This document shows, piece by piece, positions 1 through 64,000 of a DNA stretch of 64,000 nucleotides. The notes beneath the pieces are model-generated. The model did no database searches, was not told the origin of the DNA, and saw only the letters and a program-made list of their open reading frames with translations. The first letter of the stretch is position 1; every line of letters begins with the position of its first letter. Origin of the DNA: Trichosphaerium sp. ATCC 40318 (taxonomy: Eukaryota > Protista > Tubulinea); assembly GCA_038496445.1 (NCBI GenBank), contig JALMLS010000571.1, forward strand, positions 1 to 64,000, given 5' to 3'. The position numbers and the translations under genes are program-made.

Positions 1-30
1 AAAGACTTGAAGTATTTTATTATCCAAACC

Positions 31-1073
31 ATGGCTGAACAACATAATAAACCACACGCAACGATTGTGTATGCTACAAATGGAGACCAGATGCAGTTAA
101 CGGCAACAGAAACAAGCGTACGTTCAATCTCAGTGATAACAGTCTAAAAGCTAGTTAGAACGGTATTATAGAGGTCCTAGTTGAAAATACTAAAGAAGCG
201 AGACAATACACTGAAACAGTTGAGGTATACACTCTAGCAACATTGAATAAGCGCCCACGGCGTACAATCATTAATTAACGGTCAATAATAGTTACCAAAG
301 TTCCTTAAATCTAGCGTTATTCTTTCATCTCTCAGCAATGGAAAGCTCATTGGAACCTTTAAAAATGATGTGCGGTGCTATTGGAGAAAATACCCCACGT
401 GATTATTAATCGCACTTTTGTAGAAATTGATTGTTTCTGGTGAAAACTTCCCAATGGATATCACGTTATCAGAGGTAACTCTGGATGACCAAGAAAGAAA
501 GATAATTGTTTTACAACGTCAGATTAAAGAATTACAATGTGCAAAGCGTCCCATGATAGGTAATAAATCAGCGCCTGACTTTTTTTTTATATTTTGGTAT
601 TTTGACATTAATTAACATCGCCTTCTCTCAAGATATCACCACTGCACAATCAAATGTTTTCATACTCAGAACTGGAACAGATTATAATAACTCTATATAC
701 ACCCAAACAGATGCCAATGTTTACCAAACAGTGTCTCTTATTGAGTACATCTTTTTTGAAATTCTTGATTTTACTAACAAATTAACCAAAGGCCTGCATA
801 TGTTAGACGTATTTCCATGCGTCTATACGATGGAGATAAACGTACATACACTATCACTATACAAACATCCATTGATTCAGAAAAATGGACAGATATTGTG
901 TGCGTTTCATAACGCTTTTTTTTCTATTCTCGTTCTCAAAATATTCTAGTACAAACAAACAAGTCTCGTCTGTGCAATTATTCCCAATAAACAGCAAAAT
1001 TAAACATATACGTATGAAGGGTACAAGCACTGCAAATGCTTTTTTAAACTTGACTTGGTTCCGCATTGACTGA
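31..1073 (+). CDS. Multi-exon protein with coiled coil and C-terminal discoidin (F5/8 type C, BTBD9-like) domain
   Basis: Exon peptides LYDGDKRTYTITIQTSIDSEKWTDIV and SSVQLFPINSKIKHIRMKGTSTANAFLNLTWF resemble the F5/8C strands of BTBD9. Coiled coil DDQERKIIVLQRQIKELQ. GT-AG introns. Confidence 0.5.
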
Positions 1074-2384
1074 GACATTGACACGAGGTCAAAGTTCATT
1101 TGATAGGCCTGTAAAATACAAAAAAAATATTGTTCAAAATGATTTCTCACTGTTTACTTTAAGTATTGGGAATTAAAAAATTATGAGTGTAAAAAAATGT
1201 GTCGTTGGTTTCTGATCTCATTACAGTTTACTTTTACGTGTAATCCAGCTTTCGGGCTACTGGCATTTTTGACACAAAGTGCGTTCTTTTCGTAATGTGT
1301 CAAAGGTGTAAAGTCTATTGATGGCCCTTTATCGCGTGTTTAATATCTACTGAGGCGTTTAATCGATTTTGACAGGATGCGACATTGAAATCACTTCTTG
1401 AAACATAGAACGCCTTAAACGATGGCACTAGAAACGGAAACACACTCACAGACAAAAATAATACCTTGGCGGCATAAATTTTGTACCAAAGAACATTTGG
1501 TACAAATAACAACCAACAACAACCTGACGCAGTGAACTCGCTAGCGCGCCACTTTTGTAGCTTAAAGAAATGTAGAGACTTTTATTAAAATCGCCAATCA
1601 GCACTGTCACATCACTGAGAATTTACTCAAAAACACACTCTGAGTATGCACAAATGTGTGAGCGTAGAAGCACGTAGGGGTGGGAGTCACAAGGGACAGG
1701 TACGACCGATATTTTTTATCCAAAACGCTGGCTCTGGCTCTACGACGCAAAAGGTTTGCTGGAGGTGACGATACAACATACGTGTTGTTCCGCGTGTACC
1801 GAAATCGCTGCTCTAGCGTTGTAGAAGCTAAAAAAACGCATTTTATAAAGTACCGCCAATGTAACCGACACTCTACTTTTAGCTATCAATGCCGCCAAGG
1901 TGTAGACGAAGTAGCGCCTTGCTTGTTAGCGGCGGTACCGGTTCTGTTTAGGATGCCTCATTATCCAGTATCGCTATCGAATCTAACCAAAACGCGTAAT
2001 ACTGTTGCTGTGTGCTTTCATACGTGCGCCATACGTATTTTGATCTCTTTTTGCGCTCCACGACCACTTAGTGGAGATTACGAAGATTTTCGCACTTTTT
2101 TTTCGGTACACAAAACAGACGCGAGATTGTAAAGTTTTTGTTATAATTATGATAGCTACAAACTGTTTTCGCTTTAATGCGAACGACAACTTCGTCCTAG
2201 ACGAAGAGTAGGCCACGAGCTGCTCTGCGTGCTAGCGGTTTCGCGTTTTTTGTGTTTGAGTAGAATTACTGTAAGCGCTTCTATCGGCTTCCATTCAGCC
2301 AGTTTTGATTTGTTTTGTGAGAAAGCGTCGCCAAACCGAAAGGGGTTATGAATACCTTCGGTACTGTTTTTAGTAGCCCAAGAC

Positions 2385-4301
2385 TTAGATCACATCGTCG
2401 CATTGGTCGAACTCTAAAAGCAAGTTCTTTGGGCCATATAGAACGTCATCCATGATATCGTCCTCCTAGTTAAAAAGTGAGTTTAGGTAAAACAAAAAAA
2501 AAAAAAAAACCGATTTGTACCTCGCCTTGTTCCACATGGGCATTATCAAACGATTTACGTCTGATTTTAGGCCTTCTGAAACCCATTTCTTCCCAGTTAC
2601 CTGTAGGGAAAACAGGCGCTGAATCTGGTGGATGTGTACAGTAACGTTCGCGGTTGGTTTGTGGGGTCAATATTGGCGCCCTTCTACCCACAGATGTGTT
2701 TGCGTACTAATAATCTGTAAGATGGAAAATTCTTTACGTTTACCAAAAAAATGAAAAAAAAAAAAACTAAAAGTGTGCTTACTTTTTTAACCATTGGTTG
2801 CTCTAATAATTGTTGTGCCGTTGGGCGTTCTGAAGGGTTTGGATGGAGCATTGCTCTAAACTCTAGAGTTAGACTTTGAGACAAAACGTTCAAAAGGCGT
2901 ACTTGATAAGGAAGGATAACTCTGGCGAAACGCGTTCAGGGTCATCTAGTTGCGGAGGATACATACCTGCACGCAAGTCTTGCCAAGGGCACTCCGTTAA
3001 ATTGAGGTTGCAAGCCATTTCGAGCATCATGATGCCCAAACTGAAAATATCTGAAGCACCACCAACGAGAATGCCGTCAACCTGGCATTAAAGTAAGAAT
3101 TGCGGAGAAAACAATGAACGACAAAAAAGTAGCAAAAATAAAATTAAAATCGTACTCGTAAAAGCTCAGGGGCGAGATAGTATTTATCTCCCTCCAAATC
3201 GCGCTCCCATTCACTCTTTGATATGGTCAAGCCAAAATCGGCAATTTTGAGGACTTCGTTGTTGCCAATCAAAACGTTGGCTGGTTTTATGTCCATGTGT
3301 AGTAAGCTCTTGGAGTGAATATGTGCGACACCAAGGGCCATATCTGCGAGAAATCGCCAAAGCTAAAAAAAGTCGTTAATAAGTGTCCAACACAGTTTCA
3401 AAAGCAAAAAAAAGCCAAAAAAAGCGTTGCCGGCAAAAAGCAAAATAGAAAACTAGAATTCCTAAAATGCAGCGTAGATACGAACCTTTTCTTCTGGAAT
3501 CTTATCCAAAACGGACTTCATGTAGTTGTCCATACTCATATGACATAGTTCGGTCAAAATATAGATATTCTGGACAAGTAGTCAGACATCAGACGGTTTG
3601 AAAAAAAAAAAAAAAAGTTTGATTTTGTACTACAGAGCTCTTGTAGCTACTATTTTACCAATGCAAACTGTACAAAATAAAGATATTCTGACGGGTTTCG
3701 TTTTTTCGAACGTTTTCTTACCTCCCAGTCGTTGGTGAAATATTCAAAATATCGAAGACAATTAGGATGTGGACCAATCATACGTCCTGTATGGAACTCT
3801 TTTTTGGCTTGTTCGCTAGAAAAAATTGGTTATTTCTCCCAGAAGCCTATTTTTTAAATTATATTTAACTCGTACATATCAGATCGTCTTGGAAATCTAC
3901 GTTTGAGGCCTTTTAGGGCATATTCTTGTCCGCTTTTTTTTTCCCGTACACGGTAAACCTGCGAGAAGGCGCCCTCGCCTATCCTTTGCACGAATTCAAA
4001 TCTGTCTCGCAGTGTTTGAGTTAATGGCCTTGCTCCCGCTACAAGGGCTGTTAGGTAAAAGTTTTCGTCGTGAATAAACCGTACGTGTATTGTAGTGGGC
4101 TACAGGAGATTTTGCGGGAGCTTCAGGGCACGGTTTGAACGGTTGGCGATTCTCTTTGTCGATCTTCTTTTCCGAGAAGACTCTAGTGTCTGCGAAGGCG
4201 GAGCTGTCTGGCCGTACAAGTGGCGTTTTGGGTAGTGATGAAGGCGAGCTAAAGTAATCGTTTGGTTTTCTACTGGCAAGGGGAGTGCTCATTTTGATCA
4301 T
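2385..4301 (-). CDS. Wee1/Myt1-family CDK-inhibitory kinase (Myt1-like), multi-exon
   Basis: IGEGAFSQVY, HMDIKPANVL, KIADFGL and EGDKYYLAPELL (Wee/Myt EGD motif). The C-terminal GPKNLLLEF resembles the Myt1 cyclin-binding RNL motif. S/TP-rich N-terminus. Confidence 0.9.
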
Positions 4302-4659
4302 TAGAACTGCTGAAGCACTGTGTGTATGCTCTTTGTATGATTTAGAAGAATTCTATTGTACAAAGTGAGGTTGGCGTTTGAAGATGGCGCGAAAATTTGT
4401 GAAAAAAAGACGTTCATTTCCGATTCGTTTTTGGAAAATTGCCAATTTTCTGCTTAGTGGAAACGGCATCGTCTGTTAGATAAATAGAACGTACGTATTG
4501 ATATTTGAGGTTTTTCGGTACAAGTTTTTGAACTTTTAAATCCCACGTGAGTCGTTGCAAGTACTGATTTTAAACTTTATTTTATTCGTTAACGAAACTT
4601 AACGTAGACTATATTAAGTCGTTTATATCCGGTGCTGACAGCTCTAGCACGCCGCAGCC

Positions 4660-5319
4660 ATGTTAAGAATATCTCGCGCCGCATGGCAACCTACTGGAGT
4701 TCGTATGACTGCTCAGGGTACATAATTGAGGCAATTATGCAACAATTCATAATTTAATGTTATTTTAGTGTCTGCGCCTTCACAATTTGTGCGTACGAAG
4801 GTATCTAGGAGTAAGCTCTTCAAAGGAAAACGATTGAAAACTTCGCAAATGAGACACCCATCTGCCGTATCTCTTCTATTTAAAGGTTCTCCAATGCGTC
4901 GTGGAGTAGTAACCAAAACTTTGAACGTAACACCACGTAAACCGAACTCAGCTAAGCGAAAAGTAAGCATTAAGAAGCCTGCACTACGTTAAACTTGTTC
5001 AGGTCGCTAGAGTAAAATTATTCCACTCTGGAGAAGAAATATACGCAACAATACCAGGACAAGACCACAATTTACATGAGCACGCTCAAGTCCTTGTAAG
5101 AGGATCATCTCCAAACGATTTACCAGGTACAGCAAAAAAAGCAATCAAAATAATTTTATTCCTCTTGTAATCCTTCAATCCGTCATTATAACAATACTAC
5201 AAGGTATCAACTGTTCTTTGGTGAAAGGAAAATACGATTTCTCTCCATACGAGCGCATTAAGCGTAGTAAACGTAGATCCAAGTTTGGTATCAAGAAACC
5301 GCGAGAGGGTGATGCATAA
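4660..5319 (+). CDS. MRPS12: Nucleus-encoded mitochondrial ribosomal protein S12 (uS12m), 4 exons, with presequence
   Basis: [48 protein letters not shown] and RSKFGIKKP. Arg-rich N-terminal extension MLRISRAAW. Confidence 0.9.
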
Positions 5320-6051
5320 TTTAAAAATCTCATGAAAGTATAACTGAGAAAGGGTTATTCTATTCGCGCCAACTCGCTTCGTAATTCTGTATGTACACAG
5401 CTGTAAGTATAAACGAAAACAAAAAGTATTCAAAAAAAGGTATTCGATTTTAATTGGTTCAAGCTTCAAAACCTCATTTTGGCGTTAAAATTCATTGGTG
5501 AAAGTACTGCTACGCATGGGTGTTCTAGTAGGCACAGTTTAGCCACTGTTTTATGGTTTGCAAAAAATAATGTTTTCACAAGTCGTCTTTGTTAATGTGA
5601 TAAAACTAAGCACCATGTACTATTACGTAACCAAACAAGTGTATTCGCAAGGTGGAATTCACACAACAATTCTCAATTCTAACCGTTATGCTGTATATTA
5701 TTGCTCTTCAAAAGAGACTATGCTTAGAAGGCAAGCTAACTGGGCCAAAGAAACCTTCCTCGTACCAAGTCAGGCGTCGCAGTGAGCACCGCTCGCTCCG
5801 CCAGATTTTGCATCGTTCATTGTAGGCTACTTGAGTGATGAAACTGATTAGCGTAGCTAATAAATCCGTTTGGAAGAAACGGTACAGGCCGTTTAGTTTT
5901 TGCACTTTTTGATAGTCTTGAATCTATGAACGGAGCTTACCAAAGCCTGATCAATGGATCTAGTTAACTGCGACAGGTTTCAAGCTTGTTACAAATTCAG
6001 TCATGATAGTACAGGTGACGTATTGACAGGTAATCAGTTTTAATATAGATT

Positions 6052-6411
6052 TCAAGTATTTTTATTAAATCCAACAGCTTTACAGAATTCATCAATCTTA
6101 TTCTCGACATGTAAATCTATAAGCCTATGTACTACTGCAGTGTATCTAGGTCCTCTGCCTCCGTTGTCTTCTAGCCTCTTCAGCTCTTCTACTTCAAATT
6201 TAAACTTCTCTAGTGATCCAAAAGCGACTACTATTTCGACCTTTCTATCAAACTCTTTTTGCGTTATTGGTGTCTCTAGCTTAACTGCTTGTAGTAGTTG
6301 TTTAAACTGAGAAGCTCTCCTTTGTGTTGCAGTCGTTTCACCACGTTGATCTTGGGGTTCGATAACGAGGTGTCGTAGCATGTCGTACTTTCTTCCTTTA
6401 AATGCTTCCAT
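6052..6411 (-). CDS. Intronless hypothetical protein (119 aa)
   Basis: Clean ATG-to-stop ORF with protein-like composition; no recognised motif. Confidence 0.5.
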   Translation of the reverse strand: MEAFKGRKYDMLRHLVIEPQDQRGETTATQRRASQFKQLLQAVKLETPITQKEFDRKVEIVVAFGSLEKFKFEVEELKRLEDNGGRGPRYTAVVHRLIDLHVENKIDEFCKAVGFNKNT

Positions 6412-6676
6412 TTGCGTGTGTTGTGCGTGATAATGAAAACTGTATTTTCAATCAAGGTGATATCACTTAAATACCTTAAGTGTTGGGGCTATTTTTTTTG
6501 TATTGCACCGACGCGCTTGTATGCTTATACGCTATTGTTACGTGTAAGGCGTAATCTACGATACTTTTCAATCAGAAACAGCTGTTTGAACATTAGCGAC
6601 TTTTTACCCTAAATTTATTTGGTTCGTTGAAAAACACTTCAGAGTGCTTTGTTAGTTACAAAAATATCGACACATT

Positions 6677-9600
6677 ATGGCGACCGCTATTACAGCCACA
6701 GCCCCGAGATCTGTTGAACGTCAGCTTTATTATTTGCTACAACAAGGCCGAAAGGACTATTATGGGAAGATTAGAGAAGATGCAATGCGTATGATACGTG
6801 TCGTTGTAATCTTCGGTGAAGATCAGGTTCTTGTGCCTGTACCAAGGGCCGAAAGCCTTGAATACCTCTATAAAGAAATAGAAAAGCGTTTGTTGGCTCA
6901 CTACAACAAAACAGTTACTATCAAGCGCGTAACGTACACAGAAGACGGAATCGCCGTTAAGCCCGATAAACGCGATCCAAGCGTAGGCAGGGTGATAAAA
7001 TCAGGTAAGCTAGGCGGTTCAAAAACAAAAAAAACTAACGCAAACACAAAGGTGTGACAGTGTGGGCTTATGAAACAGAGGCGTCAAGCAACCCAGAGTT
7101 GGGTACAAAAATTTAATCACAGCCGCTGTTTAACAGAAAAAGCAACAGTCTTGTTTCTGGCTGCTCGTCTAATAACATTCTAGATATCGCCGTTGAAGAG
7201 CTTGAACGAGAGTTTCCAGAGCCAGACTCGTTTACAGTCACCAGACTGGTTGTTCGCGATCCCATCACAAAAGAGGTCATAGAGAACAAGGTGGTACTCA
7301 AGATTATCGCAGAGGATCTTAAACGCGCTCTCCGATCAATCCTAAGCAAGTCTGCTTTGTACAGCAAGAAACCTGTCGACGTACGCCCAGAAGCACTCTG
7401 AACGCTTGTAAATCATAAACTAACTTGCTGAAACAGATCTCAGCGCGGGAATTGATGAAGTACTTGCCTGTTATTAAGACAAAGAACAGGTCAAGAAAGA
7501 CGCACATGCAGCTCAAGTTAGATCGTCTCAAGCAGAGAAAAATCTACGAAATGACAAAACATGAAAAACCTAAGCAAAGTACAGGAAAAATAAGGTCTAT
7601 GGATGAGGTTAGTTTACTTGTCTAATATTGCTCGCTGGTACATAGATTTTATTCTTATCGTTTTCTATTTAGGTCTGGGCACCTCTATGTGAGTTTTTGA
7701 CCAAAGAATTTGCTGCAGTCACGAAGAAGATTGAGGCCATGCTTAAAGATGTAAGCATCTTTTATTTTTTTTTCTTCCGAAATAAGATTTTATTGCTTTC
7801 AAGGAATTTGCCCCCTCTGTGATTGTATGTTTGTTCTAATGGTTTTTTTCAGAAAAAGATTACATATGATTCCCTGTGGTATGTTTTTAATCCAAAACAA
7901 ATGATAAAAGGTGCGATAATCAGAGAAAATAGTTTTTGTTTTTTGAGAAAAACTCAATATCTGCTTTTGAACCCAAATGCATGTGATGGACTAATCTTTA
8001 CTTCTTAGTTCGCGTTGGTCTTGCTTGGGTTGGTATGAAAGTTAAAAAAGCGGATTATGTTAGATCTAGTTGGTCTCCTCGCTTCGACGTTGTTGGTACC
8101 TGCATTAAGGTAACCAACAATTTTTTTTACAAAATTTATTTTTACAGCCTCTATTAACTCTTTTTTGAAGACCAATGGTGCTCAGTTTTACACCACTGAT
8201 CAAACGTATACATTACCACCATTTAAAGGTGTCATGAAGCTTGAGGGTACGCCGGAATTAATAATTTTTGAAAAACAAGAAATTTTGGTATTTACCTCTG
8301 CTTTAGAGCTACCGTTTATGCCTCTTGATGATGACACAAAGAAAGAGCTAACTGAACGTGGAAAATTATTCAGAGATCTTGGATTTGGAGCACACTACAG
8401 AAAGTAAGACAACAAAGAGTTGAACCATCAAACTCTCTTTTTTTTTGGGTTCAAAAATCAAATATTCCTCGGCTTAATACAATTGTACAGGTATACTGGT
8501 TCCATCTCTAAGAAGCAATGGTGGGCTACTAACCTTATACGTGCGGATGGACGTGTTATGGTCGATTGTTATACATTTCTACGCGTGAGTACCCATGTTA
8601 TTTGTTTTTACATTTTTTGGTTTTTATTCATTCTTTAGATGAACCCAAACTACTCTGTATTTAGTAGAAGACCTACTTCTATTGTTCATAACCTAACAGA
8701 TGAAAATCTATGGATGACATGGCCTACAATTGGTGGTTTTTCATTCAGCGCTAAAACATGGGGAGAAATCTCAGTTACTGACTTGGGACCTGTAGATTGG
8801 GATACAACAGCCTTTGAAAGGTTTGTCACAAACTTTAAATATTTTTTTTGCTTTTCCTCAACACTTCGTGCTACCATTTCCTTTAGATTGGTATTCCCAG
8901 ATAAGAACAAGAGTTTGATTGAGAGTCTTGTCAAAAATCAAAGAAGAACGGACTTACCTGTTGATTTCATCCAAGGAAAAGGAGCTGGCTGTATTTTCTT
9001 GTTGCATGGTAGCCCTGGTACTGGTAAAACTTTGACTGCAGAAGGTATGTCGGAGCAGGAAGTAGCATTGAAGGCTTTTTTTTGACTTTTTTTTTGTTTT
9101 TAGCAATTGCAGAGTTGTTGAAGCGTCCTCTTTACAGTGTATCTGTTGGTGAGCTTGGAACAGATACTGCTAACCTAGAGACAAAGTTGAAGGAAATTTT
9201 GGATTTAGCAGAATCATGGGATGCTGTTATCCTCATTGATGAGGTACTTGCGCTCTCATTGACTTACTATTCTTTGAGGTGGCGTTAATAACAACTGTAT
9301 TAGGCGGATATCTTCTTGGAGGCACGTCAAGACAATGATGTAACACGTAATGCTATGTACGGGGTTTTGTTGTTATGAGAGAAAGAGATTGTTTACAGTT
9401 TGTTACTTTTAGGGTTGGTGTGTTTTTAAGGCTTCTTGAATATCATGATGGTGTTTTGTTCCTTACTACTAATCGTGTAAAGTGCTTTGATAGTGCGTTC
9501 CACTCACGTATTTCAATCGCTTTGAAGTATCACGATTTCGGCGATGATACAAGGAAGAAAGTACGTAAATGATGATCACCACACTTAGTTTTTTTTTACT

Positions 9601-9878
9601 TATTTCTATTTTTTTTTTGTAGGTTTGGGATAACTTGCTCAAGTCTGCAGGCATCACTACTTTAGACTCTAACGCTTTATTGAAATATGACCTTAATGGA
9701 CGTCAAATAAGATCTACTATACGTCTTTCGCAATCAATAGCAAAGACTGAAGGCGTGCCTATATCAGAAGAGCATATTGAGCGAACTGTATGTCCACCCG
9801 TTCAAAACTTCAAAATCAGGTTGTAACTTTTGGTTTTAGGTTGGTATCACCGTAGCATTCAAGAATGCCTTCAAATAG
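6677..9878 (+). CDS. AAA+ ATPase of the 'GKG-x-G-x-IFLLHG' family (fungal-type), multi-exon
   Basis: Walker A GSPGTGKT, Walker B VILIDEAD, RNAMVGVFLRLLEY, LFLTTNRV, FDSAFHSRI, NGRQIR. Confidence 0.9.
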
Positions 9879-10385
9879 AGGAGTATGCAACATCTACGAG
9901 CTTGTAACAAGCATCAATAAAACACAAAGCAAGAAAGAGTCCTGCACTTGTTTTCTTAACTATGAACTAGACAACTGTCCTTTGTTATTGGAAGTTCATT
10001 GCACAATGAGTGTAAATTCTTCCCTAAATTGTACCTATTGAGTGCTGTACTTTTGCGCCTGTGTTTACAAATATGGAAACCCATCCATCGCTGAGGCGGG
10101 TTCCACCTTTTGATGTTACAATGTAAAATATGAAAAATAAAACGCTGAGGCAACCATAATTTTGAAGTTAAACACCCGTCTCACTCAACCAGTAACACGC
10201 AACGAGGTAATTTTTTTTTTTCTATCGAAAACGCAGTGTTAACTTGGGCTTTGCGCAGAAAGAACAATATGATACTCTTCGAGACATTACTTTTTTTGGC
10301 TTCTTGAAGCTTTGAGACTTTGTTGAACACACGTGGAATTCATTCTCCATATAAAAAGGGCTAGCGCACCTGCTGAATGTCTAAC

Positions 10386-11960
10386 ATGACTGTATTAAGC
10401 GGCATGGCGCCTGTTACGGAGTTGGAAGGAGAACAGTTTGTTTTTGAACTTATAACTTATACAGGCTCGTAAGTACCTATTTATAAGCGAAAAAACGTGC
10501 CACCTTTCTTTTGATGGAAGTTTACGAAGCTATTTTCCGAAATCACGTTTTCACTTCATTAGGACGTTATCCGCAATTGGAGCACTATCTATAATGTTTT
10601 CATATGGTTTTAAGCAAAGTAGAAGTGCCGCTAGAGAAGGCCTAGTAATGATAAGGTAAAACATTGCTAGAACGATTACACTGCATGCTTGATAGCTTAT
10701 ACCTTTGTTACAGCCTTGCCGATTTTATATTTGTAACTTCTTTCTTATGGTCATTACCTTTTAACCACAGAGTACGCGACCAAAATGGTTTTAAAGAAAA
10801 ACACGTGGATTACTTTAAAAAAATTACGAATTCACGTTTTTTTTCACCCAAAACAGGATCCTGATAAGAAGGCTATTTGTATTTCTCAAGCGTTAATTTC
10901 TGGTACAGCTGGCACTGCATCTTGTATTTTGACAGGTACCTTAACGAAGTTTATTTGTGTTTGATTTTTAATTTCTTTTGTGGTTTTTAGCGTTTGTTTC
11001 AATGTACGTGTTTGCTTCTATAAAGTGGCCAGGTCAAAAATGGGCAATTAAATACTTGAGATTGGGTTACATTGTCGCTTGGGTATGTCCTTTCTTTGGT
11101 TCAAGATTGATGAATGCTTACTATTATTAGTTGGTTCCTGCTGTTGCAATGGGTTTAAGCTATTGGCAAGACGTTTTAGGACCTCTTACAGACAAAATAC
11201 CTTGGTGCGAACTCAAAATGTCATTTCTTGCTGCGTGTCATTAAATCACAGTGGCCTCACAGTTTTTTTTTTCTTTGACATCTTGATCATGTTTTCTTTG
11301 ATTACACCATCGCATACTACACTTGTAGTTTTGTTTTTTTTAATGCTTACTCATTGGTAAGGTGTTGGATATCTACTGAAACTATAGAAGGGAAGCCAGT
11401 ACAGAACTGGCTTGCTTTTCGATTGGCATCACTTTATATACCTTTGTGGTTGAGTTGGATAATTACACTATCTTTTTATATTGCAACAATGTTCCTTATA
11501 CCTAAGCGATTGAAGGATGGAGACTCTGCTTCTATTCGTGTTTTACAACGTAAAATGCTATTCATTCCTGTAGTATTTATACTTGTTCGTTTACCTGGAA
11601 GTGTACATCGCATACTCGAGTTTGTACTTACATCAAGCACGTGACAAACATGTTTTCAACACTTTTGCACCTGAGTTTAATTATATTTTAGAGGAGGTTG
11701 CAAACAATTTTTGGATTGTATTGTTTCAGGTACCTGAAATCACGTGATAAACTTGAGTTTCTTCTTTTGTACCTGATTTTGTTTTTAAGGTTATTTTCGA
11801 TCCACTTCAAGGTTTTGCCAATGCAGTACTTTATGTTGGATTAACACCAAGTGTTCGCGTCCAGTATTATCATACTTTCAAAAGACTATGTTCGTTCAAA
11901 TGCGTTTGGTGGCGAAGCAGGTCAACTGCATATTTTGGCGATGAATTTATAAACTCATGA
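10386..11960 (+). CDS. 7-TM GPCR, cAMP-receptor-like (Dicty_CAR/Git3 class), multi-exon
   Basis: Successive hydrophobic helices: YSLADFIF, CISQALI, WC-WIST, LYIPLWLSWII, KMLFIPVVFILVRLPGSVHR, PLQGFANAVLY. Confidence 0.8.
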
Positions 11961-12477
11961 GTCTTGATGATACTAGTGGGTTGTAAAATAAGGAAACTAG
12001 TTGTTTATACGAAAGAAAAGAGGATCTGCAGTTCCAGCACTTAGAAAACCAAATAAAATCAAGACGCAGTCACCTCTTATTACCTCTCCTTTTCTTGCCG
12101 GTAAATTATTTTGTCCCTTCCGCTAAAGCGAAGTGCTAGCCGTCCTCCTCTTCTGGTAATGTACATTGAGTTATCACTAAGGATATAGCATATGACTTGG
12201 TATTAATCATCGGACTGACAAGCGACTAGAGTGGTACTAAAGTAGAATCTGTTTCAAAGAATCATTCTGTATTTATTACCACAGAAAATCATTCCTAGTT
12301 TTCTTGTATGTTTGTAAAAATATATGCCACCACGAATAATGTTACCCCTTGACCCCAGCAAAGCTTTGAGAAAAAGCGATGAAAGGATTCACAGGAAATC
12401 AGAGAAATGGTGTCGCGAACAGTGACTTAACCCCTTCAAGTACAGATTGAAAAAAAACCATAAAGCGAAACCAGAAA

Positions 12478-14044
12478 ATGTCAACACAACATCTAGAATA
12501 CGCTAAAAACCTTCAAAAATCACTCACAGAGAGTGGTATTAAAAATATTAAATCAGTTGGTACGTTACCGCTCTAAACGTCCTTAAAACCACTAAACGAT
12601 CGCCGTTCGTGCGTTTAAATTGATAATTACCGAGAATCTGAAAAAAAAGCTCGCGTGTCGCAAAGTCGTATTTAACTCTACTTAAAGTCACCTTGTACTA
12701 AAACTCTCGATAGAAATTGCTGCGCGAGGAGGCGGCGAAGATCTTCAAGGTGGATCGACAGTACAACACGCTACCATTCATTTTGAAGCTGATAATGGAA
12801 CCACAAAGCCACCTATAAAACTGTTCATCAAGGCGATCTTTGAGAGCCACAAACTGGTTGACAGCTTACTCTGGATCTACGACAAAGAAACAGAACTTTA
12901 CACAAGAATCATGCCAGACCTCATAGCTTTCCAGAAATCAAAGTTGAAAGAAAAAGCTTCCACGTGTATAGACATGACATTCCTTCCAACACACGTGTGT
13001 AGTAGCATCATAAAAGGAGACAAGACAATCGTACTTGAAGACTTTAAGTCAACACGACCTGGATTCGAAGCATCAAAGCGAAGAGCTTTCCACGACATTG
13101 GAAGAGTCAAGGCAGTCTTAGAAGCCGCAGCACGTATCCACGCAACATCATATGTCATGAAGAAACAAGGAACCGACCTCATGAAGACGTATCCTCTCAT
13201 TGTCGATCGTTTCTGTCATGAAGAATCCAAGTGCTTTATGGGACCTTACATCATTGGTGCTTTCGGTCAATCAGTTGATATGTTGAACACAATTTGTTCT
13301 GCAGCTCACGCTGGAGATGAACGACTTGCTAAAAAAAATCTGCGATTGTTCCCTTCTTCCTACATCGAGAAGCTTGATAAGATTAAGCCTAACATCCTGG
13401 CCATCTGTAAGACCGTACTAGAACCTCAAGAACCTATGGCAGTTATCACACATGGAGATTTGCACATGTACAACATTTGGTTCAAAAAACATGAAGAAAA
13501 AGCCGACGATGGTGAACTCAAGTATTCTTCTCTTATCTTCGACTATCAGATTGTCAGGTACGTCTTTTTGATTAATTTATCTTCTATTCAAGCTGACTGA
13601 TTATTTAGATACGCCTCTGGTCTCGTTGACGTCCATCATTACTTGTCTCAATCTGTTACACCTGAATTCCGTAAAGAAAACTTGCAAAAATGTCTTGACT
13701 TGTATCACTCTGAATTCAGTCGCGTGTGCTCTGCTCTTGGTCTAGATTCTTCTGATAATGACTATACTATGGATGCTATTAAAGCAGAGTATAAGCGTGC
13801 ATACGCATGGGGTTTCATGCTAGCAACGTCATTTGTTTGGCTTCGCTTTGTACCACCTGAAGATCAAAACGAGCTTTTTAACTCAAGGGAGGATAAGACA
13901 AAACGCCCTTCTTTGGATAAGCTAATTGCCATGCTTGATAAATGTGAGGCATGGACAGGATTACAATTACTTTTTGACTTCATGTGTGAGGCAGGAGAAT
14001 TTGGTGCAATTGATGAAATGGCTGCTTTTAAAAACACTGAATAA
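12478..14044 (+). CDS. Ecdysteroid-kinase-like (EcKL/CHK) small-molecule kinase, 3 exons
   Basis: E..LY..IMP, IVLEDFK, ARIHA, HGDLHMYNIWF (Brenner motif), IFDYQIVRY..GLVDV, CLDLYHSEF. Confidence 0.85.
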
Positions 14045-14438
14045 ATTTTTTTTTGACTCATTTCTGTTTATTTTCTTTTCCTCTGTTAACCGTTGTCTTG
14101 GTTTTTGGTTTAATAAGCCCTTCTATCCTCATGTTCGTGATCAAAATGATCATTGTAAGATTCTGAATATTTGAAACGACTACAAAGCTTTGTGAAATTA
14201 AAAGAATACAGATTGTTCCATCCTCGAAGGAAGTCAGTTTGCTTAAAACAACACAACTAAGTTGTAGATCTTTAAACTATCAAAAAGTGACTTGCTGCTT
14301 TCATCTGTTACTGCAGTGTCACTATAGTTAATTGTATACAATCTATACTTCATACTTCCATGCACATAAACTTAAACACAAAGATAGCACATTCACTTTA
14401 TTTCTTTTGACACTATTGTGACACTCTCTCAAGAGTTT

Positions 14439-15142
14439 TTACATAGTTTGACATCTATTCTGCGTTCCCTCATCTTTGACACCATGTTTGTAATGGTGTT
14501 CTTCCTCTAAAAAACCATATGGAGACCAGGACTTGCATTCTCCATGAAGTTTACCTTTTACATAATTACATTTGTAAAGGCATTGACCATCCGGGGACAA
14601 CTGCCTAAACACTCCTTCTTTCTTACCATTTACGTAATTACACGTGTTCTCCAATTTACCATGAAAGTGCCAAGTCTTATAAGCTCCTTCTCGTTTACCG
14701 TCAACGTAATAGCTAAGCTCCATTAACTGGCCATTTGCATGCCACTTCTTTATTTCACCTTCTTTTTGCCATCAATATAAGTACAAAGCTTATACAATGT
14801 GCCACTAGAGTAATCGTACTCCCTACGCTCGCCCTCTATTTTACCTTCAACATATGTACATTCAACACTCACTGTCCCTTTGTCAAAGAAACATTTATAG
14901 TCGCCGTGTTGTTTACCATGATTCCAGTGTTCAATCGCAGCTATCTTTTTTGTTTTGGGATATCGAAGAAAGTATTTCTTTTTCACCCATTTGCCATGTT
15001 TTTCCAAGTTTTCATCGAACCTAGTTGATGTTGCTGTACTTTTACACAGTATAGACCATTTGGAGTATATTTCATAGTCTATATCGGTAATATAAAGGTA
15101 CAGCTCGTATGGGAGGTGTATTAGACCGGGTGCGACTGCCAT
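14439..15142 (-). CDS. F-box-like plus MORN-variant repeat protein, intronless, with a one-base frameshift at a T5 run (14763-14767)
   Basis: Repeats of the form Y.DGK.EG.Y..W..NG.L...C.Y. Adding one A joins the two ORFs as GKKEGEIKKWHANGQLMELSYYVDGKREG. N-terminal LPYELYLYI. Confidence 0.8.
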
Positions 15143-16624
15143 TGTAGTATTTACGCAAAAAGCGCTGTGATTAATCAGATAAATGTACTTGTTATGTAAG
15201 AACTGTATGAAGATATTAGGAGTGGTTGTAACACTTGCGTTTCTTACTATATTTAGACTTCGAGAGAACTTAACTTTGTTGAACGCAACTTAGCGTGGCT
15301 TTCTTTAGAAAGTGAGAATAGCATGACACACTGGCCTTACGCAAGTTCCGTTTATATCGACCCTCAACTCGGTCATTTGAGCCATGTTGACCCAAAACAC
15401 GCAGACTTTGTCAAATTTATTGTCGTTAGCTAAATCACAACCTTAGATGATGATATGAAACGCAACCTTGGATGAATATACAAGCACACAAGACGATGTT
15501 GATAGTCCCGAAAAAATTGTAATTGTTTTTTATCACCCTCCTGTTTCCACATTTTTTTGTGACATCTTGTTAAAAGTATTCACGTAATTATTGGCATTAG
15601 CTAATTTTTTTAGATTCGTTAACTGTGTTCAAGTAAGGCCATTAACTGTATTCAAGAAAGTATGTCAATTGATGTCTAACAGTCACCCATATCACCGCTT
15701 GCTCACAAAAAAAAATTGTTTATTGTTTTTCAGAATCAATCAGAATGCAACTATCAAAACGTGATCAATGCAACATTATTTTCTTTTTGATTGAACAAAA
15801 AATTCTCAAGGCACAGCGCCTATCCTTTTGAGAATATACCGCGCAACGAGTTGTGTCCTGTATATAGACGATATCAGACCTATGATGCATCTACGATCAC
15901 CGCGATATTATGGAGGTAAAGGGGTGAAAGACACAAATTTGATTGATCGATGAAGTGGTAATTCATCGGCCTGTTACAAGTTCCCAAATCACTCCCTCAA
16001 GTCGTAACCTGAGTCCGAGTGACTTACACTGTAAGCGCATACGACGGTTATGGAGCCCGAAGGAGAAGTTAACTAACATTCTCATTTGAAGAGTGCAACC
16101 AAATTTTTTTTTATTGTACGATTTCTGCTCTGTAAAAAAAAAGTGGGTCTAAGAAAAGTATTCGTAGGGGTGTTTGGCGCACGTTAAATTCGTTTTACGT
16201 TGATTTTGGATCTTGTGGAGTGTGTAATCAATCAAATATTTTTTGCCTAAAAATCCCTTTAACACCCTTCTATGACCTTAAAACTTCACAATCTTTTCAC
16301 CAGTGTATTGTAGTCAATATTTTTGGGTGGTAGACAAGCTAAATTTCGCTCAAGCACGAAAAGCAGTTGCAAACTTTTTCAATCAAGAAATGTACCGCTT
16401 TTTTTCAAATGTACTTACAAATCGCCATTTTGAATGAAAATCCATACAAGCTGCTAACGCAGTGTGCAAGATTGACTCTTTGCTAAAAAACTCCAAAGTC
16501 GGCGTTGACAGAACACTGACAAATAGTTCAAAGCCAACATTCTGTAGTTTGTTGTCGAAAAAGCTCGGTATTTGACTCTTGGCTGACTTAATGGAAGTGT
16601 CACTTCATTATTAACGCAGACACT

Positions 16625-17175
16625 ATGACAGCCCCAGGAGAAGGCAAAAAAGGAGTAGCAAAGCTTCTGGCTGTTATGCAATTAGACAAAAAAGTTGGAT
16701 ACGGCCCTCCGTGGCTGAAAAACCTCAATTTAATGTGGATTATGGTTCCCTTTTGCGCTTCTGCGCTTTTGTTGAAGTATTACGTACGATTTACACTATT
16801 AGCTCTTAATATCGCTAAAAGAATCAGTCTGAGGCTGGTATAAATAATATGATAAAGCGCGACATGAAGCTTAGAGAAGAACTTAGAAATGAGTATGAAA
16901 AGGAAGTTGTTGCGTTAATGAAGAAAAAAATGGGCCCAGAGCAAAGCGGTCCATTTCCACGACTTGTACAGCCAATAGACTCAAATTACCAACAACAAAT
17001 GCCACCACCACAACAAAAGCCTCCCGTTCGTGTAGATACGCCTGCTGTAGCTGTACCACACTCTTCTAGAGGTCTTAGCACTCAATCAGAAAACCCATAC
17101 ATTGATGACAACTTGATTGACGTTAAAAACCCTCCAATCACAGTATCTACGCATAAAGATTCACCAGGTGCGTGA
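16625..17175 (+). CDS. Small single-pass membrane protein, 2 exons
   Basis: Hydrophobic LMWIMVPFCASALLL followed by a coiled-coil and P/Q-rich tail; GTACGA donor near 16784. Confidence 0.55.
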
Positions 17176-17298
17176 ATTCAGGAAAATACTCTCTAAAATC
17201 ACCAAAAAACCTTCAACTGACGAAAAAAGAAAAACAACCCTTGTACATGAATAAAAACTGAAAATTAATAACATCCACGCTGTTCTTAACGATTTAGA

Positions 17299-19771
17299 TT
17301 ACATTTTATTTTTGTTTTTTTTTGCTTGTTGGTGTTGTTTGCTGTACACCACTAGCGTCCATCCGTCATCTTCTTTGAATGCATCAGCGTCCCAAGGTGA
17401 AGAATTTTTAGATGTTTTTGTATTGTGGGTAGTAGTGGAGTTGGTTTTGGTGTTGTGAGAGGTAGTAGAGGATGGGTTAAAACTTTCAGTTTCAGGTGTT
17501 GTATTGGTGTATTCGTTATCTGGTTTCTTTTGTGTTGCTTTCTTCTCCTCCTGTTCTAGAGAGTATTGTGCAAGATTTTGTACATCTACGTGGTGTGATT
17601 TAGGAAAACGCGAACAATACAAAAAAATGCCAAAGAAAGAACTGTTTCGTGTGATTGAAGGCATACCTGCCAAGTTTTTAGAGGCTTTCTCTGTATCAAA
17701 ATCGGCGTGTTCAAGAGCAAGTAACACGATAGCAAGTTCTAATGTTGGAAACATGCTTCGTACAGACTGTACTTTAGCATAAATCTCATCATCATCGATG
17801 AGTGTCTACCGGAAAAAAATAAGAAAAAAAATTTCATAGGATTTCAAAGTAGTTGTTCGTACCTTAAGTTCGTCTTCGTAGTACCCAGATTGTTGTATAC
17901 CATCAGTAGGTAGTTTATAATAACCTTGGCTGTCATCCTCACCAGCGCGGAAAGAACTAACAGAGAGTGCTGAAGGAGCATAGCTAGATGAAAGAAACAT
18001 TTCTTCAACAGTAGCTTGGCTATTTACACTATGACTGCTACTACCTAGGCTAGAAACATCGCTTTCCTTAATAAAAATATAAGTAAAAACCCAGCGAGTT
18101 TAACTATGGAACAAGGAGTTTAAAATTAAACGCTTCAAAGCCTTTGATTCAGCAAAAAAAAAGAAAAAAGAAAAAATCAGACTTCTTTCGGACGTACATC
18201 GAAATAAACGTTGAATGGTTGAGAAGAATCAAGCTCATCGTAAAAGACGCATGATGCGCCCAAAGAACTTTGAGTAAATGATTCATCACCAGCTAAAGGT
18301 TTAATACGTAAGTAAAACCAAGGTAACACTAAAGTTAGACTTACAATCACGAATAATATCGCCGTCTTCAAAGAAAATATTATCAGCAGCCATTGATGCA
18401 GATACGTTGTATGGGTATTCATGTACATCCCCATAATCAACGTAATCGTATTCCTCATCACTGGATTCTTCAAAAACACCTGCAATGCCTAGTTCAGATC
18501 CAGATTCGAAAAGAATATCAGCTTCACTTTCGTCATCACTTTCTTGTTCTTCATCTGGTACTGTAACTAAACGAACTCACGTGAGTACTTCAAAATAAAA
18601 ATAATATTCTTTGTACATCTAGACTCTGTAGGGAATGTATCAGTGCCAATTGGGGTAGTAGAGGAGGTTGGTTCGAGAACAACCAAGCTGTTAACATCAG
18701 GAATATCATTAGCTTGAACTTCTTCAACATCTGGCTTGGCTGCTTCTGTAACCTCAGGAGTATCTTCTTGGAGAGATACTTCACAACCAAGGAATATCTT
18801 TAAGCTCTCTTCAGCGCGCTTGACTGTAAAAAAAAAGGAAGAGTTAGCGTAAAGATGAACTGAGTGTTGGTTTCGTTAGTACTTTTTTGGTTTTGCATGT
18901 TAAGTTTTGCATCACCGAATCCTTTGCTATCTTGAACAGTATCATAAAAGTTCTTATCCTTGCGGTACTTTTGACGACGTGGTCTTAGACTATTCACTCC
19001 ATCAAATAAACCGCCATAGCTCGTATTACCACCGACACCAATACCAGAATAGCCTGAGAAGAGAACATTAACAAATAAAACAGGGAAAGCGTCAAATCCG
19101 AACGGCGACGGTTTGTTTTTGTAGCTGACAAGTGATGGGTTTGAGTACGTACTGAATTCGTGACCATGGTCTTCTCGCATATAGAACTTTCCTCTGTACT
19201 TGGTTTTGTTAGCCAAACGTCTTGCCTTACGACGTAAGGCCTTGATCTTTCGTTTGGGGACATTCTTTGTCTTAAAGGACGTTAGTTTGTTTCACATTTG
19301 GGAGGAGAAGGCTCTACCTTGTGAGATCTGGCAGCAAGTTTTGTTGCTTTAGAAGGCTTTCTGGATGCTGCTGCAGCAGGAAACCGACGTCGGTTTACCC
19401 TTTTTTTGCAAGTTAGTTTTGTGAGTTCTTTTCGTTGTGGGGTTATTTCACCTGGAATAGTCGAGTTTCCATAGAACTGAATCGAGAGCGAAGCGGTGAA
19501 CTGTTTGTTTGCCTCTTTTCAAATAGGTCACAGTAGGATCGTTCCTCCAGCTGTACAATAAGCTAGAGTATTATTGGCAGTAACGTACGTTAACCAAACA
19601 TGGCTTTTAGTTACATGTTTTACAGTTGCCTCCTGAAAGCTCTTACCACCGATATAAATCAAAACATGGGAACCTGAACGTATTTTAAAAATAATTGGCC
19701 CTTATTTAACTATTACCTTCATGTACGTTTCTCTTTTGCTCTGCTATCCAATTCTTGTACCACTTGGACAT
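17299..19771 (-). CDS. Low-complexity protein with a C-terminal CUE-like ubiquitin-binding domain, multi-exon
   Basis: LQSMFP-type segment MFPTLELAIVLLALEHADFDTEKASKNL fits CUE (MFP...LL). Acidic and basic tracts. Possible Tudor-like N-terminal exon. Confidence 0.55.
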
Positions 19772-19977
19772 ACACCAGGTGTTGGAGATAAGAAACAATG
19801 AACAAACCAGTTACCCAAACTTCTGTTTTTTCAATCGGAGAGAAAACTCAAACTTTTAGTTCAACTAATACGGCTTGAAATACTGGGCGTCGGTTCTTGT
19901 GGTGCACACATTATCTAGCTTAATCTAGTGTATTTATACATTGATAAAAATGCGTACAAGTCTTGTTTTGACGCAAA

Positions 19978-21170
19978 ATGACCGAACAAGTGCCAAAAGC
20001 TTCGTCAATATAAGCAATGAGCACTGAAGGTATCGTATTTATGCTTCTTAATGGTTTCTTGTTAAACAACTACAAGATGACCTGTTGCCTGCCAATAACG
20101 AGGAATACGCCACCAAAGAATACTGGGACACGCGGTATCAAAAGTAAGGCAATTTTAAACAATATTTGTATTAAAAGGCGCTAGGGACAAAGGAACATAC
20201 GAGTGGTTCGTCATTGCACTCATCAGACGCCTCATTAGTACAATAGGTTTAATTCTGTGTCTGCCGAAGCTTTAAAAACAGTGGCAAAGCAAGTGAATGC
20301 CGGAGAATCAGTATTACATTGCGGTTGCGGCAATTCTGGGGCGTTAGTTTAACATCCGTGATGTCACTAACATTAAGTACAGAACTAGGCGTCCAACTAG
20401 CCTCTGCTGCTTCTTGTAAGGTAGAAAACATTGATTTTTCAGAAGTCGTTATACAATCAATGGCTAAAACATACGAGAAAGAAAAAAACGTCACATGCAA
20501 GTTTATTGCTTGATCATAACCTTTCTTTTCTCACTTATATATTTCAGGGTCTGTTCAGGATATTAAAAATATGAAGTACCCAGATAAGTCCTTTGATGTT
20601 GTACTAGATAAAGGAACAATGGATGCTCTGATGGTGCGGAATAATGTTTTTTTTTGACACTTACTGAATCCAAAAAATCATGAAGTCACAAACGTGTTTG
20701 GAAGTCTTGTTAATTTTTCTATGTAGTGTGAAAAAGGCGATGTTTGGCAAGTCCCTGAGGAGCTTGTTAAAGAAGTAACAAAGTACCTTGATGGTGTATA
20801 CAGAGTGCTCAAAGATGGTGGTAAATTCGTATATGTCACATTTGGTCAGGTAACATAAATAATAATTCATATTAGTATGAACAAAGTAGCTTAAGAAGCG
20901 CCACATAGCATGTCAATATTGACACTAAACGATCCTTATATACACATTTCATTTTTGCACTGTACTTTATCAAACACATGTGTTCTATGTGTCGTCTTTT
21001 ACAAGCGATTCTCGCTTTTTTTTTGTATTTTCCACTAATTATTTTTGTAGCCTCATTTCAGGAAACCCGTGATAATGCAAGAACAATATAAATGGAAGTT
21101 AGAGCTAATTACTCTTGGGAGCTTCTTTCATTACTATGTGTACATACTACAGAAACCTTCTTCGGCTTAA
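19978..21170 (+). CDS. EEF1AKMT4: eEF1A lysine methyltransferase 4-like (class I SAM methyltransferase)
   Basis: EYWDTRY, YEWF, LHCGCGNS, NIDFSEVVI, FDVVLDKGTMDAL, RVLKDGG, TFGQPHFR, FFHYYVY. Confidence 0.88.
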
Positions 21171-21345
21171 ACATAAAAAACAAATACTTCTGCAATTCCG
21201 CTATCCTTTGCTTTCTCTTACTCTCATATTCTGAACAAGTGCATTAACACAGTGTCATTCGCTAGCCGTTTGGGTTTGATGGAAGCGTTAAGTCGCCAAA
21301 AACCATCAGTTAAGTAATGTTTAATAAAGATCCGTTGTTCTCACC

Positions 21346-22725
21346 ATGAACGCTTCGAATTTGTTTCTGGTATTTCTTGTTTGTCTAACCTCCGCTTATG
21401 CTATCGTACGAGTACTAAAACGGTTGGTACATTTTTCAATGACCTTTTCTTCCAGTACCATAACGTCCCTGGAGGCTGGCACTTACCAGATGAGTGTATT
21501 CACCGTATACCATCCAATCAGTTTACAGCAACCGAAACTAGCGACGGAAATATCGAAGTGAGTCAAAATACGGCCCTCCCCACGCTTTAGGCACTGTTTC
21601 GAACTTCACATCGCTCACTCTCTGTAGATAGTCACCGCTGAAGGACAAAAACATACTGTAGGTCCTTGTAAACAACAAACCAAGCGCAACGTAGAACATG
21701 GCGTCGCTTGGAAGACTTGGGCACGCGCACGGGATAAATTCGAAATTTTAAAAACAAGTTTTTTGTTGATATGAAAAAATGGATTGTCCTTGTCGCAATC
21801 CGTCTTAAATAACAGCATTGTAGACGCAATACGAAGACAAAAGCAAGATAACAAGCCTCGTCGGTAACTGGACAGTTCCACCAGCACCAAAACTAAACAA
21901 CCAGATTTTGTACTTGTGGAATGGTGTGGAGCCAGAAGATAATTCAGCGGTCCTTCAACCTGTTCTACAGTATGGTAGTACACCTGCTGGTGGTGGTGAT
22001 TACTGGGGAATTGCATCATGGTCCGTTGTTGTAAAGCAAAAGTCTTACAGCTATTTCATTCTTTTTGAGCCAACTGTATTTTGAAGGTATGTTTCTGCAT
22101 CTCATGGTACTTTTGTATCCAAGTTAGTACGTGTTGAAGCTGGATCTACTGTTGGTGGTTCAAACAAACAGATTAAAAACGGCACATGGGTAATCGCTGG
22201 TACGTTTGGGTTTTTTTTTGTCGTCGGGATATCATTTTTATCTTTCCACGTGATTATCATTTCCTTCTCATTTTTTTCATTTTTAGGATATGGTGCGGGT
22301 GAGACCACTCAATTTTCTTGGAACCCTGCTTCACAGGATTACACATATGCATACCAGGTGCGCGTAAATATTTTTTAAGTACTGAAACGACACAAAAGAA
22401 GGTTTCCGTGTTTCTCTGCTGTTTCTCTCTTACATGTGTTTATATTTTCTATTCTAGGTCCTAGAAGCCTACGAGATTACTAGTTGTGCACAGTATCCAA
22501 CTACAAATGGTGTTAAATTTACTTCGATTGCCGTTGAAGCAGCAGGTATCGCGATTGGTTTTTTTTTTGTTTTGATATTTTTTTTTGCTTGCTTTGTTTG
22601 ACTCTTTTACAAAAGGTTCCCCTGTTACACCTGTATGGTCTGCTGAAACTAAAGACCCTCGTACTTGTCAAGAACATTCTATTATAACATCACCAACAGA
22701 AGTAAGCATCTTGTGGTCGAGTTAG
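21346..22725 (+). CDS. Secreted protein, glutamic peptidase G1 (eqolisin)-like
   Basis: Signal peptide MNASNLFLVFLVCLTSAYA, WTVPPAP, LYLWNGVEP, VLQPVLQYG..AGGGDYWGIASW, VLEAY..C..YP. Confidence 0.6.
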
Positions 22726-23067
22726 ACAACCCATTAAATAAACTATTTTTTTTTGTTAATGAAGCATGTAAAGACAGCTTTAATATTGTACCATTGTCGA
22801 GTTAAACCTGGAGCGATTTTGCCATGTTACTCAATGACGACTGTATTGTGCAACATATTGCTTTATGGAATAGAGTCCAAACTCTACGAGCATTCTTAGA
22901 ACTGATGTCTACTTTGTCTCTACAGCCGTTTTTTCGAGTTCCACGGTTCCAAAACTATTGTTGACTTTTAGGCCTTGTGTAGGCGCTAATAATAACACAA
23001 AATACAACTTGGGCAGTACTACAATGCAAAGCTCAGATTACAATACTGCGTACGCGAAAACAAAGCC

Positions 23068-24050
23068 ATGAAGCAACAAAAAACCAAGTTTAGACTAAAA
23101 CAAGTTGTAGAGGCATTTTAGACATTCCTACGGAGATACTGGTTATTTTACTGGAGTTTGTGGATGTACCCAATCGATTTCGTGCTTCTGAAAGCTGCAA
23201 GCGACTATCAGACGTCATACGCTACCATATTGGTTATGATGAGAAAAAATGTGTTAGCTCTACCTCTTGTTGTTCTCTCCTTTCAGGAAGTCCGATTCTC
23301 AACAAAACTCCAATAGGATTTGAGGATTTTCTTGATGCAAAAGATAGTGATCTTTCTCTACTTTCTGGTGTTCAAAATGTTGAGCTTTGGGGAAATATGA
23401 ACATCACTGATGAAGGATTAAAAGCAATCTGTGGTGTACGTCACCTCAGTATATGTGAGTGTCATGGTATCACAGACAAAGGCATCATACCTCTTGCTAA
23501 GCACCTCAAATACATCTTTTTGATGGATGTCCCAGGAGTTACAGAGATGGGCTTGAAAGCACTTGCAGGTGTACCAAGGATTGAGTTACCTCGCATTAAT
23601 ATTCTGACTGATGATGTATTGTTGATGTTTGCTGGAGTGCACACTATAGATTTGTGTGGATGTACACTCATCACAGATAAAGGCATTTCAGCTTTGGCTG
23701 GAGTGCATACCATCAATTTAAGTTATACTTCAGTGACAGATGAAGGGATATCAGCTTTGGCAGGTGTACATACCATTAGCTTAGTTGAAACGTCAGTTAC
23801 AGATAATGGCATTAAAGCTTTAGCTGGTGTGCACACAATTAACCTTTCTAAATGTCTAAATATCAATGGAGAATGTATGAAGAGTCTAGGAAGCGCATAT
23901 GCTGTTGATTTATCAAATACAAATGCAACAGATGATTGGCTTTCTTCGCTTATGAGTTTAAAAGAATTAGTAATTGTTGGATCTAACATCACAGATGAAG
24001 GCGTCAAAGCGCTCAAAGGGGTAACTATTATACCAAGGTTGATATATTGA
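23068..24050 (+). CDS. F-box plus leucine-rich-repeat protein, intronless, with an apparent one-base frameshift at T4 (23116-23119)
   Basis: F-box-like FLDIPTEILVILLEFV; tandem repeats of about 21-22 aa, AGVHTI(N/D)LS.T.VTD.GI.AL. Confidence 0.85.
23560..23860 (+). repeat. Coding tandem repeat (about 63-66 nt units) encoding LRRs
   Basis: Recurrent gc(t/a)gg(a/t)gt(g/a)ca(c/t)ac...acagat..ggcat..cagcttt units. Confidence 0.8.
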
Positions 24051-24726
24051 GAACAAATGACGACGATTTTTTGAAGAAAAACTGCAGTTCATACAAAATC
24101 AACAAAACATACATCAGTTTGGTATTATTTAAGATCGCTTCATTCAAAACCCTTCCTTTCTGATTACTGTTTTAAGCTAGGTGGTCACCAACTTTACTCG
24201 TATAAAATGTTCTTGTAGTTCCATCCCTAAGATTTCACTCGACTTTTTCAAAATTGTTGGAAAGGTAATAAAAATGGTTTTAGCAGATTATACATCCTCT
24301 TTCATCATATTTCCAACGTACTTCAACAAGCTATTGCATGTAAAGTTGTACTAATTTTAGACTCAAAAGGTCAAAAAACACGTGTCACCACAAAACACGT
24401 AACAAGGGTTTTTGCTTGTACTTGAATTTATTTCCAACAAATATGTCATCCACACAGGCTTCTTTCTTTTTTTTTTTTGGAGCGCTTAACACTTATTAGC
24501 ACGTGCGTGCGCATGAAAAAAAAAGGTAGAAGTTCTCATGTGGGTATAATTTGTTTTCCAATAAAACACCTCCTGACGACTATCTTTCATGTTCAGTCAA
24601 CTAGAAAAACACTGGTGAATGTCATTTTTCTCTAAAAGAGGGGGTTATAGTCAGCTTGCTGCTAAAGGCTTCCGTAGTTCCATTTTTTTCTTCAATTTCA
24701 AAAAACCACAACCAATTCTCATTTTT

Positions 24727-25820
24727 TTAAGAGTTGGCTGGTTTTTTCTTTGGTTTTCCTCGTGGTCCTGTAGGTTTATATTTTTTTGCCCATACACGTT
24801 GTCCTGCTGGTTTTCTACGGTTTCCACGTTTCTTTTTTGTATTATTAGAGTTCTGTCCTCCTCCTTTTCCAGAATTCTTTTTTTGTTTTTTTTGTTCATA
24901 TTTTTGTTTAATGTATTCCAAGTTTGGTATTGTCACTTTTTCTTCGCCTTTATCTTTCTTTTCCTTTTGTTGTTGTTCCCATTGTACCTAAAAAAATAAT
25001 AAGAACAAAAAATATAAAGTCTCATGCCAAGAGGCTCGCCAGTTCTTGTTTTTTCGAAAAACTCTGAAAAAAAAAGAAAAAAGGAAAAATGTTGACAACA
25101 TTCATTTGCAACTCGTTTTGGGGTTTTTGCGTTTAGATTTCTTCTGAGTGTTTATTGCTTACTTCTGCAGGTGGCAGCATTACTGGTTCAACATCTAGCA
25201 TTTTCATAAAATTTTTATAGTCCGGATCAGCATCTGATTGAAAGATTGTTAGTTTTCTCGCTTTAATAATTTTTTAGCGTGTTCTACGTACCTATTGTAT
25301 GTTCTCTAGGGTCTGGTGCAACTGTAGACGGCGGCACATTTTGGTACGGCGCGAATTCAACATGACACTTTGTGTCTCTTCCTATTACGCTGTAAGATAA
25401 AGCAATGGTACGCGTGTATCGTTTTGTAACACTGAAGACTCATTTTAAGAGTCAAAATCGTTAACTGTGAATTCGTTGGGCGCGAAATTGCCTACCTTTG
25501 CTGTCAATAAACGAGTGCTTATGAAACGCCTCCGCAAACGGCCAAACATCGTCTTGTTTTAAAAAATTAAGGTACGCTCTTGAAGGGATCGTTTTTCTTG
25601 ATCTACGCAAGCGTTAGTCGCTTTTACAGCATGGTTTTATTACAATTGCTGAGTTATAAACGTACGTCTTTTTACCTGGTAAAAACACAAGCATATTAAC
25701 CTGCGAGTCGATATCAGGTATTTTCTTGTGTAATGCTTCCAAAAATTGTTCTTCCGTTAAATAGAATGGCAGGTAGCGCACAACTACCTTTGTACCTTTG
25801 GTACCGTGCGCCTCCGCCAT
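24727..25820 (-). CDS. UPF3: Nonsense-mediated decay factor UPF3 (Smg4_UPF3)
   Basis: KVVVRYLPFYLTEEQF, PSRAYLNF, FHKHSFIDSKG, VEFAPYQ, DPREHTI..DPDYKNF, Lys-rich tail. Confidence 0.9.
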
Positions 25821-25995
25821 AGTTAATCACTATTAAAACAAAAAACCACTCAAAAACCAAGTCGCTTACAGTCAAATGAAACCTATCCAATTTAACCGTT
25901 TAATACGCTCCTACGCGCGAAATAAACTATGAAGAAACATTACGTTGATACAAGTCGTTTATTTACATTTTTGAAAAATTTCTGTTTTCTTTAAC

Positions 25996-26856
25996 TTAAA
26001 CACGTGACAGAGCGTCTTGTCGTTGTCCCATAGCTAATGTTGTAGCCCAGAACATATCAGTAACATTTTTATCATTCTTTGCTGATGTCTCAAAGTACTC
26101 AAGGCCACGTGAGTAGCTAAATTCTTTTGCTTCTTCAGTTGTAACTACTCTGTCTTCTTCTTTATCAGTTTTATTACCAACAATGATTTTGACGACATTC
26201 TATGTTATTGTGAGTTGCAAACACAAATTGAATGAATAAAATCTAGTTAAACATACCTCTGTAGTATACTTATCGACTTCATGAAGCCATCTATTTACAT
26301 TTCTCCAAGATTCTTTATCGCAAACATCAAAGACAATAATTACAGCTTGTGATCCCCTATAATAACAAGATGTGATAGTACGGAATCTCTCTTGTCCTGC
26401 TGTATCCCAAATATGTAGCTTATATACTTTATTAGAGCGTTCAAGCGTTTTTATTTTCTAAACAACAAAGTCAGTTAAAGGTTCTCTTTTTTCAAGTTTG
26501 TTCAACAACATAGTAAGAAAACACGCACAAAATCGACTCCAATTGTAGATATGAAAGAGCCAGAATAAGTATTGTCAGTGAATCGAAGTAAAATACTGGA
26601 CTATTATTGGCTTTAGTGTACTGATATAGTAAACGTGTTTATTACCTTTCCAACGCCACTGTCTCCTATTAACAGTACTTTTCCGAGGTAGTCGTAGTCA
26701 GCTGTATACGAATTCATTGTTTGAAAGTGCTAAAGTAACGTCAGAGAAATGTTGAGGCGCTTTAATGCGTACAGGCTGCGATTTTACGAGTTTCTTTGTT
26801 TGTGATGTCTTCTGTGTTGTTTGAGTAGTACTAGAGCCTGCGCAAGAGTTTCCCAT
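25996..26856 (-). CDS. Rab1/Rab8-like small GTPase with N-terminal MGNSC extension and no C-terminal cysteines, 5 exons
   Basis: [53 protein letters not shown]. Confidence 0.92.
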
Positions 26857-27212
26857 GTTGTTGTGTTCGTTGTATGTCTGTTAAAATGTTTATTCTGAAC
26901 CGCCGTTATTTGAAAATTGAAACGAAAAAAATACTTGGGTTTTCAAATAACCGAACAATAATTATAAGCCACCACATCAAACTCCGTTTACTTCTTAATG
27001 ACATGTTGACCATATAATACGTCTTTCTATACAGTTTAGAGCATGTATTACTAATATGGAGCAGTTTAGATGGAAAACGCTTTTTTATGCTCGAATTCTC
27101 CTGTTTACTTGCTCAAACGCTTAAACGAACGTAATATTACGCACTGCAGAGCTCAGAAGTTATTCTTATTTTTTTTTGTTTATTGTTTTTATGTTTTTTA
27201 TTGCTTTGTTCA

Positions 27213-29243
27213 TCACGTAGCCGGCGTTACCTGATGTTCGTCAGACTTAGTTTTCCCAAGTAAAAGTGACCATGTTTCCTCATATTTTTTACGTTCTCCG
27301 TCTGTAGGTTGAGGCATATACGGCCATCTAAAAAAACCACAGTTAACCAACTATGTAAGAGTTTCTGACAGTTTACCTGGCTTTAAGCAGCTGAGAGTAC
27401 ATTTTGTAAACGCTTGTATTTCCCACTACCCAAGCACCTATACAAAGTGCATGGCACAAATAATACACGTCATCACTGTGAGGGGCGTTAATTTGGAGAA
27501 AAAGAAAATACAAGTTCGTACGGTGTTAATTTATGATGCTCAAAGTTTTCTATAATACGTGCGGCTGTCTCGAAATCATCTAGCAACAATCAGATTGAAA
27601 TCTAAAGTTGGTATCTACGCACTCCTCAGCGAGTAGTAGACCACAAAATCTTGCCAAATGCTTCTTGGTACGCGATAACCGAACTCATACGTTCCTCGCT
27701 CAACCCAATCTAAAGCCTCTTTTAAATGATTACCTTTAAGGTACGCTGTAATGACTGTGAAGAAACTATCCGTCTAAACAATATAACACGTAAGTAAAGC
27801 CTATCTACGCGTTGACAGGACTTACAATGTCCACTCCTTCAAAGCAAGTGTATTCTTCGAATACTTGGCTAGCCAGTTTCCCCAATCCAAGGAACCCACA
27901 ACTTTGCATAACATCTTTCCAATCTACCGCATTAAAATCTATTTTTTGTTCGTTTTGTCAGAAGGAGATAATTAAGAAAAAAATGAGAATGAAGAACCTG
28001 TTGAATTTCTTTTTGCTGTGTATACTTCTTCAAATCTATCAACAGGCGCAAGTTCAATGTACCAATGCCATAAGTGATTTGTCATGCGTCCATGTTCTTT
28101 ATAAAATTTGTCAAGGTAAGAAAATGCTTTTGAATTATTGCCCAAATGTCTCATTATCTTTACAACTTGTACCATAAATACATCCTTATCAAAATCCTAC
28201 AACAATTCATAATAAGTATTAACACAACAATTAGGGCTTATATAATGTATGTGCATACAGTAGGTAAAAAAAAATAATAACCCACAAGCCGTGTGAAGAC
28301 CAAAAAAAAAATTGTTTTCGTTTTTCCGGAAAAATTGAAATATTTCTTTTTTGAAGAAAATACTAATTTTAACAGCTTTCTATGCTCACCATTGTAGCCC
28401 AATGTTCTGCTAATTCTTCCAATTTTGCGTTTCTCCATGATAACTGTTGTACACTCCTCGTTATCTGCTTGACCAAGTATAAAAAATCGGATTTGTACTT
28501 TGATATAACTTCCGTAAAATCAGGAAGCGCTTTAACCATAAGAAAGTACAGATCAATAGCCAAGTGAGGTCCAAGACTCGTTGAAACAACCATGAATATC
28601 ATCCTCGCCCAAGCCTAGGTTTATCCGTTTAGAAAACAAGGCGTAATAGTGTGTTTAAAGGCACCTCAAAGTCCAGTGTTGTCAGTTCTGATTTTATGGA
28701 AGATTCTGGGTACAAAATATCAAAAACAAAAGTTTCCGCCTCCTCTGTAGCATTGAAGCAACTAATAGCCAATGCGAAGGTTGATATTTGCAAATTCGTT
28801 AAAGGCTTGTTTTTTTCTATTATGAAGTTACAAATGACGTTCTCTTTATTCTATTATCAGTTTTACGTACCTTTGAGGTATTTATACAGTGCCATTGCCC
28901 GTTTGAATAAAGGTTGTAAATCATTAACTGACACATCGTGTTGCCACACTATTACGTGTGGTGTTGCGTTTTCCGCGAGGTATTGGATAGAACGCATAAC
29001 TTTATCTTCTTCCTTGAGTAATTCGTTGTAGTGGTGTGTATACATAAATATAGCATCTTCGTGAACTATAGACGCTGGGTTGGCCTTTTTAAACCCTCTG
29101 TACGTCGCCGTCGGCAATTTATGCATAGAGCTTGTGAAAATCGTGGAGTAGTGCCCATTCGAGCGTCTACAGTGTTTGTGACGCGTCTTTTTTGTTGTAG
29201 TAATCCTAACGCGCTGTGCGTTCAAGAATGCGCCCTGCAACAT
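27213..29243 (-). CDS. Helical-repeat (PPR-like) protein, probably mitochondrial, multi-exon
   Basis: Arg/Thr-rich N-terminus MLQGAFLNAQRVRITTT; helical segments such as FFTVITAYLKGNHLKEALDWVE. Confidence 0.45.
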
Positions 29244-29465
29244 CCTTACTACTCCAACATCTCGGTTAGCTACAGTTTTAGCGGTTCCACAATTGATTTC
29301 TCGAGTCAAACGAAGTATACTTGATTATCCTTCTGACACATGAAGAGAAAGAGGGGATATGGCGATGATATAAAGGACAAAGAATACTTGGCTCAAATTC
29401 AACCAATACTGTACGCTAAAACACCCGCATACCGTCTAATACGCTAACTGAACGCACAAGAGCAA

Positions 29466-31119
29466 ATGCCAAGAAAAAACAAAGGGAACTAGCTTGGAAA
29501 CAACATCTTAAAAGTTTACAAACGCCGTATACATCTATAAAGGCCAATAAAGACACGTACGACTATTTCCAAGGGTATTTTTTTGTAACGGCTAAACCTA
29601 AAACTGTAATTTGGTTGTAGTCAAGCTTTCGGTCACAAATTCTACAAGCAATCAACCGCTATCGCTTATGCGTGTCAACGTAATGCCGGTGGGTTAAAAT
29701 CAGGAGACATTGAGGAGGAATGGACAGTTTTTGCTCAAGAGACTAAGTCTGCCAAAAGAATTTATGTTGCATCCACACGAGCTGCTTTCTGGCGTTTTTA
29801 TAATGTATTACCAGAATGGCGAAAAGTACACTATGAATTAATAATGCAAGACCATCCAGCACGTCTTTACTTTGATTTGGAGTTCTATACACGCCATAAT
29901 GAGGGCCTAGATGCTGAAGCTGTGCAAGCAACATTCATGAAGATTTTGGCCAGGTACACCACGTTTTCCTCGCTTCTGAAACTTCAGTTTGTGCAAAAAA
30001 AAAAGCAAAAAGAAATAGTTGTTTTGTGGCCGTTTTTGCTTTTAAAGTGCTAATCCCATCACTCTTTTGTAGTTCTCTACTTGAAGTTTATGATATTGAT
30101 ATGAGTGAAGAACAAGTTATAGTTTTAGATTCAACACGCAAAGAGAAATGGAGTCAACATGTTATTCTACCCAATGTTGTTTTCGAAGATAATATTGTTA
30201 TGGGGTACTATGTCAGAAGCCTTGTTGAATATGCCAAGCATCGCAGTGGTGAGGATTTTTCTATTCTTTTTGTTAACACGGAAGATATATCACATAAAAC
30301 ATGTGTTATTGATCAGGTACAAGAAGAACTCGTTCTTAGTTTTTTCTCCTTTTTTTCTTGTTTGTCTTCTTACTAACCGTCCTTTAGGGTGTTTACACTA
30401 GAAATCGTAATATGCGTTTATACAAGTCACATAAACGTAATGCTAAGCATTCTTTGATATACCACATGTCCTCAACATACGCAGTCAAGTCAGAAAAACA
30501 ACTCTTTTTTGATTCTTTAGTAACAGCAACAACAAAAACTGAGAATCTTCTTACTTCCGAAAATGCATCACCAACGACTTACAGTCATTCATACGCACCA
30601 TCACAAACAAGTAACATGCCATCACCACACACGATGATTGATAAATACCTATCGGATTACTTGATATCAGAACGTCCAGGTAGAGCCGGATACCTTCGCA
30701 CGTGGCGGATTTCAGGTTAGCACCCAAAAACAATACTTGCTTTATGCTAATTTGTTGAAGGGAATCGATTGACATACTATGTGGAGAATAATCGTTATTG
30801 TGAACGTATTGGACGAGAGCATAAGAGCAACCACGTATTATTTGTTGTGGAATTATCCAAAGGAGTTTTTTGGCAAGAGTGTTTGGATTCAGAATGTTCT
30901 GGTTTTAAGTACGTTTATATGTTCTCTGTTTTCAAACGGACCATCATTTGTTTAAATATTTCTCACATGCTTGTTTATTGTAGAGGCACCACGTTACCGC
31001 TACCTGTTGACATATGTAATAAATTGGGATTATCACGTTCGCAGTTTCAAGAAAGCCAGTTTTTGAATGATGCAGCTCTGTTATCTGCTATTGAAGAGAA
31101 TCCAGCATTATTTCCTTAA
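29466..31119 (+). CDS. PRIMPOL: DNA primase-polymerase PrimPol (AEP plus UL52-type Zn finger)
   Basis: HYELI..PARLYFDLEF (motif I), LDST..KWSQHVI (motif II), DQGVYTRNRNMRLYKS, RYCERIGREHKSNHV..QECLDSEC. Confidence 0.93.
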
Positions 31120-31331
31120 CTGTACCGCAACTTTAGACGGAACTTTAAAAATAGTAAAAACACCTTTGTACAAATATACACTACTTTGTATTTCTGTTGG
31201 ACAATCCGTAGGTTACCTTTGCACGTGATTGCAAATTAACAACAAGTGAATGATTAAATAAATAAATACTCAGCTGGTAGAGTTGATCATGGTTTTTACT
31301 TTGGACTTGTAAAGTTTACCCGTTTCCAATC

Positions 31332-33550
31332 ATGGCTTATGGTTGTTTGGTCGTTGCCACGTTTGCAGCTTTCGGTGAATGTACAAACTGCATTTAATTA
31401 GCGAACAAAGACACCTTTTCCATAACACAGAGCCTAAAATGCAATTAGTTGCTATACTGTTGGACCTTACTCTAGTGGTACTGTACGTCACTTAGATATT
31501 AGCTGAGGACCGTAATGGAAACCACAGATGCCTTTCGAGCAGTTTTGAGACTCTAAACTTCCAACACACCCTAACCAGCGCATTACCTTGTGACAAGAGT
31601 AAAGAAAACTCAATACTAACAGGCACGTGTTTATTTACGTGTCTACGCATTAAATCCGCTTCAAAACGCTACTGTTACTTATAAAGTAGAGTTTAATGGT
31701 TTTTACGCAATTGTGGAGCCCAATCCGTACTCGTCAGCGTATCTAGTCCACTACAACAAAAATCTCGCAGCCGAAATTGGATTTGATGAATCAGAAGCTC
31801 AAAATCCTTCGCTCTTGAGATACTTGAGCGCTCAGCAGCGGATACCTGGTGCATTGTATACAGCCCAAGTATATGCTGGACATCAATTTGGAGAATTCAC
31901 AGGTACGTCGGAGGGAGTCAGCTCGGAAGACTATCAACAATGTAGACCAGCTTGGCGATGGGAGAAGTGTGCATCTTGGAGATTGTATGAATATAAACAT
32001 GTGAGTTTCTCGAATGACTGCATCTAGTTGTGGCAGATGATGGATCGAGATGGTTCTTACAGTTTAAAGGCACAGGAATAACGCCATTCAGCCGAAAAGG
32101 AGATGGGTATGAAGGAAAAACCCCTCATTCTTTTTGTAATTGTTTTACCCTTGTAGTCGTGCTGGTTTGCGCTCTTGTATTCGTGAGTACCTGGGATGCG
32201 AAGCAATGGCTAATTTAGGTATACCAACAACACGTGCTTTGAGCATAACAGGAAGCAATGACATGATCATTAGAAATCGGCTGTACACTGAAGTACGAAA
32301 CAGGTTTTGGAATTGGCTGTACTTATCCTCTTAGCAATTCGGACCAGAGAGCGGTTCAATACTCCTTAGAGTATCCAAGAGCTTTATTAGATACGGTTCG
32401 TTTGAGTTCTTATTCCATAAGGGAGATGTTGAGACATTAACTCTATTGGTGGACTATACTATTGAAACACATTTTGCAAACATTTCCTCCAGAGAGGATA
32501 AATACACTACTTTTTTTAAACATGTCATGATAAAAACTGCTCATATGATTGCACAATGGCAAGCTGTAGGGTTTGTACATGGAGTCATGGTATACTATTC
32601 ATTATAGTTTTAACCATTAGCTTTCTTACCAACAATGCTAGAACACAGACAACATGAGTATTCTTGGCATTACAATTGACTATGGTCCTTATGCCTTCAT
32701 GGAGACATATGATCCTAACTTTGTTGTTGACAAAAAGCTTGATGACACAAGCCGTTATGTACGTTTAAACCAAGTTTATTGTTGCAATAGTTAACACATA
32801 TGATAGGCTTTTAAAAATCAACCGTCAGTTGGGAAGTGGAATTTAGAAAAGCTTGGTGTTGCTTTGTCTCCTCTTTTGAGCATTGCAGACACTTTGAAGA
32901 TTATTGACATGTATGATGAGACATATGAGGAAAAGTACGTTGAGTTGATGTCGAGAAAAGTTGGGTTGAGTTCATCAAACCCACATGTTAAAGGTCTTGT
33001 TGATAAGCTATTAATAGCAATGCAAGCTGGTAAAACTAAGTATACAAATGTTGACTAAGATTTATTGTTTTAGCTAAAGCCGACTATACTACTTTTTTTA
33101 CTCTACTATCTTCTCTCAATCGGAGTTGTACTGATCAAGAAGCTAACATACAGGCTGAAGAGTTTATGCTTCAGATAATTGCATCCGATGCAACAGAAGA
33201 CGGTTGGATATTGTTCTCTGAATGGTTGACAGATTACAGAGTGCGTATTTATCAAACAAAGACACATTTGTGCTACCGAATTCAAGAATAACAGATATTT
33301 AAGGAAGCTTGGTTGGAGGAACAAGAAGGAGCTCAAGACTTCCTTGTCGCTCTGATGAAGAAGTCAAACCCAGCTTATATTTTACGTAAGGGAGACATTG
33401 AGAGAGCAACAGATTTAGCAAGCAAAGGCAACTTTAGCGAGATACAGTAGTATGGTTTTTTAAACTCATTACTCTAACACTTTTTGATATTTACACTTTC
33501 TATAAAGCTTAATGGACATTCTCAGTACCCCATATGAAGATGACATATAA
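31332..33550 (+). CDS. SELENOO: SelO/YdiU-family protein adenylyltransferase (AMPylase); start uncertain
   Basis: [82 protein letters not shown]. Confidence 0.93.
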
Positions 33551-33903
33551 AGAAAAAAAAAACCAATTAGTTATCATCACGTGATAATTGTTGTCTTAGA
33601 TTTTGTTTCATGCTTATATTTTCTACAGATAATTAATTAACTACGATACGATACGTAGTCAAGTTGGTATTTAACACTGGGAACGAATGCAGTTGCAAAC
33701 AAACCTTATGTAAAACGCCTATAAATATTGAAGCTTGTACTATTTGTCTAGTGACGCTCTGAACACAGCTAATGAAGCATTGAATCATATTTATCATAGA
33801 AGTATAGTTTAAGCAATTACAACAAAACCTGTTCATTTTAAAGCAATTCCTATCCTTTGCAAGTGTCTAGATCGTTCCGGTGTCTTTCTGAGAATGATAT
33901 ATC

Positions 33904-34295
33904 TTATAATGTCACTTTATCTGCTTCCTTCAATGCGCCGGCAGGTGAAATAACGCCGTTGACCTTAATAGTTGTGTTTGTGACAGTATCAGCGAGCTGA
34001 GGGTATCTCTCAACCAAAATAGCTTTAAGTTGCTCTATATTTGTCTAATACGACGTGAGTCGCATACATGGAATCACAGCGTACGTTAGCCGGTATTTCT
34101 AAAGTAAACTCGTTCTTATCAGCGCCAAAGGCGGTCTTTATCTCTTCCGACGCGAATGTACACGTTACACGTGTTTTCTACAGTATTTAACGCACGATTT
34201 ACAGCGCTACATACTTGTGGAGGCACATAATCCTTATTTACATCGTAGTGTTTTGTTTTCTTTTTGCCCGACGTTCTGTTCATCATCTTCATCAT
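33904..34295 (-). CDS. MoaD/ThiS-like beta-grasp (ubiquitin-like) small protein lacking C-terminal GG, 3 exons
   Basis: Spliced product ...RVTCTFASEEIKTAFGADKNEFTLEIPANTNIEQLKAILVERYPQLADTVTNTTIKVNGVISPAGALKEADKVTL*. Two phase-0 GT-AG introns. Confidence 0.65.
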
Positions 34296-34714
34296 GTAAT
34301 TAATTTGTAGATCTAACAACGTTCGCTGTTGATCTCTTGTTGCTGCAGAAAAGGTAATTGTGTAGTAGTTCACTTAATGCACTCCGTACAACATTGTGCG
34401 CCACAAATGACGTACCTTTGTACCCCATAATCAATCGTGCAATAAGCAGTGCTAGTACGGTCCTACCAATACTATGAGATGAGTAGGCAATCCAAGCAAA
34501 CACTAACCGACAGTGTGCAATCAGAATGATACCTTGATACAGATCGAGGTTATTCAATCATTTGCTTGAGACAATTTAGCGGAGATAGATCAACGCCACA
34601 AATTTGTTATGTCAGCGATAAAGAAAAGGAGCGGGATCAAACTGGGAGCAGTTTGTCATGCACTAACGTTGCTTTATTATCAGATTGGAAATTTTTTAGC
34701 TAAACAAAATTGAT

Positions 34715-36112
34715 CTACATCTCCACGTGCGAGAAGGCACTTTTAGCTTCATTAATAATACTCTTCATAAAATCTTCAACTGTAGGTAAATCTTGTATCA
34801 TGTTTACTCCATCACCTGCCCAAAGTGGTGCTACATCGTAGTTCTTATCACTTTGTGCTTTTTTAATCTCAGAGCGAACTTCATCATGACTCTTCTCTTT
34901 GAAAAATTTATCTCCTTTGTACTCAAAGGATGAAGTCGTTTTGTTTGATAAAGATTTACCAAGTACTCCTTCAGGCCACTCTGCACCATCCGGTAGCTGA
35001 GCTACTTCGTCAAAAACTGTAGTGGGTATAGTACTAACAGATCCTGAAGCCTTGAGGAGGTTTGTTTTCCATTCTTCAGAAACAGTAGCTTCAGCTGTAG
35101 CACAAAACCTGGTGCCTTTGAAGTAACACAATCAGTAAGACACTCTTTAAATTATTCGGGTTACCTATTGAAACACCATCGGCACCAAGAGCAATTGCTG
35201 CCGCAAGACCCCTACCATTAACAATACCGCCAGCAGCTATGACTGGTATTTTTACTGCTTGTACGATTTGAGGAACAAGAGAAAAAGTTGGAAGACTGCT
35301 TCTAGTATAATGACCACCACAATCGCTTCCTAGACAATCGAGTTAGCAAACAGAGTAGACATACTCTCCCATTACCTTGTGCTATAACTGATGATGCCCC
35401 AAGAGATTCAGCATCCTTGGCTTGCTTCGCTGTTTGAACCTGAAACATAAACGGAATATTGCAATCCTGAATACGTTTCGTGCTTCAGTTATTAATTAGC
35501 TATATTGGCTTATCTTGTAGATGTAGAGCTGCAAATATGAGGCTCATGTGTACAAAGTGTTTTCACCCGAGGAGACTGATAAAAAAGACAAAATTTCTTT
35601 AAGTATCTCGATTCCAAAAAAACAAAGTCGGTTCATCAACTTCGCACGTGCTTATCACAATTTGACGTACAATTTTTGAACTGATACTGTGTCTATATCT
35701 GCGTCAAAGTTTGATAAAACCACAACCTTTGGTTTTAGTAACAAAGCAGCATCAAGCGGTTCAGCATTCTTCTCAAGAGAGAAAGTTGTGAATCCAACAC
35801 CTAAGCTTTTTTTTCAATAGAAAAAAAGCGGAGATTTCAGCGGATCGTACCGACATCAATTTCTTTAACGTCTTCAGCCTCTATTAGCTCTCTAGCTTCT
35901 GTTATTTGTTGTTTTACCTCATCTGTCGTTGAAAATCCACATCCAAGAACGCCTAAGCCGCCATTGATTGCTACAGCGGCTAAAGAAGCATTAGTTATAA
36001 TAACCGTTCAATAAAAGTGTCAACCTGCTAATTTTGCCTTTGCAGCACCTGCCATTGGTGCTAGCATTACAGGGTGGCGTATACTATACAACTTTGTGAC
36101 TCTCGTGATCAT
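34715..36112 (-). CDS. Nitronate monooxygenase (FMN TIM-barrel, NMO/2-nitropropane dioxygenase family)
   Basis: [66 protein letters not shown]. Confidence 0.92.
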
Positions 36113-36405
36113 GACGTGCTGACTGATTTGCTTCAAAATCACGACCCACAAAGACCGATCCAAGTGCAAAGGCAGGCGCCAATACTTACCTATGTTTGGG
36201 TAAAATGTGAGCTGAGAGTATGAGGACTATTGTATGTAGTTTGATAAAGATCAAACATATGAATAAGTTTTGATTGATGTTAATCAAACAAACATTCTTT
36301 GACTATGTACACGGCTTGAATTCCAAAAAGATGAGCATATACAAAACATACAAAGTACAATGGAATGTTTAGGGGTTTATTGGCGAAACAAGCTGTTGGT
36401 TAAGC

Positions 36406-36721
36406 TTAGGAGCATTCAATGAATTCAGTGCCTCTAATGGTCCTTGTACCAGACCTACAGTTGCGCGCATAGCATGACTTGCATTTTTTAGAACTTGTTT
36501 TTGCTTCTACACCAGGGTACTCCTTTTGTGGGCAAAATTTTTTTTTATCCTTACATAGCTGAACTCCAAAGCGAACTAAACCCTTCATTAAAACAAAAAC
36601 ACAAAAAAGCGAGTTCTAAAGACATACAGTATTTCCTGGAGCATTTACCATCACAGTCTGAATCGGATTTGACAATGCATAGCAAGCAAATAAATACGGC
36701 GAAGAGTAGCACGAGTTTCAT
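36406..36721 (-). CDS. Small secreted cysteine-rich cationic peptide, 2 exons
   Basis: Signal peptide MKLVLLFAVFICLLCIVKS. A 52-nt GT-AG intron joins the two listed ORFs into an 8-Cys mature peptide. Confidence 0.65.
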
Positions 36722-37509
36722 TTTAAGGGTGTAGTTGTTTGTATTGTTGGTGTTAGAGAACAATGCTAACTTAAGTGAGATATTATCTATTTTTACGTTT
36801 GTGATTCCTCAATAACTTACTATTAACTTCTACGCTCATTGAGGTACCCAAAGAAGTGAATAGAATCATAAATGAAACAAATTAAGTATCGGGGAAATAG
36901 TTACTACCGGACAAACTGCAAAAAACACGTGCATCGGAAAGGTAGTTTTATGATTGACGCCTTTGGGTGGTACTTAGGAAGTACAACCAGCACCTCGATT
37001 GAGCGGGCACAACCAACCTAGACGTTTTTTCGAACTTTCAGCTAATGCCAACAAACATCCAAAGCAATTCAAACGTGATGGGTTGAGGCGTATGTAACAC
37101 TTTTACGAAAGGGAAAGCAAAAAGTCACGAGTGAGATTCATTATCTTCTATTGTTCCTTATTTTGTCCTTTGTTTTAGATCTCCTATAAGTACATACGTA
37201 TGCCATTCTCATAGTACTGAAACTTTAATTGCCCATGGTACTTCCACTCGTTGTATTCTATGTTTTTCACATAACACTGTACTTTGCTGAAATTTCTTTT
37301 CATGAAACAGGTGTGGGTTCTTTTTTCACATTTATTAATGCTTCAGGGTGCAGTGCTACTTGAAATCTACTGGTAGGTACTAGCACTGAGTACTTTTCTC
37401 TATGTCAGACTGTTAAAATATTTCATTTATTAATGCCAAAGCGTTTGAGCACGGTAATACAAATAGAAGCACTTAAATAGCATTGACAAATGAGGTAAAT
37501 ATTTGAATA

Positions 37510-40500
37510 TTAAAGTCTTGTACTTATTATTGAAGAGGAGTTCTTGCTTGGTGCTGTTCTTCTCTTTGCTTTACCGTCAACTCTCTTTCTCGGAATTTCC
37601 CTCTGTTCTCTTGCACTTAGTACCATTCTATCAAATTTTTGAACACGTGTTAGTCTGTCTTTTTGAAGTGATTGCCATTCCCTCTCTTTTTGTAAAAGCC
37701 TAAAACAGTATCAACAAAGCAACAATCACTCAAAACTTGGCGGAGGAAAAAAGCTAACCTAATGATATTTTGAGCCTTTTCCAAGTTCTCCAGTAGTACA
37801 TGAGTCAACGGTTTGTTCTGAACTAATTGAGTGTTAATCCTGTTTTTTCTTGGTCGGGTTACCTTCGTTTCCCCATAAGTGTCTTGTAGTCTTTGAAGCA
37901 TATCGTCTATCCATGAAAGAAACAGGAGGATTTCTAGGTACAGAAACCTTTCTGTCTCTTCTATTAAATGCAGCAGTCTTCTGATCAACACTGGATCCTT
38001 CTGATTTCTCTTCAAGCACTTGTTCTTGATTATCAAACAATTCTTTCTCTTTACAACGAACTATGTATTTAGGAAGAGCTTGAGCGTCTTTCACAAAAAA
38101 AATTAGTCAAGATCCTTGGAAGACCTGTATGTCTCTATTACCATTCGAAATGACAACTTCTAGACAGAACTTATCTTTAGATTCATCAAATACCTCATAA
38201 TTAGGAGGAAAGCCATCATGGTCAACTAAAGAATAAAATAAGATAAAGGTAGAACAAAACGCAATTGAAAAAAAAAGAAGCTTGTAGTTACCAACTGCAA
38301 CATGAGATTGATATCCTGGACGTATAGGTAGTCCCATTAAACTGACATTTGTCATAGGGTGTTCTATAACTGGGTACACACTACCTACGATAAGAGGTCA
38401 ATTAATGAATGAATGAGTCATTTTATAGTTGGGTACCTAAAACAACCCAAGAGATTACAATAATTTTTTCAGTTGTATTCTTACTGAAAGAAGCCACATA
38501 GTCCAAATCATCGCTAAAGTATGTACCTTAAAATAGATTTTAGCCAGAGTATTTAATAGTGAACATACCCTGACCGTACCATCCTATACATTGATTAAAA
38601 GATAAAGTCAACAACAACTCTTCAAAAAACCAAAAGTGTTTGTTGAAAACAAATCTACTCTACTATCTCATTCATACCTGGGTCTAAAAAAATAGAGTTA
38701 GTAATATTACTTTATACTTGTAAAATATCTCAAAACGTGCCTGATGTATTAACCGCAGCAAAACCATGTGCACTTATATCTTTTGCTTGTTTTTCATTTG
38801 TACCATAAAAAAGAGGTACAACGTATAGACCACTTGGTGTAACATGTCCAAAACGCTTGACATGAGACTTACATATCTGTATTATCTGTCTACGCTCCAT
38901 AGCATCATTAACACCACGACGATTTTGTGAACTTTTAGAATCAACCCAATCTTTTTTATTGAATATTTCAGGAGCGTTCCTAAACTATGGATCAGTCACG
39001 TGAATTTTTATTTTTGAATGAATATTCTAGTACTTGTGTCTATCTTCTATCGTAGTACACAATGAAGAAAATGATTCTCGCAATGCTGGGTTATCTATCG
39101 CTGTCGCCTTCAGAATTTCAAATTTTTTACCAATCATTCCTTTCAGAAACTCAATTTCCTGAGTGACGACTTGCTCTCCTTTGTCTTCCAAAAGGTCATA
39201 GCTTCTATAATCCGTAGTAGAAGATTTATTCTATGCAAATATTATTTAAACACCACAAGTGAAAATCACGTGATAGAAAACGCACAGTATCACAAAAAAG
39301 GTTCCATCCTTGATTGTATTGAAGTTTTGGTGCAAAGCACCATGGAACTTTTGCGTTGTATCCAATACTGTTATTAAAGCTTGTAAACAAGGTAACAATA
39401 TCACTACCCCACCCAAGCACATCTTCAAGATCAGTGAGCTTATATCCACCGAAAGTAGAAGTAAAAGGGTCATCCATAACAGAAAGAACAATCCTCGCTG
39501 TATTTACCTTTTTGTTTCACCAAATAAGCACTTTAAAAAAAACCAATTGACTTACATCTCCTCTTGTGCACATATCGACAACAGGCGGATATCCATCTGC
39601 ATCAAGACAATAAACATCTCCTCCGTTCTCTAAAACTTTAATAGTCGTCACTTCATCTCCCTAAAACATTCATTAACAAACGACTTCCGGATTGTACATA
39701 CACAATAATGTAAAGCAGACTTTCCAAGTCTGTCCTTTTGATTTATGTCTCCATTAGATCTAACAAGTCTTTCTATTATTTTTGAATGTCCATTGATTGC
39801 TGCAAGGTGCATAGCAGACTTTCCATCCAACTGAGAAACACCAATAAATTCATCTATTTTTTGCTTTTCTGATTCTTCGATAAGCATATTTACAATTGAA
39901 TAACTTCCACTCTCCGCTGCAAAATGGAGAGCATTCTTTCTATCTGTTTTCCTTTGATATGATATATCTGCATCCATACTAATAAGTTCACCAACAAGCT
40001 TTGTCCTGGCTTGACGAGCAGCATACCTTAGCACTACTTAGTTCACCAAAAAAAGCACAAAATGATTGCTTTCTACATGTAAACAAAAACGCTTCAGGTT
40101 CCTTCTACCACAGAAGAAAAGCAACTATAGGTATACAAGAAATGAAGGATCGAGTTAAAATTACTACTTGAGCTCGAGCTCTGCTTTGAAGCGTACATTA
40201 ATGGTGTGGTTCCTTTGTATCTATAAGTAACCATTTAGTTTACAGCACACAAATACATCTATCTCTATACTTACGGATGTGCATCATCTATGTACACGCC
40301 CTTGTGAGCCAAGAATAATACTATATCTTCATGCCCACTCTTTGCTGCAGCAGCGATTGGTGGCACGTTATTCCTTCGAAAAGTTCTTGCTCGGCTTTTT
40401 CCTTTTAACTGCTGTTGAGCATCGAACAGATACTCTACAACTTTCAAATGTCCCTTATGAGCAGCAACGCCTATAGGAGTCATTGTTGATTTACCATCAA

Positions 40501-40855
40501 CAGCCCTAGCCTTGCTCAAGTAAAACTCAGGGGAAAACGTTGTTTGACCAGTTTGAGCACATTCTTTTTCATTTAAGGCGAATATTGCTTTTATCGCCGT
40601 TATGTCACCTTTGTTTCTCATCAGCTTAATTAGCTTCTTTTTTTGTACAATTACAATAATTATTCACGTGCTATCGTACCGTCACTTGCTAATTGCCATA
40701 TTTTATAGCTTTCCTTTGCTGTAGCGGATATACGTTGCCTGAAATTCGTTTAGATGCTATTTGTATTTATTGATGCAGCTTTTTCTTGTGGAGTAACGCC
40801 TTTCTTTGCCTTACCATGACGTATTCCTCCTCAGCGGTTTGTTGCCTTCTGCCAT
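37510..40855 (-). CDS. Ankyrin-repeat plus PARP-like ADP-ribosyltransferase domain protein, many exons
   Basis: ANK motifs TPIGVAAHKGH, ALHFAAESG, SAMHLAAINGH. ART motifs FYGT..A..I...GF, DPGWYGQGTYFS...Y, GYQSH, LEVVISNDAQALPKYIV. Confidence 0.82.
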
Positions 40856-41068
40856 ACGAATCAGCCTAAATCTCCAAGATTTGACAAGACCGTCAGAAAA
40901 AGCTTGAACGCTATTCCGATGTAGATGATATAACACTTCTCGCTCATATTTTACAACGTAAAAATAATGACACTAATATTGGTTCAACAAAATTTTGCCA
41001 TTTAAACGGAATATGCCTTCGTATCAAGTCCTTTTTTATTTTAAACAAATAGAGTCTACAGTATAAGC

Positions 41069-43661
41069 TTAAGCAGCGTGTTCAATATCCCAAGACTTCA
41101 TGGCGCAATCCTAAAATAAACCGTAAGTACTTGTTTTGTTCTGCTTCAAAAAAAAGAAAAGAAATCGCTTTCATGTTCACGTACTTCACCGACGGATACC
41201 AAAGTGTTGTTATCAGTCCATACAACACCGTTACCACCAAGTTTGTGGGCGCCCTTAATCATGACTCTCTTCTTAGAGCTGGCAGGACACCAGACAATAA
41301 TGTTAGAGTCGAGACCAGTAGTAGCAACATGTTTGGAATCAGGAGTCCATGCGATTGCCTTAACACGAGCAGTATGGTATACAAGTCCAGTGACAGCTGG
41401 GTCAGTACCCTTCCAGAGAATGACCTCTCTGTTACTATCACCAGCACCGAGGTATGCACCATCTGGAGAGTATTCGAGGGCGCTTACTTCACCACGATGT
41501 TTCTCCAAAGTGGTTTTCAAGCTGAGGGAGCCACCTGTGATGGAGTAAATGTAGATTTTCTTGTCCTACAATGTGCATTAGTTATCGACGTCCCACACGG
41601 AGCTGAGAAATAAATATCGTACTCTAGAACCGACAGCGACTTCGCTCTCATCTGGGCTGAGGGCGACAGAAGTAGCTGGGCTGTCAAGTTTTTGAGCGCA
41701 AGATTGTTTGCCGTCCTTGAACAAAACAACTCCACTGAGTGTTGAAATAGCAACAAGTCCTGATTTTCCGACAGACAAAGCGGTTGGTTGATCACCAATC
41801 TTGATTCCAGCTCCCCATTCCTACAAAAAAACAGTGAGCTTTCTAACCAATTATTTCTGCTTTTTCCAGCATCAAAGAAATAGGCGTTAGGTTTTTACGC
41901 TTCACTCTACAGCCAATAATACGTACCTTGGTTGAAAGTGGTGTAATCTTGAGGAGATCATCTTTACCGATTGTGTACAAGTTACCCTCAACAACAGCCA
42001 TACCTCTAATTTCAGATTTGTGAGGTTGACCAGTGAATCCCTCAGTTTCAGCGGTTTCTGGAACCCACTCGATGGATTTACCGGTGAAATCACCAGTGTA
42101 AAGCTTGTTGTTACCGTAAGCCAAAGCAGTGATGAGTTTGTTGTGACCCTAAAAAAATAACGTTAACACATAGATAACTTAAAATATTTTTGTAAACAAA
42201 GCAATACCATTTGAACACGAAGTGGTTTGTCAGGGTTGTTACGATCCAAAAAGTTAATGTTACCGTTCAAACTGACAGTGATAAGGTGCTCTCCTTGCCA
42301 CAAGCAACCAAGTTGTTGATGATCAACGTGGTTAGGGAAGGTAAACGTGCTAGAAGGAAAATTAACGAATAAATAATTTATGAAAAAAAAAGAATCAAAT
42401 ATTAACATGTAACTCCTGCCATTGGGCTAAAATAAACATACGTCTCGCTAGCAGCACCATCAGCTACAGTCCAGAGCTTTGCTGTCTTATCAGCAGAGCA
42501 AGTGAGGACTTGCTTGGAGTCTTCACTCCATGAAACACAGAGAATACCTCCTTTGTGCTCATCCTTAAGTGCTCCCTTTTCTTCGGCGGTTTTACCGTCG
42601 TACAAGTATGCCTTCTTATCAGAAGCAACAGAAATGAAGAGAGATCCGTCAGGAGCGAAACGTACGCAGTTAATAAAGCGAGTGTGTTTCTAACAAAAAA
42701 AAAAATAAGTTAGCACAAAATCTCGCTGTAATGGCTCAAAAACGCTTTAAAAATGAGTCTCGTCCAACGAGAATAAAATTGTAGAGAGAAGCGAACGGAC
42801 ATTTTTTTAGTTCACAAAGAAAAAGCTAAAAAGCGAGAAACGTCGCCTTACCACGATGGAAGTGTTCCATTTGAATGGTGGACCTGGGTACCAGTTGTTC
42901 TTGTTATCTTCAGATCCGGTAACGACGCGGTATGGGCGTGTTTGCTTCATATCGCAAGTGGTGATGCATTTGGTGTGGTTGCTAATGTTACCTACAGAAG
43001 CACCTCCATCGGCGAAGAAAGCGTGACCGTACCTTTTGTGCGGGTGAGTTGTGAGGCATTTTTGAAGCAAAAAAAAAAAAGTTTCGGTTTTTTTGACGTT
43101 TAAAAAGTTTTATTGCGTTTTTACGTACTTGGAGCGACCAGCACCGACAACGACAATACGTTTGGAATCAGGAGACCAGCACATATCCAAAACTGCACCA
43201 GAAATTGGTTGGTATTCACCTTTGAGTACGTGGGTCTTGTTTACGGTATCCCAGATTCTACATCTGCCGAGTTTGTCTACAGCGAAGTAATCAACAACCG
43301 CCTCACAAAACTAGCGAAAACGCACCTGCTGAGCAAATGTAGAAACCGCTAGGCGCATATCTAGCACAGGTAACGTCCGATTGATGTTCTTGATATAGCT
43401 CAGCAACGGAAGGGTCCTACAAGATGCGTTAGTGGTGTAGCTAGCGAATGGTACGCACAGAAAGGGAGCGAATCACCACTGCGCCACCACAGCAATACAA
43501 TATATGATCCTTGTTCTTTGGGTCATTACCGAGCAGAACAGGCTTGGCTCGGGTTGTGACAGGAGCAGGAGCGTAAACTTTTTCTTTTCGACGTTAAGGT
43601 TAATAATGGCAACAAGTGTACATAAAAGCAATTACAAAAGGATACTAAGTGTTCCAGACAT
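41069..43661 (-). CDS. WDR1: Actin-interacting protein 1 (WD40)
   Basis: [77 protein letters not shown]. Confidence 0.95.
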
Positions 43662-43917
43662 GTTTTACAGCGGTTGGGACTCGTAAATCTGGAAAACAAC
43701 ACGGTCAAACTCCAGTCATTTTTCTCCCAAGTAAGTTTGCAAAAGAAATAATTTCGTCGAACTTTTTACCAAGGAACTTCACTCGACTTTGTAAAGTACA
43801 AAAGTGGATAACTCATACTATGTTTCCTGTACGTACATAGTGACGTACAAAGGGTGTAATTATACATGTCACATTTTTGTACAAATTGCATTTTTTTTTG
43901 AATTTTACGTTTTTCGT

Positions 43918-45218
43918 TTACATGCCGATGAGCGAATTGATGGGTTTATGAAACTCATGGCGTACTCTAGGGTTGAATATTGTGTATTTTTTCTGAGCAG
44001 GTGACAGTAAATTATAAGCGGCAATGACACCAGTAGCACCACCAGCCTAAGAATGTAAGCAGTTGGATTAAAAAAAAAATGTCAATGAAAAAACTAACCA
44101 AATGAGCACTGTGTGCGAGATTAGACCCAAATAGAACTCTCAATATACCAGTAAGACCTATAACATCCATTGTAGCTATACCGAGCATCCCGTGATACGC
44201 ATAGAAAGGAAACCAAGGCAAAAATATAAGCGATAACTTTATATCAGGATGTGTCACAGCGGTGTATGCTAAAACAGTTTAAATAAATCATTTCTTATTA
44301 ATCCCAACTCTTCTCGTACCAGCTAACGCATAAATAGCTCCACTGGCTCCTATAGCACCCATTGCTGATTTGGCTAGTAGACAACCTGTATAATGACCAA
44401 GAGAACCCCAACAAGCTACAATGTGTCAACAAAACTCATAGTCACCCAAGAAGAATAGCAAAATCCTACCTGCAGAAAGATACAATGCCAAAAATTTTTC
44501 TCTTCCTAGATCCTTATGTACAATCGATCCAATGGCGTTTAGCGCTATCATATTGAAACCCAAGTGAATGAGACTGCCGTGACTGAACGCAGACAGCAGC
44601 ATACTTGGTCCAGAGTACCTGAGCTTGTCCAATGGGTTGTAATGGAAAAGTTTGTATAGATGCTGTGAAATTAGTCTTGGCGCTGCTAGAGTACGGGATG
44701 CAGCGAATATAGCAGTGTTAATAGCTATTATAGAGTATAATGTCGCTTGATGTGGTTCTAGGCTATTAATCTGAGCGGTTATGCGTGTTAATAATGGAGC
44801 CTACGTTAACAAAGCGTTACAAAGGGATTTTGGTTCTCTGATGTACTGTAGTTGATGCTCCGACACTAGCCGTCCTGCCATAAATTTTTCTAGCGCGCCA
44901 AGCGATTAGATTGTTAGTTACAAGTTAAAAACGTACTTTCTTCTAGATTGTATGTAATTGGCAATCGAGAACGTAGATGCAGTGACAGCAGCGCATATGG
45001 CCAACTGAGGTACTCCAGCGCCTCGGTAACTTTTTTGATACAATGTAGCCCAATTAGAACGTTGAACGCTATTTTGAGCTCCCATTGATCTATTATACCA
45101 CTTGTGCACCTAATAGGCGCCACCGATTGAATTGCAAGTCTTTGGTATTCTGCAGAAAACAGAACACAATATCTGACATTTTATGAGCAAGGAAAAGACG
45201 ACCACATGTCGCTAGCAT
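43918..45218 (-). CDS. PARL: Mitochondrial rhomboid protease (PARL/Pcp1-like)
   Basis: SAFSHGSLIHLGFNMIAL, GASGAI (catalytic Ser), AHSAHL.G (catalytic His); presequence-like MLATCGRLFLAHK. Confidence 0.88.
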
Positions 45219-45383
45219 TGGTTGTTGTATAGAAATTAAATTGACAACATTGACACCTTGAAAGGCTTGCATAGAATTAGACGTAAGATAGTTTATTTTA
45301 CAAGTGTAAGTGAGCGCTATACCAGTTATCAACTTTTTGATAAGTCTGAGCTCAGTGTTTTTTAGTGTCATTTTTTGTTATTT

Positions 45384-48158
45384 TCAATTTTGTTTGTAAG
45401 GTAGCAAGAAGAATCGAACAGGTAATTCCTTACTTATTTCCAAGTTTGTTATCTCCATGGCATTATCACTTACAGTGAACTCGATGTCTTTTGGTTCGAA
45501 TATGCTACCATTCTTTACTTCTCTTAGATTACGAGGACCGATTGATGTTGCATTGATTCGACTTGATAATCCAAACACGAGGCTGTCTATTCTGTGATCT
45601 ACAAAATGCCAGTGATCGCTTATATCGACGTGACACCAAAAATTGCTGTATCCACTTGCATCAAAACTAAACATCAACGTCAGAAAGAACAAGTATTTTT
45701 TGATTCCAAAAAAACAACTGTTGAAGAAAGCCGTTGAGAGTTTCAATGAAAAACAGTTTAGCCAGTGGAGTATGCTTGTGTTAGTTGCTAAACGAGTGTA
45801 GAGTATAATTGAGAAACATTCATATGGCAGAATAGGTATGCACTACGGTACCTTACTACTACTATGAGCATCGTATCATCATTTCGTATAACTTGAGTGA
45901 GCGACCTTATTGATTTTATTGGATCTCCTTGATCTGATGACTTTATGATAACGGAATCAATATCCCCTGTCCGTAGTATATGCCTAAAAATCAATATTAG
46001 AATGATAGACAAGCACGTGTCGAGTTGTGAGTGCTTAGCATATTCTTTTTTATTCTTTCAAAAGAAATACCTCATTTGCGGAAGCTTTATTGATTGGAGT
46101 AACGGCTTGACTGTGGTTTTCCAACCAGGTTGTGCGGTCATATATTTTTCAACGGATTGAAATAACGTCATACCTTTAGCTCCAGAGATAAGTACTGACG
46201 CCATTTGAACCTACAACAAAAAACCGGTTTTAGAACAAGATTATCAAAGTCTGTTTTGATGATTTCTCTTTTTTTTGCGTTAAAAATTTTTGCACGTGTT
46301 TTTTTTTCCTTTGTTAGACATACCGCAATCTCATTACCATGAGGTTCTACGCCCCATCCTCCATATAGCTGAGAATAAGTCATACTAGGCTAACAAAATG
46401 ATAAACACGGATGTTGGAACAAAGATGAATAAGTACAAGTGGCATGTGGTTGTTTCTTGCGTTCTTCACATAAGCATAAGAAGCTTGGAGTGGCAGGTCA
46501 TATTTTATGGGTATTATAGTAGGTGCACATCCAGCGATATAAAAATCAAGCCCTTTTTGAAAAGAAAACTAAAGTTAGAGCACAGACATTCACTGACTTA
46601 AACTAAAATTATCACTTACCCTGTATATCACCAATACCTGAGAATGCTCCGTTGTGTCTGTTTGTTTTACCTCCTTGATAAGTGAGTACACTTGGGTATC
46701 TAGAAATTATTACGAATGATGGTAGAGACGAAGGAAAGTAAGTACTGGTTTTGAACTTGTATTGATGTTTCAAGTGTCTCTCTTAAGGATTGGTCGAGTT
46801 CTCCGTCATTCTCGTCAGCTAAGAAAGCAGCAGAAACAAAATTATATCTCTGTGAAGCGTCTACTCCACTCAATGAGGTTGCCGAAACCCAGGCGTAGAA
46901 ACCATCTTTTGCAGTCAGACTGTTCAGGAAATCTTGAACAGAAATATTACTACAAAGCATTTCTGAACCAACTACCAACACAGTGTCTATTCCAGCGGAC
47001 TTAAGCTCTTGCCAGTTAGTATCGTTTCCCTATTGTCCTGGTATAAGCAAATCGTAATAGGTGTGCAAGAGGAAGTGTAATAATTACATACACCAGGAAA
47101 GGAGCAATCAGTGCTCCTTGGCCATACTTCAACTGGAAACCGTTGCTCAGGTGTACGTCCACCATTTGCAATACTTGTGCCATTGTTGAGTAAAACACGG
47201 AACGAAAAATACTATTTGAGTTTGATTAACACTCATGCAAGACTGTAAAGTAATGTTGTACCTCGCCTCGCTTCTTGAAAATACCAGAATCAAAAGTTAA
47301 TACAATATGCTCTTGCGGGCCAAGAATTGCTGGTAATGTAGGTTTTGAAACTACAGGAATACCATCAAAGAGTACTGAAGAAATAGTGGACTATAAACAA
47401 TCAATAATACGCTTACTGGTAAAAAACAAGCAAGAAAGTAGGTAAACACGTGCCGTTTGTGTTGTATGGTAGTTATGCACGTGTGCTATCCAACGTTGTG
47501 GATATGTATCCGTTAAAGGTGTTATCCATGTTACGAGCGTTGAATATGTCTGTGGCATCCACATTCCTTCAAAACAAGTACCAGCTTGAGAAGTAACCTA
47601 AAGAGAAGCCAAAAGTTTAGTTTTCCATTTTCGTTTTCGTGTTTCTTATTTTTTTGGTAATAAGAGACGTACTGTTATTGTAAGAGGTTGTTTACCATCA
47701 AACCATGCCACATTTCTAGAGTGGAATGATACAACGAGTTGTCTAAGGGTGACGCTAAATTAGCTTCTTTTATTTGTTTAGAGTTTTTTGTACCGCGTTG
47801 TTTGCACGTAGTTCGGCCGTGCCCAATCGAAATAGGTGAAATCTGGTGAAACTGTAGCAAGACCTACGGCAGATTGGCCGTTTATGAGCACACTATCTAA
47901 AATGCCAAAAACAGCAGTGTTCGGGATTGTAGCTATCAAGTGCACGCGTCCACCGTCAATTGGATCTGGTTGTTTGTATTCTGGGTAGACATCCCTTGGA
48001 AGGAAGTAATCTGCAATAATAAGCGCCTGAATACATTATCTATGCTTGCCTTTGCGGTACTGGCCATACACTTGCATGTTTCCGCACTGAGCTTTAGATT
48101 CAGGTTGGCATACGCCTAATATTGCGTACAACGCTAACAACAGTAGTAAGCGTTGCAT
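45384..48158 (-). CDS. Large secreted beta-rich protein of unknown function, many exons
   Basis: Signal peptide MQRLLLLLALYAILGVC; consecutive exons bounded by GT-AG; no family recognised. Confidence 0.55.
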
Positions 48159-48406
48159 CGAACGATAGATCAACTTTTCTATCAACCGCGGAAAAAAATC
48201 CGTTAAGCCAAGGAAACCATATTAGAATGACTTGCTATATTGGTACGGTGATTAAGTGTAGCTAACTTCCTTTTTCGGCGCTAAAGTAACCTACTTGGTA
48301 CACCAACAAGTCGTAGTTTGTTTTTGTGTACTACTCTGTAAAAGACAAACATGACATTCTGAGCTAAGCCAACTTTTTGTTCCAACACAAATAAAACTCC
48401 ACCCTT

Positions 48407-49702
48407 ATGGAAGTACAGCAAACCCAACAATCTCTGCCGCATTTGATAGTGTTTCAGGTACCCGATAACTGTTTAGTAAGCAATATTTGTAATTTCGCAA
48501 TATAGCATGGTTTGCATGGTACAGAAGATGACTTTGCTAACATGGTTGGCTTGTTTAGTAAAGATAAGACTAATTCAATTATGGTGGTACGTTTTTACAA
48601 ACAAATGGCAGTATATTGATTGTGAAAGTAAAGCATCGCCTTGTGAATGGTGCAGGGAGAACAGAAGAAGGAGTTAGAAAATGTGGAGAGATTATGGCTA
48701 AAGAGGTATAATAACGACTCCCTACGCGTACGAATACACTAATTGATGGTTTGTAAAGCTCGTTGACTACACTAAACAAATTCAACTTCCAGACAACTCC
48801 AAACTATCTATTGTAGGCCATTCTCTGGGAGGTATAACTGCACGGTATGCCCTAGGTGAATTATATCGTTCAGGCTTCCTTCAACGTTTTAAACTTTACG
48901 TGCGTTTCCCAAAAACAAAAAAGTAACTAACGCTCCGGTTAGATGTACATGTCTATTGCCTCTCCACACTGTGGGTCAATCAGATCAAAGAAAAGTTTTT
49001 TTACGCCCTTAGCACACTTTGTAACTCGTCGATATAATCAAACAGGTACACGCACGTGGAGACACAGACACTAGAGCGTTGTGGCACCAAAAAATCCCCA
49101 AAAACAGTTTCCTCTTTTTTTCTCATTTTGTATCGCCTACACCAATATCGGCTAGTCATAGCGAAGTATCGTATAATTATAACGTGATATTAATTCGAAA
49201 TAATGATTTAAATTGTTTTATAGGTATAGATTTGATGATGGAAGACGAAGAAAATATTATGACTCGTATTTGCAAATCGCCTTATATTGACGCCCTAGCT
49301 GCTTTTGAAAAACGTGTACATTACGCTAACATAGCTAATGATATATCTGTACCTTTCTGTACATCGGCACTACTTCCAAAAAACCCTTATCGATCAGTGA
49401 TTGGCAAGAAAGGGTCCAAACAAATTCTGTCAGGGTCAGAAAAATACCCGAATGTTGTCAAGAATCAACTTGATGTTGATGATATTGAAGCTGCATTACA
49501 GACTGGTTTTAGTGATCAAGAAAAGTCAGAAGATATTATAAGTATCATAAAAGCATTGAGAGCTCTTGAGTGGAAGCGTTTTGATGTACACTTTAATAAC
49601 TATGCTGCACATATTCAAATTGTTTGGAAGATCTGGCGCCTAGGTTCACAGAATGTTGCCCAACACGTGGTTGATGTTTTAGAAGGCACTATAACTGTAT
49701 AA
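48407..49702 (+). CDS. DUF676 putative lipase (alpha/beta hydrolase)
   Basis: HLIVFQHGLHG, SIVGHSLGG..ARYA, ASPHCG, F.KRVHYANIAND.SVPFCTS, AHIQI. Confidence 0.88.
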
Positions 49703-49792
49703 AATAAATAAAAATAGGACACTGGAAAGTGTAATTCAAAGTAACATTACTCTGTGCTTCCAATATTAAAACCCTCTGTGTTTACATTAGTT

Positions 49793-50315
49793 CTAGGTAA
49801 TTAGAAGAGAACGGTAATTACAATGCTTTATTAACTTACCGTCCTCATTCCACTCCTTGTATTCTCCCTCCTTGCTATTATTTACATAGTTACATTTCAC
49901 TTTTAGTTGGCCATTACTATGCCATTCCTTGCATTCTCCTTCTTGCATTCCATACATATACTGACATTGTTTGACCAATTGACCATCGTCATTCCAGAAC
50001 AAGTACACTCCATGACGTTGACCATGCCTCCACGATTCCATGCGTGTTGTAATTGTAATACCTTTCTTGTTTACAATCCTAGTTTTCCACTTGCCATGTT
50101 TTTTACACCTATAATCAAACCTTGTAGAAGTCGCTGTAAATTTCGAAAGCAATGGCCACTTCTTGTAAAGGTGATAGTCTAAATCGCTAATATCAAGTTG
50201 TAACTCCAGTGGAAGATAAAATAAGTGATAATGGCCTGAATTCGGGCTCTTTATCTACAATACTATCAGAATTATTTACCACCTAACTTCACAGTACTGA
50301 GCGTTTCAGTGCCAT
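49793..50315 (-). CDS. F-box-like plus MORN-variant repeat protein (paralog of 14439-15142), with a 43-nt 5' intron
   Basis: LFYLPLELQLDISDLDYHLYKKWPLLSKFTATSTRFD..KKHGKW aligns with the 15 kb copy; repeats EGECKEWHSNGQL..C.Y. Confidence 0.8.
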
Positions 50316-50545
50316 GGTTCCTGTTAGAAAATGAACTCTTGTATTCTCTGGTTGTGTCCTCAAGTGATTGTTCGTATTAAAAGCAGCAAGACAGGGCTGT
50401 GTGTTCAAAGAATGGATACAAGAAATAATTGGACCAGTACAATTGTGTAGCCTTGCTCTGCGGTAAAATGTGTGCTCACTGTTTGACACTTGCTGTCGCA
50501 TTAGATTTCGCATAGTAATATGCCTTACAAGTGTTTTAAGACTGT

Positions 50546-51983
50546 ATGGATCGTCTTACAGCACACGTACTCAAATTAGCATACAAAGCACCAGATTTAG
50601 GTCCAGACGCATTAAAGAGTACTTTTATTACATGCATACACCTTTTTGTTAATTGGTTCGTTCAGAAAAACGCGAAACGCGTATAAAAGTGCTAAAAGGA
50701 TATAAAAGACGTAAGCGTGCTATGCCTAGTGGATTTTGGCAAGATTTAGACAATCAGCGGTATTATCTAGATAACATGGTTGCCCCCAGGATGCGTATTA
50801 TGACATACGATGATTGGTATGCGTCAGGCGTCGATCAACTCATTTATTACGCTGGAGACTTCCTCATGAAGAAGTACGTTTACAAACACATCTCGAGCTC
50901 CACTCGATGCTATATCTCATTAAAAGTTCATTATCAGTGTTGAGGTTCTTTTAGGATACTTTTTCATAATCGTTTTTTTAACACGTGACATTTTAAATCA
51001 CTCACGTGTTTGTCCTTAGACACAATAAGTCCCTTTTTGGATTGCTCAAGGCTAATTACCCAGAGATAGACTGGGAAATTACAAAGTTTAGGTATGTGAT
51101 TAATCACGTCAAAAGTGCTTTGCAACAAGTTCTACTTATTCTAATATGTTTTCTAGGCGTGTTCCTAACAATCACTGGGAGGATATAAAAAACCAGCGTT
51201 TAAAGTTTGATGATATTGGAAAACAACTTAATTTTAAGACATTTGATAATTGGTATCTTGTTAATTGGAAGCAATTAAGCAAGCATAAATGTAGGGGACT
51301 ACTTGCAAGGCACGTTTTAATTTGTAAAATGAGAACATTCTTTTTGGTTAGAACTCAAAGTTTTGCATGCGTGTCAGGCCTTGTCTTTTATTTAAAATTA
51401 GAATGCTGACCTAATTCTTTAAAATAGATACAGCGACTGCATATCAAGAGCACTTGTAGCTATTTTTCCTCAATATCCTTGGGACATTGACAAGTTTGTG
51501 TACGGAAATCCTTGTTTTATTTTTGGATTTTTTTTGCAATGTCTTGGTATTCTATGACTTGCACTTATGCTCAGTCTTATTTTATAGTGTTCTACCTAAG
51601 CGTGAGAAGTTTATTTGGCGTAAATCAGGGTTTTTCGAAACTGCAGAAGAGCTGTTTAAAATAAAGACAAGAGATGATTGGTATCATGTATCACAACAGC
51701 AGTTACAAGATCTTGCTGGTAGTGCTATATTGCAGTATTGGCCAGAACCTCTTATAGAAGCATATCCATCATTTGAATGGGATATCGAACTACTAGCTAA
51801 GGCGAAAAAGGCGACGCAGAGGTAAAAAAAACCCCCCTGTCATCTTTGTTTAGTATTGCCACCTTCTAATATCTTTCATAGAATGCTCGTACTGCACACT
51901 GCTGAAATTTTTAACAACGGGTATTCCAAAATATAGTTTACGTTTAAGACTCCCTTGCTAGTTTGTTCCCTCATCTTGTATAA
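50546..51983 (+). CDS. Trp-rich helical repeat protein (P.G.W...NQR..FD...DWY repeats), multi-exon
   Basis: Three repeats: PSGFWQDLDNQR..DDWY..LKANYPEIDW; PNNHWEDIKNQR.FD..DNWY..ALVAIFPQYPW; FF..AEELF.I..DDWY..LIEAYPSFEW. Confidence 0.7.
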
Positions 51984-52269
51984 AATTTAATAAAGGCGTT
52001 CGGCAAATTATTACCAAATTTGGAGGTATTGATTTAATTAACGGATACCCAATGCTTCAAAGCCCACAATAAATTGTAACAATTTTGTACGGAGTAGCGA
52101 GCCTTAAATCGATTTCTATCACTTATGCCAATCCTGGTAAAGTACGATCGTTGTCTTGGATAAGTGCTGATGTATACTCTAGGTTGTAAGGAATACTTTT
52201 TTATTATACTACCGATATAAGCTATTTGCTTTGGTTTAATACGATTGCACTTAGAACACACTGCGAAGA

Positions 52270-54646
52270 TTATCGCCAAAAAAGTCTTCGTCTTCTTTTT
52301 CTTTGTGGTTTTGCTCCTGATTGAACTTGAAGCTGTAGAAGAGCAGGTCCAAATCCAGCTTCTGCAGCTGCTTGTTGAACGGCTGACCAAGGTACATGCA
52401 CGTTCTTTGGTACTACGGATTATAAGTTAGCAAATACTTAGAAGGACTGGTCAGAATTACCTGTTCCGACTCTTTCACTGGTTTGGAAAAGACCTTCAGA
52501 ATAGCAAGTGTCAATGTTTATTTGATCACTTTCAGCATCTCCAAATTCAGCGGTTTCACGGTTTAGGACAGCGAGGAAACGGTCCATCATTTTGTCATAC
52601 CAGTACATGGTGTATGGAGGAACGACTGATAGGGTATCATTAGAAAAAAAACTTTTCATTTCTAACAATGGAAGTAAAAATGTAGACGTACACAGACTCT
52701 CAGAAGGAGCTAACATAGCATGTGGTACGCCACAAATATTACCCTTTGTGTCAACATCACATCCCTCTTGAATACGGTACATGCACATGTTAACCTGAGT
52801 GATAAATAAGTTAGTAAAACGACAGCTCTAGGAGGGAGTTTTTACCGTTCCACGTGTACTTTTTGAGTTAATAAAACGCGCTGCTTGCCAGATAAGTGAG
52901 TTTCTTGTTATACCATCACGCTCAACAGCAATAACTTCTGTTCTAAGGTTTCTTGTTCTTGATTTAGAAGCTTGAATGATAGATTCACCAGCAGCGGCAT
53001 GAGCAGCAGCGAGATTTTTAACTTTGAAGCTATTTAAGTAACGTAAGATTCAACTTTGATTTGTGTGCTATAACTTACTTGCAATAACCTGCACGTGGGT
53101 CTACATCAAGCATGTGTCTTCTATCCCTTGCGGCAATGCACTTAGCACCCCAACCGTAGTTATCAGAAAGAAGTTTGTCTTTCTATTAATCCACAGATTT
53201 AGAAACGTGCAAAAAACAACAAAATAGTACCTTAGCTTGTGAAAAAAGAGGGAACTCTTCAGGGTTTCTGATGAGATCACTAAAAAGTGACCTGAATACA
53301 ACTTGAATATCAGAGTATTGATTCCTTCAAATAGTATAAGCAAAGATCCAAAAAGAAAGACAACTTCTTTGAAAAAAAAACTCTGAAAAATATCACGTGC
53401 ATTGGGGTACCACCACGCTTTTTAGCGAATGTAGTAGCTAATTTCAAATGTGCCATTACTTTAGAGTTTACTGGTTGTGCTGTTCTTGATTGCTGGTTTG
53501 CATATTCGTGGAGGCATTGAGTCAAGTCCATCTCTAATCCTGTACGTCTTGCTTCCTCTTCGCATTGCTGAACATGTCTATCAAGAAGAGGCTGGGTCAT
53601 GCCAAAGAATGGGGAGAATAATACTTGGGTTTTGTAACTAAAGCGTATACGACGGCTAACAGACTACAGGGTAACAAAAATAAGTGACTGACGGATTTTA
53701 GTGTTAAAAATTGATCATCCTGTTTTTTTTGTTTAAACATCAACACCGTTAACGTACAGCTCTTGAAGTAGCAAGTATGCTTATAGCTGATCCCATGCTC
53801 AAACCCATAGTGTGTACAGGTACAATTCTGTCTAAAGTTGCAAGTTCCTAGCGAAAACAATAAGGTCGGGTTTTATGATTGAAAATGTTTTGCTTGTGAT
53901 GGTACACTTACACTTTGTACGAGTCTGTTCATTCTGTCAACGTATTCGATGTATTGCTGTGGATGCGTAGGTAATACTATTATACAAAAAAACAGAGTGA
54001 GCATTGATAACGAACAACTGTAGTTGTTGTGAACTAAAACGAAGACTAAAAAAACGTACACTCAACGGAATCACCATGAGCACATTCATCCTCTTTACAG
54101 TTTTGTGGATCGAATATCTTACCATGACCAACCATAAGAGGTACGAGAGTAACATACCCGTTCTTAGCAAGGGTTTCTCCAATCCTAGTCATGGAATCGG
54201 GACAGGCTAGTAAAAAACAAGGTTGTTAAAAAACCGGCTGGTTAAATTAGGCAAATAAGGAAAGTTTACCTGTGTATCCATGGAACAAGATGATTAATCC
54301 TTTAACTTCACCTGTTGGTATCCATTTTTGTGGATAACAACGAGCATCTCGGTTTTTTTGATTAACTATACCACATGCGTATGTTAGCCATGGTCTACAA
54401 AGAAACATTCATTAGCAGTGACCATTACAAAGTTCAGCCGAATCCAAAAAAAAATTCGTAAAAAGTGTTTGACGTTTTTTTTTCGTACGAGCGTCTTTCG
54501 CTGCATTCCTTCTCTAGATCAACTTTTCTAGCTCCTGTAGCAAAAGCTAAAGCGATAATTGCTAGACTCACAACAAACCTATTTCAGTGGTTAGCCTGTG
54601 TATTAAAGTACATGATACAACAAACGTACAAGTATTGTAGTTGCAT
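52270..54646 (-). CDS. Secreted alpha/beta hydrolase (Hydrolase_4/lipase-like), many exons
   Basis: Signal peptide MQLQYLFVVSLAIIALAFATG; WIPTGEVKGLIILFHGYT; GY......GHG; late Asp and PHAM His segments. Confidence 0.65.
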
Positions 54647-54996
54647 TAGAGCTGTTGTAACACCGTGGAAAGAGGAATCTAAATGACCTATTTCAGCAAG
54701 TTGAACCAAAAAAGGCAATACACAGTTGTGTTCGTGAACCAAGAAACCTGGCGGTTGGTACACACGCTATAAGTAGTGTGTTGAATAATGCGTGTTTGTA
54801 GCATTCTGAAGATAAATCGCCTTATTGGTAAACTTTTAATGTAAATTTCTTTTATTAACGTAGAAATTACGTATTCGCGCACGAAAAATCACCCGCTACG
54901 GTATTATAAGCTGCAAGTTTATCGAAGTACCTTTTTTTTTTTCGGGAAATTTCGAAAAAGCAAAAGTTTGAACGTTGTTCATAAGAGGTGAGCGTC

Positions 54997-56331
54997 TTAA
55001 TCCTCGAAAACTATTTCTGGTGTTTCTTTTGGCTTTTCTAGAGATTTCAGAACATTCTCAGCAATCTTTTTATAACTTTTGGCACCTGTACAAGTAGTGT
55101 TAGCCAAGTTGATTTCACGTGCTTTTTTTTTGTACCGAGGGAATCAGATTCTGAAAAACTGAGAGGACAGCCCTCATCTGCACCTTTTCGTATGTTTGTG
55201 TCAATTGGTACATCTCCTAGTAATGGTACGTTCATCTTTTCTGCTAAATTCTTCGCGCCGTCTTGACCAAAAATGTGATAGATTTTATCATCTTCGCCTT
55301 TGAAATAGCTCATGTTTTCAACAACTCCAAGAACCTAACAAGGGTATCGTAAGGTTCTAGTTTGAATATCTATATGTATACTTACTGGTACTTTAACCTT
55401 TTCGAACATGTTAATACCTCTAACAACATCGGCGAGTGCTGCAGGTAAAGTTAATTTAAATCAATTAAAATAAAACGCACCAATTGATTGTGGTGTGCTC
55501 ACAATTACAGCTCCATCTAATGGTACACTTTGAGCGATGGTAAGCTGAGCATCACCTGTTCCAGGTGGCATATCTATCACAAGTACATCAAGCTCACCCC
55601 ATTCAACATCATTGAATAATTGTCTAATGGCTGAAATAACCTTTTTTGGAAGGAAAAACGTCAAAAGAAAAAATACTTGTTTCTGAAATATGATCGTACC
55701 ATCGGTCCACGCCATACTATAGCCGTTGCTTCTGATACCAAAAATCCCATAGACATACAGACAATACCATGGTTAGTGAGTGGCATGAGTTTCTTCTTAT
55801 CAGGATCAACAGACGCCAATTTTCCTCTGACATAAATCACTTAAAAAACCCCAACTTTTGACAGATTGTCATGCGTCGCACGTACTCCAAACCCATAGCT
55901 GTTGGTATAGACGGACCATAGATATCTGTAAGATGTTGTAAGCAGATAGCAGCGGCTTCGAAAGCGTTTTACATACCAGCATCGAGAATACCCACTTTCT
56001 TGCCTAGTTTAGTGAGCTCTGCCGCGACGTTGGTTGCCACAGTCGTTTTACCGACACCTCCTTTTCCTAAATGCGGTTATTTCGATAATTAACGGATACC
56101 CACACGCCAATTGCTTCAAAGGGTGTCTCAGATATTTGACATACCTGATGCTACGGCAATCATGTGTTTGACGCCTGGCACATTGAATTTAGGTACATTT
56201 GGACGCTGAGCGCCAGCGTTGAATCGCTTGATGCTTTTTGTGCTGGACTGAACGGAAAACCGCGTTCTGTGCACCTAAGTAGCTTAGAATCCTAATTTAG
56301 CAACAACACGTACTACAGCAGTTCGCAACAT
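54997..56331 (-). CDS. NUBPL: Mrp/NBP35-family P-loop NTPase, mitochondrial Ind1/NUBPL-like
   Basis: [68 protein letters not shown]; Arg-rich presequence. Confidence 0.88.
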
Positions 56332-56443
56332 GACTCCACAAGCAATATTACAACAGTATATTGTACTGGTTTTAAGTCAGAGTTGATTACTTGTTCATAT
56401 AAAATAAACTTAAATAGCACCTTGTGGCTTTCGGCAGTTTGGG

Positions 56444-59400
56444 ATGGAGAAAACCTGGACACAAACGTACTCTCTGGGAGCAGAAATACCTATCCAAATA
56501 GAGCTACTGCAGCCCTACAATATTGGAGAAACACTGTACAAGTCGTTCACAGTGATAGCCACAGATGAAACCTATGAGCTCTATAATAAGTACGTATAGC
56601 AATACGGGCTACCTAGCCTGGTTTGATAGATATGGTACACTAAAATTACCGGATAGCGTAAAAATGCTTCTCGAAACAGGTAAACGGCCCATTTACGCAG
56701 TTATAAGTACGTTGACGCCTTTACACGCAAAACTTGGGCAATGTAGCCAAAAAGTATTCAAAAAGCATCAATCTAATAAAACTAAGCAAAAATCGTTGCT
56801 CCTGAAGCGCCAGACCTCCATCCGTTCATTCAAATTCGCAAACTATACACAAGACGCGAAGTACGCAAACGCTTCAGGGGAAACTTCCACAAAGGTATTT
56901 ACGCCTCTTGATGCACTTCTTCGCTTTTTGGGTGCTTTTAGTAGAAATCACACGTGTCTGCTGTAGCATAGATACCATAAATTGATATATCACGTGGTGT
57001 TAATACGTATGTAGCTGGTTTCCACGAAAACGAACTATTCTTAAGTAAGTATTCTGACAGCACTCAATACCCTTTGGATTCAGTGGTTGACAAAATACTT
57101 CTCACAAAATACTCTGAGTATCAGGATCATTATGCAAGTTTCTTTGTAAGGAGGCAATGGGATAATACAAACAGAGTGATGGAAATGCTGGGTAATGACA
57201 TCGCTGGTTGGCCCAACGGTTTTGGACAACATGACGCTGCAGACGGAGATTTTAAAAGGGCTCAAGTAAGTCTCAATGCACAAGACGAAAATACTGATAT
57301 GCTATAGGCTGATGAAGCTTGTGTCGAAGAGAAAGACATTACACATGATAACACGGAGGATTTTAGTGACAGTCAACTTGGGATGCAATGGCAAACTCAA
57401 GAACTTGACACTCAGTCAAGTCAAAAAACAGCAATTGAAGAAAATGTATCTTCTTTGTTACCAGAAGCCATACCAGAAAGCATACCAGACTCCATCAAAC
57501 CTCTACAATCAATCATAAAGAGAGAAAATACTTTAAACTTACACATTGCATTGCCACTGACAACTACCGAAACTAATGCACTACCTCTTGCAACAAGTGC
57601 ATTAGTAAGAGTTGACACAAAAGTGTTAGATAAATCAAATGTGAAGATGGAGTCTCAAGGCAATCCGGTTAAAAGGAACAATTCAGATACACTAGATATG
57701 GTTGAAGTCAATGAGCAGCCTAAAAAAAAAAGAAGAAAGATTTGCACAGAAAAAACTGAAGTCATACTTATTGATGAAGACGAACAAGACACAAGTCCAG
57801 GTTTTGTTATATTGTCATTATTTGATGGTATTGCTGGAGCTCTAATGTCTCTTCTCAAAGCTAGAGTTAAGGCAAGTTCACTAAGACGTGGTTTCTCTCA
57901 GCTTGAGGTTGTTTTATCTAATTGTTTCTTGTTTTTGCAGATAAAGCATTACTACTATGCAGAAACTGATAAAACATGTGAGAACGTCATGGAAAATATA
58001 ATAAGCTTTGTTTGCAAGCACTAGTACGATTTACTTGTATGTAATTCAGGCAAACTTAATACCAAGTAGCGATTACAAAGAGAGTGATTTCACAAAAGTG
58101 CCAGCAAATGGAGATGTCTTACAAATTGTTAAAAAAACGCTTTCAACATTACATCACAAGATTGATATTGTGATTGCTTCACCTCCTTGTAAACACTTAT
58201 CATGTGCAGGCGTATGTAACAAATATTACTGGAAACGCAACACTCATAATCTTTTTTAGTCCAAGGAGCGTATGGACCATCAACCAACACGTGATAATTT
58301 CTTATATGCAAAACAAATTATTGATTGGATAAAACAAATAAATGGCAAACCACCTTACTTCATTGTCGAGAATGTAGCCAGCAGTACGTACTCAAGAAGT
58401 ATCATTCCCTACATTGACATTTCTGTTTAGTGGGGAAAGAGGCTAAAGATGCAATAAGTAACATATTGGAAGTGCCGCCATTGTGTATAGATGCAAAACA
58501 TTATGGACCTGGTAAAAGAAAACGGCTTTATTGGTGCAACTACATTATGCAGATTGACTCTCAGAAAAAAAGAGCTTTGAGTGTTGCAGACGTTTTATCT
58601 CAAGTACGTACAATAACAACACAACTTAATTTTTGTAAGTATAATCCTTGGATACCTTGCTTACTTTGTTTTCAGAATAAACAATTTCTCCTATCACAAA
58701 GTGCAAATTGTATCACAACTGCTAGTCATAGAAAATGGACATCAACAACACGAGAAGAGATACAAAGATCACCTGCAAAACACAAAAGAAACAATCCTGT
58801 AGTGGATCCTGACGGTAACTTGAGCCACCTGACAGTACTTGAAAAGGAGAGGTAATGGACAACTACTATAGCTATAATAATTTGCTTGTTTATTAACTGT
58901 ACAAAGGTTGATGGGATTCGACCAAGGATGGATTTCAGGGTTAATACCTAAGATTATCACGGAGATACAAGCACATAAGCTAATAGGTAAATCTTTCTCT
59001 TGTTTAGTTGTAGAGCATGTACTACATCGTTTCGCTGACGGTATGACTTTATTTATTGCACGTGTTTTCTTCAACAAACTAACAAATTAATCAAAGTTCA
59101 ACCGGCTCAAGAAGTATCACAAATCCGCACACTTAGGCAGACGACACTGTCTCATTTTATTGTTGATAACCCAGCAAAGGAACTTGATGGTTTTCTTCAA
59201 GTTTCTCAGAAGAGTACTAAAAAGAAGACACCGAAAAGAACATCTACACCTCGTAAAGCCCAGAAACAAAACAAAAGGAAGTTAACTGTAACTTCTTCAC
59301 AACGTCCAAAAAAGAAGAGAAAACAACAAAAAAAGAAAGTTACCCCGCCAGCCAAAAGCGCTTATAATCCATACGCAGCACGTGAAAGGATGAGAGTATG

Positions 59401-59582
59401 TGATGAAGTAAGGAAAGACATGGAGAACATTAACTGATGGTATAAACAAGCGAAATGTCAAGGAACCATTGGGATTGTGGTTGTCGTTGGTGAGCAAGGC
59501 GTATCAAACACAGCAGGCAAAGATTGCATGGTGTCTCAAGAATAGAGGAGTGATAGTTTACAAACGCAGAACTTACAACTAA
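56444..59582 (+). CDS. C5-cytosine DNA methyltransferase with DNMT3-like catalytic domain, N-terminal BAH-like domain and basic/HMG-like tail
   Basis: Motif I LSLFDGIAG, IV ASPPC, VI FIVENVAS, VIII KRKRLYWCN, CITT, IX/X EKERLMGF..GW and KLIGKSFS..VV.H. BAH-like NELFLS..D..PLDSVVDK..FFVRRQWD. Confidence 0.88.
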
Positions 59583-60144
59583 ATAAGCAGCTGCTTTGAC
59601 AGCATACAAAAGGGGGGCGTAATGCGGTGGTGAATATCACATTGGAAATGAAGAAACCTGAAAGTAAGAAAGGAAGAGTATTTAAGACATTTACAAACTG
59701 TTCAGAAACTTGCATAGCCACCCTTTTATTTTTTTTCAAAATTGTTCATACAATAAAAGCGAAGTTGAATCGTACCTCCGACTAGTAGTGATACTAATAT
59801 ACTATATAAATGAATTAGTTTAAACAGGAAGTGGATAGATTTGTGGAATTGACCCGGATTAATGCAAGGTTTTTGTAAAAAAAATCTCAAATGCGGTAAC
59901 AACATTGGTCCACTACGAAAACTGTAGATTACAAGGAAATTTGTACTGTGAGAAATGAAAGTATCTTTAACAAATTTTGGATAATCTGATGATAAATTTA
60001 GGTGCGCTACTGAAATAGGAGATTAAATAAAATCCGCGTCAAATTCCTCTTACAAAAGTTGTTCATTCCCAAGTAGGTGTTGAGGCTGAAAGGGGTTTCA
60101 AAAGAATCCAATCCACAAGTGGAAAATAACAGCTCGTGTTGGTC

Positions 60145-61775
60145 CTATCCATGCAAAAGGTGTGTAACCTTGGCAATAATTACTAAAGGCTTTATCAGGT
60201 CTGTTTCAGCATCAAAGAAATATTGAGGGTGCGGGTCTGCAAACTTCCATTCAACACTATTAGATAGGAATGCTTGCAGATAGTGATAGCCAATATCCTC
60301 ATTCTTGAAGGGATCTACTTCAGCTATTGCGGCATCAACTAATTCTTTGAATTGATCTTCAATTTTAGATATAAGATGATTGTATTCTTCTTCGTTTTCT
60401 TCCTTTTTGTTTTTACGTAATATATCATGTACTGTGTAACTATCAAGAGGTATGAGCTTTCTAAGGGTTCTCAAGGGAAAAGAATCAAATCCTTTAGAGC
60501 GAATAGAGTTGTACTCTTTCCACTCGAAGAACCCTTTTGCAGGAGGCGAGAAATTTTTCTTTGAAACTTCATCTGTATCATCAAGACTAGGTTCAATAGA
60601 GTCGTCGTTATCTTCCTCTTCATCGTTTTCTTTTGGGTCATAAGGGGTATCATCAGGATACTCAAGGCTTTTCCAGAGGTGGCCGTACTTCTCCAACAAC
60701 TTTTCTCGGATATCTTTTGGTGACTTAAGGTATTCGTCATATTTGCACCACATCCTTTCTTTTCTGGGTGTATTTTGTGGTTCAGGTGGGAAATCAGGAT
60801 ATTTCAAATCATGTAGATGCGATGGATCCCTTGGCTTGGAGTTGATCTCTACTAATAGTTTTCTTTCTGATATACAATGATTGTACTCATGAATGCGTTG
60901 TTCAATATTAAAAGCATCAACAAAATCAACTGCATCGATATTATCAAATACATCATCACCGTGAAAATAGCCAAGGAGTTTAAGATTATCTAAAACCGCT
61001 TCATTTTAGCAAGGTGAAGTGATGTTTTTTGAGCGAGATTTAATCAAAATGTTTTCTTGTTTTTTTCTTTCATCATTCAAAATGTTATTCCATTAATGTG
61101 AACATACCTTGAGTAAATATATCTTCAATATTTTCAATGTTAATATTGTTATACTCATACACTGCAGTGTCTATCAAGTAAAGCGGTCCTTGATCGTTTC
61201 CTTTCCCGTACGCTTTAAAAAGAAAGAAATTAGAACTTTTTTCGAAATGAAATTGAGTGTTCTTAGAAACGTGCAGTGAAGTGTTCTGTGCAAATCATGA
61301 ACAAGCATATGTATACGTGGTGTGTAAACTCTGTTCCATACTTTACCATCTTTGAACAATATGGGGCCTTGTTTTTTCAATTTAATCTGAGTATCGAGGT
61401 ATTTCAGTTTTTTTGCGAAACTGAGATACCAAGGTTCCATTTCATCAGTTCTGATTGCTGTAAATAGACATTAGATACACTAGAAATTCCGTTGAAGTAC
61501 GTTTATCTCCATAAAGCGCTTTTGTAAGCGGTTTCCATATAGAGTCATCCAAAGCGAGCTTAACTGCCTTTAGCCTTTCTGATATGATTAAAGGATGTAC
61601 AGTAACGTACTGAAGCGTATTCTTTACATGTAAGCGCGAAATTACCAACTTCATTTGCTCTAAGATAAGAGAGGACGTTCATCATAGGTAAAGAAGGTAC
61701 ATGCTGTACAGAAGTGGGCTGGTTATTTGTACTGACAACCGTAGTCTTTATTCGCTTTTCTGGAGCTCCTTGCAT
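60145..61775 (-). CDS. F-box-like N-terminal domain protein of unknown function, multi-exon
   Basis: VPSLPMMNVLSYLRANEVGNFALTCKEY resembles an F-box; long terminal exon. Confidence 0.55.
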
Positions 61776-62137
61776 TGTTTGTCACTGCTACTTGGCTCAG
61801 TCAAAACTATTCTTTAACCAATCACTGAGACTAGTTTAATTATTTCTATTTCACTGCTAAAAAACGTGTCTACACAAATCAAAAAGCCATTGAGAGCAGG
61901 TAGAACTTCTAAAAAGCATGTGGTGCCATGGTAAAAACAGAAAGACTATACCGTGAATTGTAACAAATTTACATTGCCTTTAACAGAATTAAACGCCGTA
62001 TAGTTCCACCTCACGCCAACAGCGAATCTGTTACTTTGGTTTTAAGATGATTCACATATATAAGTACACAAAAGGGAAAAAGAAAAACGTTGAAACAATA
62101 AATAAGGATTAGTTTTTACATCAGATTTTCTTTTTCA

Positions 62138-63050
62138 TTACGACGATATTCTGAGGACGTCAAAGTCATTTCGTTGTGTCAGTTGATCTATACTGATTGG
62201 TATTGCCCTCGGGTATACGTTGGTGTGTATAGGATATGATTCTATTGCTGTAGTTGCCTGTAGTTGACTGTCGAGTATTGAGAAAGAAGAGTTCGAATCG
62301 CTCTTTGCTTCTGCTTCAACCTTTCCTGGGATAAAAAGTGGTTGTGGTTTTACAACACCTGACCGTGACAGACGTGCACGTTTGCGTCTGTGTATATGTG
62401 CTTTGATGTCACTATTCTTTTGGATGTCAGATGACTCTGGTGGAGTTGGTTTTTTTCGTTTCAAGTTCAAATTTGTACAGAACTTTGGCGCTTTGATTTG
62501 TTGGTGATGAAGTGGTGAACATTGTGTAGGATGTCTCATACGATCTTTCAATAATACCAGAGAGTTTCTTAACATGCGTATGGTTTTCTAAAACAAAAAA
62601 TAAGGTGAGGATCTTTTAAGTTTTTTTTTTTTTCAAGTAAAAGAAGTTTATGTCACGTGAAGAACATGTGATTATTTACCTGTTGTTCAGATATCGTTTT
62701 TTGGTATGATACAATATTTTTTTCAAGTTGATGTCTTTTGGATTCGCGCACAGTCGCACGTGCTCTCCATAGATCAACGTTCTTTGTTATCTTTGATACT
62801 TCATGTTTGCTGTATTGTTTTTTTGTTTTTGTCATCTTGTTTTGATTTTCTAGGATTAGTCAGTTTTGTCTCGGTGGTATTGGGTCTTTAAAGTAATACC
62901 TATGCTCACTACAAGCTTATACAGGCTTTCAGGGATATCAAAATCTAAACCTGAGGTTGGATCTGTCAGTACAATAATGTCGTCGTTTCGTTGAGCGTTC
63001 TAAATAGTTAGAGTTAGTATTATAACGAGTGTACGTGGAGTTCTTGCCAT
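62138..63050 (-). CDS. Hypothetical basic coiled-coil protein, multi-exon
   Basis: Exon ORFs 62653-62835 and 62138-62575 are linked by a GT-AG intron; NLS-like KRKKP and RRKRAR. Confidence 0.45.
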
Positions 63051-64000
63051 TGTATTGGGTTTTGTTGTTAGAATGAACCTAGGGCACGCGACACATCAAA
63101 TAAAGGAACTTCCACAAATTTGCATTGTGATATAGTGACTCACATGCACTGAATCCGTACCATCCCAGAACCGTTGTTTCAGTTATCCCTACTTTGTTTT
63201 TGTGAGTTTTTACCTTAATGAAATAAACCAAAAGTGAAGTGGTACGATTGTAAGTATGCCTTCATCGCAATAAATACAGTTTTACTTGTTTAAAGCTTCG
63301 AGGTTTTTCGTGACGGTCTCATTTCACTTAACATTTCCTGAAAGATCGTCACTATTTTAATGATCTGTAATGCAACATAGACATACCACACAGTGGGTAA
63401 CTTTGCATAGCAACTTTTTATATTTTTCGTATAAATCATGAGAAGTGTATTTTTCTCCGAAGTGCGAAGCTTTCTTGAACAGCTATTCATAAACGATGTG
63501 AGTATGTAAGCACTAGGGCTAATAAAAAACAATGAATCTGAATAATTGCCGTTTGAAGGTTTCACGTGATTAGTGTACTTTGTTTTTTCTTCAGCAAATT
63601 GTGTTTTTGCAAGTTGCAAGTTTCACAAAAAAAGATTAATACTTAGAAATCTGTTTTATTCAACATACAGCGGGCTGCTCCAGATACCCTCGTTTTCTAT
63701 ACAAACACATTTTGTTCTTAATAGTAAAGAATACAGCAACACCAATAATACAACTACCAGTTAGATATAAAAAAGAACAATAAAAAGTTGTTTGATTCTT
63801 TTCACCTCTATTTGTGATTCACTTATCTGCGTCAATGCAATACTTCAAAGGTACAGGCTTTTGTATACATAGTTGCTCACCTATGATATCTAGCTTCGGC
63901 AACCATTGCTGAGAACAACATATTCGATACTTCCTATTGCCTACAAATATGAAAATCCAGTTGTTAGCTTGCCTTGCATGTGGAGTTAATTGAACAAAAC

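Follow-up and report, generated by a model that had tools for sequence, protein, structure and literature searches.

A predicted BAH-type domain joined to a DNMT3-like cytosine methyltransferase core in a duplicated gene of the amoeba Trichosphaerium

The genome of Trichosphaerium sp. ATCC 40318 contains a gene in which a DNMT3-like C5-cytosine methyltransferase core follows an N-terminal domain that, judged from its sequence, is probably a BAH domain. We consider it probable that this is a single nuclear gene of 12 exons, whose product would be tethered to chromatin by the N-terminal BAH-type domain. The combination of a BAH-type domain with a DNMT3-like methyltransferase is unreported in recent surveys. 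The gene occupies positions 56444–59437 on the forward strand of the window, the 64,000-nucleotide stretch analysed here (contig JALMLS010000571.1, positions 1 to 64,000). The DNA and its three-frame translation give a single uninterrupted predicted frame of 2301 nt (766 codons, coding for as many amino acids), with no internal stop in any of the 12 exons and with all seven split codons yielding an amino acid. The 11 introns are 40–120 nt long, ten of them GT–AG and one GC–AG. From N- to C-terminus the predicted protein consists of the BAH-like part (exons 1–4), a linker with the sequence KKKRRK, the methyltransferase core (exons 5–11) and a lysine-rich tail (exon 12). The peptide strings on which the initial annotation was built were all located on the forward strand where it had placed them: the BAH-like strings in exons 1–4, LSLFDGI in exon 5, ASPPC in exon 7, ENVAS in exon 8, CIDAKHYGPGKRKRLYWCN in exon 9, CITT in exon 10, RLMGF and LIGKSFS in exon 11, and PPAKSAYNPYAARER in exon 12. 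That annotation extended the gene to 59582; the frame stops earlier, at a TGA at 59435–59437.

A genome search shows that the family has two members. The second copy, on contig C233, is 23–54 % identical to the gene in the window and has the same parts in the same domain order, with introns that agree in position and phase. The initial proposal that the BAH and methylase exons are one unit is thus borne out at the sequence level, by a single frame that is conserved in a diverged paralog. The gene in the window is flanked by ordinary host genes, and a repeat-element context is absent. The genome also carries at least one DNMT1-type gene, at C7, which has two BAH domains, and a PPCQ-type methylase, at C59, with a motif VIII of the QxRxR form. 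RFD matches occur elsewhere in the genome, on other contigs.

The catalytic core had been described as keeping the PC cysteine, and this description holds; the core is also complete. Motifs I, IV (PC), VI (ENV), VIII (RxR), IX and X are all present in canonical order as FDGIAG, PPC, ENV, RxR, RLMGF and GKSFS, and they are conserved in the paralog. The methylase exons map in sequence along a 305-position profile made from stand-alone C5 methylases, with per-exon scores that sum to ~100 bits, far above chance. Motif I, in exon 5 (57308–57871, FVILSLFDGIAGAL), maps to profile positions 6–23. The donor of this exon is GCAAGT at 57872; an alternative GT donor at 57866 would remove two codons. Exon 6 (57941–58023, IKHYYYAETD..) covers the motif II/III region, maps to positions 28–45 and is 48 % identical to its paralogous counterpart, which keeps the TA/T split codon at the GTACGA donor. 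Exon 7 (58067–58211, IDIVIASPPCKHLSCAG) carries motif IV with the catalytic cysteine, maps to positions 44–83 and is 54 % identical to the paralog. It matches Pfam PF00145 with an E-value of 0.001; this single exon scores 18.9 bits in the window and 20.2 bits in the paralog, against a gathering cut-off of 22 bits that applies to the whole protein. Motif VI, in exon 8 (58260–58383), reads PYFIVENVAS and its ENV maps to positions 108–120. Exon 9 (58431–58603, IDAKHYGPGKRKRLYWCN) holds the motif VIII region, maps to positions 123–178 and is the most DNMT3-like part of the protein. The short target-recognition region in exon 10 (58676–58851, ANCITTASHRKW..) shows no similarity to the 305-position profile and is 31 % identical to its counterpart in the paralog (AITTGNYLKW). 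Motifs IX and X, RLMGFDQGW and LIGKSFSCLVV, lie in exon 11 (58907–59040), which maps to positions 258–294 with 17.5 bits.

Between exons 9 and 10, the 72-nt stretch at 58604–58675 is in frame and stop-free, and reading through it would give VRTITT, which resembles DNMT3A. We reject it as coding sequence: it has GTACGT..CAG borders, and an intron of the paralog follows the same “...ILSQ” at the same site. The likeness to DNMT3A is thus a coincidence within an intron whose position is kept in the paralog.

The initial assignment of the core to the DNMT3 rather than the DNMT1 type is supported by exon 9, the one part of the core that discriminates between methylase families. Among 177,635 PDB sequences, a two-sequence profile of this exon finds DNMT3A (E 2e-6), DNMT3B (2e-5) and DNMT3C (2.6e-5), followed by DRM2 (0.5), and at E ≤ 10 it finds no DNMT1, ZMET2 or other DNMT1-type protein and neither HhaI nor HaeIII. 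Over 38 residues aligned by HMMER, 15 in exon 9 are identical to human DNMT3A. The PC, ENV and motif IX–X exons, run against the PDB as single sequences or two-sequence profiles, gave nothing significant. A DNMT1-type core was rejected on the basis of motif IV (PPCKHLS), motif VIII (GKRKRLYW), the target-recognition region of ~80 residues and the lack of a DNMT1-type match in the PDB. The core is DNMT3-like and not DRM-like because its motif order is the canonical I to X; a DRM-type reading is also rejected for want of a UBA match in Pfam searches of the exons. None of the exon pieces matches PWWP, ADD or PHD in Pfam at E ≤ 1.

The nearest sequences that we found are stand-alone methylases. 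A search of 1.84 billion representatives with the exon 9–10 reading frame gave three matches, one of which (P0001) is a spurious repeat protein. The true matches are P0002, an unplaced metagenomic protein of 286 aa, and P0003, from a giant-virus-type family; both are short, compact stand-alone methylases that score 36–37 bits. No full-length relative, eukaryotic DNMT3 or fungal DnmtX appeared at E < 1e-3 among these representatives with this query. The P0003 family carries PF00145 only, and P0008, which is 64 % identical to P0003, adjoins a D5-type primase–helicase on a compact contig whose genes are mostly unknown. A locus search with the exon-9 profile returned one phage-like metagenome contig and one Clostridia genome (43 % identity at exon 9), with zero matches to viral contigs and no second eukaryotic locus.

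These matches suggest an alternative origin, in which the core is an “orphan” DNMT of giant-virus or bacterial origin that later gained introns, was duplicated and became fused to a host BAH domain. Such virus-derived orphan DNMTs are known in amoebae (PMC12344493), and with the exon-9 profile P0003 reaches 43.5 bits and P0002 40.3 bits, compared to 31 bits for DNMT3A. This comparison is biased, however, as P0002 and P0003 come out on top among 1.8 billion sequences and DNMT3A is merely the mammalian example. The PDB match is specific to DNMT3A/B/C, and neither HaeIII nor HhaI is matched. The 11 introns, the host-like GC content and the two old paralogs with common intron positions also suggest long residence in the host, and giant-virus genes are absent from the neighborhood. 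We regard an acquired core as possible, though rather unlikely. Because the nearest sequences are stand-alone methylases, one of them of giant-virus type, the core may derive by vertical descent from an ancestral eukaryotic DNMT3 or may be an acquired orphan. The giant-virus and bacterial methylases proposed as donors are themselves DNMT3-like, and the best solved-structure match of the stand-alone methylases is also DNMT3A.

The claim of an N-terminal BAH domain fared less simply than that of the core. By eye, five conserved BAH blocks occur in the right order. Exon 1 (56444–56589) contains the start codon and the first block, LYKSFTV..ETYELYN; the paralog begins at the homologous Met, is 30 % identical over 44 aa and shares the GTACGT donor and its phase. 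Exon 2 (56630–56706) carries GKRPIYAVI; its counterpart reads GRRPIFGVI, with an identical phase-1 GTACGT donor after it. Exon 3 (56808–56894), for which we infer the choice of acceptor, has PFIQIRKLYTRRE at the position of the “vrWfyRpee” strand, and the paralog reads PYVKIRKMYTTDQ and shares the phase-1 donor. The C-terminal half, HENELFLS..PLDSVVDKILL..FFVRRQWD, is in exon 4 (57015–57265). The sole Pfam family matched by exon 4 is BAH (PF01426), with an E-value of 0.007–0.017 and about 15–17 bits over profile positions 54/58–118 of 121, and this is also the sole family for the exon of the paralog (E 0.11–0.12, ~13 bits (12.8), positions 83–116); both scores lie below the cut-off of 30.8 bits. 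For a family specified beforehand, p is about 1e-6 or lower at these E-values. The matches cover half a domain, exons 1–3 being too short for scoring. Exon 4, run against the PDB as a single sequence or a two-sequence profile, gave nothing significant, and the profile retrieved no BAH protein; from the ESM Atlas, exon 4 retrieved only uninformative, low-score bacterial carbohydrate-binding clusters. What stands is a sub-threshold match to part of the domain, with BAH as the only family found in both paralogs, in the matching part of the profile.

In BAH domains that read methyl-lysine (ORC1, ZMET2, BAHCC1), the aromatic cage includes the Trp of the “RWFY” strand. At this position the window has IRKLY and the paralog IRKMY, with Leu or Met in place of the Trp, and an aromatic residue is retained in PIYAVI and PIFGVI. 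The role of the BAH-like domain as a histone-mark reader, as proposed from its sequence, is putative.

The sub-threshold BAH matches also bear on whether the N-terminal exons lack a BAH fold or lie outside the methylase protein altogether, as one of two adjacent genes. Intron 4 (57266–57307), between the BAH part and the rest of the protein, leads to a stop codon after exon 4 if retained, in both copies, and translation from the ATG at 57383 could give a product with the methylase alone. Against two genes, the gap is just 42 nt long, a canonical GT–AG intron (GTAAGT..TAG) in phase 0. At the same site the paralog also has a GT–AG intron of 42 nt and phase 0, with the next exon starting with Ala in both copies, and the frame continues across it despite only 23–30 % identity in the BAH part. 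Because the parts and the intron positions, this intron among them, recur in the paralog, we favor the reading of one gene. With BAH as the only Pfam family in both copies, separate genes or an N-terminus with another fold are improbable.

The linker in exon 5 is acidic and Ser/Thr-rich, with a conserved KRxNSDTL island, and its KKKRRK is likely a nuclear localization signal that would direct nuclear import. The BAH domain would dock on nucleosomes, and the basic tail may contribute DNA affinity. The enzyme would write 5mC de novo, probably at CpG, and DNMT1-type enzymes would subsequently maintain CpG 5mC. The tail, in exon 12 (59097–59437), consists of a conserved LRQTTLSHFIV motif, a Lys/Arg-rich segment and the TGA stop; the paralog has LKQDTLSQWVI and then a K/P-rich tail. 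The likeness of this tail to an HMG box was not confirmed. Exon 12 matches no Pfam family at E ≤ 1, its single match at E ≤ 10 (Ndc1_Nup) is meaningless, and the tail is a lysine-rich stretch of low complexity.

DNMT family membership alone does not set the substrate (PMC12344493), and the protein could in principle be a DNMT3L-like regulatory subunit or could methylate RNA, as DNMT2 or DNMT6 would. We find this very improbable. The catalytic Cys (PPC), the Glu of ENV, RxR and the SAM-binding motif I are intact in both paralogs, and the chromatin domain, the nuclear localization signal and the basic tail suit DNA or chromatin as the target; RNA-directed DNMTs are consistently found without companion domains. 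Least credible of all is a divergent BAH-bearing member of the DNMT1 superfamily (DIM-2/CMT/DnmtX-like) that lost the RFD and shortened its target-recognition domain: a BAH ahead of the methylase is the defining arrangement of that superfamily, and DnmtX, which is active de novo, has precisely the layout “BAH + Dnmt” (10.1101/149385), but the exon-9 profile gives DNMT3A/B/C 25–31 bits and, at E ≤ 10, finds no DNMT1 or ZMET2, motif IV lacks the PCQ and motif VIII the QxRxR that are both seen in the C59 methylase, exons 9–10 do not match the genome's own DNMT1-type gene, and the exhaustive search found no fungal DnmtX at E < 1e-3.

Among known systems, the animal DNMT3A/3B/3C enzymes are the only solved structures that the motif VIII exon matches significantly (E 2e-6 to 1e-4). 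They share the PC..LS motif IV, ENVxxM, the short target-recognition region and the canonical motif order, and they too have an N-terminal chromatin module followed by a C-terminal catalytic core. Their module consists of PWWP and ADD, whereas the Trichosphaerium protein has a BAH-like domain instead and an extra Lys-rich C-terminal tail. Plant DRM2, the weak second structural match (E 0.5), belongs to the same DNMT3/DRM super-group; it has rearranged motifs (VI–X before I–V) and UBA domains, in contrast to the canonical order and the absence of a detected UBA here. Unicellular eukaryotes also have DNMT3-like cores, in the DNMT3s of protists and algae and in orphan DNMTs (de Mendoza lab 2025; Hoguin 2023); among amoebozoans they occur in Acanthamoeba and Dracoamoeba. 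These proteins are described without companion domains (PMC12344493, PMC9998398), and these descriptions set them apart from a protein with a BAH-like chromatin domain. The stand-alone C5 methylases (the P0003 family, P0002 and L014) are the nearest in sequence, at 40–43 bits with the exon-9 profile, but they are 290–400 aa long, carry PF00145 only, lack the BAH, linker and tail, and have an unlike target-recognition exon. In ChloroDNMT of green algae, another methylase lineage outside DNMT1 gained a chromatin reader independently; that reader is a PWWP. In the fungal DnmtX (Tremellales) and DIM-2 and in the plant CMT/ZMET2, an N-terminal BAH is fused to a C5 methylase with de novo or chromatin-guided activity, and BAH1 of DIM-2 is a reader of H3K9me3. 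DIM-2 and CMT are members of the DNMT1 superfamily, unlike the DNMT3-like core here, which matched no DNMT1-type chain; for the catalytic core of DnmtX, we found no stated class in the literature.

The initial annotation regarded the architecture as unusual, one that could define an undescribed protist methylation pathway. The two surveys, which give protist DNMT3s no companion domains, agree with this as far as the combination is concerned, but BAH-guided de novo methylation as such is known. Because DIM-2, CMT and DnmtX already use BAH-guided methylation, the advance is one of architecture and lineage and not of concept. Our analysis also suggests that surveys made at Pfam thresholds may overlook divergent companion domains.

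De novo DNA methyltransferases are aimed by PWWP and ADD domains in animals and by UBA domains and RdDM in plants. It is conceivable, if unlikely, that a giant-virus-related core was captured by the amoeba, fused to a host BAH and duplicated, giving a lineage-specific, chromatin-guided form of de novo methylation, a third independent route for aiming a DNMT3-type enzyme, which may silence endogenized viral DNA; a role in viral DNA silencing is speculation. Whatever the origin of the core, a BAH-tethered DNMT3-like enzyme, retained as two old copies alongside DNMT1-type enzymes, would, if true, mean that targeting evolved independently with a different reader. The gene would then also give a testable entry point to how methylation is targeted in amoebae.

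Every peptide string quoted in the initial annotation is present in 56300–59800, located by three-frame translation and in the DNA, and the region is eukaryotic in look, with short open stretches between short introns. Tracing donor and acceptor sites, checked exon by exon with a script, gives a model of 12 exons on the + strand (56444–59437; 2301 nt, 766 codons), with no internal stops in the exons and sense codons at all seven split positions. Searches with this model took its exons individually. The frame ends in a TGA at 59435–59437, and the end originally placed at 59582 is too far downstream. The 11 introns span 40–120 nt; ten are GT-AG and one is GC-AG; for the latter, a GT two codons upstream could serve as donor instead. 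GTACGT is a frequent donor: GTACG(T/A) accounts for 5 of the 11 (56590, 56707, 58024, 58384 and 58604), GTACGT occurs in the window at 2.6 times expectation, and a CpG seems to be part of the extended donor consensus. The stretch at 58604–58675 (+ strand, 72 nt) is in frame and stop-free, and we treat it as an intron because the second gene copy described below carries an intron after the same ...ILSQ. Read-through would insert 24 residues starting VRTITT, which we take to be identical to a string in DNMT3A; we regard this likeness as coincidence, and an isoform retaining the intron is possible.

The evidence that the BAH-like exons 1–4 belong with the methylase exons comes from a paralog. One such copy turns up when the exon 9–10 reading frame is searched against the organism's 70-Mb assembly: it lies on the minus strand of contig C233 at about 17350–20350 (locus L010), and profiles of exons 8 and 9 detect no further family member in that assembly. 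The paralog is intact, with the same 12-part layout and 23–54% identity (23–30% in the BAH part, 42–54% in the core exons). The order of its parts is that of the window copy: BAH-like exons, KKKKKRRK linker, motif I, PPC, ENV, motif VIII exon, AITT exon, motifs IX–X and a Lys/Pro-rich tail. The two copies also agree in where their introns lie and in intron phase, down to the codons split after exons 1, 2, 3 and 6. In both copies a 42-nt phase-0 GT-AG intron separates the last BAH exon from the linker exon, which starts with Ala, and leaving this intron unspliced leads to a stop. Because copies so diverged keep frame across this junction, as expected only if it is spliced into one message, we take the BAH part and the methylase part to be one predicted gene.

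Scanned singly against PF00145, the PC exon scores 18.9 bits in the window copy and 20.2 bits in the paralog, for a cut-off of 22. We built a methylase profile from 60 stand-alone methylases and matched the exons of both copies against it one by one. They match strictly in order (motif I at profile positions 6–23, exon 6 at 28–45, PC at 44–83, ENV at 108–120, exon 9 at 123–178 and motifs IX–X at 258–294); added over the exons, the scores come to about 100 bits in the window copy and to about 80 bits in the paralog. The catalytic residues are complete in both copies (FDGxxG, PPC, ENV, RxR, GF and GKxFS), and only about 80 residues lie between motif VIII and motif IX. The canonical motif order makes the core DNMT3-like and not DRM-like. 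Exon 9 is the only exon long and conserved enough to discriminate families. Its two-sequence profile, run against 177,635 distinct PDB sequences, matches DNMT3A (2e-6), DNMT3B (2e-5) and DNMT3C (2.6e-5), and the next match is DRM2 (E 0.5). No DNMT1-, HhaI- or HaeIII-type chain in this set matches up to E = 10, which supports the earlier assignment to DNMT3 type rather than DNMT1 type, and exon 9 does not match the organism's own DNMT1-type gene in a search of its assembly.

Across 1.84 billion representatives, searched exhaustively with the exon 9–10 frame, there are only two real matches, the stand-alone C5 methylases P0002 (286 aa) and P0003 (326 aa), the latter from a family of proteins carrying PF00145 only. 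P0008, a stand-alone DNMT3-like methylase and a 64%-identical relative of P0003, adjoins a 1031-aa D5-type primase-helicase (DUF5906 + Pox_D5) at 6001–10156 of L012, a Logan contig of SRR21722017. This contig is compact, its remaining genes are unknown, and it probably belongs to a giant virus. With the exon-9 profile, P0003 reaches 43.5 bits and DNMT3A 31 bits, and among database sequences the P0003/P0008 family is the closest to amoeba exon 9; further matches come from a Clostridia genome and from a phage-like contig. The best solved-structure match of P0003 is DNMT3A, narrowly ahead of M.HaeIII. These matches place the core in a DNMT3-like super-group that takes in viral and prokaryotic stand-alone enzymes. 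It may be a DNMT3 of vertical descent, or an "orphan" that was acquired and has long been resident; under either origin, its host-like GC, its eleven introns and the pair of old paralogs speak for a long stay in the host.

The putative BAH domain is split over four exons, and the only one that can be scored is exon 4, which at 83 aa covers the C-terminal half. PF01426 is the sole Pfam family matched by exon 4 in both copies: in the window copy at E 0.007–0.017 (profile positions 54/58–118 of 121), and independently in the paralog, whose exon 4 is 23% identical, at E 0.11 (positions 83–116). The E-values already include the correction for 24,736 families; for a single family named beforehand, as BAH was in the initial annotation, they amount to p about 1e-6 or lower. 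Judged by eye, each copy also shows the five usual BAH blocks in their expected order. Against a BAH domain, both scores lie below the Pfam cut-off and the exon-4 profile retrieves no BAH protein from the PDB. The protein-language atlas, queried with exon 4, returned nothing useful. Overall, the N-terminal part is probably a BAH domain. In ORC1, ZMET2 and BAHCC1 the Trp of the BAH "RWFY" strand is part of the methyl-lysine cage. Since this position is Leu in the window copy and Met in the paralog, a methyl-lysine "reader" function would be less secure than the BAH identity, and the putative domain may bind nucleosomes in another way.

The linker is unconserved between the copies save for a basic KKKRRK cluster and a KRxNSDTL(D/E)..V island, found at 57670–57700 in the window and in the paralog linker. 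After motif X both copies have L(K/R)Q(D/T)TLS(Q/H)(W/F)(V/I)(I/V), and a lysine-rich tail comes next. The island and the post-motif-X motif are candidate docking motifs. The HMG-like tail proposed earlier finds no support, as no Pfam family, HMG box included, matches the C-terminal tail.

The gene is flanked by ordinary host genes and does not lie in a repeat or viral island. Its upstream neighbor (55461–56000, minus strand), which looks like an Mrp/NBP35-type P-loop ATPase, is divergently transcribed, with about 450 nt between it and the start codon of the methylase. The organism has at least four C5-methylase genes, among them a DNMT1-type gene with two BAH matches upstream of its methylase exons (C7:645518–649049, minus strand) and a PPCQ/QRR-type enzyme (C59:71478–71633). 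Two equally scoring DNMT1-RFD (PF12047) matches lie on different contigs, at C28:224374–224541 and C340:31452–31619, neither beside a methylase match; the contigs may be duplicates or haplotypes, or the matches may mark a gene that has an RFD but is not DNMT1. Across the window (1–64000) CpG observed/expected is 0.86, and the depletion depends on context: CCGG stands at 0.35 of expectation, TCGA at 0.57 and CCGA/TCGG at about 0.5, with ACGT, GCGC and ACGC/GCGT at 1.2–1.3 and CACGTG 6-fold over-represented. Flank-specific methylation and deamination might have produced this pattern, or CACGTG might be under selection.

Among DNA methyltransferases, BAH domains have been described only in DNMT1, CMT and DIM-2 (PMC12344493), plus DnmtX (10.1101/149385). 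BAH1 of DIM-2 reads H3K9me3 (PMC13297926), and DnmtX of Tremellales is a de novo enzyme of "BAH + Dnmt" layout (10.1101/149385). With DIM-2, CMT and DnmtX, guidance of a de novo methylase by a BAH domain is already an established principle. Orphan DNMTs are sparse in companion domains, like protist DNMT3s (PMC12344493), and a survey of marine microeukaryotes likewise describes DNMT3 without companion domains (PMC9998398). The DNMT3s of Acanthamoeba and Dracoamoeba are compared here by survey description. The amoeba gene joins a BAH-like part to a DNMT3-like core, a combination that appears undescribed and that the survey descriptions set apart from protist DNMT3s.
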